DNA of 62,862 nt, filler included, from Choristocarpus tenellus KU-1152 (lineage: Eukaryota; Protista; Phaeophyceae), in NCBI GenBank assembly GCA_964200185.2. It is 11 parts of 11 records of this genome, joined end to end, with 100 filler letters (N's around TTAATTAATTAA, not from the genome) between each part and the next. Parts side by side here need not be neighbours in the genome. Positions count along the whole stretch, not along the records: positions 3,390 to 13,940 come from CAXNAD020002862.1; 10 more parts are not named here. The stretch is one strand, 5' to 3'. How positions within the stretch are numbered: the stretch's first letter is position 1; every line of letters starts with the position of its first letter. The position numbers were made by a program, and so were the translations under genes. A model generated the notes under the pieces. That model had not been told where the DNA came from. It was given only the letters and a program-made list of their open reading frames with translations, and did no database searches. Positions 1-62,862 of the stretch are shown here, one piece after another.

Positions 1-373
1 CATGCAACAAAGTGTAAGAGGGGGGTGCTGGGGGGGGGGGGGATCACAGACTCTGGATGGTATTGAGTTGACTGTCTCTTTGTTGTCTTGCAGTTGTTGC
101 ACATGTTACTGCTCTATTCAAAGTCGTGTGTCCTGCTTTTGGGGGACTGCCTTGCCTTTGCTGATCACCCTCCACCTCCAGTCTTGTCTTGATCTCCCTC
201 GATGGTTGGGTTAGTTTCCTGGTACTCAACAATAGCAATAAAATAATGCATGCAGTCACTTTAAAGGATTTTTTTTTTGTAGGGCGATAAGAGTTAAATG
301 CTGTCTAATCGATTAGCTTGTGTGGTGTATGATTAACTTTTCTGTGTTTTTTTTATTATTCTTGTGAATGAAG

Positions 374-2391
374 ACGTGCGGGCTGAATATGTATGAAGGG
401 TCTACAGGGGACATGAAGAAGCTGGGGGTTCGGGAGTCCTTCAAGAGCAAGCTTCAGGTTAGGGGGAGGGGGGGAGGAGAACATGTGTGCTTGATGTAGA
501 AACTCTTGGTTGCAGAGTTGTTCAGATTACAAGGTTGAGTTACCATCATGTGTGTTAAAATTTGCAAAAGTTGGAACTCTATTAATACGATCATTTTTAT
601 GTCAGAACAAGTGAGAACAAGAGGGTCCACTTTGTCTTTGTGACTTGAAGTAGAGGTTGAATGGTGTTGGTACAAATTCTATGGCGTTTGTTTTTGTAGA
701 TTGATGACACAGAACAGAATTTCAAATTTTGAAATATGTTGATGTTTGGCAAACTTACTGACTGTTTTCCCCCAAGATTTTTGTTCCTTGACCATTGATT
801 ATATCATACTGTCACGTGGATGCTGTTTTTACTCTTAGAGTTTGTTCATTTGTTTCATAATTAAATTATGTTTATTAACACAACCTTGTGTTGGAGTTGT
901 CCTTGGTAATATGGAGTGGTATACTGATGTGAAGTAGAGATTAATGGGATTTTGTAGACATTTTAGTCTCTCTAAAAAAGCCTTTCACATGTAGAATATG
1001 CAAGTACTTCAGACTTAGCCAATTATATTATGATGGTAAAAACTCAAGGTTCTGCTGCTCTATTAGGATGTTTGGGCTAAGGATACATTCGTAGTGCAAA
1101 TATCCACAGTTAGAAAAGATTTGAGATCCCGCCACGAGGTAAGCATTGAGGTATATACCGTCAATTGTCAATATTGTTGATGGTTACTGCAGGTAGTATA
1201 ATTCCATACCCCCAACCACTTCCAGATTTTTTAATTTGTTCACCGGTTTGTAGTGGGAAATTTTTATTACAGCTGTGTCTGTTTGATATTTTTTCTGTTG
1301 TTGGGGGAGTGATGGGCAATGCGTATGTGTACTTGTGCCTTTGTTTACTTGGTTACATCTCATGTGTGATCTCTCATATGTGTGTTATTTTGGGCGTAGT
1401 GATGGTATAATCGTCTCAGCATGGTTTGAAGTGAACATATGGAGGTGGCACAATATTGCTTGGAAGTAGTTGTTGAAAGAAGTGCTACCAGTGTATTGCA
1501 GTATTTGTATTGGTCTATTGAACGGGATGGTGGTGTGTGGAGACTGTGTGATTTTTTGAAGTGCAAATGTATACATAGTATCTGGATGTGATTCTTGATT
1601 GGATTGATGGATAAATGGGCAAGGTGAGAAAAATGATGTATTACCCCCAAAATAGGTGAAGTATATGACTTGATCGGAAAGGAAAAGGCCAGCTTTCGGA
1701 AATGTGTAACCTGTCACCATTATTACAACAGGTGGCAATTTATTTTGAGTTCCTCTGAAAACATGTAGATCGCCCATGCCCTTGATATCTCCATGCAGTT
1801 TTGTGTCAGTCCACCTCTCTGCAAGTACCTAGATGTTGTACCATTACTGATAGCACAACTACTGTAGGGGGTGTTGGTTAAATAAAATTTAGCAGAACAG
1901 GAGTCCATCACTACCCAGACATGTTTTCTGGCCTATTGATTGTTGCGTCCTTGAAGCATCCTGGTGCTTTGGAACTCCATCCCCCCGTCTACCCCTGACT
2001 CTAATTCAATCCTCTTCCCATGTTTTTGTTTGAGCTTTTGAATACTTGGAGGATTGCCGCTGGAGCATCAAGGCTTTTTTTTACTTTTGGATTTTAACTA
2101 TAGCTCATACTTTCTCACTCAATGAAAAGTGTGGAGCAGGAAAAGTGATTGTTCCTTGTGTTGAAGACAGTTTAGCCTATTTATGGTGTACTAGACTGGT
2201 TGGTATCAGGAGAAAATAAAATCATATTTGCAACAAAAACAAAGTTTAAAGTCACAAGGGTGTTGTGCTTATCTATTTGTGTTTTTTTATGCTTGTTGCA
2301 GGTTCTGGTGTCAGCAGCAGAGGCTGCAGAAATGATCCTTCGTGTGGATGATATCATCAAATGCGCCCCACGTCAGAGGCAGCAGCAGTAG
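374..2391 (+). CDS. CCT2: T-complex protein 1 subunit beta (CCT-beta), last two exons (5'-partial)
   Basis: Exons 374-457 (TCGLNMYEGSTGDMKKLGVRESFKSKLQ; AG at 372-373, GT at 458) and 2302-2391 (VLVSAAEAAEMILRVDDIIKCAPRQRQQQ*; polypyrimidine tract plus CAG) join in phase 0. The peptide matches the characteristic CCT-beta C-terminus (GLDM..G..GDM..LG..ES...K.QVL.SA.EAAE.ILRVD.IIK.APR). Confidence 0.93.
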
Positions 2392-3289
2392 TATAATAGC
2401 CAGCACCATATCTACAACGTGCAAAACACTTCGGGGGGGGGGGAGGGAGGGGGGATCCATGACCTTTATCAGGGTAATACCAGGGGAGAGGGCGTGTGGA
2501 AGTGATTGAATGAGGGGTTGTGTGGTTTGTTGCTGGTAGGGTTTGGTTAAAGCAGGAGAGACTTGGTCAAGGGTCACTGATGCCTTCAAGGATAAACAAG
2601 GTAGTGGGAGGGGGTTGGTATCAGAAGTGGTAAGATGCAGCAGCTTTATGATTGCTTGGGGATGAGATGATTCTACTATCGGTTGCTTTTTGCAGTTGTT
2701 CGGCATACAGGGCATTCTTGGTCTCATTTCATGGGGGAGGGGGTGTGAAGGGGAGAGAAGCAGAGGAGAGTATTTGCATTATTCCCTCCCTTGTTTTTCA
2801 TGGTCAATGATGATGACTGACATCAGACAAGTGTCCTTAAGGGGCTGCATCAAACTAGAAATTGTAATAACCTATGACAGGCACGGCATTCAAGATTAAC
2901 GTTTACTTGGAATGATGTGTTGGATACAGAGTTATACAAGAGAATGAAACCCTGCTCTCTCTCTCTCTCCCTCCCTCCCTCTCTTGTAGTTCTATTGACA
3001 TCATTTAAGACAAGGAAGATGAAATTTTGCATGTGGTGCAAGATGTCTCTTGCTTAATGAATGATGGTGTCCATACATGTACAAATAACTCATCACCCCA
3101 CCTGTCTTTGTTGGCTCAAATCCTACCATACAATACTCCTTGCTACTACTGTACAATAGTATCGCTTACCACACATGAACCATGGTGGTACATGAATAGT
3201 AACAGTATTGATGTATTTTGATGTGGGCTTTACCTGGGGGGATGTGTCGGCATCCGTTTTTCACCCTTTTTTCGATTTTCCCTTTTTTG

Positions 3290-3389
3290 NNNNNNNNNNN
3301 NNNNNNNNNNNNNNNNNNNNNNNNNNNNNNNNNTTAATTAATTAANNNNNNNNNNNNNNNNNNNNNNNNNNNNNNNNNNNNNNNNNNNN
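3290..3389. other. Artificial contig linker N44-TTAATTAATTAA-N44 (first of 10 copies)
   Basis: An identical 100-nt spacer with stops in all six frames occurs at 3290-3389, 13941-14040, 29038-29137, 33049-33148, 36324-36423, 43137-43236, 50003-50102, 52862-52961, 55851-55950 and 59287-59386. A separate 10-N gap lies at 32418-32427. Confidence 0.99.
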
Positions 3390-3417
3390 CCCCCCCTCCC
3401 CCCAGATACTTTGACCC
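3390..3417. mobile_element. MITE family A terminus (poly-C + AGATACTTTGACCC), truncated by contig start
   Basis: The same terminus is seen at 55971-55994 and, reverse-complemented, at 62806-62830. Confidence 0.75.
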
Positions 3418-3493
3418 ATCACGTAGAACAACTCCCCCCTACCCACCTGATGAGACCGAAGTGGCATTTACGCTTGGAAGAACAGCAGCAATC

Positions 3494-3673
3494 AACCTCA
3501 CCCAAGAGGGGACTGGAGGTGTCAATTTCGCGCAGGACGGGGATGGAAGTATTGACCTCGCCCAGGAGAGGGCTAGAGGAGTCGACTTCGGATAGGATAA
3601 GGCTGGAGGTATCGACCTAGCTTACGCTGGGACTACAGATGTCGATCGCACCCAAGAGGGGAGTGGTGGGGAT
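3494..3673 (+). repeat. Degenerate 30-bp minisatellite, about 6 units
   Basis: Units start at 3494, 3524, 3554, 3584, 3614 and 3644 (e.g. GACCTCGCCCAGGAGAGGGCTAGAGGAGTC). They read as a 10-aa repeat (NLTQEGTGGV, NFAQDGDGSI, DLAQERARGV, DFG*DKAGGI) with one in-frame stop. Confidence 0.8.
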
Positions 3674-4137
3674 ATCGATCGAGAAGGATTGGTATTGAGG
3701 CTACTACATCAGAGGAGGATGCTGTAGTGATGATTGCGCTTCCCCCTGAGGGGGTTGAAGTGAATGCCATTGTCCCAGAGGGGATTGTAGGGGGGGAGGG
3801 ACCTACCCCAAAGATGCCACCTTGGGTCAACTAGTATGAATGCAACGAATGAATGGACGTGGGTGTTGAGGAACTGGGCGGAAGTAGAGCAATTACCATA
3901 ATCCTAGGGGGGACTGTTGAGGGGGAGGAGCTCGCTTCAGGTATGGAAACTGGTGATATATAACTCGCATCAACAGCAGGCATTGGTGGACCTGATGAGC
4001 TCGCCCAAGGTGGGGCTAGAGCATTTATCATGGCCCCATGGGGCCCAAGTGGTGAGATGCGACCTACTACAAAAGTGGATATCAACCAGATACATACGCA
4101 ACTCGGTCACTGCCATGAAGCGATGGTACGCAGGTAT

Positions 4138-4203
4138 GAGTGAAGGTATCTTATAGAGGGTACGAGGTTTGCCCCTGTTTGTCCATTTGGAGTTTGGCTT
4201 CCC
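4138..4203 (-). mobile_element. Family B (Sola2-like) transposon right end, with a different internal sequence
   Basis: GAGTGAAGGTATCTTATAGAGGGTACGAGGTTTGCCCCTGTTTGTCCATTTGG is the reverse complement of the right end of the copies at 27678-27929, 34286-34555 and 42840-43100. Confidence 0.8.
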
Positions 4204-4204
4204 A

Positions 4205-4880
4205 CAAAAATATATTCGTCATACAAAAGCATAGAGGTGTTCGACCCCAGAGCCGCTTGATTTCCCAGGGGCATCAAGTTAACCGAGCCCAACACCAACC
4301 TCCTGGTCTTCAAATATGTATGTTATCCTCCTTGTTTCGAGTTATGTTGTCATATACTTCTGTGTTGACATCAGCAGCACATACAGCCCTCTTTTCCCCT
4401 TACATAGTTATAAGTACTGACGTGTGGCAGATCGTTTTCGTCAGACACAGAACCTGGTACCTTCACCTTGAAACTTCAGTACCCATGAATTAATAAGATG
4501 AAAACACGAGGGAGGTTTAGTTTGCAGACCTGGAAATCAGCACGTTAAGACCTGCTTCCAAGAAAACAAGCACTGGCTGTCACAAGATACGATGGTCTAA
4601 GTTTCATGTGTATCGTCAATTACTACAACAGCACAACAATATTTTCCCTGTTGCATCGTCAAGTCGTCCTGCCAAGGTACCACCCCAGCATATTCCACAT
4701 CTTGATTGGAAAAGCGCGTGCTCTCTTGCAGCAGTAGAGTAGTGTGTGATGCTATATTGCAGACAAGAGCTCTACGGTTCTACCGTAACATGCAATACTT
4801 CCACAAGAGCTAGGCGATCCAAAAGCCCTCTCTTTTTGGATCAGACTGTGCAGGATAGTCAGGAAATGTCAATATACCAT
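4205..4880 (-). pseudogene. Decayed ubiquitin-specific protease (C19/USP)-like domain, intronless
   Basis: Across frameshifts and stops, motifs appear in USP order: FLTILHSLIQKE, SCLQ(Y), SCDSQC, LNLPRVFILLIH, LYVL, YIFEDQEV, SNTSMLLY. The His box is not recognisable. Confidence 0.5.
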
Positions 4881-5470
4881 GTGTATTGTCAACGTACATT
4901 GCAAATGTTAGCGTAAGAGAATGTCAAAAAACCGACCCATGGTGAGGGGTTGAACTGTCCTTAACTACCGACTCGGCAGAGTGCCAAGTGCCAAACGCAT
5001 CCCACAAGAACCTCAGACAATATCCTATAATCTTGACTTAGGACAGTTTCAATTCACACAACAAAAATGAAATGAACCTACAGGCAACAATGAAGAAATG
5101 ACGAATTTTGTACGTCTTTTGTAATGGTTGTCGACGACAATGGGATCTATCTATATTCTGTACGAAGTGCTCTATCAACAGCTTCTACGCATACTTCTTA
5201 TCTGTATTGAAGTATGGTAATTGGGGCACAAAAAATGTGTGCAACCACGACAAGAAAAGCTCGATCTCCACGTTTGAACATACGATGGATGATTTCCTTT
5301 GATACTGTCGTATATAATGCAAGAGATTTGCAATGCATGCTCCGATTATGGATTACTCAGTAAAAGTAGGTCGAAATACTTCACTGCTGTGAAACGTGCC
5401 TTCCACAGCATTTCAGGTAGCGGTGCAAGCTGCAGCAGAACCCAGTAGATGATGTGTTGCACCCATGCCA

Positions 5471-8400
5471 CTAGTAGTACCTGCTGTACCCTGGGAGTCC
5501 GCGTGGCACTATCTCTGGGACGTCTCTGGCAACTTCTACCCAGGTTACATCATCCACAGCACGGTACACCATTAGGCCGAGCTGGTGACCACGTTCTGGC
5601 ATGGACCACACCCAAGTCTTTAGGAATTTCGACTGATGACACCATTAACGACAAATCAAATATATTTGGTAGGTATTGGTGGTATTAGCAGTGTTGGTAT
5701 ATTGGTAACGGTGGTGAATTGATTGTGTTTTATATGCAAGCTTTTAACAGAAAAGTGACCCATAGGTTCAACTCTTATGCACGTAATGCCAATGCTGGAA
5801 TATCTCCCACAATGAAAAGATATCAATGTGAGAATTTCAATGATCGAGTAATGAGTCAAAGTAAATAGGAGAGGTACCAGAGTTGCATTTTAAGGATGCT
5901 GGCAAATATGTGCAAAATTCAGCATTAAAAAATGGGTATCGGACATTTTCCGAATTGTGTCGAAATGTTTCAAACAATAGAGAAACCAACCCTCAGTCCA
6001 ACTTAGACTTCATCTATAGAAATATAGGAGCATTACAAGAGATTTGAAAACTGACCTATAATGCAGAACAGTAAAAAATATATATGCAACTCGTTTACTT
6101 TGACTCAATCCCAATGCTTAAGCTTGACATTTCAAAGTAGAATATTGTCGAAAAGTGGACTCATTTGATGTTCTAGTTGATATTCATAGGAATATCAACA
6201 ATTGGTAGAGACCATCATCATAGCTAACAGTCAATATCCCACAAAGTATGCAAAATATATGTAAGAACCTGCTAGATGTCGAGCGAAATATAAAATTAAA
6301 AAAAGAAAAAACTGACAACAGCACCATTCTTTGTAGCTGCGATATAAAGTACTATTTTATGAAAAACAGGCAAACATTGTTTTCAGCACTATGTTGTCAC
6401 TGACCCTCTGCCCACGTATGCGAAGTGTATTTAGCACCCAGCCCACAAAGCTAGCCATGTCATCATAGGCCGTGTACTCCCAGCACTTGCGTGTGACATC
6501 CTTGGCCAATTGCACTGAGAAGAACTGGCACATGTACAGGGGTAGTGATGGGTTAGATTTGTAGTCGGCAGCTAGATTGCATTCCTGATCGCACTGTGGT
6601 TTAGGACGTCCTTCAAACACGCAATACTTGACTAGTTGCCTAGAAGTATGATTGAAGGCAGGTAGGGTCTGGTGCTCCATTACTCAAAGAGTATACGTGT
6701 AGGTGGTGGGTGGCTTCAACAACATGACTTCAAGCTCCTAGTGGGCAAGGGAAATATTGCTATGCTGTATTGGGTTAGTTAGAGAGCAATAGGGTATGAC
6801 CACACACAAAACCTTGGGTGTTGTCTGAACTTCTCATGCATGAAAAATAGCAAGTAGTACGTCTGTAACCAATTGAGCCAGTTGAAATTCCCTAATAAAC
6901 AATTGATACTATTCACATACTAATAGCTCCATATACCACGTTTTGTACTGGGAGTACATGAAGAGTTCGTCGACACGATCAGTCGACCGATCATTAAATT
7001 CAGTGTACCTTCAGGGTGGCTGTGCATGTTGGTCAACACAAAATGATGTACATAAGTACGTACAATTTACATGGTATGTGTTGAGCATTATACACAAGAC
7101 CCGAGGTTGAGTTGATTTATGACGTGCTTTGGCAGAGGACAGCATCCTGGGTTGTGTTTTAATATGTAGTATGGCATTAGTGTTACAAAAGGCCTGTGGT
7201 CTCTAATCCGTTGCCTGAGCTACTGGGACTCACAAGCGGAAGCACCCATTACTATATTCATATCCTGTGAGGTTTGTAATCGTTCACACTAACTACCCAT
7301 GAATCCCTCACTTACTTCGAGGTATTTGTCTTCAGTATCACAAGTAAGCACTGGACATCAATCAGCCAATACACGTGGTATATGATGCCATATATCAAAC
7401 ATACAAACAGAATGTTCTTAATACATAACAATATACTTATAATATTTACTCCAAGAATGGTGTCTGTAGTTCGTCAGCAACAACATTGACGCAAGTACAT
7501 AGTCAAAACACAAAATAAGAAGAGGGGCAATTCTGAGGTACTGATGAAGCAGGAAACAGAGACCACTAACTTTCGTGTACGAATGGGGTGTAGTAGCAAA
7601 TGCGACGGAGATTCTGGCCGGTAGAGTCCAAGTATTGAATTTACAACAATGCTTGGAGATTTTATTTTCAATTATCACTAGTGTACTCTTTATACTGAAC
7701 AAAAAGGAAGCTGGGCCTATTGAACACACAATCCTTTCATACCTGATCACTATTGAGCAACTCTAGTGCCGAACGTCTAACACATCTTGGAACCCTACCA
7801 TCTTACCTTCCTTGCGATGGGTGCTGAGTATGTGAACTCCTCGTTCTTCAGGGTCTCCAGAAGTCCTTTTCCAAAGGACATTATCTGTGACTCAAGGTCT
7901 GATAGTGCAATATTGTCAGACTGGAAACCTTTGTCCTTGCCAATGGAGATCGCGTTCACCATGGACTGTATATCTGCTGCATGCTGCATGTGCGCCGCAT
8001 GTTTGCTAGATGGTACGCTCATCTGATAATGAGAGATCAGACCAATGGTTGAAGGAATCAAGGATGAGTGGAGTGCAACATACCCTTCTGACCCGATGGT
8101 GAGGATGGAATTTGTTTCCGGTCGAGTTGGGTGCCACAATGCTTCAAAGTAGTACTGTCCCCGAAAAACGTAAGAGTATGTTGTGTGAGGACACCTTCAC
8201 CATTGACTTCACTCGCAGCTGCTATAGTCTATGGAACTGCTCTCCTCATGGAACTTAGCATGTGTAACATCAATATGTGCTTGAGCTGACTGTTGTAGTA
8301 GATGAGGCTACATGCATATCTCACTCCAAACTATTCATATTACTTTAGAAAGCGTAGCTTTTCGATTGTACTCTAGCAACAGTGTTTCACTGCTTTGGAG

Positions 8401-11400
8401 GGTAACTATATTTGACTTGCGGAATTTCCCTCATGGTCCAAACACTCTCTCCCCAACCCCGATGTACCCCACAATGGTACACAATAATGTTAAATATACA
8501 GCAGTCAGTAGTGCAAAAATACCCTGTATTATACCTTAGACTTCTCCGAGTGTGGTGATCCACAGCTAATCTAATCAGTAGTCAATTGAACAGGATGAGT
8601 AAGGGTATGTCGATTCTCCTAGCTTCTTCAAAGTAGCCCTAACGACGACAATCTACTCACCTCACCGGTCAAAAGGACACAAAATTCTCATGCGATTATA
8701 AAGGAAAACATGTCCATTCTTCCAGCCGATTATGCTTCTCCTTCTCTATAGTGCTCTATCCATTTCCCAAAGCCGCACATTCAAGACTATCCTTCTTTAC
8801 ATAAGGCGAACATCGTTTCAAAAGCAGACAATATTGGAGCTGGATATTGGTACATCTCTTCATAACTTTATCGTTTCTTTTCACCTGTCCAGGGAAAAAC
8901 TCTTCCACGGCAGGGAACAACGCCTTCTCCTTCTGGTTGACAAGAACACCATAGGACAAATTGACCTGGTTCCAAGATTCGACAACTTTGGCAATTGAGG
9001 CAGCGCCGCCAATCCCGGGTTTCATGACCACAGACAGCTTGAGGAGCTCGGTAACCGCAGCCCTGATGGCCTGTCAACGAATAGGCGAGAAAGGTGAGAG
9101 GTGGAAAGTGGGCGTTGGGTGAGCTGAGGAAGATATGTCAATATGCAGTGTTCTAATGATCGGACAATGATGAACACTAGTGATACATGAGGGCAGCGCC
9201 TGGAGGGGTCTGTGCAGGGTGTATCTACCACATGTGGTACCAGAGGCAGTATGGCCGGCGAGGTATCTAGGTGTGTCGTGTGTTAACACGTCAGGCATCT
9301 GGTTGATGGGACAGGTGGGGTCTGAAGTGCGACTGGAATTCTTCCAAAACTTCTAGACCGCCTTCACAAATACTGGTCTGGAGGAGCTATAGTCTTATTA
9401 GATTTACTGAGTGAGCAGATGCTGGAGATCATGTGGATTTAGAATAATCTAAAACACCCCCTTGATCTCTCTGTGACAACCTGTGGCACTCTGCAACCCT
9501 CTGTAGACTAGAGAAAATTCGTTATACAACGAGGCCCATTGGGCGGGGGAGTATGGTGGTCCAGAGTTCCTACATCACAAGCCTCTTGTTTTGTCCATGT
9601 GCACGGTTTGATTTGCTGAGGTCAGGCACTTATACTGAGCAAACATCTACCCCACCCGACTTGTGAGATCCCTATCTCCGCAACATATTGTTTTACTGCT
9701 TAAAGCTCTAGACTAAGCATATTGCGCATCGACCACATCCATTATTAGTTGCTTACAAAACAGGGTATTGTAGAGGCCTATGTACATGTTATTGACATAC
9801 TGAGTTCTTCATTAGGGTATAAATATTTCTGAGTCTCTGAAACAATCTGGGACTGTGGACTTGCATTTTTGTGTCCCATGCTACAGAGCGTGATCAGGAA
9901 CCAGTTGGCTGGTTGCACCTACCTCATGGGAGATCTTCATGAAGGACAGAGGGGACAACTTTGCATGGGGCACGAACAGATGTCTCGCCTTGAGGAGGCC
10001 CACTGTGGACATGGTGAACACCGCATTGGCCAGACATGCTGCTGACAACACAATGATGTAGATGACCTGAGTGTGTCAATGTCGAACCATAATTCAGGAC
10101 GGGTTTGGTAGGTTGTCATTTGGACGAAAGAATAGGATCATATATATCATACAGTGTCTCGAGCGGTCTTCATAGATTGGGATTGAAACAGACCAGGATT
10201 TGTATGTTTCTCTTTGAATAACTTTTGTTGTAGTACGAATATTATCCTGTAATGAAATCACCAGGCAGAAAAAAAAGTGAAAAATCAGTGGAGGGGGAGG
10301 GGGAGTGTATAGCATATTGGTGGTGAGTACATCAGGCCCGCACAACACCAATGTTGTTTCCATTTTCTCGTGCGTGACCAAAGTTGTTTCGTATTGAAAG
10401 AAGCACCAAACCTGCATCGCAAGGAAAGATAGAGGAGTCACAACAACGAACATTTCCCATTTTGTGTCAGGTATGGAGCTGCATTACCATCGCATACCTA
10501 GGCTACTCCACAAGCACTTCATACTTCGAAGTAGTAAGTCTTTGAATCAGAGGGATGAATTATTTCCCACCTGCATCGTGTCATACTTCGTGTGAGTGTA
10601 CGCTGTCACAGAAGCAGCTGCCAGGGCATCAAGGGGGAATGCAAAGACCCAATTGTTCATATTGAACTTGCCCTCGACAAAGAAGTTCAGTGGCCATACA
10701 CAGGCAGCAAGCACCAAGGCCAGGAAGAGGGCCGAGTCTGCACGAAACAAAAGTACAAAAAATTGTGGTTGTATGTGGAGAGCAAGGGAAGTAGGAACTG
10801 GGTTGGAGGGAGGGGCATTAGAATTCTGATACATCGACGAGATCATTGACCAGATACCTGCACTAACTTTGTGGGACAGATGGGAGGTTGCCTGCAAAAG
10901 ATGCTACCATCAACACACATTAGAACAATGGAGGAGTGGTGTATGTTCAGCTGGTATGCAGGTTCAAAAATAAGGACAATTTATTGAGTCATTGACTGAA
11001 AGTCAGATTGGATTTCCAGTTTAAACGTGTCTCTCGTATTCCGCCATCTGTACCCAACTTTGCAGTGTAACAATTACAACTCGATTATATTGTCTACACA
11101 TTCATGATCTGGGAGTTGGGTGTAGTAGTAGCAACTCGTAAGCTCCCCATTCACTACATCTTGTATGTATTAAAAATAATCACTTAGTGACAGTGCGGTG
11201 TCAGAAGTCTAAGTTTCCTCTCTCTATTTGATAGACATGCCCAAGCACCACATACCAAGTCATCACACTCAGTGGACACAACACATACTCTTTCACTGAG
11301 CTGCCCGATCAACAAGAGGCATCTTTCCGGTGATTGCAGACACACAAGTTTCATATATTCAAGTACTGAGTATCTTTGACTTTTCTACAAAACGACGAAC

Positions 11401-13494
11401 GCCCCCAAAAAGCACCCAGCTCAACTCCGGGCACCAACCACAATGCTGAAAAATATTACGTGGTCGTGTTTTGCATTACAAAATTCTCTGAACCAATGAA
11501 TCATTGTATAAATATGAACTAGGTTCTCGTTCGCTCATGTTTCACACCCAAAGAACGCACAGAATAGTAGTCGCTGTATATTGTTGAACCATTGAACTTC
11601 TTCCAGGGAGACATAGGCTAGCATCATAACTGCAGTAGGCGCTATCCAGATACCGTACGTAGATCTCATAGGCGTGTCTGCATGGTAGGTTGACACGGAC
11701 TAGCATGAACAATATACACAGGAGGGAAGCAGCATCGGTCATGGGATGAGGGAGACATCGAGAAGATATTTGTTTTGTTTTGGGATCACCAGCACTTTGA
11801 CTCATAAGGAGACTCATCTGGGTGGTTTCATAAACATAGAGTTAGAACTCTACATCTGACTTAAATGTGCTATATACGTTACATGCGAACTTGGCTGAAA
11901 CAACCTCATCAGGTTTCCAATATCGAGAGGGTAGTAGATTTGCAAGGTGAACATGTCCCATTGTTCAATTGTCATATGAACTACTTCGAAGTACATGTGA
12001 ACATTGAATGTTAACTTTTTTTTATTAGGGTCCGAATATTTATGTTTCAACTTGTGTGGTCTACTTGTTCCACTACATCTCAAACTCGGCATGACTCCGC
12101 CCTTCAAGGCACTGCAACAATCGTTGACATTATCTTGAAGTAAGAGAAAATGCCTGTTTAGATAAAAGATCATACACGAAACCTTCATATGCAATATTAG
12201 AACAATTGGAGTACTATCACCACCTCGATGAACTTAAGTCCACAATATTCTCGATTGCTTATCAATAGCCGTGTTCTAATTGTTCCCAAGCGTGATGTTG
12301 GACTATATATGTGGGCAATACTGACTTCACTTCTGTGGAGTAGGGACACGCAAATTAGACGTTTACCAAAATAACTGAGGTTGAGATGCCATATTTTTTG
12401 TACCAGTGCTAAGTCAGAATCACAACTCTGTTGCTCCAACCAGGACCAGATACAGAAACCAAATCTAACGCACAGTCACCCTTCTGCTAGTCAAAGTTGG
12501 GTTTTCTTGATAACGTGTACTCAAGGGAGCTTTACCTTCAGAAATGTGGCTGGCCAAAGGGCGAGGTACATGATAGCCCCAACCGAGAGTACAAACCATC
12601 CCCACTCGTAGTAGTCCTCATCCACAGATCTCGCTACCATCGCGCCAATCATGTTCCCCACTGGCATCAACATCCATAACGGGTTCATGAGATCATCATG
12701 GTTGGGCAAGGCCACCCACCTGTAGCGGGTGGAACAGGACAGACAAGGGATAGCATAACATGGAGAACGAGTAGGTTGTGCTACAAAGCATTAATACTCA
12801 GTGTAATCACTCGATGTGTTCTAAGCAGGGGGGGGCAAACTCTCGAGTACTATACGCATCATATATTCCAAAAGAATCGCACCCTTCTGTGATTTTTAAT
12901 CTCACAAACCCATCTTATTCACAGCAGTAGTTCCTAGAATTACATATTCTATGCCCAATCAAAGCATATTAGGGCACCCCTCCATGAAGTTCACACACAC
13001 CCCAGACCTGAGAGGGTTAGCACTTCATGGTAAAAATGAGATTGCTACTATGCAAATTTCGGTATTGTTCCGCCATCGAAGCCCTCAAATCCTTTGTGGA
13101 TAACTTGTACTGAATACTAAACGCGAGGTACATGGAGTGCAGATCAAAGTCGACGTTGCGAAGACTCTAACCCTGACCAAATGATGGTGCTGTAATGCCC
13201 CTGAACAAAAGGGAATGCCAAGTACATCATAATTGGTAGTCCAAACTATAAACTCTAACTTAAATGTTAGATGGAGTGCCTAGCCTCCTTCCTATGGTCT
13301 GATCCTCACCTTGCCACCACGAGTATGCTAACGATAACAAGGGGAGCAGATCCTATCCAGTATAGGACCTTGGCCAGGTCAGAAGAGTGTGAATTACCGG
13401 CCCATTCCATACAGAGTCTGGACATTAGCATGAAGTTGATAAGGGGTAGGGCAAACTGGTTGCGGGAGTTGAAGTGCACCCATTCCTTCTTCAC
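5471..13494 (-). CDS. SLAC1/TehA (TDT) family anion channel with C-terminal hemerythrin-like (HHE) domain, 5'-partial, 9 exons, 500 aa
   Basis: Exons are 13310-13494, 12536-12719, 11561-11699, 10571-10737, 9923-10066, 8885-9070, 7807-8022, 6405-6524 and 5471-5632. All are GT-AG and phase-consistent, totalling 1503 nt with a TAG stop. Channel motifs: EWVHFNSRNQFALP, NPLWMLMPVGNMIGA, YGIWIAPTAV, KFNMNNWVFAFPL. The soluble tail reads PLSFMKISHEAIR ... KEKALFP ... KH ... TLKNEE...PIARK ... WSMPERGHQLG ... RYY*. Confidence 0.9.
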
Positions 13495-13699
13495 CTGGCA
13501 GGCCACGTAGTGGTTTACAGGGAAGATTATCATACATGATAAGATCAGGAAGTTGAAGATAGAAGAAGAAATATCACGTCATAGCAAAAATACATACTCA
13601 AGTGGTTTCCAAGAAAAGGGTATACAATCGCAAGAAGGCAAGAGGAAAAGGGACTGAACCGATCAACAATGGAGTTTCTGTGTAATTTACCTTGGCACA

Positions 13700-13940
13700 G
13701 GAAAGTCATTGGAGACCTGGTCCACTTGGAGACTGTCATTGATAAGCCACCCTGGTGGAAAGGGTTTTTACCAGATTACGACAAGGGACAACGAGATTGC
13801 TGAAACACCCAACACCATCTCGGGGGAGGTAGTGCCACCGGCACATGCCATGCATATCAAGAACAGCAAGGCGTTATAGCTCCTGATCATTCAAGCAACA
13901 AAGGGATTGGCATCGGCAATCGTTGCACGCTACGAAAACG
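13700..13940 (+). mobile_element. Decayed Ty1/Copia gag-like fragment in an intron of the SLAC1-like gene, truncated by contig end
   Basis: Colinear, high-similarity match to 62118-62357. Confidence 0.65.
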
Positions 13941-14212
13941 NNNNNNNNNNNNNNNNNNNNNNNNNNNNNNNNNNNNNNNNNNNNTTAATTAATTAANNNN
14001 NNNNNNNNNNNNNNNNNNNNNNNNNNNNNNNNNNNNNNNNCCCTCCTCCCGAAGTAACTAAAAATTGTGTACACACATGTTTATACCTCTGTTGTGTAAA
14101 ATGAATTTCTAATATTCTTTCCCCAAAGGTACAACTTCAAAATATGTGCTATTTGTATACCACTCCCCCCATCTCATCAAACCAAACCAATCCAAACCAA
14201 CTCTTGGTGCAG

Positions 14213-16748
14213 ATAATGGCAAAGCACAACACCACTTTTGTGTTCCTTGAGGGCAGGGCAAGGCATTCTCTTTTGGATCACTCCCTGGAGGGACCGACCT
14301 ATCAACATGCCCTACGCAGGGAAGCAGCAGGTAGGGATCAATTCCCAATAATTGTATTTCATCTTATTTTCTTGGTGAAGATGGCACAAAATATTCTTAA
14401 GAGACACAGTACAGAATGAACTGCTGGGTGATCTTCAATGGTGTACATGTTATAAGCATAAGATAGGGGTAAAGTCTAACACACCAAAAACAAAATATAT
14501 AAAACAAAACTACAGTACAGTGAAGTGTGCAGGGGTTGATGATTTATTTGCTCTTGTGTACAATAGTCCTGGACGAAATGCTAGATCATGTAAAACAGAT
14601 CAAAAGGGGTGGAAGCGGAGAGTCTGCTATGGAGGTCACGCAAAGTCATCAGGTACAGGAGGTGGAACAAGAGTTGGGGGAGGATATTGGAGGAAAGTTC
14701 TTGCGATGGTTGGCGGCAGAGGCTAAAAGTGTCATGAAAAGTATTTTGTTTCTAAGTGGTGCAATGCTCTACCGTTTCGGTTTTGCTTGCTGAGAGTGAA
14801 CACCCATTGCTTTCTATACATGGTAAAAGACGAGAAGAGGGGTGTTCTCTCATGTGACCAATGGGGATGGAGAGGTGGTTGCTACTAAAAGCAGTACTTC
14901 TTGACATGAGTTGTACCCATTTGTGCTATATATTTTTTGTTGGCTCACATATTTCTGTATTATTTGCCATACCTATTTGGCCCATTGAGAGGCACCACGA
15001 TGCCCCACTCTGAATCAGTTCAAGCCTCCCCTGCACCCCTGCCAACCTTAGGCACCAACTTCAGCCAGGGCATTGGCATCTCACACCCTCTAATCTGACT
15101 TTTCGCACCTCCCCTCCGACCCCTAGCTTTCCGTCGAAGACACTTTGGGCCAATGTCGCCGTTGGCTTGGGACTATGATTCTTCACTCCTTCGAATACTA
15201 CGAAAGAAAGCTGCTGAGCTCTCAGGAGTACATGACTTTTTCAATGGAAAGCTTCGCTTGAGGCAATTCAGAAAGAAAGCTGGGCGAATTACTGGTATAC
15301 GTGGATTCTTCAGTGGCAAGCAACCACTGCAGCTGGCATCATCTGACCTGGGACTGCAGTCCAGACTAGACATTCCCCCTGCTCAACTCAAAGCAGACCA
15401 GGTGACCCTTGGTGCTCCTGACCGGCTCTGGTGGCGGTTCATGTGGTCACGCAATACAAGTGAAGTTGTTAGTGGTGAGCATTCTAGGAGTGAAGGTGGT
15501 AGAATTGTTGGTGTTGGGGGGGATAGTACGACTGTTGTGGAGGGGCATGAGGGGGTACCACAGCTGCAGAGTGGGCTGCTGCAGAGGCTGGCCTCATACT
15601 GGTGTGGGTGGGGGGAATCAGAGGAGTCCGACCAAATCAAGGGAACTGAGGATGTTGAGCAGGATTCGTCAGAGGAGGAAGATTTGGAGGAAGGGTATGA
15701 TGTGGGGGTCGAGAATGTCGCTGGAGGTTTGGCAGGTGTGGGGGAAGAGCCCCAGGAGAGTCGGCAGTCAGTGCTCCAACGGATGTGGCCACTATCAAAC
15801 GGCATGGACAAGCCACCTGAGGTGGAGCCAGAGGCTGGGGCGTCAGGTGATAGACTCCAGAGAGGTCACCACCGTCAGAAGGCCTCACCAGCATCCATTC
15901 CTGATGTTCCTAATTCTGACAATCAAGGGGATGAAAACCATCTGAAGGAGGTATTGACAGAAGATGAGGAGGAAACAAAGACTCTATCAGTTGGGGAGAG
16001 GGACTCTGTGGGCACTACAGGTTCGAGTTTGGGGTGGTTCCAAGAAAAATTGCCATGGGCAAGAGCGTTACCCCTGACAGAACCTTGCGAGGATGAGAAA
16101 GATAAGGGTGATGATGGGGTGCCTGAAATAGACTCTGGCAATATAGAATCGGATCATAGTTCAACTGGAGGCGCGCATGGTATGCCATTGGCGCAAGTCC
16201 TGGAGGATGGATGTGTAGAGAATGAGAAGGTTGGGGTAGTGAGAGAGGACCTGGAGATGGTTGAGGATATGGGCAGTGTAGAAGCACAAGGCAGTGAAGA
16301 CTTACAATCAGAAAGGAAGGGTGTGTCAGTTCCAGAAAGAGCATCTGTGGGTGCAGCAGGGTCGAGTTTGGGATGGTTTCAAACTAAACTTTCATGGGCA
16401 AAAACTTCCCCTCCGGAAGTGCTCAGTGACGATGTGAGGAAAGGGGACGAAGATTATATGACTGAAAGAGATGCTGACAGTATACCAATGGAGGCTTCAT
16501 CGCTTGGGGGATTGCATGGTACACCATTGGCACAAGTGCAGAAATATGAACATATGGAGACTGAGGAAACAGTTCAGGTAGAGGCAGAGGAGTTTGAGAT
16601 GACAGCCGGCATGAAGATTGCTGAAAATGTCGAGGGGGATGGGGCATCAGTACAAAGCAACAAAGATCTTCCACGTAAAGAGCAGCATTGCACAGATGAT
16701 TCCAGTGGTTGTGCGTCAGGGGAGAGCAGGAATGAGAGCACAAGCTGA
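14213..16748 (+). CDS. Hypothetical protein (5'-partial) with long acidic low-complexity terminal exon
   Basis: Phase-consistent exons are 14213-14330, 14567-14740 (donor uncertain), 14830-14874 and 15127-16748. The last exon contains the 531-aa stop-free ORF with an internal 113-aa duplication. No family recognised. Confidence 0.7.
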
Positions 16749-17370
16749 ATACGCGAGCCTCTCTCAAATGTCCCAAGTATATGAACATGAATGAACCCAA
16801 CAGAGGCGATAGTTCCTTGATCTATGTAGAGCTTGACATCCTCTGATTCAAAACCGAAACACTAGTCTCTCAACTTCAACCCCTCCACCCTAATCTATTC
16901 AGTGGTTTTACGTTGGTGGCTGATTTTGTTATCCCTTTGGAGATGACATACCCAATTCCTTATGGAATATGGGATGACTAGTTTTGATCTAATTAGAGGG
17001 GATGCGTGCTATTGTGCTTGTCTTATCTAGGGTTGTGAAGGATGAGAACTCAACGGTTTGCTGCAGCACCATATTCTTTTTTTTCTACATTTTGGGGTTA
17101 TTTGCTTTGAAGAACTCCCACAAGGCAAGTTTGTGTATGAGATCGTGGTGTGTGCTCTCCTTGCCCACTACTTCATCAGTACACCTAACAGGATGGCTTC
17201 AACCTCTTGAGCCCTGCCCTCCTTTGGTATGCAACCACTAGGCTATACAGTCAATGCTAGTTTAGTCATGTGAGCAATGGCATGAAAAGTGAATGGTTAT
17301 GTGCATTTAAATGGGTCTATTTGCATCCGATAATCCCTTATTCTTTGCAGCCTGTATTCATAACTCCTAA

Positions 17371-17468
17371 TGTCAGGAACATGCTCTTCACATGGTAGTC
17401 TATAACAGGGTTGGAGGGAAAACTTTACTGTAGATACTTTCATTCATGTGAAGAGCATGTTCCTGGCA
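17371..17468. ncRNA. Pre-miRNA-like fold-back (candidate)
   Basis: 17371-17394 TGTCAGGAACATGCTCTTCACATG pairs with 17445-17468 CATGTGAAGAGCATGTTCCTGGCA (24 bp, one G:U). Imperfect pairing continues into the loop. Confidence 0.4.
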
Positions 17469-18931
17469 GGAACATAATTTTGCCTTGCAAGAAGTTGCAT
17501 ACATTCAAACCTCTGAGAGGTTTTGGAGACGAAGATCATGAAGGAGATGCTTTTGGTCGTCTTCAGGGCTTAGTGCCTTCAAATTTTCATAAACTTTTTT
17601 TTGTTTATCTGTACATACACTAATTTCTCAAATTGTGCTCACATAGAGGCCAGCTACTGCTGCTCACAAAAATGCACACTACAAATGAAATGGTTCACTG
17701 GTTTGTTAACAGTGAAAACCAAGGTGTTTCAAAGTTGTGGCAACTGCTATCTGCAATATATACACAGGTTGCACCTGCCATATATAACATCCACGCGTAC
17801 TTTTAAGTAATAGGTTAATAAACCAAAATAGTAAGGATAGTTCATGCCCTCAGTGCATCATGTTTGTCAAACGTAACAATCCACAAGAACAAACCAAAGT
17901 CAGTGTGGAGGAATTACCACGAATAATCCTGCGTGCATATTGCTCCAACATTGTTAAATACGGAGAACAGGTCGCATAGCTCATCTTGATTTCATATGCT
18001 GCGTAGAACTTGAAATGTACACCATCTCAGAGGGTTCTATGTAATGTAAATGGTAATTTAATGTAGGAGTACCTTCTGCCACCATGTTTTCCCATGCACA
18101 AGTTCAGGGAACGTAGTGGTTGTGAACATCCACCATGTAGAGGCTCAGAACACATCAACAAAAAACACACCGGAAATTGACACCTCACCTCATAAACAAT
18201 GTGACTGGGGAACACACAAAAAAATTGTCAAAGGAATCACAACTACTTTGAGTATAAACATAATCACAAACGGACACTGCTACTTTCAAAGTTCAAAATA
18301 AAAAGGCCAGGGAGGACAACAATATATGCTCCCACTCAGGGATTCGGGTTGTCACTATCAGCAGTAACCAAAGGTCAAAAGACGCACTTGGCTCCTCCCA
18401 AACAAAACTATAGTATAATGCATGTGCTCATCAAATCAACCAAGGGACAGTAGGGCTTCTCATGCTTCGAGTCCAGACTGTTGCCTGATGTATAATTTCA
18501 AATCTCCCAATGTGGATGGCGGTATTGGGGGGAGCGCAAACAAACTGAGCTCTCAGGCGATGGCCAACCTACCCAAACAAGCAAGAACAAGCTAAATATT
18601 TCTCTACTCTCTGATCAGCATGAGATCCTAAGAGATTTAGATGAGACCACCTTCCTGAACATCAAGAAGAGGGGACCCTGTAACCTGCACTTTGAAAAGA
18701 GCTGGATTATTTTTGCATTGCAGGTAAGGACTTGGGTCATACTAAGTTGATGCTTTCATTTCTACAAACTTCATTTCTTTATGAGATGACCCTGCCCCCC
18801 TGCCTGCAACAAATGTAGGCTGCAGAAACCACAACAATTACATCCCAAGCAGACTACCAAGGAGATCCCTCAATATATGGCTGAGTCTTGCTCACCTTGA
18901 CTCAAACCTAAAACACCACCACTTCAATCCC

Positions 18932-21900
18932 TTAGCCTCCTGCTGGTGAGCCTTGATCTCCCTCTACCCCCACCCCCCCCCCCACCTCTTCCTGTTCTTC
19001 TCCTTGTCCAGTTTGGAGTTGAGATTTCTGTGATGGCTTCGCAGAAGACCTGCAGCACCACACTGATTGTCTAATGACATACCCGATACAAGCAAAGAGT
19101 GTAAGGATTCCAAGCAACAGCAGCACAACTACCAGTGCAATGCCAGCTATCACCCACAGCTCTGGAGCTGGCATGTGACGATCCGTAGCTGACACATCAA
19201 ACTGAGACCTCAGGCTATCCCAAATGGTTTTAGCAGATAAAGTAACAGCCCGTTCCAGTCGCAATGGTTCAAACTTTACAGATGATCCAGGCTCTCCAGT
19301 TCCAACCGCCATCCCATCCTTGGACAAGAATTATCAGGGGTTGAAGGCATTGTTTGGATCAGGAAGACATTTACCATCCTTGCAGAATGAAAGCAGGTTA
19401 AATATAACCCCATCGGCAAGCTATCTCTGGAAACCTCTACCAAGAAGCAGTGGTATGATCTGAGGGACAAGACGTGTACTCCCAACACATAAGACCAGTA
19501 GCTCTTCATGTGGCAGGAAGCAGCACATAATGAACTGAACAAGTTGTACCCTTCTCACCATTTTTTGTTGCATGAAGTTTATAGTTGCCACTAGATCTGC
19601 AGCAGTTTCCTTGTGAGCCTGGTGTGGCAGGTGTGGTGTGTTGGAGGAAAAGAAATGTGAAAATAGAATATTACGATGTACTCAAGAGTAGCAAAGCAAT
19701 CAATACTAGCAGCTCAATACTTGAGAAAGGGACCAAGCTGTCTGCAATTGAATCAAGCCTCCAATTGCGCCCACCACCAGGACCTAAAAACATGTTATCT
19801 ACTGCATTCACCTTCATATTTCTTGTCATGTAAATATTGATGCAATCTTTCAATAAAATTGGTATTATGATACTGAAGAAAAAGAAAAGTCAAGTATGCT
19901 CCGACAAATACGTCCAGCGAGTTATTGCACATCACTCACTGGCTGCAACACATTAATGTATCACTCCATAGCCCCCAAAATCAGCCGTGATCAGTGTGCT
20001 ATACAACAATATTATTATGGATAGTGCACAAAAGGTAAGCATGTACTATGAATCATACAATAAATAAATAGAATTTTGTATGCTACATTATAGGCCGGTA
20101 AAGAAAAAGATCTACACATGTATGCTACTATAAATATTGTTGGGTATACATATTCCTCACGTATTATGCCATTGGTATGCACCACAGCTGACACGTACAA
20201 CAGACCAAGTAACATGCCCTGGGGCAGAATGAATTGCAAGGTATACACATTCCATGCTTCATACTATCATAATATAGCTCCAAGAGTACTGCTCCATATA
20301 TGCTGTAAAAAAAAATGCACCAATATCACAATCACCTATGGGGACTACTGTGCCTATCTGACCTCTGCCTCCCTTGTATGATTTACATACATCTCCCTCC
20401 TGCTGCTGTAGCAGGTCTCCAAGTGAAGAGTCACATTCTTCTCCTTCTCCTGCGGCAGATTTGATTGTGACTACTATTGTTATCCTTAGAGAGGAAACGT
20501 GTCAGAGTTGATAGCAATTAAGGTGACAGGTGATATTACTGTTTGCTGGAGGTGGGCAAAAACAACTCATACAGTAGTACACTTGGCAAGATACATGGCT
20601 GTACTTACAACGGGGGTTTATTGCCATGAAGTTTGGGGTCAGGAAAAGGTTCAACAGTAGGATGTTCCAGTAGCATTTGCCTACACTATACAAGCAAGTG
20701 CTATTCCTTGGCCAAGTATCCCATTCTCTGAGAGGGGTGTTTCAAAACATGTAGCTGCTCAACCCACTACCTCGTTCAATCCTACCTGGGATAGTTTGAT
20801 GGCACCGTTGGCAAGAGCAAGGGCTTCCCGGAAGTAGTCAAGGAGGTATTCATCCCTCTCATCTCGCACAACATAAGTCTGAGCACGGCAATTCGATAGG
20901 CCCATGGGGGATAGTTGAAATGATTCACCACTTGGTTGAATTCTTGTCTGTGCATAAGTTCATCTATGTGTGCATACATGTATACATGAGTGTGAGTGAG
21001 TGTGTGGGTGTGTGGCACGTGCGCATTTGTGTAAGTGAGATGGCATCTTACCTCATGCTTGAGAGCATTCATCACATCCACTGCATCTTGGGCCAAGCCA
21101 CGGCACACATCCTGTCCAGAACAATTGGGATCAATGTCATCTTGAGAAGTGAGCTCTGGTACAGAAAAAAAGTGGAGGCACAATCAGTCCCATCACCCTC
21201 CACGAAGATGGCACTGCCCTCTTTAAGGCAGCTGTACGATGACTATCAGAGGGTGTTGGAATGATAAAAGTTCAATTTTCGAGTGCTGTGATATGTTTTT
21301 TGTCCAACCAAGCATAGGTCAGTCTTCCCAACTTGAGACTTCCGCAGCGACATGGCCTTCATTATAGTAAGTCAAGGCAATGTTGGACATCACTCTGCTT
21401 GCTGAGGCATACCTCAGAATTGACCACAGTACTCCGCACTTCTTCCATGCCCTTGTCCAACTTATAAACTGCAGCTTTGTAGGCAGACTCAGTCTCCATA
21501 GCTCCCTTGAGCATTTCTACCTCTTCCTTGAGCGCTTGGGCCTGACACAATTGAACAGGCATAGCAACAAGGCGATCAAGTGCACCCTATAGCCAGCAAC
21601 CGTTTCATTACCCACACATGCAAAACCTAGCTAGCACACTTGTCATCATGATGTTAGTGAGGGAGGCGCATGATACATGAGAGAGCGAAAGAATTAAACC
21701 ACTGTAATGGTGTAGGAAAGAATTAATCAGACTTGGTATGCTTCCATACGATTCAATTTTATGCTATGAACACATAAAGGTGATGCAGCACTTGAGGCTG
21801 CAGAACCAAGGTCTACCTGAACCACCCTCTAGAACGGCAGCCACATATATCCATAAACAGTAAGCACGCCAATCCTGGGCAAAATATTTTTTACCAATTC

Positions 21901-23864
21901 CATACAGGACAATCCCCAGTCAAGGGTATAGATGCCTGTAAAATGCACAACTATACTTGGGAAGTATACTATACAAAATGGAAGAGAGCCTATATACATT
22001 GCAAAGTGCCACAATTATAACTTGTCTCAAGCAATTAGAGTATCCCTTCTTCGCCTTATTGCAGGGCAAGGAAACATTATGGGTAGTGGGAAACAATGTT
22101 CAAGTTGTTCAGGGGCTGTACACAGGAGCTGTAAGATACTGCAGATTGTGGACATCTCAGGTGAATTCTTGCTTCATGCGTTTTGCAGCAGTGAAGATGG
22201 AAATCTTCATGATCTACAAAGAGATAATTAGTAGCAGTGGACGTAATATTTGTTGAAAGTAGTCGATGCAAAATTGTACCCAATAAAAAAAAAAGGAGCA
22301 GTGGCAGCTGCCACAGATCAAGAAAGACTGCCGTTGCAATAATCAATATGTACATCTTCAAGCATTGCCCAGCTGTTGTGCAGTATGAATATTAAGTTTT
22401 TACCCTGTACCTCAGAATCAGTGAGCGTCTTGGTCAGCTTGTCCACCTGGTCAGACAGACTGGCACTAGAGCCATAGCTCCGATTGAGCTCGCCTGTCAA
22501 GTCATACACTTGCTGAGACAATCTAGCCTTCTCAAAAGAAAGGTTATTGATTTCTTTCAATGATGTCTCCTCAGCCCTTGCCAGCTCAACCTTGAGGGTA
22601 TCAAGCTGCAGAGAGGGCGAGGACAGAAATAATCGCAGTGAGGGCAGAGTTAGCGCAGAGTTTACGAATCAACTGGGAGAGGACAGCAGTCCTGGCGGGA
22701 TAGAGTTTATGTGACTAACAAAAATTGACACTTGGCTTAGAGTTCAACATCCATAAACCACAAAAACAATCCAAAGCAGTCCTGAACCTCGAATTTTGCA
22801 ACCTACCTGCTCCTCCCGTTGTACCAGCTCATTCTCCAACACCTTACGGGCCAAGTTGACCCAATCGAGGTGCTGGGTAGCCCGCTTTGCCTTTCGGCGC
22901 TCAGCTGCCACCTCTTTCTCGTGGGCTTTCCTCTTGGACCTCTTGGGTCACATGTGTTACAGATGGTATGGATAATTCGGGAAAGTTGGTCAATATCTGC
23001 ATCAAATATAGAGATGTTTAGAAATACTTGCGAGCGATATCAAAAATCGGTTTTCCCCTTCGTGTTCAAAGTCCTCGCTCTGTCCTCAATTCCACACTCC
23101 CTCTGAAGCATGGCACACTTCCTTTGCAGCATGTTCCAGTGGAGGATGACCGAGCGAGCACGAGGAGCGCAGAATATAAAACATCAAAATAGGAATAGAC
23201 CTGGAGACTCGAGATCCTCTTCTACTCTTGCATCCGAGAACAATATTGGGCAAGTGCGCTCTAAGTCGGAAGAAAGCGAGGTACGGATGGGTGTTGAGGG
23301 TGACACGCAATGGGAGGATTCGTGACTATCCCGTGTAGAATCCTAGGTACTGACCACTGAGAGTTGGGTAACGATAGATCATCTCCAGCCATCGCATCAA
23401 GCTTTGACGTAGTGCACACTTGTTTGCGAATGTTGTTTCTTCTGTACAAATCTTACCTCAGATAACTTTCCTGTCCATACGACAAGAGCTACTTCTTCAG
23501 GGCATGCCGAGCGAGCGCACAGCAGGAAACCAGAGCCGTCAATCTCCCCCACGTAACGCCTTGCCCATTCGCCGCCCTCGCACTCCTTAGGAAAGCAGAG
23601 GATGGATGTGGCGGCTTTACTGATGAAGCGCACAATTCCACCCTGTTAAGATGAGGTTGATAGCAAGAGCAGAGAGTTTTTCGCATACCGTTAAAATACC
23701 AAAGACTTGACCTTGGAGTTGAAATAGGACCTACAATCCACCCTACTATTCTCAGAGGCAGATGAACCCTACTCAATAGTCCATATTAACAAGTGCGCAG
23801 AGAATCGAGTGTTTACCTGCGCCACCATGAGAGCTTGGGATAAGATAATTAATTTAAGGGCCAT
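18932..23864 (-). CDS. Hypothetical coiled-coil single-pass membrane protein
   Basis: Exons 23817-23864, 23457-23585, 22807-22941, 22411-22605, 21413-21541, 21052-21111 and 20786-20878 are all phase 0 GT-AG, followed by about 20387-20449 (donor uncertain) and 18932-19318. The product has a hydrophobic N-terminus, a heptad-like E/K/L-rich middle, a TM segment LWVIAGIALVVVLLLLGILTLFACIGYVI and then WCCR. Confidence 0.75.
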
Positions 23865-24920
23865 GCTCCGTGTTAGCAGCATCATGCCGACTCTGTTGGA
23901 GCGCTTGCTGGCGCAACTATAGGTTACTTTGTGACGATGTGTACGTCTTGAAGACGTCAATGTCCTGTACGAACCTACTCCATTTTGAATCTAACTCTAT
24001 TTTGATGTGTTTGGTTGTTTGGTTTTGGTTTGTATTCCCTAATAATAATAACAATGTGGATAATAATAATTCCATGACCTTCAGTTCTTTGAAAAATTCT
24101 TAGTTGTATATCTGTATTGATTTCCCTGTTCGAATCCCTTAATACCACCATTCTTTTGACGGAGATGTTGTTTCAGTTATGTAAGAGTGCAAACCCATCT
24201 ACTATGAGTCAGACTAAGAAGTAGGCAAGGTTGCATTTTGCTATAAACTATTGAGAGGAGGATGATTGGTCTAGCAGGTGGTTTGTTTGGTTTATTGGCG
24301 TCTGTGAGGACCCTAGTCTGTAATGCGATATGTATTCTAGATTCCCACTTGGCCACTTTGAACGTTAAAGTTACGTACAGACTCCAAAGTTACACATACA
24401 TATATTAAGTTAGCTAGGTCATTACACAAGGAGGCATAGACCCCCCCCCGCGACCTACCCATACTATCCACGCGTAGTCCACCTCTCTCTACCACCCAGG
24501 GACACTTACACCGTCTTGTACCTTTCCTGTACTAATACTGGATGGAAAAAATCGATATCTTTTTTTTTTTAATGGCCACTAAGAATTTGAGATTAAAAAG
24601 TGTCTTGACCATTTGAGTCGAGAAATACGTGGGTATTCAAATGCTGTGAACAACAATCTTTGTGTTACATAGAGGATTTCACACACATCTTCCTTAAGGT
24701 CATTGTGGTGACCTTAGACGGTTGTGTTAACAAGTCAGGAGATTCAGAAAAAAATAGTTTCCGAGTTTGTTCACCTTCCATCTTCAATATTGCTCTATCA
24801 ATACGCGTTGTCTTGTTGTTGGGTTCAACTTAAAACTTCTTGGTGTTCTTCGTGGACGGTGTGTTTTGCGATATTGTTGTTACTTTCTCCTTCTTTTCCT
24901 CCTACTCCTCGTCCTCATCC

Positions 24921-24957
24921 TACTACTACCACCACCACCACTACTACTACTACTACT
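24921..24957. repeat. (CTA)n/(CCA)n microsatellite
   Basis: Read directly from the sequence. Confidence 0.9.
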
Positions 24958-27677
24958 GTTTACTCATGACACTTAAATAGTTACTAACAACAATGGTGTA
25001 CTACTACTTGTCATCATCACATACAACATGATGATCATCTATCTGATTCACCACTCTATTTCAATAAATTATCAAAGTAATAATTTATGGAAGTGAAAGA
25101 AAAATGAAGAATACTACTACTACTACTAATAATAAGGAATGGACAAAGCAATTCCGTGTTGGTATTGTTGGGGGAATAATAAATGAAGGGGAGCGAGGCA
25201 TTTAGTTATTTATTGTTTTTGTCAGGGACAGGTCCCCTTTTAGGGTTTTCTTGACACTGATGATGATAATGTGCGCAGTCGTATACATTAATACGTGCCA
25301 CCTTTTGGAAATGAGGTCAGCCCAAGTGATGTGGTTTGGGTTAGACGCTCAACTGGCTGGTAGTAACCCCGACATGAACGGTAGAATTGAAACCAGCAAA
25401 GCCCGAGACTATGTTTTCTGTTCTGGGTGGTCACAACCAATCACAGTGGAGAGTGATCCACATGGCACTCTGAAGCTGTCAGCACACGCCCAGCATGCCT
25501 CAGACTCATCTCTCACTTCCATTCTGAACCTCATCCCTGGTGGTTCTCATCACCCCCTATCACACATAATAACCAGGCCCCATAATATTATCAGTAATAC
25601 GAACGATACATATTATTGTGCCCTCTGACATTTTGCACGTATGTGAGAGGAAAATCAAAGCTACGTGATCAGGCGAACAACCCTCCATGCTTGTTTCATT
25701 TTTTTTATTTATGTGTTATTTGGATTTTGTGTTAAGTATTTCGTATTTTTAAGCATTTATGAAACAACACACACACCATATAGATAATCAAAAACATACA
25801 TAGCTCTGGCACCATAGGTAGCTAGTAAGGTAGAGGAGTTTTTCCTCATCTTCTTCTTTACCCCCCAAGCATAGCTTCCACACACATACACACACACACA
25901 CACACACCTCTGCCTTTCCTCGTTGTCTGGTGCCATTGGAATACTGAATTACCTTTTGTGGCTGCAAACTGATGGATCTCCTCCCCTTTCTCCCCATCTC
26001 AGCCCCCCCCATGGGACCAATGCAAAGCCCTATGCACATGAGAGGCCTGCAGTACCTCCCGGTCACAGCAGGTCGCCAGCAGCCCATTATGGTTGTTGCA
26101 GGTAAGACACAGGAGAGCTCAACAGGATTGCCACCAAGAAGATTGGTTGCCGCAACAGGCTCACCTGTGCATGTCTACTTCTCTAGGTCGCTGAGTGCAA
26201 TTATTTCAATAAAACGCATAAAGAATTCATTGTAAAGTGATGTCCAGGGACCAAGCACAGAAGAGGATGTTGCAAGGGCACCCAGGAGAGAAAGGAAGAG
26301 CATCTTTGCCACACGCTCGTTTGAGGAAAAAATGGGAAAACAACAATAGAGCAAATAGAGCACAGACTACACTACTCCCACCTCGGTCCCTTAAGTTACA
26401 TTGATCAGAGCGTGGATATTGCAGCTCCCACCACCAGCGTTTTCCACACATCGAAAGGTTGATAAGTCCTTGTCCCCTTGCATAGATAGACATGAACCTT
26501 AAATGATACCCTCAGGTTATCCAGTTTGAGTTGCAGGATGTAGGTTGTAAAAGAGCCAAACCAATTGAGAGGTACACTAGTTTATACCCTTTTGCATCCT
26601 AAACCATCTTTCTTATCCTGTACAATACACTCTATTTCATTGCCTTATGTGCACAACAGTGTACGCAAAGTTGATATTCCCCCTTTACACACACAAAGTA
26701 ACACCAGAGCCAAAACAAACAAGTGGTACCCAGGTTTTGGCCGTTTTGCATTTTAAGACACTCTTTCACTCTTTTGCGATTCATCCATATTTCTTTGGAT
26801 GAAGCACTAAGATTGATTTGAGAGCGTTGATTTCAATATTGGTAAAAAAAAAATCGACAGAATTAAGAAAATTCCCTGCACATATTTGTACAAACTGCCT
26901 AAACTTCCACATATTAGTCAACATCTTAAAATGCAACCCTGGATAACTCTCACTTACTCTGTCTCACCACAATTTAGCAAAGACCATTTCCACAATAGTA
27001 CAAAATGGGTTCTTTTTGCCCATTCTCGTGATCCTCTAAATGCAACCCTACCTACCTCTGAATTGATTAACCCAAGAATAGTTTTTTATTGGGTAACTCT
27101 TACAAATCTCGTGGACAAAGAGATCAACAAGACCACAACCCACCACATTGATAAAGCAACTGCGGGTATCAAACAATTTCTCACTGCTGCTTTACGCAGA
27201 GTCTCGTATGGTGTTGGTACTGCTTTCTTCTAACCTACAATACGTTACATGCACAACCAATGGTTATTGGATAACCTCGTTCACATGCTAGTGACTGTTA
27301 GTCATAGCCTGTAACCTCTGAATCGCATTGGAGGTGATTGCCTGTCTTTTCTTTATGTTTGACCGAGTACACACTGCCTCTACATTAGGATGCGTGGCAA
27401 AGACGACAATCACCTATCGATGAGTACTATCAACTTGTGCACATGTTGTCAAAAGGTTATGGGCCCTTAAGGAGAGGAAGAAAATCCAGGGAGGACTGCC
27501 AGTCAGGGCAGTCTATGTAGAAGGACCTACCCGTATTTCTTCCTGGGGCGCCAAAGTTGTCAGTGTAGCATAAAAATTAGTGGACATATTAATCGGTTTT
27601 ACAATATATTGAGTACTATGGAGTAATTTCTTGGTGATACAAAACATTTAGAATAACACAGTACTAACCAAAAAGGA

Positions 27678-27929
27678 GAGCAAACGTATCTTAGAGGGTA
27701 GAGTCGAGTCCATTTGGGGACCAGACTCCAATGTTGCGATTTCGATGTAATTTTGGCTATCGTGTTTATTAGGAAAAGTGTCAATATCCTTGTTCCAGAC
27801 ACACCTTTCATAACGTATACATTTTACCTACTCAGAATTATTCTGGAGTAAGAAAATGTCATAAAAACCCTGAGAAGCCCCAAATGGACAAACAGGGTAA
27901 AATTCGTACCCTCTAAGATACTTTCACTC
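27678..27929 (+). mobile_element. MITE family B, full length, Sola2-like
   Basis: Termini are GAGCAAACGTATCTTAGAGGGTA ... TACCCTCTAAGATACTTTCACTC, with a 4-bp TSD AGGA at 27674-27677 and 27930-27933. Confidence 0.88.
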
Positions 27930-28824
27930 AGGAGGGGGTTGAAGATGTGCAGAAGGGGGAGGTACAGACAGACCTGACTGACGTTTCTTGACTGATGCCA
28001 GTATTAAGCGGACTGGCACAAATAGGAGGCAACGTAAAAATCAAAGTATTACTACGGTGATCTAGGCAGGGTCTGGTCAAAAATGATCGGGTGCATATGC
28101 CTGTGGCAGAGTGCATTGCAATGGGTCAGAACGACAGGGCAGTTGGTTGTGTCCACTACTGGTGAGGGTGGGGATACATCATAGGTTGAAACTGCTGCAG
28201 TCGTAGGATAATAGAAAAATCTGGGGGATAGTTGTATCAACTCGCTGATGATGTTGATAATTTGTAATTCATTCCAATGTAGGCAGCACACTGCAGGGAC
28301 AGAGTAGGTCAAGGTGCTGGGTGGAAGGCAGTCTATGAGTGGGGCAACAATCCCCATCTCTTTGCCATCCAGCACTATTAACACTTAGGAGAGGATGCAT
28401 GGAAGCATTGATGCATTATGATAGGGTGACAATACTTCTGGGCCATACTAAAGAGCTATTTAATGGATGTGCTTGCCAAGGGCTTCTTCTCAAGATACTG
28501 CTATTGTAGTCCATAGAAAACAAGATGAACCAGTGTACTAATAGAAGATACTTGTCTGGCATGACGATAGAGTAGGACCTTGATGTGCGTGAAATCTCGC
28601 CTCAAGAGGTTTATGGACAACTTCCTTTTAACTCTTTGAATCGTCAAATAACCAGCAGAGGGGGCCTATTAGAGGTGTGCATACATATATACAGGATCTA
28701 CACACTGGGGCAGCTCAGAAGGGGACATCACCGATCAAACTGGGTGTATTGTGGTGTGTGAATTAATGCTAGTAACAGTTATTCTTATGTGACCTCAATT
28801 CTCAACAAAGTTGTAATGGAGAAT

Positions 28825-28932
28825 TCAGTGAACTGCCCCATTCTTGATTGTAGGGGCCTTGCATGGACCGTAGGAGGAGACAAGGGGGTACTCTCGCCAT
28901 ATTGCAATGCCATCACTGTCTGTGGTAAACTC
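28825..28932 (-). CDS. Possible terminal exon of an unknown gene
   Basis: A pyrimidine-rich tract and CAG precede EFTTDSDGIAIWREYPLVSSYGPCKAPTIKNGAVH*. Upstream exons would lie beyond the contig end. No homology recognised. Confidence 0.25.
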   Translation of the reverse strand, partial: EFTTDSDGIAIWREYPLVSSYGPCKAPTIKNGAVH

Positions 28933-29248
28933 CTGACCAAGCATGGAGCAGTATGGGCGAGGGAAACAATAGTGGAGGGGGAGGGGGAGGGGGAGAGGGG
29001 GGGAATTCAGCAACAACAAGTGAAAATCGTTTAAGTGNNNNNNNNNNNNNNNNNNNNNNNNNNNNNNNNNNNNNNNNNNNNTTAATTAATTAANNNNNNN
29101 NNNNNNNNNNNNNNNNNNNNNNNNNNNNNNNNNNNNNTTTTCTTTGTTTGTTTTGGGTTTTTTTTTTATTTTTGTTTTGTGTTCTTTTGGCTTGTGGGGG
29201 GGTTGTGTTATAGGTTTTAAGAACAATTTAAAGGATCCGTCTATCGGG

Positions 29249-29992
29249 TCATGTTCTCTCATATGGGTGTGTGTATGTGTGTGAAGCTGGTAAAGACCAA
29301 AGATCACGAGGATGGAAATGTGTCGGAGGAGGCAGGGTTGAGCTGACAGACTTGCGAAGGGAGATTTGATGTGCCCTCTTGGGGGGAGGGGGGTTAAAGT
29401 CTCTGATTAGTTTAATTTTGGTCATTGACCTTGCTAGGGTGCATACCATGTTGATGGGGATACTCGCCGTGGCAGTGACTCTTGCCAGCACTGAGATTGT
29501 GGATGGGAGGCTGGAGATCATCAAGGGTTCTTGGAAAAACCCTTTGCTTGTTATTTCGGAAGAAATAGCGTATGGTGGTATTTGGAGGTGTGTATAGAGT
29601 TGGAAGGCATTTTTGTCCTGGAGGAGGTGCAATCCAAGCAGGCCGTGCTAGACGCAGCTGGCATGGTACAGCATGCCTGCGCACACTGCGTGTATTGCCT
29701 CTGCCCTGAGAGATATGCAGACCCCCCTGCCTGGTGAACGTACTGCAGGACTTTGTGAGAGGTTGCCTTGAATGGAAGTTGAGGTGGAGGTGGTGGTGTT
29801 GATGGGAGGTGTGATGGTTATTGTGATGAGGGAGGGTGTAGACCGTTCCAGGACAGTTCCAGGACAGTTGGAAGCTGACTCCTTGGGGACGGTTGCATGT
29901 CTCCAAATTAAATTGATTGTATGTTGTGAGTGGCGGTTTTCAGGGACCTCCTTGAGTGATGGTGACAAAAAGGGGCTTCGTCCTCTCTCCAC
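29249..29992 (-). pseudogene. Decayed ORF, probably retroelement-derived
   Basis: ORFs 29648-29992 and 29249-29632 are in the same frame, separated by one TAG. The coding strand is A/C-rich and no splice pattern or diagnostic motif was seen. Confidence 0.3.
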
Positions 29993-31255
29993 ACTCGGTC
30001 AGAATCGCCTGCTGTGTTTTGATCACTCCTGCTTCTCAGGGCAAATAAGACTAGAAGGGGGTATATTGTTTTCGGCTGGGAATACTGTGGCGCCAAACAA
30101 AGAGTGGCGATCTGGACACTGAAAATGGAAGCTCCTCATCTTGCTTCGCAGTGTCTGGGTGAAGGGTGGACGGACTGTGGGCTTTTAAAGGATGTGTGAA
30201 GAATGTGGCTGCCGTCTGAAGGCTGGAGGGACCCAGTTGAAGCAGTAGCGGGTAGGCACAGCTAGTTTTTTTTTTTTGTATTGATTGAGGTGGGACTGAT
30301 AGGGGTTAGTGTTAAGTGTTAGGTCCTAGTCCAGAAGCACGGGCGTATTGTTTTTTTTTTCTTGTATTTACATTATTTCGATTTTATCACGAAACGCCTG
30401 CCGGTGTACGTAGTATGTTTTCTGTGGGAGGGCGTTTCTGTTTGCTGTTGTGAGTTGTTATCGTGTTGGTTGAGGATACCCTCTCGTGCGAATTTCCCTC
30501 GGGAATGCTAATTATGTACTTTAGTGAGTGTGACCGATTGTCACATTTGCTATGACGATCGTATCAAGAAAGAGGTGTGTGTGTGTTTCTTTAGAACGCT
30601 TGTGACTACGTGTACGCTCCCTAAAAACAAATAAAAGCCTAAGTAGTGGAGGGTTGAAGTCGTATCGATGAAATGGGTGTCAACCCGTAGTAACGAGTTG
30701 TGCTCACCAATCAGATCGTATCAACTGACGTATATCCTGCTCTTACGAGGAACCAATCAGAACCCGATGGTTGCCCCCCCGTCCCCACCCCCCACCCCCC
30801 ACCCCCTCCCCACAAACACATTCACTCTGATACGTCCTGTGAGAGGATAAATATCATTTTTTGGGATTGTATACATGTTGTTGAAACTGTCAGTCAGTCT
30901 GAGTGGTGTTGGTGTGAAAAGGAGCGGAAGGAAGATGTAACTAGTAACTATCTGAAAAAAAAGAAAAAAAAAGAAGTCATCCGCCCGCTTTTAGTTTAGT
31001 CCGTGAATGAAGCAAACATCAGGTCTCTCAAAACAGTCACCGTTGCGATGTTTTTCAACCTCTGACTGTTTTGAGAGGAAGGGATCACTGTGTTCTGGAC
31101 CCCTTCGGGTGGGTACATGGAAGGCGTCGTCGAAATTTGCGATTTGAACTTGCACCTTCTTGTGGGGGGCCCTCTTCATATGGGGTTCTGAGTTTTGGTA
31201 GAAGATGTCGGCATTTTGCTGTGTGTTTGGAACTATTAATCGTTTGAGCCGATGC

Positions 31256-31276
31256 TAGGGTTAGGGTTAGGGTTAG
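31256..31276 (+). repeat. Interstitial telomere-like (TTAGGG)n seed
   Basis: TAGGGTTAGGGTTAGGGTTAG. Similar seeds lie at 39669-39684, 41412-41453, 42853-42864 and 49151-49174 (minus), with TTTAGGG units at 60905-60921. Confidence 0.85.
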
Positions 31277-31824
31277 TTGAGTGTGAGGTGATGCCTATCG
31301 CACTATTGAGATCGTGCGGAAGATTAGTCTTTTTGAATCGTAGTGATTGAACAGGTCCGATTTGATTAAAACCGCCGGTCTATTCACATATTAAAAAAAA
31401 AAATCTAGAACGGATTTTTAATCGACCAGTTTTTTTGTTTTTTTTTCACTGGAATGGTTTTTGAGGAGAAGACAACAAACACAAGCGCCGTTAATAAAAA
31501 ATAAATATATATATATACACACACACATCTAGGACTATAATAAGGTCAAGAATGTGCCCAATTGCTCTGAAGATGGTGAGGTTTGGTTTCCTACACCATT
31601 ATGGCGTCAACCCATCTCCTGGATACGCCCTTCCGCATGTGGAGGGTGGTAGCAAGGGAGGTGAAGGGTCAGATGAAGGCACACACAGAACCTGCCTTGA
31701 AGGCAGACGGTGACCACTATCAATGTTCAAGGTTGAATCATTTGCTGGGGGAAGACCACCATATCGTGACTCTCCACTGCATAGATCTCTGTTTTGGATT
31801 GTGTCACAGATATATATATGTATG

Positions 31825-31863
<39 letters not shown>

Positions 31864-33148
31864 AGCGTTCAGCAGGGAAGGGGTCTGTATCAGCTCAGGC
31901 AGGCGTTGGCGAATATTCAACAGTCCAATCAGTGCAAGAAGCGATGAGGGGAGGTGAGCAGAGGCTGAGGACGCGAGGCAATGAACAGTTATATGCAGGA
32001 TGTTCAGAGTGTTGGGTAGTCCGGTTACCTCATGGGTGGAACTGTTTGTTGTACTCCGATGGTGATGGTGCCATCTTTGTTGTCAACGCCACGATTAGAG
32101 CATTCGTGATCACCCCCACAACGCGGGGCCGTGTGGGAGTGGGAGGGGGGTTATGCCGTTGGAATCGGAGTGTAAGAACTGGGGTGTTTTTTGGAGAAGT
32201 GGAGGCGTTTGCGGGAAGAATGAAGTGGAGAAGTCTCTACCGTCGGGTGTCAAACCCTGTTGACAGGGTATAATAAAAATAATACTAGTGTACACGAGAA
32301 ACATCTTTCCTTTTTTTCTTTTTTTTTTGGGGGGGGGGGGTGTGTTTTTGTGGGCTTTAGGAAAAAAAAAATTTTTTTGTTTTTTTTGTTTTTTATTTTT
32401 TTTTTTTTTGTTATTCTNNNNNNNNNNGGGGTTGATATTTGTCGCACTTAAGGAAAAAAAAAACTCGTCGCTTTATGTTGTGTCGAAAGACCGCCAGTTA
32501 TGTTGTGCTGTATATTATATTTTATTGTGTGTGTGTGTGTGTGTGTGTGTGTATTAAAAAAACATATTTTGTTGTTTGTAGTCGCTTGTCTTTTTATTTT
32601 TTAGGTAACACGCCTCCACGGTACCTTTTTGTTTGCAGTCCTTTCCCGTCTCTCGTCTCTCGCCTCTCGCCTCTCCCCTCCCCCTTTTTTTTTAACTATT
32701 TTTAAAAACTCGTTCTTTTGGCTGCAATGTAGTGATATATGAGTCTATCTATAGTTAGAATAGTTTTTCTTTTAAAAAAAAAGAAGACAAAAGACAAAAG
32801 ATCGAGTCCATCGCACGGATAGCAAGAGAAGGCTCTTCTCTTCTCTTCTCGAGGGTGATGACGACCCTTTTGATGTGGAGTTGATTGTCTCTAACCATCC
32901 CAGCTTATCACCAGCTTATCCATGGCGTACGTACGAGTGAAGTTGAAGTTGACCGGGGGAAGCACCTGCAAAAAAAAAAAAACTTAACCTGACTCTTTTT
33001 TGTTGTTTTTGTCGGTGGGGGGTGTCGGGCGGTGGGCTTTTTCTGTGTNNNNNNNNNNNNNNNNNNNNNNNNNNNNNNNNNNNNNNNNNNNNTTAATTAA
33101 TTAANNNNNNNNNNNNNNNNNNNNNNNNNNNNNNNNNNNNNNNNNNNN

Positions 33149-33253
33149 TTACCCCTCCAACAAATACAACCAAATCACCCAAAAATCGTAATATGAAAAT
33201 ATTGACTCCAAACGGACAGTCGCCCCCCCCCCCCCCCCCAGATACTTTGAGCC
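33149..33253 (-). mobile_element. MITE family A, partial
   Basis: Reverse-complement match to 36143-36241, ending in poly-C AGATACTTTGAGCC. Confidence 0.82.
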
Positions 33254-34285
33254 AGATTTGTTGGAAACCAAACCTGTGCCACTTCATCTTCATCAGGGAT
33301 GAGATAAGAAAATGCATCTGCGCAAATTGAAACATCCCTATTTCGATGTATCAGATATGACCTTGTCTGATCAAACTTTCAACATGAAAGTGCATAGGCA
33401 AGGATGAAACTAGTCGCAGCATCGAAATTCTGTAGAACTCCATCAAGGAAGTGCAGGGGTAAAAGAATGACAGACTCGCTTAAAGAGGACCGAAATCATG
33501 ATCGAATTACACGTGTTTAACTGCAGCCCCCCCCCCCGAATATAAATACTTGTGTATGTGTATATCGATTTCGACAACATAGCAGCATATGGATGTTCCA
33601 GCCTCAGTAATAGGTAAGAGACTGTTAGAAAGGAAAAGATTGAACGTTCTTGAAGGGGACAAGAAAAAAAATGTGGAGACACGAGTAAAGAAGAATCCCA
33701 ACAATAAAATACACCATGCGTGCAACTATGTTTAAGAGGACAACATACACCTGATGCAGAGGGATGGCAAGAATCCGATGGTATGTAAATACAAGCTAAT
33801 TTAACCATTTACGAGCATATGCAGAAATGCGAGGAAAGAAGCTCAATCCCAAACTGTGGGCAATATCGAGATGGAGGTGGCTAAGCACCATCACTGTTAC
33901 AACTGTTCAAGTCAAAACATCTGTCCTCTTCTTGCATAGAAGAAAACAAAACGATTGCAGAAAAGGGGCATTACAAAAGAAAAAGAAAGCAAGGAAGAAA
34001 CAAGTGTATGTGAACGTGGAAATGTAAACTTGGGTCTTCTGCGCCCATACATTGGTGCACACGGATGATTAATTCAACTTGGCATATGCTGATGTAGGCC
34101 GGGGTGAACATCCATAAATATATTTTTTTAAAGGATTAAACAGCACAACCTCAAACCTTGATAGAGACGTTCACAACAACCAAGATATCACCCACAGCAG
34201 TATGTGGTCCAATCAAGTATTTGGTACAGAAATGACTGTTCCTGGAACAGAAATGGCAGTGACTGGAGGTATAATGTTGAAATTT

Positions 34286-34555
34286 GAGTCAAAGTATCTT
34301 TGAGAGTACAGTCACGTCCGCTTGGGGTCCAAATGTCAATGTTGCGATTTTGATGTAATTTTCGCTATAGTGTTTGTTAGGGAGTGTCGATGTCCTTATT
34401 CCGGACACACCTTTTCGTAAGGTATACATTTCGCCTACTCCGAAATTCGGGGTCCGAAATTTCGGGATAGGAAAATGTAATAAAAAACCTTTGGGAAGCC
34501 AAGGCCCAAACGGACAAACAGGGCAAAACTCCTACGCTCTAAGATACAATCACTC
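34286..34555 (+). mobile_element. MITE family B, full length, Sola2-like
   Basis: Termini are GAGTCAAAGTATCTT ... AAGATACAATCACTC, with a 4-bp TSD ATTT at 34282-34285 and 34556-34559. The internal sequence is colinear with 27678-27929. Confidence 0.88.
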
Positions 34556-35099
34556 ATTTGGTGTATCTGAAAATGTTGTTGACGATAGGCAAAAATATTT
34601 TCTGTGCATTGGAGCAATTAATGTGGCATACATTGTATTCTGTATGTTCATAGGTGAACAAGGTTCTCGGTCAAGTTTATGTTCCACAATAGCTTCAATA
34701 ACGAAAAAAGGACCAATTGTTGTTGGGGACTCTATGCAAAAGAGAGCTATTCCAATAGAATCTTTGCTTTATATGGTATGGATTTATTTATTAGCGGAGT
34801 GAGCAATATCCCTTGTGGTGGGGGGAATGCAGACACATCAAAAATATGTCCTGAATTTGGAAATAATGTCACTTATGCTGTGTAACTAGTACTGCGTCAA
34901 TAATACCCCGTGGTTCATTTTGTAACAAGTGATAAGAAATCAATCACCCTAGATTCGAACCTATAGCTCTAAGCATTCGAAATTAAATCATTGACACTTA
35001 TTCTACTTAATCAACATTTCTGTTACCTAATAGTGGTCACTGAACACATAAGACCCTATAGACTACCTAGCCTATATTGCACAGACTCAAATCCATCAA

Positions 35100-36140
35100 G
35101 GTCTCTGATAAGAGCAAAGTACGTCCAAGGAAATTTTCGTTGAGCTTCTCGAAAACAAGCTCAGTCAGGTGGCTGTGTGTTTTGGAATATATAAGATTTC
35201 AAGTCGGCCAAGTGGACGGAAATGTCGTTGATGTCACGTTGTTTTCCAGTCCAGTAGAATACAGGGGAATTTTGGTTGTCATTCTTAAAGGTTCATGCCA
35301 GGGGGTGAATCAGTTTGGGGTTAAGTCCGTCACTTTCAGTGTGTGGACGATGTATGAAGACCTGAGCTCCAGCTTGAAATGTAGGGAAAGAGAGAGTTTC
35401 ATTGTTGTTAGCTATTCGTTCAGCATTCCGTTCTTCCAGATTGACGTACTAATTCAAAATGAAACTCTACATTCTCAGCTGTTGACTGAGTAACTCTTGG
35501 CTAGATTGAGTACTGTTGATTTGGACGGGTCAAAAATGACGTCAATATACAATGTTGAAAGGAGCTCGAAAAACAGGAGAAAAGGTGTTTCTTGTAGCTA
35601 CGTGATATTGTACGCCGTATTGTGGACAAGTTGAAGGGAGAGAACATATCCCAATTGTTCTCTCTGCTATCACTGGTGCAGGGTGGAATGGACGTGCTTT
35701 AAAATATATTTGCCCTGTGATCTGTAGGGTGTGGTACGAGTTGTAGTGTACAAAAGTAATGTTTGAAATTCCAGAACAAGTTATATTTTCAACTTCTGAA
35801 CCTTTTGGTCAAAGCGAAGAATTTCAGGTGGACCCAAATAGTGATAAATGTCCTTTCAAACAAAGCTTTGGCTATGGTCGCGTCTTGTTTGTCTGGAATA
35901 GGAATGAGATAAACAAAGCGTATCAATTGGCAGATGCAGAAAGAACATATTGGCATCCCCAGGAAATGATAATCACATTGTACAAGACAGCAACCAGTTC
36001 AAATGATCGAGCGACGGGAATTTGACCTTGTAGCAAAGTAGGACGTGTCTGTGCGAAGTTTTCCGTCGTTGGCAAAGTAGTTGACACATTTCATACCAAT
36101 CTCTGACATCTTCTTGAAGCATGGGCCACCAGTATCGTAC
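35100..36140 (-). mobile_element. Decayed Ty3/Gypsy LTR-retrotransposon integrase
   Basis: The zinc-binding region RYWWPMLQEDVRDWYEMCQLLCQRRKT is at about 36060-36137, followed by core remnants. The GPY/F-type C-terminus FQAGAQVFIHRP...NPKLI..PW...SVHLADLKSY is at about 35190-35380. Many stops and frameshifts. Confidence 0.8.
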
Positions 36141-36142
36141 CT

Positions 36143-36321
36143 GACTCAAATTATCTGGGGGGGGGTGGCGACTGTCCGTTTGGAGTCAATTTTTTCATAT
36201 GCGATTTTTGGGTGATTTGGTTGCATACGTCGGATGGATAATGTAAATACACTTTTCACGAATTCGTCCAAATGGACACCCTGGTGTAGACCCCCCCCCC
36301 CCCTCCCAGATACTTTGGGTA
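36143..36321 (+). mobile_element. MITE family A, near full length (about 180 bp), interrupting the Gypsy integrase
   Basis: TIRs are GACTCAAATTATCTG(G)n ... (C)nAGATACTTTGGGTA. The left flank is ACCT and the right flank is AC followed by the contig end, compatible with a 4-bp TSD. Confidence 0.8.
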
Positions 36322-36423
36322 ACNNNNNNNNNNNNNNNNNNNNNNNNNNNNNNNNNNNNNNNNNNNNTTAATTAATTAANNNNNNNNNNNNNNNNNNNNN
36401 NNNNNNNNNNNNNNNNNNNNNNN

Positions 36424-36610
36424 CAGATTCTTTGGGTCTTTGTTAGGAAGTGTCAATATTCATGTTCCGGACACATCTTTTCATAATGTATACATTTTAC
36501 CTACTCCTAAACATTTTGGAGTAGGAAAATGTCATAAAAAATCCCACGGGAAGCCAAGCCCCAAACGGAAAAATAGGGTAAAACTCGTACCCTCTAAGAG
36601 ACTTTCACTC
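36424..36610 (+). mobile_element. Family A terminus (36424-36438) abutting the right two-thirds of a family B MITE (36439-36610)
   Basis: CAGATTCTTTGGGTC is followed directly by family B internal sequence ending TACCCTCTAAGAGACTTTCACTC. Confidence 0.78.
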
Positions 36611-36873
36611 TTGCATTACACACCACAATACTCTGATTTTTTTTTAATCAGCCCAGTTGTGAAAGCAGTCCAATCATGAGGAGCTGATAGACAACACCCC
36701 AATAAATGAAGGATATCCGAACAAAAACATAAGTGACTGTGTCATTTGTATAGGTTGCATAGCTGTAGAGTATTTTTTGCTTTTGAGCTGGTTCACAACA
36801 CCGATGGACACCAATAGCACACTTTGGAGTGGGCAAACCAGCATTTAAACCTTAACGCTAACTTTAATGTTAC

Positions 36874-39800
36874 CTAGAGTAGTCGTGGATACTCGCTGAA
36901 TCTCAGGAAGAGCTGGTTCACAAGAACCGTTGGTATTGGCCAAGATGGGTCCTGTAACTTCATCAGCAAAGGATAGGACAAAATATGTTTTGTTTCCCAC
37001 GCCAATGGGAGAGGTGGAGTTCACGGTGATGGTTTGGATCTCCTGCCAAGTTCCTTTCCGCAACTGTAACATGGTTTTGGTTCATGGTTAGAAGGTGCTA
37101 CCTAGTGTTGGGATTGGCAGTTGTTTCTGTGACAAACGGATCAGCTTGGATTACAAAGTAGTAGTGTAATCGATCTTCACTCAATATCTAGACTTCCACA
37201 ACAACTGATCAGAAAAAAGGAGTCAATCAAGGGTTTGAGACAAGAATGAAATTGCAACTGAATAGAACTCTTTCGAAGCACCTGGTAAAATTTGAGGATG
37301 GCCAAGCAGCTCTTGCTCTCATTCAGTACTGTATCGACCTCAATCTCCCCTGAATCACCACTCACATCACCTTTAAAATAGTGTATGTTGATGATTATGG
37401 CATATTTGTTACTCTTACCTCCTCCACATCAACAGCAGCACCAGAGCCAGAAAGTCTGGATCCATTTATGTCAATGGCAGGCACATCACCCTCGAGTTCA
37501 AGAAAGTAGACCTGCCCAGTATTGAGGAATAATATTGAATTCATAGATCCAAAGTGTTGAAAAGGTGAAAATTCGCAACCGTGAATAATAGTCATGACCA
37601 ACCCTTAGGAATCAATTTTGAGTCGTACAACAAGAAATTGCCTGAAACATGTGAAAATTGTACAAATTCGCTATTTTGGAGTTGCTGTTTCCACCAATGG
37701 GAGAAAAATATTGACCCAACCACACCACACCACTCTTGCGCTCCCAAGTGAAGCCTATTTTGGTGTTAATACCTTCTAACTGTGAGCATTTCAATGTTTC
37801 AAAACACTGACATCCTTGACACCCACTTGTCTGTTACTATGCTACTATGAACCAAGATCAGGCAGAGGTGGTACCACTCTCTCTATATATACATGTGTAT
37901 GCCTTTGATGCTTAAACACCTTGTAGAGATATGGGGTAACTCCTCCCTAGGTTTTACAATAGAAATTTCAGTCCGTGCAGTTCCCACAGACAACACTCCG
38001 TCAGAACAACTTTACCTACCTTAGTAGCACTATTTGATGGATTAAGGACTTTTGGTTTCCAAGAACAATTCAAACCGTTCCCAATCTTTCTCAACCCTAA
38101 CTCAAACCCGATTTTTGCTCCCTGAAATGGAGCAAAAACATTATTGGTCCATCATCTATCTCTCGATAATTGTCGCTTGCCAACAATCACATGTTGTGCA
38201 TTATTACAAGCATTGAGTTATTATTGAATTCTGCTGCTTAGTACCATTGAGCACATCAGCGACACTTCCTGATTTTTTTTTCCACATTTTGTTGCAAATA
38301 GTTTTATGCAGAGAATAAGAGATAGAATCACAAGAGAACGCAAGTAGACCAGAGTGAGAGGACAAAATGTACACGACAGCTCTTCCATGCCTACCGTCCA
38401 TGAGTAGCCCAACTGGTTGTCTGGTCCTGGAGTGATGGCGGATGAGAACCAGGAAGTCAAAGCACAAAAAGAAGAAGGTGTGAATGAGTAGCATTGGGAT
38501 AAGGTACTCAAGATCATGAATAGTATTGGGACAGTATAACAAGGATCATGAGTAGCATTGGGATAGTGTAATGAAGATCATGAGTAGCATTGGGACAGTG
38601 TAATGAAGAACATGAGTAGTGGTGAAGAAAGGCATGAGAGATTAGGGGAGTGGAGATGATAATTGAGTCACATGTTTCAGCAAAAACCCTCATGGGTTTA
38701 TCTTCGATAGTATTTTTTTGAAAACCTTGTGTTCATCAAATATTGTTCCACCCACTACAACCCCACCAAAATGTACACAAATCATGTTGTCATTTCCCAC
38801 AGTATGGTTGTGATTATACAACTGTTTCTGTGCTAAGGTTAGCATTACTCAAGACTACATCTTGGAAAGGAGGCTCACACACCCAGAGCACACATGAGGA
38901 GTATATGGGGAAAGGACCAGGACCTCAAGAGCAAATCACCTTCAAAGATACAAAGGGAAAAAAAAAAATGTTTAAATTGTACCAAGAATAATCTGCACTG
39001 ACCATATTTTATTACCCTTGGTCTGGCAAGTCTTGTCAGCAAAGGTACAACACTGATACATATGACAGATGTCAAAACTTACGGGTGAGCATAGTACTCC
39101 GGAGTATTATACTCCAAAAAATATATGTACTCCAGGGCTCCCTACATGGTTAAGAGCAGAGAAAAAAGTACAGAAAAAAGTCGGGGGCCTGCCAATTTTG
39201 AGAAAAAATATGAAACTCCCAACAGCTAGATATTGAGGAGATCAATGGATCGGTATGACATTATAAGATATACCACCAATATGCATATATATATATATAT
39301 ATATACTGCTGACGGTATGCGTTCAATATGTCACACCATCATTGGTTTTTCTGTCACAGTCATACCTTCCACCAGCTCTTTCAAACTCATCCCAAATATC
39401 AATGCTCTAACCCTAGCCTCACCTGTGCGGTACACAGCCAACTCTCCTGTACCAATGTCTTGGAGGGTATTTCGAAATTCCTCTGCCGTGGCGTTGGAGT
39501 TTATGCTTGTTGAATTGCCTTCAAAAGAGACATTCAAATAGCCGTCGACATACGACCCATCTACAACTGCCAGCACCTCCAGCTGAGATCCTGTCCCCGT
39601 TAAGTCATTTGTTGCAACTGTCATCAGGGTTAGGTCCCCATCCTGAGAAGGTATGAAAAATATAAAGAGGTTAGGGTTAGGGTTATTGGGAACGAGTAGA
39701 AGAAAAAGATGAGCTTGAAGTTACAGAAGCACAGAAACAGTCGAAGTTTGAAGAACTGAGCACAGCAAAGAACTCAGATTGGGGTAGAAAGAGAGTAGGG

Positions 39801-41729
39801 AAAGGTAAGGCAAGTTGGGATTTCCAACATTGAAATGTAGCAAAACTAGGGATGTCCTGCAAGAAATCAACAACGTTAAGTTTTTCCCTTTTTAACAATG
39901 GTTTTAAATTGTTGCAGGCAACAGAAATTGCAGCAAGGATCGTAGTCCTGAAGCACAGCCTAGTGGGGGGGGAACTTGGTGGTGCCATGTTCTTTGAAGA
40001 AGTGCCCATGTTTTCTGCATACTGTCTAGAATTAAGGCTCAACACTAGAAATGACATATTGAAGTTATATATTGCTACTACCATTCCCACCGCCCCCATT
40101 ACATGGGAGGTCAGTGATTCACACCTGATTGTCACTGGGAAATGTGACTGTCCAGTTGAAGCCACCTTGATCATCTGGTCCTAGTCGTTCCACCTGCCAC
40201 ATGCAGAAAAATAACCAGATTCAGGGTCAACCAATCAACACCACATAGCCTGAATAAACTTGAATCAATGGAAAGAAGAGGTAAAGTCCTAGACCTAGAG
40301 TGTTGATGGGCAAAAAATAATGCTGATATAGTTTCCTCGGGGTTAAACCAAGTGCAACAGCACCTCAGCATATGTCACAAACCTTTAACCAATGCTCGAA
40401 TTCCATCCAATGGAAGTCAGATTTTCTTTTTCTCAACAACAACATCACCATACTCTTGAAAAAAAAAAATAGTCTCTTGGCCACATTTTGTCTCCTTGTC
40501 ATGCTGTGCAACACCGAACGAACAGAGCAGAGCATGACAAAGAGACAAAACCTCTTCAAAGATGCAATCTCATTTTATTGCCAAAAGACTCCATTGCCGT
40601 GTTGAGTTTGTTGTGGGGATAGGGCTGGTCCCAGAACTTTCAAAAAGTAATGGGCTCAAGATATGCCCTTGAAAGGTTCCCATGGCCTCCTTAGAGTTGG
40701 ACTTAGAGACTCACATTGACGTAGTCAATGCTGGGCAGAGCAGCCAAAGCAACTCCAACCTCTGATGCAGTAGCATCATACCCCACACTAGACGTGGTGT
40801 AACCCATGAACTCCAGTCTAAATGAACCTCCAATAATATTGCCATCCTGAAGATTACCCATCGAGTGTCATTAGGGACAGGAGTTGGACAGTTATTGTCA
40901 GTACGCTGAATGTTGTAGAGAGAAATAAACCAATGATAGACGTCTAGAACTCTTCCTCTTGTAGAACAGTAATAATGACAAGCTATATCTATACACATGT
41001 TCTCCATCTTGATTGTGCACCTGAATAGTAGCGACCGCAATATCTGCTCCAATTGGAGATAGGTCTGCATTTGCAACGCCAATTGAAATCTCAGGCAAAT
41101 TGCCCTTTTGTGAAGCAAATGTAACATTCCAAGTGTATGTGTATGTTGAGGATGAGTCCATTGAGTACGCTGATGTAACATTGTAGATCGAACCTTCTCC
41201 AAGGTTAGACATCGCCTGCAACATGGTGCATGGGGAGGAGAGCAAAGGGGAATATTCCATCAGAGTCTTCAAAGGACATCTAACAAAAAGGAAAAACTGT
41301 GTTTAAGTATGATGCACCACATTGACCTATTTTGACATTCGTTGCATGCAATATTGGTACCCTCTTGCTTGAAGAGGTTCTAGAATAAAACAATACTGAC
41401 GACAGGATCAAGGTTAGGGTCAGGGTTAGGGTCAGGGTTAGGGTTAGGGTTGGGAAAATTATTTGTTTACGCATCCAAGATATGTCCAATATCTTGTCTT
41501 CCCAACAACCGAATGTTCCTCCCTCACCACGCATTGCACTTCAAACTCTTGAAATAAAGCTCTACTCTAGAAACTTGCTTACCTCAAGGATACCCTCAAC
41601 ACTGGCACGCCCACCCGTTGCATCTGCATTATAGGCAATCTCTCCTGAAGTCTGACTCGAGCCTCCACTAGATGTAAGGTCCAGCGTGACCATGAAGGAA
41701 CCACCAGTGGCATCGAATACCGTGATGGA
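36874..41729 (-). CDS. Internal segment of a giant stramenopile-type beta-repeat protein (often annotated titin-like or FN3-containing)
   Basis: Eight phase-consistent GT-AG exons total 1078 nt: 41583-41729, 41021-41215, 40715-40846, 40125-40193, 39423-39642, 38395-38426, 37419-37511 and 36874-37063. The repeated unit is GG.F.L.F...T..I.YNA....V...L ... G..W.VTF....GD.P.I ... EIQ.I. Confidence 0.85.
38484..38619. repeat. 32-bp intronic minisatellite, 4.25 units
   Basis: ATGAGTAGCATTGGGAYAGTGTAATGAAGATC-type units start at 38484, 38516, 38548, 38580 and 38612. Confidence 0.92.
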
Positions 41730-42839
41730 CTTGAAGTGGGGGGGGGTGAGGGGGGGCGGGACAAGCAGCGGTGGAAAACTGGGTTGTGCATAGTACATTC
41801 TTTTCTGTATTGGTTCAATACTATTGGTTCATACCCTTGCCCTCTCAAGATCAAATAGAATACTCTATGAATAAAATAAAAAAATGTTTGTATATATTAG
41901 AGAAAGGTGAGTGGAGACTTGATGTCAGAGATGGTAAGTGTACCAAAAGAGGCTGATGTGATCTGGTGAGGGTGACAGGTCAGGCAAACATCATTATTAT
42001 TCCCTGGTACATTTCAAACAGTTCAAATGGCAGATGGTTGACTGCATCACCACACATGCAACCTCATGAAAATGTAGCATGGACAATAAGTCAAGTTGCT
42101 GCATAGATGGATGCAGATAAATTGTTAGTAGTCATATGATTGTATTGTTGTAACAAGAAGCGATATATAGGATTTCACTACCAGTCAGGGTATAAAATAC
42201 AATCACACAGCCAAGCATCTCTACAACTTTGGAATATAATGGATGGAATGCTGTGGAGAAAATAGTTGAAGATTGTAGAACTGGTGGAATATTATGTGTT
42301 TACCACAAACAGTGGTGCAACAAATTCCGCAAATACCACCAACAGATTTTTCGCGCTCATGCTGTACCTTCAACTAAACCCTAACCCTATTTAAAACGTT
42401 GATACCAGGATAAACTGATATATTGCCCAATACAAATAAGGAATACCCCTTTGATATATTTTAAGATCAATTGCATCACAAGATATATGCACCTCCCTCA
42501 CAATGTTCTAGGAGCACTACCCCAGAATACCTCACCACTTTTGGCAAACAAATGTTAAATACAAAATAGAAACACTCTATGTAGTATAATTTAATATAAT
42601 ATGTAGAGGAAAAATATTGCAATAAATTGTACAGCAATACCAATAAAGAATGAAACACTTTTTTGTGGTAATAGTTATCGAAAAAGTAGAAAAAATAGAT
42701 ACAGTGAGAAACAAGAAATTTTTTAAGCGGTTTTTAAGAATTGCAATATGAAAATACTCCAAATAAAACCAACAAAATGCAATGATTCAATGTAACAATA
42801 AATCTGGAATAGCCAAAAATAGAAATATCCAAAATGGAA

Positions 42840-43100
42840 GAGCCAAAGTATCTTAGGGTTAGGGTAGAGCCACGTCCATTTGGGGGTCAAAATTCAATGT
42901 TGCAAGTTCGATGTAATTTTGGCTGTCGTGTTTGTAAGGAAGTGTCAATATCCTTTTCCGAACACACCTTTTAATAACGTTTTCATTTTACCTACTCCGA
43001 AATTATTTTGGAGTGGGAAAATGTCAAAAAAAAAACGAGGGAAGCCAAGCCCCAAATGGACAAACAGGGCAAACCTCGTACCCTCTAAGAAACAATCACA
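42840..43100 (+). mobile_element. MITE family B copy
   Basis: It starts GAGCCAAAGTATCTTAG, is colinear with the other copies and ends CTCGTACCCTCTAAGA. The right TSD is not preserved near the contig end. Confidence 0.85.
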
Positions 43101-43236
43101 AAAAAAAGGTTATAAAAAAGAATAGAAATAACACAANNNNNNNNNNNNNNNNNNNNNNNNNNNNNNNNNNNNNNNNNNNNTTAATTAATTAANNNNNNNN
43201 NNNNNNNNNNNNNNNNNNNNNNNNNNNNNNNNNNNN

Positions 43237-43790
43237 GTAGGAAGGGTGCCCAAGCTTCCCTGAATACCAGGGTTGCGCTTGCAGTGCGGCACACCCTTGT
43301 GATGGTCCCTGGTGAGCATAAACTGCTGTGATATGTTGGGGTGGCCCTCGCGGCTGAGTTCGGAAGCACATTGTCTTTCAGGAAGATGGCGCCACCCCCC
43401 ACGCGGGCAAGCGCAACTCAGAAATCTTATCAGAGGCAAGGAAGTCTCAGGGGTGGTCAATTAGGCTTGTGACACAGTCATCTAAATCCCCCGACCTCAA
43501 TATCATGTACCTGTCCTTCTTCAGGTCTTTGGAATGTCGGGTGATGGGGGAGCGGTTTGGGTCCGTTGAAGAGATGGTGAGAGAGGAGTATGATGAAATC
43601 ATATTTGAGAGGGCTTGGCAGCTCCTTTTTGTGGTGTGCAATCAAGTACATAGATATAAAGGGGGGAATGACTTCAGTGTGGAGCACACAGGGGTAAGGA
43701 AGAGACAGTTGTCTGGTTAGGTTGAACACATGCCGAAGGTAGGCATGGAGGCCTTTTCTGTGGCTGATAAAGTTGTGATGGATGAGGAGT
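43237..43790 (+). mobile_element. Mariner-like (DD39D-related) transposase, C-terminal catalytic fragment, defective
   Basis: IVFQEDGATPHAG...WSIRLVTQSSKSPDLNIMYLSFFRSL...KGGNDF..EH matches QQD.A.PH ... QP.NSPDLN.LD..FF.SL. The third Asp position is TAC (Tyr). Confidence 0.85.
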
Positions 43791-43929
43791 AATAATAAAA
43801 AAAAGCGCTGGTCCTTACCAGAAATTCATCAAGGATTCCAAATCTTCTTTCAGAAATGAACTTCATCAACATCTTCAAAAGTTACGGACAACGTGGAACA
43901 GACTTATGGCATGGAGGTAGTAGATAGTA

Positions 43930-44160
43930 AGTAATTATAACCTCAACACCTCTGTGGTGGAAAGTTTTGGGCACCTTGGCAAGCAAGTGGAAAGTTTTTT
44001 GGATGAGCTAGCTACACCCGTGATAAGGGGGAGAGGGACAGGAGGTTGTAGCAGGAAGGGGGATGTCAAATCCCATCTATGAGATTTAGTTTCTGTCACG
44101 ACACAGGTAGCCCTATCCAGATGGGTCATGTGCTTTAAGCTGGAGACACTAGGGAGATGA
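43930..44160 (+). mobile_element. 3' end of a non-LTR retrotransposon with restriction-like endonuclease (CRE/R2-type), decayed
   Basis: VVESFGHLGKQVESFLDELAT...RKG..K..L*.LVSVTTQVALSRWV resembles the E(S/T).G.LG motif and terminal helix of RLE domains. One in-frame TGA. Confidence 0.7.
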
Positions 44161-47100
44161 GCAAGGACGGGCTTGTTAGATTCTTGGGATGCTTCCCTAC
44201 CTCCTCACCCTGGGGTGCAGGAATAAGGTATATTAGAGGTACAGGAAGGGAACGGTGTAGCACAATGGGCAGCAAAATAGCAAACTAATGTTTTTCACAT
44301 TTATGACAGCTGATACTTTTTTAGGGTTTATTCTGAAATGTGAATAGTTTTTGTTGATTTTTCCCTGACACATATGCAAAATGTGAGAGGGCATAATAAT
44401 GAAATAGATAGTAATAATCGTGATACAGATGGAAATAGACAGGTTCTTACAACTGAAGGGGAGAGGGAAAACCCACACAAGGAAGGGAATGGAGAGATAC
44501 AAGGCAGGAAGGTGAGTATCCCTTAGAAGGTCACTCAGGGGGTTGCGAACAGGGAAAGTGAATGAGGGGACTTGTAACCTCCACTTAACGACCTGATGTT
44601 GACGTCATCAGGAAGTATTGCTGATGTGATAGGTATATGAGGAGACAGACCTTGAGGTATACCTTCTACAGGAAGGACCCTTTGAAGGTATACATACCTT
44701 GGTAAGAAGGTGGCTACTACATAATATTATAAAACGATAAATAATAGTAATATTTTCTGTTTTTTTCTGTTTTCATTCATTTTAACTTCTATACGCCATA
44801 ACAACGCCTTTTCCACAGTAAGAAACCCCCTGGACTTATATTATATTGTTTTGGGCAATTCTGTTTGAAGCGGATTGTGCCGCAGAAGTGCAGTGAGTGC
44901 TGACCTATTGTAGCCTCAGCAACTTTCTCGCGTGTTCCAGTCGAGCTGGTGGTGGTCGTTACGGTGAGAAATTCCTCTTGTACAGTGATATTTGCAGATC
45001 TGCCATGAATTGGTGTGTCTATCTCGGTGGACTCTTTTGAATCAAATTGCTTTCTGCGCTTAGCACGGCAGCCGCTTGGAACATTGCATAAGCCTGCAGG
45101 ATTGGCCTTGAAATATACGGCACTGTGCAATGGGTTATAGAATGTAGGGGATTGCACTTACTTTCATGGGTTGAAAGCGTGACTTCACATTGGTCCACTG
45201 TTTTTCCAGCCCAACCCCTCGGTAGCACTGATAAATTGCGCTTGAGCAGTTGGATTATGCGCAGCAAGAGTGTCCTTTTTTTTTTATAACTAGAAGATTG
45301 AGATATTGGCTCCCAAATTCGTTAAGGAGAGAAAGTATGTGAAGTTGCTGCTTGGTTGGTGTTGCCTCCTTGAACAGGGGAGCTTTGTGAGTCACAAGAA
45401 TATAATTAACTCATTATACTCTTAGGGCATTGAGTAAGTGCAATAATCAACATCGCGTCGAATAGGTAAGCCTGATTTGCTTGGTTATAGCATTTTTGAG
45501 AAGATGATCAACTGCGAAGCGGCCCAGCATTTTGTCTATCGTCTACAACCGTTCTATACCCAGCCCACTTCTTATCGAATTAAATGGTCTGAAATCTGGA
45601 GATAGAGACACCCTTGTAAAAAAACTACCAGTCGTTTTCTATTTGTAGCAGGAGCATCACTTGAGTAATAATCTTATCTCTTAGCACTTGATGTATATGA
45701 TCATTTGATCGGAAAGGAGGAATCATACTCCGAAGGACAGCTAGGCAGACCTAGAGACTCTTCGTCTCGGTTAATATTATAGTTGATGTGATATCGCTTT
45801 ACATTTTACATTCCTGTAATTTTTTTGGTTTTGTTTGTGTGTCTTGGACACTTGGCTCGTGTTGAGAACACTCTTTTCCGTCATGACGACCAATTGGTAA
45901 CCTGTTGTTCCCCACGCCCAATAAGTGGTGAAACAAGAGTGGTGACGCACACACAAGTTGGAGACCTTGCGCTGAAGGATTTGCTGTTGGGGAGGGGGAG
46001 GTGTGGTGCGTGTGCAGTGAAACGTACTGGAGGCGTGACCACAGTGTGCCAGGTCAGGAGTGCAGGCACCATATCGAGGACCACAGGCGCAAGGGACTCA
46101 ATATCTAGCAGGCTTAGGAAATCTGAGGAGTGCCAGGTGTGTAACATAGGTGCTAGATTGAAAGAATGTAAGTCCTGATGATATTTGTGTTGACAGGTAA
46201 ACATGCACTTGTACTTAGATGATATGTATATAGTAGACCAGTCACGCCTGACATGTCGATTGTACTTGCTTATATTATGTGTTGCCGTCGGCTCCCCTCC
46301 CCAGGTTGGGGACCTGACTCTAGCTCATGTAGTTTGCACACTCCAACCCTAGAAAGAGTGCTTTGTGTTTGCATCACATGGGTGTGTTGAGGTTAGGTGT
46401 AAGATGAAGGTATTTGATGAAATATGTCCTTAGTGATACCTCTAAAGGGTAAGCAGCACCTCTTTCATACCATAATGGACGTTTATGAACACTAACCCTA
46501 ATCCTAACATGTATACAGCTATGGAAGGTTTGTCCAGAGCAAGGATATTGCCACTTGCTAACAAAAGCAATAGCGGAAATCCATCAAAATTGCAACACTG
46601 GATTTTAGACCCTAAACGGACATGGCCCTATCCTCTTAAATGGTCTGGATCTATGTGTGTTAAGCTCTAAGCTTTAGACAGGTACACTGTGTGAGTTAGT
46701 TATGGTGGTGGATCCAGGTGACATGTCACCAACTAAGAAGGTCTCCCTTACCCTAGTGGTTGTTTAAGTCTGGTGGTTAGTCTAGCTGTTGATACCAAAG
46801 ATGATGGAAGAGTACGAGGGCAAATGAGATAACCCACCCCACAAGGAGGCACATTCTAAGAGTGCAATAATCACGTATATCTGCAGATATACCCTCCTTT
46901 ACCTTGTGGAGGTTTGAACCGATGGGTGCCTGTAATACCAATCCTCAGCTATGTAAGTTACTTGTCCCCTATTGACGTGTGAAAGCTTTCCACTTTATGG
47001 TAATGCTAGAAGCAGTGGGTGGAACTGCGCTATGTTGATTGGCTTGGGCTGCTCGGATGGTTGATGTCAAGAGACAGGTTTGGCTCATGTATGTTGCAAA

Positions 47101-47338
47101 TAGTGTATGATATCATGTTGTCAGAAGCTATTCAAGTATTGGAGTAATAGCTGCAACTGCTATCGTGATGAGTTGTACCTTATTGTTGTGCCAAGGTGTT
47201 GGTGTCTGTCACGATCTCTTGACTGATGTACTCTTGACTGATGTACTCTTGACACCATTGTAGTGTACTATAGGGGCAGAGTAAATTTATTTTATAACAT
47301 TAGATTATCGTTGATTAGGTGAGACACCTTCCCTGCAC

Positions 47339-47344
<6 letters not shown>

Positions 47345-47379
<35 letters not shown>
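47345..47379. repeat. (CT)n microsatellite
   Basis: Read directly from the sequence. Confidence 0.95.
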
Positions 47380-47381
<2 letters not shown>

Positions 47382-48207
47382 GAAAAAGATGCATCACACC
47401 TGGGGGGGTGGAGAGCTGCTATAAATAGAGCCGGTCTGCGGCAGCCAAAAATATAGTTCTGAATAAGGGTCCCTTACAAGTTGTTGATCTGTTGAACATT
47501 AACATGGAGATTAACATGGAGACAGTTACAACTCTGTGGAGGCATTCAGAGTGCAAGTAGGGTTAAGGTTTCACACAGACAAACCGTACTCTGCCACAAA
47601 GGTGGAATCCTGGGTGCAAGGGTATGTCAAGTATGGGCGGGCAACTTGAAGGTCATTCTGAGAACCATAACACCTACCTGGTATTGGCACTGGATGCAGC
47701 CAGCGAGGAGATCTGTTCTTCATGAAAAATTTGAAGGATGCTGTGCTGGACCCTATTTCTGTTTTGCGCTCTTCATTCAAGCTCTTTCTTGATGTAGAGG
47801 GCAAGGGCTAGGGTTTGTACAGAGTAAGTGGCGTAGATATATCCAGTGCGATGGGTTAGGCAAATCAGGACAGGAGTAGCTCGAGTAGCTGCAACCTCTT
47901 TGAAAATCAGGGGTTGTGCTGTTGAGAATCCCCCCCCCCCCATGAGAATGGAAAGGAATATTAGATATGGACAACGACAATGACCCTCCTTTCCTGAACT
48001 ACAGCCCTCACAGGCCTCTAGTCAAAATTGCCCTCGTGTTTGGAAACATCCAAATCAACTTTTTAATCTTAGAACAGAGGATGTGTAACCCTCCTGTTTC
48101 CGAGAAGGCTGATTGAGACATGTGGGAGAGTGTCCAAGAGACTCAGCAATCTTTGCAAAATGATTTGAGAGGAAGCTGGGAAGAAGTGAGAAGAGTCGGC
48201 AAGCGCC

Positions 48208-48341
48208 AATAATAATAATAATAGTAATAATAATAATAGTAATAATAATAATAATAGTAATAATAATAATAATAGTAATAATAATAATAATAGTAATAAT
48301 AATAATAGTAACAATAATAATAATAATAATAATAATAGTAA
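48208..48341. repeat. (AAT)n microsatellite with periodic AGT variants, possibly a retroposon tail
   Basis: Read directly. A higher-order (AAT)4-5AGT pattern follows a purine-rich stretch. Confidence 0.95.
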
Positions 48342-50617
48342 ATGTAGTAATGATCCCTTTGTTGTTATTCAAGAATGAGTAAAGTATCATCCAATCAAAA
48401 TCGGTCTGTGCAGTAGTGTTAGGATGTGTGCGGTGATGGGTGCTCATTAATTTGGAAGGCGGTGATGAGGGGGACAAAGAGAGGCGTGTTGTATCTATCT
48501 ATCTTATTTGCTGCTGTTACTCTTTTCATGACATGAGTCAATCGAAAGGGAAGAGACTGTTATCAACTCTGGTATGGTCCCCTCCCTCACCTGCCTGTTG
48601 TTGAATTTTAACTGTACCGCCTACGAATTTTTAAGAAAAACTCTTGCAATTTTATGTAAGAAAAAAAGATTTGTTGCATCAGTTTGGAGAGATAGAATGG
48701 GGATTGCCGTTTCTCCCAAAGTGGGTTTTGCTGCTCACCATCACGACCAAATGATAGGCATAGCCATGTGTTGAGACCCAGCTGTGTTCTGATCAGCCAA
48801 CCTTTAGTTGCAAAGTCAGTCAATTCACTACACGAGGGTATGTCCCACTGAAAGGAGACTTGAGACTTGATATTGGTTGAAGAATATCCAATGAACTTTT
48901 GCTTGCGTATTGATAGGTAGGTAGGTATCCAAGGTGCCCTAACTATGTTTGTATGATACAGGACATGGTTAATATAAGCTACCGTATAGAGTATGGTAGG
49001 TGTAGATAAGGCTGCAAGTGCAGCTGTGTTATACATATGTGTAGAAGATATATGTATATATAGATAGAAGGAGCAATTGTGCCGAAAGAGTCATGAGGTA
49101 CACTGATCCAACGGCCAGGTATCACTTTTTTTTGTTTATCTTTTCTGCACTAACCCTAACTCTAACCCTAACCCTATAACCCAAACAGCAGCCCCTAGCA
49201 AGGGTGAAACGGTAACACTACCAGTAGAATTCCTAATGTTGCAAGCAATTTGGTGGTGATACTGAACTTGGTGTGAAGAGAGAGGGGCGGCAGGTGGAAG
49301 TTACTGGACAAGTTTCTGACAGGAGGAGATGACCAAAAAAGCTTTGCTACGTTGTACTGTCACCAGGAGGAAGCAAATGCTCTTGTTGCTTGCGGAGTAT
49401 TGGATCACTCACGCTGCACTGTGTACCCAACCTCAGTATTACATCCACTTTCATTCCTGCCCACCCCAGAACATGTTGGTGTCTCTTGTTTGGGGATCAC
49501 TAGATGATATCCAGGTTCATTCCCATCTCTACCACCCAAAGTTCAACCCTAAGCAGTGGTTGAACCCCCCTCGAAATGGCTGGATCTCCTATTATTCTAT
49601 TGAACTGGAGTGCCCAGGAGCGATCAACATTGTTCTGTTACCCTTTGGAAGGATTAAGAGACCTCTTGGGGGTGATGCTGTTGTCGAAAAGCTTTATTTA
49701 AGAGCCAAGAAGGGGAAGTGGGCTCTTTTTACTAGTGGTTGTGTTGGTGTTAGTGTGGTGGTCACAATCACCTCTTGTCAATTCCGAGTTGTTGTCCAGA
49801 AGTAGGGTTAGGATTTACTTACAACCTAATCGATATATATTGAATTTATGCCTAGGTTTTTATTTTATTTTATTTGTCAGTCTGGCGTCAAAAAAGTCCA
49901 CACTTTATAATTTTGATTATATTATATGATAACCCCTAACCCTTTTTTCAAATTTGAACTGTGACGATGTAAAAATCGATCAATAATGGGGGGGGGGGGG
50001 GGNNNNNNNNNNNNNNNNNNNNNNNNNNNNNNNNNNNNNNNNNNNNTTAATTAATTAANNNNNNNNNNNNNNNNNNNNNNNNNNNNNNNNNNNNNNNNNN
50101 NNCAAGCAATATCGCCGGGTTTATCACCTTTATCCTCTTTGATGATTTTGGGGATACTTTAACATTGTTTTGCCTCCTACTTCGCCACGTCCTTTGCCTA
50201 CTCCTCCACCATCACAGAGATAACACGAGTCACAAACATTGTCATCACGTCAGAGAAAAACGTCACGTCCGAGCACGACCTTGACAAGTTCAAGTCCGAA
50301 ACGAGCGCCACCCACGAGAGAGAAGTCGCCCTTCTCCAGACCCGACCAGAAGGCATCACAGTCACATGCACCGCCCTCAGGGACAACCTCGATCTGGATC
50401 TTATCCAACTCCTCATGGACGCGAATTCTCCACCTTCCGCAATTTTGCACTGGTGAAGACACCGGTAGCTAGTGGCATATCCACGCCTATACCTTGTGGA
50501 AGACCCAACCCAGCAGGTGATGAAGAGGAACAGGATAACCCATCGCCTAACCCTCCAGAAGGTGCGGGAAATGGGACACTACATGGGGGAAGGCATCCAA
50601 CCACACCCTTGAAACAC

Positions 50618-51267
50618 GACTCTGAAGGCGATGGGGACCGACCCAATTGTAACGCTTTGTCAGGTCCAGAGGAACATGCACAGGAGGGCGTGGGGGGGCA
50701 GCTAGGCTCGGACTCAGAGTCCACCCCTGTCAGGAGCGACCTCAGAATGTCCCCAAACTTCCATTCAGTGGGCAGCAGTGGCGACAAGCCCACGGTGTGA
50801 GGGAACACCTACGACGATACTGTGGGGCGAAGTGAGAACCACGCCCATGCCCATCCAACCACAACACCAAGGGACAAGCCCTCTGTGAAAGGTAACGGAT
50901 AGAGGAAAAGGACGATAATTGGGAAGAACGGGTTGAGAGAAGACTCTGAAGGCGATGGGGACCGACGCGATTGTGACACTTTGTCAGGTCCAGAGGAACT
51001 TGTACAGGAGGACGGGTGGGTGGGCGTTCAGGCATGGACTCAGAGTCCACGCCTGACGGGAGTGACCCCGGAATGTCCCCAAACGCCCGTTCGGTGGGCA
51101 GCGGCGGTAATGAGTCACAAGTGCCAGGGAACACCTACGACCAAACTGTGAGGCAAAGTGAGAACCACATCCATGCTCATCCTACCCCAACCCCGAGAAA
51201 CAAGCCTTCCGAGAAGGGTAAAGGAAAGGGGAAAAGGACGAAAATTAGGAAGAAGAGGGTGAGAGAA
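50618..51267 (+). repeat. Tandem duplication of about 325 bp within a decayed long ORF
   Basis: Units 50618-50941 and 50942-51267 both begin GACTCTGAAGGCGATGGGGACCGAC and end GAGAGAA. Unit 1 carries stops. Confidence 0.92.
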
Positions 51268-52149
51268 GGTGCTGGACGGATGAGACCCTTCAAAAATCCT
51301 CGTGGTCCTGACGGCAGCGCTTTAGAACCTGACTTCTTTGCAGACATCTTCGCTTCTGCCAAAAAGGGCAGATACGCGGTAAATCCGTGTTCATCTACCT
51401 CGAGGTACAACTATGACGATGAAAGGTCATCGCATGGTGATGACGATTGCGTCACACAGGACGCAGCCGACTCTGGCGATGCATCAGAGGTGGGGATCAC
51501 TGAAGCCTTCATGGAGAGGCGTGCGTTACCGAGCTCATATGATCGGCAACGAAACCTGCTTCTTCGCAGTATCGAGTACAGACTCAAATTCTCACTCAAG
51601 TCATATACGACCATGGGTTCAGGCTCATCAAGGCCGGTAAAGGGTCCGTTTCTCTTGTTTTCGGGGATGAATGCTACGTTCACGAGCCCACACAGGTTAA
51701 ACTCGGCGATCGTGGAGGGAAGCCAGGCAACACGTTGCATCCCGAGCATGTGGAAGCACTCCGTGCGAGGAAGGCCATCTTCTCAAGCCTCGTGAAGCCC
51801 GAACCTTGGAACAGCAGGTACTCTACACGCCTCAAACCTATGGCACCTCCTTCTTGTCGAGGTATACCCTAAGCTTGCAAAGTGGTGGGAGAAGGGTGAC
51901 GAATACAATTTCGAGTCCGCCCAACAATTGAAATAGGGGTTCAGTCGTTTCAGTTTTTTGTTTAAGTACTGACTTATGCATCAGTGTACCTTGCCTTGGT
52001 GTCCGACTACCACGTTCATGCACTTTCCATTCGATGAGTTATGCATTTAGACAGTGGTATCGGATACATTGCTACCGGTCAGAGTCGTCAGCGTATCATA
52101 TATCATGCTCATGTTGAGGATTAGACCTGTGTTACTATTTATTTAAAAG

Positions 52150-52810
52150 AGCGTGTCTGCTACAAGGTATAGACAACTAAAATATAAGACATCAATTAAA
52201 CAACTTTTCTCTATCTTCTCAGCTAACCTTTCCAAACAATTCACCAGGGCCTGTGATGGATACCCTGTCCTTCTCAAAGCCACTAATTATTCCTTGAACA
52301 CTATAGCGCACCTCCCCCCTGCTTCTCAATACTCTATTCACCATCTAAAGCTTTGTCCAAGTAGTGTCGATAAACTAGAACCAATATATTCCTCCTTCGA
52401 ATCTTGGAGGATCATATACCGAAGTCCACGCACGATGCTCCCAAGCATAGCACCAACTCAGGACCTCTGGAAGTGTATCTTGAAATACTTTCAGAGAAAC
52501 GTACGACAATAGAACTCGACCAATAACCATTCGTATACACGTCCAGAATCCGTCCACACATTACATGAAAGATACAGTACACTAGCCCGAAAACAAAGCC
52601 TGACTCTTTTCCCTTCCTTCATACCAAGTCTTGTAAAGGAACTCTGGTCGAGAGGAGGGTGTTGATAGATGATCCCAGGGCCCTTACTGTGGGGCTCATA
52701 CACATGGCTTGTGAGAAAGACTCTCCATCAGGCCTTGTTGCCTTGCTAAAAGGGTGGGGAGAGTAGCCACCACTACTATTCCTACTTCGAAGTATTATTA
52801 TTATTATTGT
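52150..52810 (+). mobile_element. Possible decayed 3' end of a non-LTR retrotransposon
   Basis: Intronless broken ORF (LPPASQYSIHHLKL...DKLE...RIIYRSPRT.LP) reminiscent of a post-RT region, ending in (TAT)n at about 52795-52808. No catalytic motif seen. Confidence 0.35.
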
Positions 52811-52969
52811 GGAAAGCGTGTTTGTCAATTATTATACCGTTATTGCCGTATGTCATATACCNNNNNNNNNNNNNNNNNNNNNNNNNNNNNNNNNNNNNNN
52901 NNNNNTTAATTAATTAANNNNNNNNNNNNNNNNNNNNNNNNNNNNNNNNNNNNNNNNNNNNTTTCACTT

Positions 52970-53006
<37 letters not shown>

Positions 53007-55781
53007 CCCCTCCCCCTCCCCCTCCCCCCCCCCCCAAAGAAAAAAATGTCGATCTCGGTAATATTAGCACAATTTGGATTTTCTCGTTTGATTTTGTTCA
53101 ACCGTTGATATTGAATATTCTCTTTGCCCTTTGCCCTGACAGTGCTTTTTTCTTGTGTGAACCTCTATTTTGTGTTGACTTTTTTTTACTTGATCTTGAC
53201 AGATTCTTACTTTTCTACAAAAAGGGCATGTTCCCCTCTGGACTTTCGAAGATCCTGCAAGGCCCGGGTTGGAGGGGAGGGAATACCAGAGGGTAATGAG
53301 GTGTCACACCCTGTCCCCGTGTCCAGTGCTGTTGTGCTGGAATCAGTGGGAGGGGCGGGGGAGGAAGCGTGTTTGGCAGCAACAGCCCCAATGGAGGGAT
53401 GATCCCAAGTCGTGGGAGAGATGGCTGTATTTGTGACAGGTCTCAGTAACACTAAGTTACTAGTGGGGGGGAGTGCGTGTGCCTAGAAAGTGGTTGTTAT
53501 GGGTCGTGAGTATGGGCTGATGTTGGAGGGTGAGGTTGTCTTGAGAGGAACGGAAGGGAGAGAGGAGCATGGGGCCCGAGTGGTTGGATTTGAAAGAGAG
53601 GTGCAGGAAGGACTTTAGTTTTGTTCCTCTGTTGAGAGTTTTTTTTTTATTTAGCATGGCTCGGCTTGAATTGTGGAGGGTGTGTGACGTCTGTCCTCTC
53701 TCTCTCTTTCCAGAGTTAGCTGGTTTAGTGTTACGTGGTGGAGTTGGGGCATCACATGTACGTGTACTTTTCTTTTGCTTTCGATCCTGCCTTCCTACTC
53801 TTAGAAATGTAGCAAGTGAAGTGTACCTATCTTGTTCTCGTTGTCCATCGTATCCTGTATGGTGGCAAACGTGAAGGGAGGGGAGGAGAGGGGGAGGAGG
53901 ACATCTGGGCATGTGACCAATGGGATGGAGTGGGGAAGTCCTTGTGATGGAAAGCTGTTATTTAGGGTGCAGGTGGTGTTGTTGGAAGGGAAGGGGTGGT
54001 TAGCTTGATTTTTTGTTGACACAGGGGAAAACAATGGAGATGTGCCTCCACCTCAGGGTATGGTGGGGAGATGTTTGTGTCTATCTTTAGGCTTCTGAGA
54101 TTAAGGGTCTAAGGGGCAAATGTATGAGTGGTGGTTTTCTTTGGGTTGGATTGCAGATTAGGGTCCCCCCCCCCTTCCTCTCCATCTCTTTTATGCCGAC
54201 TGGGTCAGTGTGGACTACTCCTGGTTGGTTTGAGTGTGACAAGGGATGGGGAGCGGAAAAGGCAAGTAAGTGCGTTAATGCATAGGAGGGGTGTGGTGGG
54301 CGTTGTGCATTGAAGACACTTGAGGGGGAGTGTGGTGATGCACAGGACGAGTAGACGTCAAGCAAGGGAGAGTGCAAAGGGTGCTGAAACATATGCTGTA
54401 TATCGGTGAATTATGTGCTGTATGTTTATGTATGTTTTCAGTGTTTTTTTTGCTGGATGGTTGGCGGGAGGATTCTCAAAGTGTTGTTCTCGTTGACGAT
54501 CAACCCTTCCTCTAATGAGCAGGGACAAGGATGGCTATGAGTGGTGGGAAGGGGGGAAAGACCTAGGTTCCTGACTAGGCCTGGCAATGTTGTTGTGGAG
54601 ATGGAGTGGTGGTGGAAGAGAGGATGACATTCAGCGGGGGTGGGTTGGTGTGCCAAAGAGACTGGTGTAGCGACATCCTTGTGATATATATGCATGCTTC
54701 TAGTGAATGTGAAGGAGTTGTTTTGATTTGGGCAATGCTCTCCCTGTAACAAGGCGAGGTGCTTTCTTTTGATGTTCGTTTGATACGGTCTGATCTTGGC
54801 AAGGTTGCAGAGGAAGGGATTCTTAGATCTTCGGTGTTGTTGTGGAGAACAAGAGTTGGTGTGGAGTCATTTGGATGAGTGGAGTGGTGGGCATTGCTGT
54901 GCTGAGATGTATGCCCTTGTTGGCCAAGTTGAGAGTGTTCTTGACTGTGCTGGGGTGCATGTTCGAAAAGGATTTTGCTCTGACCCTGTTATCTAGCACA
55001 AAATTCCGTCTATGGTGAGAAAAAGGGTGTTGCATACGTCTATGGAGAGTGCGTGCGCGCTTGTGTGTGTGTCTATTTTGGGTTAGGGATTTTTTTGGTT
55101 TTCATCCCATTGTTAGCAGCTTGGGGATGGATGACTGAGGAGAAGAAGAGAGGAGAGTCCTACCCGTACGTACTTATTGTTGTACTGTATGTGATACTGA
55201 GAACACTGATATTGTGCATTATCACATGTTATTAACTTCAAACGTGCTGGATAGCGCCACCCGGGGTGATGTGAGCTCATTGGGAAAGCTATATCTGCAG
55301 TTTTTTTTATTATGGCATTGTGCAGTGGGAGCCAGGAAAGGGAGTAGCAGCCCTCTAGTTTTGTTGGAAACGGCAATGTAGGTATAAAAGACGGTACAAG
55401 AGGTCTGAGCAAGCACACAGTATGATTACGAGTACCAACTAGGAATAATGACAAATGAGAAGTGATATTAATTAAGAAGGTGCGGATGTTAATGTGAGAG
55501 GATGGCGGTACTCTTTGTGGGACTTTACTACTACTACTGCTGCTGCAGAAGGAAACCTTGGATGGGGTGCCATCTTGTTATTCTCACTGCCTGAGGCAGA
55601 AGGTTTCTCTTGTCGAATGACACGGAAAAGCAAGAAAGTATCTGATGATCAACAAAGAAGAACAGTGAGTGGTTGGATTACTATTATTGTTTTTTTGCTG
55701 GAAGTTGTGGTCAAAGTGACCAATAATAGTTGTGAAATATGATGCGCTACTCGTCATATCAATGGCTGAAGGAAATAACTC

Positions 55782-55850
55782 TATGTATGTATGTATGTAT
55801 GTATGTATGTATGTATGTATGTATGTATGTATGTATGTATGTATGTATGT
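55782..55850. repeat. (TATG)n microsatellite at contig end
   Basis: Read directly from the sequence. Confidence 0.97.
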
Positions 55851-55950
55851 NNNNNNNNNNNNNNNNNNNNNNNNNNNNNNNNNNNNNNNNNNNNTTAATT
55901 AATTAANNNNNNNNNNNNNNNNNNNNNNNNNNNNNNNNNNNNNNNNNNNN

Positions 55951-55994
55951 GTAAAAAACGGATGCCGACACCCCCCCCCAAGATACTTTGACCC
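55951..55994. mobile_element. MITE family A-type terminus
   Basis: AAAAAACGGATGCCGACA-(C)n-AAGATACTTTGACCC. The reverse complement of the inner part also occurs at about 3236-3264. Confidence 0.75.
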
Positions 55995-56525
55995 AACTGT
56001 CACTTCGTGGGGATGTTTAGTAGCACATGAATTACATCCCCCCTCTCATCCTTCTGAATCATGACCTCCCATAAAACATGCAAGGAAAATAATAATCAGG
56101 ATACGAATGAAGGGCCTCAAAAATTAATTTACACAGAGTCTTTCTGCCTCAAAATAAGAAAATGTAAGTATCAAGCAAGGACATGGCACAACTGGGAGGG
56201 CTGAATGGAAAAAAAATCATACACGAAATGTCTCATCCCCACTGACTCTAAAACCCAACACATATCACAGTTCTAGCTCCTTTCCCTTCAGAAAACAGCT
56301 CTGGTCATGATCCTCACCCCTACCCACTCCCAGTTCCCCCATTCTATAGTCACCTTCACCCTGTGGTCCACCCCGCTGCTATATACTAGAGAGCAAAATC
56401 TCATTGCTAAAATTTCATTTCAGTTAAAACCTATCTACTCCAACTCATGACAAACAACAGTTTCTTACCCCCCCCTCTTCACTCCAAACACATCTTCACT
56501 CACCCCACCCAACCTTGAACCAAAC

Positions 56526-58080
56526 TTGTAAAGGCAAAAGAAGAGTCTCACCAGCTTGAAGGATAATCGGGATTGCCGCAATCACCGCAAGTCCCTCCAG
56601 CAACTGCAGCCCCAGGGACCCTGTAGACACAGCGCTATCGTATGCTTTAATCTCCCCACTTGATGTGTCCCCAGGGGCCACCTGTGTTGCCATCGCCTGT
56701 GCCTGTCGGGTTGTTGCATCTTGCTCAAGCTCTGTCACAGACAGTGCAGCGGGCTCGTTCGTACCAAAGGCGGGAATGGCAACACTTGTTGCAGCAACAG
56801 GACGCCCCTCATTTGAAGAGGAAGAGTCGATCTTGTTCAAGAGCCTATTTCGCAGGGACGATGCGAGATTGTGTAGTGTAGAACAGAACTTGTGATCGCA
56901 AGCAAAGAGGCACTAGGAGGATCATGAACTTGAGGGGGGGGAAGTAACGGCATTTTCAATTATTGTGGATCGCTCTACACATTATGGTCAGGCAGGTGTT
57001 TATCGATAAGATACAAACCTTGCTCTCAATAGTATTGTTTGCATGAAGAAGTACTCTGTTGATAGGTACAATGATTGAATTGGGTTCTCTACAAGGATGT
57101 TGCAGACTCATCATTCAAAATGAACGAAAAAATGCTGGTCTTGGATCAAAGAAGATGAGATGAACCAAGAACGTTGAACTTACCCAGAGAATGGATCTGT
57201 GCTTGATATCTCAGTAGTGTCCTGTTTGGCATCCGAAAGAGGCGAAAATGTAATACGTGGGCCTTCAGGGCCAGATGCACGCACAACATCAGGGAGGGGA
57301 ACATCCTTGATCTTGTTCAGGACACTGCTCGATTGCAAAGGGTTTCAGTATTGGCGATGGGTCAGGCGACACCTGCTCGTTTGGTATCCTGATTTTGTGT
57401 ATGGAAGCAAAGTAAGGCTAACTTCAACGAAGATGTGACAACAGCATATTCCCCTAGCTGAATGGTACTGTCAAATCAGCGACAAATTCAAAGGTCCACC
57501 CGAGTGCATGCCCAGTCCCATAGTCAGAATTGCAAAGATGCTTTTCACAACTTTTATCTCGCGGGTGAATGGCACAGCCAACCAAAGTTTCAAAAAAGCA
57601 CTGATTCTCAGTTCTCTGTTATACGGTTACCGAATAAGAGGCTAGGTTAATCATGAGTAAGCCGCAATCCTCCTTCAAGCAATCGATATTTTGGTGACAA
57701 CCCAGGGTAAATCCTGTAAACCTATCTTGACAAAAACGCAACAAACGAGGTCTTAGAGAGTGAAAGCACAAAAAAAAGTGGATTGTAACTAGGACCAACA
57801 AATTCGTCTTCAGATGGGGAAGTGGATACAGTACCGGCATACAAACTTCGAAAAGAGCTTACAACAGAGAACATGAACGACCATTCCCTGGTTGTCATGC
57901 AGGATCTCACTTGTCATAGCTATCGTCTCCCGTCGCTGTCAAGCGCATGGAACCCGAGGACGGTTTCCGCGAGGTCCATGCACCATTTGGACGCAGAGGT
58001 CCGACATTAAACCCCAAACCGCTTGGGCAAGCCAGCAAAGCCAGCAATGCAATGAGGACCCCACGTGAAGTCCTCGCCAT
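56526..58080 (-). CDS. Putative plastid-targeted protein of unknown function, 3'-partial
   Basis: Exons 57911-58080, 57184-57324 and about 56526-56844 join in phase 2; a small extra exon near 57800-57847 is possible. The N-terminus MARTSRGVLIALLALLACPSGLG|FNVGPLRP...SMRL reads as a signal peptide plus a Phe-initiated S/R-rich transit peptide. Exon 3 contains a hydrophobic segment. Confidence 0.7.
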
Positions 58081-58614
58081 CTTTAGGCCTTGTTTATTCC
58101 ACGATAATACACGAGGACGGGAAAACCTCAACCGTAGGCACGGCGGTACGGCCTGCCTCGGATGACGGCTGCGCGAGGCTACAACACACTTACAATTGTG
58201 TCGAATTGCTTTCTCAAGTTCTTCCTTGATCAAGATGTTGTAGGACAAAGGATGCCTTCAAGTTCCATAATCGCGCGCGATTTCTGCGCGCAAATTTCGA
58301 AAAGACACGTGTTGAGAATTAACAAGAATTTGGTGAAAGAATGATAGTAGTATGTATATACAGTAGGTTATGTGTCTGGGGGTTGTCCTGTCATAACTTT
58401 TGATGTACAACTCAGATTTAAAAAATTAAAGCATATTCTTGATCCCCATAACAATGCCCTCCACGGCACGAGCTTCATTTTTTTTCGCAATTTTTTTCTA
58501 TTTTTGGAGAAAGACGGGTCATATTGGGGTTCGAACCCAGGATTGTAGGTCACCAAGAGTGGCAACAGATATATTATTACTTGATTGAAGTATAGGGTTT
58601 AGAGGGGAGAAAAG

Positions 58615-58900
58615 CCTCCCCACCCTTTCTTCCTGTGTGTTCACGCACCCACTCTTTGACCTCGACAGGGATATTCTCGTCGAGGCCCAGAACGAAATAC
58701 CTCACGTCGCGCCCTTGTTCCGACACCTTGATATGTTAGGAAGTCTCTTTCCCATTTACTCACAGTTTCCGACCTGACCATCGCATATCCTGCTGCCATC
58801 TCGAGCGCCATTTGACAGTCTTTCCTGTCATTCACACACAGGTACAGGATTCACAGTGTTAGAGCCTTTACTATCACATTTCCTCGTTGAGCGCCGGAAA
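58615..58900 (-). mobile_element. Decayed N-terminal fragment of an IS630/Tc1-like transposase
   Basis: ALEMAAGYAMVRSETVSKWERDF (HTH-like) is followed, after a frameshift, by SEQGR...LDEN...KEWVREH..RKG. Assignment is from pattern recall only. Confidence 0.45.
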
Positions 58901-59256
58901 TGGGTTACCTTGTTTCGGGCTTCAGAGCCCTTGTAGCCCAACCCTAACACCTTCTTTCTCGTTTCCTAAGCCACTCTGGCCTACATAACCTCCAAATAAG
59001 TAGGGCCTGCTGCAACTGTCAACTACTACGATATGCTACATCCGGGTTTTCGCTTAGGGGTTTCCTGAGCGCAACGGCATGCAGTCACACTGTTCTCCTC
59101 CCCAAACTTCCCTTCGCCCGGTCACTCTGGTTCTCCCTTCACCCATCGTGACCAGGCTTCCCCACAAAATTCGTCACTGCATCACACCTGGTGATGGACT
59201 CGCTATTCTCTTCCTGCTTTCCCGAGGCGGCAGAGACTGCAGAGCAGTGCTCCGAT

Positions 59257-59286
59257 GACCCAAACTATCTGAGGGGGGGGGGGGGG
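59257..59286. mobile_element. MITE family A terminus, truncated by contig end
   Basis: GACCCAAACTATCTGA(G)n. Confidence 0.7.
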
Positions 59287-59429
59287 NNNNNNNNNNNNNN
59301 NNNNNNNNNNNNNNNNNNNNNNNNNNNNNNTTAATTAATTAANNNNNNNNNNNNNNNNNNNNNNNNNNNNNNNNNNNNNNNNNNNNTGAAGCTGGGCCTT
59401 GGTGATTCGCCACAGTAGATGAGGGAAAC

Positions 59430-59638
59430 GTGGCACCCTCAAAGGCAACCTATCAACTATCTGCCGTGGCGAATCACCAAGGCCCAGCTTCAGGTGGACA
59501 TTACTTCACCGATGTTCACTACGAACATCATCTGTACGCTACGATGATGCCTAAGTCAAGCGATGGTCTGACACAAGTGCGGAGACACTCCAGGAGGTGG
59601 CTTCAAATGCCTACGTCGTAGTTTACACGCTTGTGTGA
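59430..59638 (+). pseudogene. Ubiquitin-specific protease (C19/USP) His-box region, frameshifted
   Basis: YQLSAVANHQGPASGGHYFTDV (from 59451) is followed, after a frameshift, by RYDDA*VKR...ASNAYVVVYTLV*. This is the canonical Y.L.AV..H.G....GHY ... DD..V ... AY...Y pattern. A terminus GGATACTTTGGCTC follows, ending at 59676. Confidence 0.85.
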
Positions 59639-59797
59639 GCTGGTTGGAATTTTTCTGCCTCAGGATACTTTGGCTCAATGAAAGATAACGGGTTATTAAG
59701 TGTGTTTGTGTGGGAACAGGAAGAAGGACGGTGTGTGGAACATTGAAAATGATCCTCTCCATTCAAATGAACATTCTCCATGTACAATTGACAACAG

Positions 59798-60012
59798 CAA
59801 TTAACAGCCGATTTCAAAAATTGAGGATGGAGCTTTTCATTGAGGATGAGGTTGCCCCAAAATTGACTGGGATAAATAAAGTGTCGATATATTTTGTTTT
59901 GTATTGTCATTTTTTTTTAAACCATATCGACACTTTATCCCAGTCAATTTTGGGTCAAGCCCATCCTCAATGAAAAGCTCCATCCTCAATTCTTGAAATC
60001 GGCTGTTTATTG
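59798..60012. mobile_element. Fold-back MITE with about 90-bp TIRs, P-element-like ends
   Basis: Arms at about 59798-59890 and 59923-60012 are near-perfect inverted repeats with termini CAAT...ATTG. Flanks are ACAACAG / ACCACAG (7-bp TSD, one mismatch). Confidence 0.8.
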
Positions 60013-60203
60013 ACCACAGCAACAGGAACCCTCCCAGAACTTTATTATTCTGGTACCAGTTTGATTGATCGAAATAACCGAATAAATCAACCCAACGGTT
60101 AAGTCATTCGGTTATTTCATTTCTTACCACAATAATACAAATATAATGGCTACAGTAGTGGAGTATGGAGTTGACAGTCAGTCGCCTCTAGAATAAGACT
60201 GGG

Positions 60204-60540
60204 CTTGATAATTTCGAAATGATGTAAGGCTTCCTGATCGGTGATCAGCATATCAAATTAAGGCCATTTTCGTTGGTCATCGGACCTTGATACATCATGA
60301 GGTCAAACGCTGTCGATTGGGGGAAAGAAATCCAGTCGCAAAATACTTTGTGTTGAGTTAGTAAATGCCGAAAGGTTCGGTTGAATTCCCAGAAAAATGG
60401 AGATCACTGAAAATCATATCAAGATGTTTTTTGCGACCAGATTTAGTTATACCAATCGAATCCCTATATTATGATCTCAGCTTTAATTTGATGTGCTGAT
60501 CACCGATCAACTCGCCTTACATCACCTCGAATTAATCAAG
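60204..60540. mobile_element. MITE-like element with about 60-bp imperfect TIRs
   Basis: 60204-60264 is the imperfect reverse complement of 60480-60540 (shared core TGATGTAAGGC...TGATCGGTGATCAGCAYATCAAATTAA). No TSD evident. Confidence 0.7.
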
Positions 60541-61329
60541 ATGAGCCAACCTGGACTGTTTCATTCCTGGAAACACATTCTGTGCGAGGCTTTCGGAGGT
60601 TAACCTTCGCACACAGCTCACTGCAACGTAGAATGTCCACGCAGAACTCGGCGCAATGGCCGCAGAAGCCCCTCAGTTGAAGCACATGCTGCGCTGGTGA
60701 TTGCCCGCATGTCGAGAGGGTGCCTCGCGCTTGACCGAGTGGACCAGTTAATCACTGCCGAACAAGAAATCAAAGAGGGGTCGCGACTACGATGGAGACC
60801 TTGCATTCTTGGCCAAGGTCGATGATGAAGGCTGGCTGCTGGCTGCTGGCTGCTCTCTGATGAGCTTTTAGACGAAACAGTAGAGCCATAATAACAATGA
60901 AGAGTTTAGGGTTTAGGGTTTCACACAGACAGATGAGACACGGAGGATCACGATTCTTCTTCTCCCATGAAAAACTCGTCCTGGAAGAGGAGAAACAACC
61001 CTCCAACACAGATACTGGACGACGGACGGACGGATGTCTAAGTAGCTTGATTTAGGGAGGAAAATCACTTGATTTAGTGAGGAAAATCACCCTCTCACCC
61101 ATCACACCACAACCAACTCCAACCTATCTAATAATGTTAGGAGTGGTTCAAGAGTCACATCAAGCTTTATTTTGACAAAAAGCTCGACTCTGATCAAAAG
61201 TTAGAGAAGGAAAAATTCTCTCCTAGAGGCGACTGCCAACACCATATTGCATTACAGTCAATAGGGGGTGTCACTACTAGTCACACCAACTCTCAACTCA
61301 CTATGCATTCATGAGAGAGGATCAATCTG

Positions 61330-61680
61330 CCCTGCATGCACTCCAGCAAGCAGATTTTGATGATGAGAATGACGAGGCCGAGCATTGAAACACCGTAGAA
61401 ACAGAACCTGATGTTGTCACAGTCACTGAGAGCCAGAAGAAGGGGGAACGAGTTCAGAACTGGCTAAAGATGAAACCAGTCTTATCGTTTCCAGTTTAGC
61501 GTTTCTACAAACTATACATGTTGAAGAGTCTTCTCGACATGGCTATATGTGACCTTTGCGTCTTGAAAGGTAACTTTGCCAGCGCCAAGATTAAGATGGG
61601 GAAGTCAGGATTGACCACAAACCTGAAGAATCACCTCGGATGCACCAAGGCTGGACACAAGGTGGAGTATTGTCGATAGT
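61330..61680 (+). mobile_element. BED zinc finger of a decayed hAT-type transposase
   Basis: PV*RFYKLY...AICDLC...KIKMGKSGLTTNLKNHL....GHKVEY. The TAG at 61497-61499 replaces the conserved BED Trp. Confidence 0.75.
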
Positions 61681-62117
61681 TTGTCCAGATGCAGGGAGTA
61701 CAGGTCGGGGTCGAGAACGCACTCTTCTTGTGGACACTGTACAAAATAGGACAATAGTGAGGTGTACCTTATTTTTTGTTTGAGAGATGTAACTAATGAG
61801 ATAGTAATCCGGATTATGAATGGAAATGTGTATGGGTTTTTATTCTGCATTCAACTACTTTTGACATTACCATGAACTTATGTATGAGGCACAAATAAAA
61901 ATAAAACAATCAATGAGAAGACACCCCACAAAGGTCACTCTTTTAATTCCATCCATTCTTTCCACGTTCAGCAAAGGGGATCATCAGAGGCTTCACACCT
62001 TCTTGTCTTCACTACTGATAAATAGCATTACCTCCCAAGGTAAATTGCACAGGTTATGAACCTTAGTAGTATGGAGATCGATCTGAACAAACTTGCTGTT
62101 AGGACGGGGGCCACAGG

Positions 62118-62700
62118 GAGGTCATTGGAGACCTAGTCCACTTGGAGACTGTCATTAATTAGCCACGCTGGTGGAAAGGGTTTTTACGAGATTAAGACAA
62201 GGGACTATGAGATTCCTGAAACACCCACCACCATCTCGCGGGAGGCAGTGCGAACGGCACATGCCACACATATGAAGAACAACAAGGCGTTATGCTTCCT
62301 GCTTACCCAGGCAACAAAGTGATCGGCATCGGCAATCGTTGTACGTTACGAAAACGAGGGTCAACCAGACGGCAGAGGGGCCTGATTGGAACTAGAAAGA
62401 GTCTTCAGAGGACGTGCGGAGGGCAAGATCCCCGGGTAGGTCATCACTTTGGAGTTGAAACCCCGAGAACTACAGTGCACGATGTCTCAGGACAGCACCA
62501 ATTTCATCGTTAAGCTAGAGCGACTACTTGCGGAATTCGAGGAGCTCAAGGAGCCAAAATCGGAAAACACGAAGAGAGCATATATACTGCTTGGGATCAA
62601 GCAAGCCATACCAAATGTGTTCGCGCAATTAATAACTCGCCCAGACATCAGGTATGAGGAGTTCAAACGGGCAATCATCTCGTCGACAACTTACCTTCAC
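62118..62700 (+). mobile_element. Decayed Ty1/Copia gag-like region
   Basis: LLTQATK*SASAIVVRYENEGQPDGRGA*LELERVF ... FIVKLERLLAEFEELKEPKSENTKRAYILLGI matches the Copia gag DG..AW..L pattern, with stops. A second copy lies at 13700-13940. Confidence 0.7.
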
Positions 62701-62805
62701 TCAGGGCAATATGGGCATGATGGGTTATTGGCAAAGCATGGCAATGTAAGGAACGACCATGCTCAGAAGACCAGGGGATCAGCTGGAAGCGGCCCCAAAC
62801 CAAAC

Positions 62806-62862
62806 GGGTCAAAGTATCTGGGGGGGGGGGGGGGTTGGGAGGGGGGGACAGCGCGTGGCACA
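62806..62862. mobile_element. MITE family A terminus at window end
   Basis: GGGTCAAAGTATCTG(G)n. Confidence 0.78.

Follow-up and report, generated by a model that had tools for sequence, protein, structure and literature searches.

The locus at positions 5471-13494 of the window, the whole 62,862-nucleotide stretch of Choristocarpus tenellus KU-1152 DNA analysed here, raises the question of whether a SLAC1/TDT-type membrane channel is fused to a cytosolic hemerythrin-like domain, and whether such a domain could serve as a built-in iron or redox sensor. To our knowledge, iron sensing of marine algae is poorly known, and if the intact form of this protein is gated by iron or redox state, the flux of anions or organic acids in these organisms would be directly tied to the sensing of metal.

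Gene structure of the locus

Nine minus-strand exons within 5471-13494 add up to 1503 nt, or 500 codons and a TAG stop, and a codon-by-codon comparison with residues 2-501 of the predicted protein P0001 shows 0 mismatches. A local check of exon phases and codons finds GT-AG borders at all eight introns, with phases 2,0,1,0,0,0,0,0. In the alignment, the columns and phases of all eight are common to Ascophyllum P0005, Scytosiphon P0008 and Sphacelaria P0004, and 7/8 positions are shared with Ascophyllum P0012. Because intron positions and phases agree with those of homologues, the nine-exon model lies far above chance, and as the gene model of the C. tenellus locus, predicted from genomic DNA, it can be regarded as practically certain. 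The original prediction of nine phase-consistent exons in one 500-aa frame is thus borne out by the P0001 match, the splice sites and the conserved introns. Its reading as a complete gene is corrected: the piece comprises the 3' nine of about 22 exons of a gene cut by a contig edge. Homology searches used the exons singly and then P0001, whose residues 2-501 are the nine-exon frame; a search for RNA runs yielded none containing the gene, and the contigs of two DNA-like runs, probably from the source study, contain no splice joints.

The first exon of the piece (13310..13494, 14th of about 22 by homology) encodes TM3-TM4 of the SLAC1/TDT domain, and its acceptor belongs to a phase-0 intron kept in homologues. 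It is followed by 12536..12719 (TM5-TM6, matching Pfam SLAC1 by itself with E 5.8e-7), 11561..11699 (TM7) and 10571..10737 (TM8-TM9, with the Phe204 codon at 10639-10637). The domain-joining exon, 9923..10066, encodes TM10, a linker and the start of hemerythrin helix 1 with the ligand His273 (9928-9926). Helices 1-2 lie in 8885..9070, which includes Leu317 (8944-8942) and Lys321 (8932-8930), and helices 3-4 in 7807..8022, with His344 (8001-7999), Thr393 (7854-7852) and Glu397 (7842-7840). Exon 6405..6524 encodes the first half of a helical extension, homologous to the post-hemerythrin helices of an HRZ/BRUTUS-like protein, and the last exon (5471..5632) the family-specific C-terminal helices with their PRG-x-x-G..RRY end and the stop TAG at 5473-5471.

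Segment 11062..13129 is duplicated on contig G000:C10709, where a 91% identical copy carrying two exons has a premature TGA and is a pseudogenic fragment. A dispersed, non-exonic repeat with about 40 scored copies occupies 13696..13940, within the upstream intron at the contig break; a hydrophobic ORF inside it (13890-13770) was rejected as TM1-2, the exons of which sit on contig C8378. Also set aside were ORF 6680-6360, which is mostly intron and exonic only at 6524-6405, and P0002 as a relative, a repetitive chance match.

A predicted four-domain protein

Exons of the 5' part were located on contigs G000:C8378 and G000:C11345, where they stop at the intron positions of homologues; comparison of intron positions shows that the last 5' exon found ends exactly before the first exon of the piece (13310..13494). 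These exons encode a glutaredoxin (CPFC) and a DUF4395 domain (CxGC), both with intact motifs, as well as TM1-2. Contigs C11345, C8378 and C2862 were joined by collinearity alone, without overlap, and two of the about 22 exons were not found among C. tenellus contigs. From the 5' exons on the two other contigs, therefore, the full protein is predicted to consist of four domains, namely glutaredoxin, DUF4395, SLAC1/TDT channel and BRUTUS/HRZ-type hemerythrin, followed by a conserved helical tail. The order of channel and then tail proposed earlier stands, whereas the N-terminal glutaredoxin and DUF4395, lying on other contigs, had been missed. With this arrangement DUF4395 gains a first context, its conserved CxGC adjoining a glutaredoxin.

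The full four-domain architecture is present in P0007-P0012 and in non-brown-algal contigs, and occurs across algae. Brown-algal family members are 43-51% identical to the window's protein. A cluster in the ESM Atlas, with 59 proteins from eukaryotes among which Chlorophyta are the commonest group, provides a lead only (score 0.80). A pattern scan of limited sensitivity found no relative in GTDB genomes. No CPFC exon was found within 10 kb upstream of Ascophyllum P0005, the intron being 26 kb in its paralogue. A single copy of the hemerythrin of this fusion family was found in the C. tenellus assembly.

The membrane domain

The assignment of the membrane part to the SLAC1/TDT family was confirmed by a Pfam SLAC1 (PF03595) match over residues 2-244 (81.7 bits against a cut-off of 27.9, E 7e-23, profile positions 62-330); run exon by exon, Pfam detects SLAC1 in two exons, and the tail exons remain without a match. 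The family profile matches SLAH3 (E 8e-20), SLAC1 (E 6e-18) and TehA (E 3e-15), and TM3-TM10 align helix by helix with SLAC1/SLAH and TehA. Phe204 on TM9 aligns with SLAC1 F450, the pore-gate phenylalanine and counterpart of TehA F262. Of the ten helices predicted for the domain, eight long membrane-region ones are modelled with modest confidence in the window's part, TM1-2 being on C8378 and linked by collinearity; the whole-chain model (pTM 0.49) is of low quality in its membrane region. The partial protein misses the NCBIfam cut-offs for the TehA equivalog (54 against 342 bits) and bacterial tdt (58.5 against 237 bits), and full-length P0012 also falls under them. Conduction of anions or small organic acids, as in SLAC1/SLAH/Mae1, is probable for this domain. 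The C. tenellus genome has two further, separate genes, on C1932 and C1886, that are more like SLAH.

A hemerythrin fold with a degenerate iron site

The segment after the last membrane helix (exon 9923-10066) has the sequence quoted in the original prediction, which read it as a four-helix HHE pattern. The model of the tail (pLDDT 87, pTM 0.85) supports this fold: its best four structural matches are HHE hemerythrins with Z 13.5-16.9 (3cax, 16.9; 2p0n, 14.7; FBXL5, 13.5; an Rv2633c homologue, 13.5), it superposes on FBXL5 with 2.9 Å over 151 residues, and an Atlas HHE cluster matches it over residues 3-236 (TM 0.75). Foldseek, with whole-chain and tail models, gave no match at E up to 0.001. 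Among aligned family tails, 18/21 match Pfam Hemerythrin (PF01814) with E values no higher than 0.1, the best being 4e-13. The family tail profile matches YtfE, ScdA and FBXL5, and it aligns over 177 columns with an HRZ-like protein of a fern at 95% probability. PF01814 is silent on P0001; the exon-wise blank is uninformative, because the whole genome searched exon by exon also gives zero matches. The hydrophobic core is kept in 34/38 columns of the Choristocarpus bundle. We are therefore highly confident that the tail is an HHE hemerythrin-type four-helix bundle, although its motif is degenerate.

The di-iron motif H-HxxxE-H-HxxxE is complete in 14/19 family members, and the six ligands are invariant in 8/8 non-brown-algal members. 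At these positions P0001 has H273, L317, K321, H344, T393 and E397, so that 3/6 are kept, with His replaced by Leu317, the bridging Glu by Lys321 and His by Thr393; the DNA-run contigs show no differences at the ligand codons. Four more brown-algal copies have a similarly disarmed hemerythrin, and a single origin of the loss, recovered in 41% of bootstrap trees, is neither established nor rejected (p-AU 0.45). In BTSL2, a central Glu-to-Ala change abolishes the di-iron centre, and the incomplete H2 hemerythrin domain binds no iron (PMC12022348). The Choristocarpus copy very probably lacks a di-iron centre. A built-in iron or redox module remains plausible for the family, because most homologues keep the full motif, but with three of six ligands lost in Choristocarpus the sensor idea suits the family and not this copy; a hemerythrin fold in this fusion family does not imply sensing.

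The His and Glu residues left around the site (H273, E322, H344, H347, E397 and E398) suggest another reading, in which the Choristocarpus copy would sense a metal (Fe, Zn or Cu) through a remodelled single-metal site made of His273, His344, His347, Glu322, Glu397 and Tyr314. His273 and Glu397/398 are indeed retained, both helix-3 histidines are kept where other disarmed copies have Arg, and the transcript of the Ectocarpus homologue Esi0050_0061, named glutaredoxin/malate transporter fusion protein, is copper-induced (PMC4108028). However, the histidines of the two HxxxE motifs are now Leu and Thr, Lys stands at the bridging position, and divergence is greatest in helices 2-3 (19-21% identity to intact copies), which makes such a site unlikely.

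Proposed coupling of channel and cytosolic modules

Taken as a whole, the locus seems best explained, with somewhat better than even confidence, as encoding a four-domain channel protein whose hemerythrin is metal-free in Choristocarpus. In typical members, the thiol pair of glutaredoxin CPFC and DUF4395 CxGC and the di-iron hemerythrin would constitute two cytosolic modules that may replace the kinase-controlled tails of plant channels, channel opening being putatively coupled to redox or iron state via the conserved C-terminal helices; gating of the channel by the tail is, in our estimate, an evenly balanced proposition. The Choristocarpus domain would be a metal-free pseudo-hemerythrin, in which Lys321 probably occupies the vacated site beside Glu397. 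Its bundle would keep its fold and serve the tail as a scaffold, while channel opening would no longer be coupled to iron, with thiol redox as the likely remaining input. A more tentative extension is that a thiol relay of glutaredoxin and DUF4395, together with the di-iron hemerythrin fused to it, directly gates the algal SLAC1-type channel, a kinase-free form of iron/redox gating. Brown algae would possess alongside it metal-free paralogues with Lys for the bridging Glu, this gene being one, which would either be channels locked in one state or modify mixed trimers as subunits. The armed and disarmed paralogues of one species, Ascophyllum P0012 and P0005, form a natural pair that makes the sensing question directly testable.

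The family might instead be a heavy-metal detoxification unit, as suggested for Esi0050_0061, in which glutaredoxin reduces metal-glutathione adducts, the TDT domain exports metal-organic-acid complexes and the hemerythrin is a losable accessory buffer. Copper-specific up-regulation and the authors' own proposal (PMC4108028) speak for it, as would repeated loss of iron ligands with the channel kept. Yet the support is a transcript response only, and because conservation along the protein is highest at the end of the tail (77% identity to intact copies in the last exon) and the non-brown-algal ligands are invariant, a structural or gating contact suits better than a dispensable buffer; we consider this alternative improbable.

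Selection on the disarmed domain

The reading of a folded, metal-free domain also has to be weighed against decay of the hemerythrin, or of the whole gene, under relaxed selection in Choristocarpus. The Choristocarpus branch is the longest among brown algae (0.89), and its bundle has the highest dN (0.7-0.8, against 0.4 in the membrane part, with dS saturated). Against decay, the frame is open and splice sites are canonical across nine exons, core hydrophobic columns and the last exon are conserved, synonymous difference exceeds nonsynonymous in every segment, and the dead C10709 fragment already has a stop at only 9% divergence. Decay is thus a distinctly poor prospect. In the Sphacelaria paralogues, the ligand-less domains show dN 0.07 and dS 0.54, and the disarmed Sphacelaria and Ascophyllum copies are under purifying selection. 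That channel exons and tail exons form two genes has next to no chance of being right, and their union in one gene, as first proposed, is upheld, since exon 10066-9923 alone encodes TM10 and the first hemerythrin ligand, the introns are conserved in homologous genes, and homologues on contigs that resemble transcripts (L033, L037, L038, L041, L043 and L044) each have one open frame free of introns.

Comparison with known systems

A literature search found no paper on a hemerythrin-bearing SLAC1/TDT protein and no functional study of the architecture, which is already half-annotated as the Ectocarpus siliculosus glutaredoxin/malate transporter fusion protein. The Ectocarpus protein CBJ26922.1 belongs to the same family, has the same domain order and is 48% identical over the window's protein, but retains 6/6 hemerythrin ligands; the InterPro list for Esi0050_0061 contains glutaredoxin and transporter domains only, without hemerythrin (PMC4108028).

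BRUTUS/HRZ and FBXL5 share the fold, and intact family members have the same H-HxxxE-H-HxxxE motif; the post-bundle helices also align with those of an HRZ-like protein. The output is a ubiquitin ligase there and a predicted membrane channel here, and BRUTUS/HRZ has three hemerythrin domains whereas this protein has one, without the motif in the Choristocarpus copy. Arabidopsis BTSL2 H2 provides a precedent for a folded, iron-free hemerythrin with an incomplete motif (PMC12022348), but adjoins two intact domains in its chain, while the Choristocarpus domain is the sole hemerythrin of its own.

Compared with plant SLAC1/SLAH and TehA, the equivalents of the gate Phe450 and of His260 are kept, whereas the position of SLAC1 Phe276 is Leu. 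The plant channels have phosphorylated tails; the protein described here is predicted to have folded cytosolic domains at both ends, together with DUF4395.

The hemerythrin-like tail and the loss of its iron site

The Choristocarpus tenellus protein P0001, recorded at NCBI as a partial protein of 501 aa from this brown alga, belongs to a family of fusion proteins whose brown-algal homologues (866–938 aa) show the domain order glutaredoxin, DUF4395, SLAC1, hemerythrin. The predicted structure of its tail (residues 258–501; pLDDT 87, pTM 0.85) has four long helices and, after them, a small helical subdomain. In a comparison with 48,161 chains, its best four structural matches are all HHE hemerythrins (3cax, Z 16.9; 2p0n, 14.7; FBXL5, 13.5; an Rv2633c homologue, 13.5), with the caveat that helical bundles reach high Z scores by chance. 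Sequence comparisons agree: PF01814 matches 18 of the 21 family tails, a tail profile search finds YtfE, ScdA and FBXL5, and the profile's match to an HRZ-like protein of a fern (probability 95%) spans 177 columns, post-bundle helices included. In the ESM Atlas, a cluster of stand-alone 243-aa HHE proteins from Bacteroidota covers nearly the whole tail with its extension (TM 0.75) and is a candidate source or model of the domain; bundle and extension therefore form a single inherited unit.

The complete di-iron motif H-HxxxE-H-HxxxE is found in 14 of 19 aligned family members, including all eight outside the brown-algal clade. In P0001, the six ligand positions are occupied by His273, Leu317, Lys321, His344, Thr393 and Glu397, so that neither HxxxE histidine remains and the first Glu is substituted as well. 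In Arabidopsis BTSL2, replacement of the central Glu by Ala abolishes the di-iron centre, and iron does not bind to a subdomain whose motif is incomplete (PMC12022348). Given three replaced ligands and this precedent, a di-iron centre in P0001 is unlikely. A remodelled single-metal site, for which His273, His344 and Glu397 would remain, is improbable. The original prediction of a hemerythrin-like bundle is thus borne out, and its suggested role as an iron, O2 or NO sensor fits the family, where the full motif prevails, but probably not for the C. tenellus copy.

The Glu-to-Lys replacement recurs in two Sphacelaria copies and in one Ascophyllum copy, the latter genus having one intact and one disarmed paralogue. 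Transcript P0006/P0017 (Logan SRR32182497) has Gln in place of the first hemerythrin Glu and Lys in place of the second; its glutaredoxin CPFC and second DUF4395 cysteine are gone too, so that all redox-active residues were apparently lost together and independently. A ligand loss shared by Choristocarpus and the Sphacelaria/Ascophyllum clade is neither supported nor rejected by the tree (41% of bootstrap trees; p-AU 0.45). Where an intron follows the first hemerythrin His, its donor is GC in the disarmed Ascophyllum P0005 and Sphacelaria P0004 and GT in Choristocarpus and the intact copies, which supports grouping P0005 with P0004, not adding Choristocarpus. The fragmentary C. tenellus assembly yielded this disarmed tail and no further family tail.

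Distribution and annotation of the fusion

Relatives occur at 13 metagenome loci, several being a single open frame with all four domains, and 59 eukaryotic proteins clustered in the ESM Atlas, with Chlorophyta the commonest source, offer a lead to the same domain set; no relative came up when GTDB genomes were scanned by pattern. The Ectocarpus member, annotated 'glutaredoxin/malate transporter fusion protein', is reported to be copper-induced and has been proposed to export copper-organic-acid adducts, with a domain list that omits hemerythrin (PMC4108028). A metal-detoxification exporter with hemerythrin as an accessory would fit this copper response, and we give it a slim chance. The literature searched, with most subscription journals outside its reach, held no description of a SLAC1/TDT–hemerythrin fusion. 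The four-domain architecture already lies in databases, half-annotated but apparently unstudied; what the present locus adds is a recurrent, conserved pseudo-hemerythrin form.

Conservation of the disarmed domain

Of the hydrophobic core columns, P0001 retains 34 of the bundle's 38 and 36 of the extension's 37. Its identity to intact copies is 77% in the last exon, 54% in the channel and 19–21% in helices 2–3. For the ligand-less bundle, dN is 0.07 and dS 0.54 between Sphacelaria paralogues, and 0.30 and 1.30 between Sphacelaria and Ascophyllum. The disarmed domain is maintained. Since the Choristocarpus bundle has a higher dN (0.7–0.8) and a saturated dS, constraint on it is relaxed, though its complete loss is not demonstrated. 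Decay, which this dN would favour and the retained core would not, is very unlikely.

Structure of the gene

Contig C2862, which in its entirety forms window positions 3390–13940, comes from an assembly of 164 Mb in 27,310 contigs. P0001 was retrieved by a single-exon search and served as query in subsequent ones, exons being otherwise searched individually. It maps to nine minus-strand exons (13494–13310, 12719–12536, 11699–11561, 10737–10571, 10066–9923, 9070–8885, 8022–7807, 6524–6405 and 5632–5471), which sum to 1503 nt, or 500 codons and a TAG, without a mismatch to residues 2–501; residue 1 is the acceptor CAG translated in frame. Each of the eight introns is GT-AG; their alignment columns and phases recur in P0005, P0004 and the Scytosiphon P0008, and Ascophyllum P0012 shares seven. 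This conservation is the chief independent support for the nine-exon model, and the 500-aa frame first proposed is confirmed; that channel and tail belong to two genes can be all but dismissed. A public DNA-like run, possibly of the source sample, supplies a contig that covers 7800–11117 without any difference, which clears the key codons of assembly error.

The gene extends past contig C2862. On contig C8378, seven exons encode the second half of DUF4395, the linker and TM1-2, the last stopping at the residue that directly precedes the first exon on C2862; on C11345, four exons encode a fusion-type glutaredoxin with CPFC intact. Their donor sites coincide with intron positions of homologues. 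As the three contigs share no overlapping sequence and two exons escaped detection, the link to C2862 is inferred. The DUF4395 terminal motif FCxGC (C8378, 4618–4470), kept in nearly all members, adjoins the CPFC glutaredoxin and might form a thiol relay or metal site in this domain of unknown function. The intron directly after the CPFC exon spans 26 kb in P0012, compared with 0.2–0.9 kb for the others.

Dispersed repeats occupy the contig end (13696–13940), the last intron (5852–6107; ~255 bp, at least 38 copies elsewhere, 75–80% identity) and, downstream of the gene, positions 3416–4204, where a ~730-bp element with short low-complexity ORFs and copies 77–91% identical on many contigs is likely the relic of a transposon. 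Contig C10709 (1352–3426) carries a 2.08-kb duplicate of 11062–13129, 91% identical, with two exons and their introns; splice sites are intact, a Trp has become TGA in the first exon, and both DNA-like runs contain it. It is an isolated gene fragment rather than a second gene.

The membrane domain and a proposed mechanism

Pfam SLAC1 matches residues 2–244 of P0001 (E 7e-23), and family profiles align without large gaps to SLAH3 (8e-20), SLAC1 (6e-18) and TehA (3e-15). By sequence, the domain is a member of the TDT superfamily but no TehA equivalog. Two further SLAC1-family genes of C. tenellus, on C1932 and C1886, have long exons and appear to resemble plant SLAC1/SLAH more closely than they do the fusion family.

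This anatomy points, as the most likely reading overall, to an anion or organic-acid channel with cytosolic modules in place of the kinase-controlled tails of plant SLAC1, the bundle here being metal-free. In members with an intact motif, the gate would be set, via the conserved C-terminal helices, by whether the hemerythrin is iron-loaded or oxidized and by the state of the thiols in glutaredoxin and DUF4395. In the C. tenellus copy the bundle would be a metal-free scaffold, perhaps locked in one state by Lys321 beside Glu397, and regulation, if any, would be left to the thiol modules. Compared with SLAC1, Phe204 of P0001 aligns with Phe450, the residue that gates the pore, and His8 with His260, whereas the position of Phe276 is a Leu.
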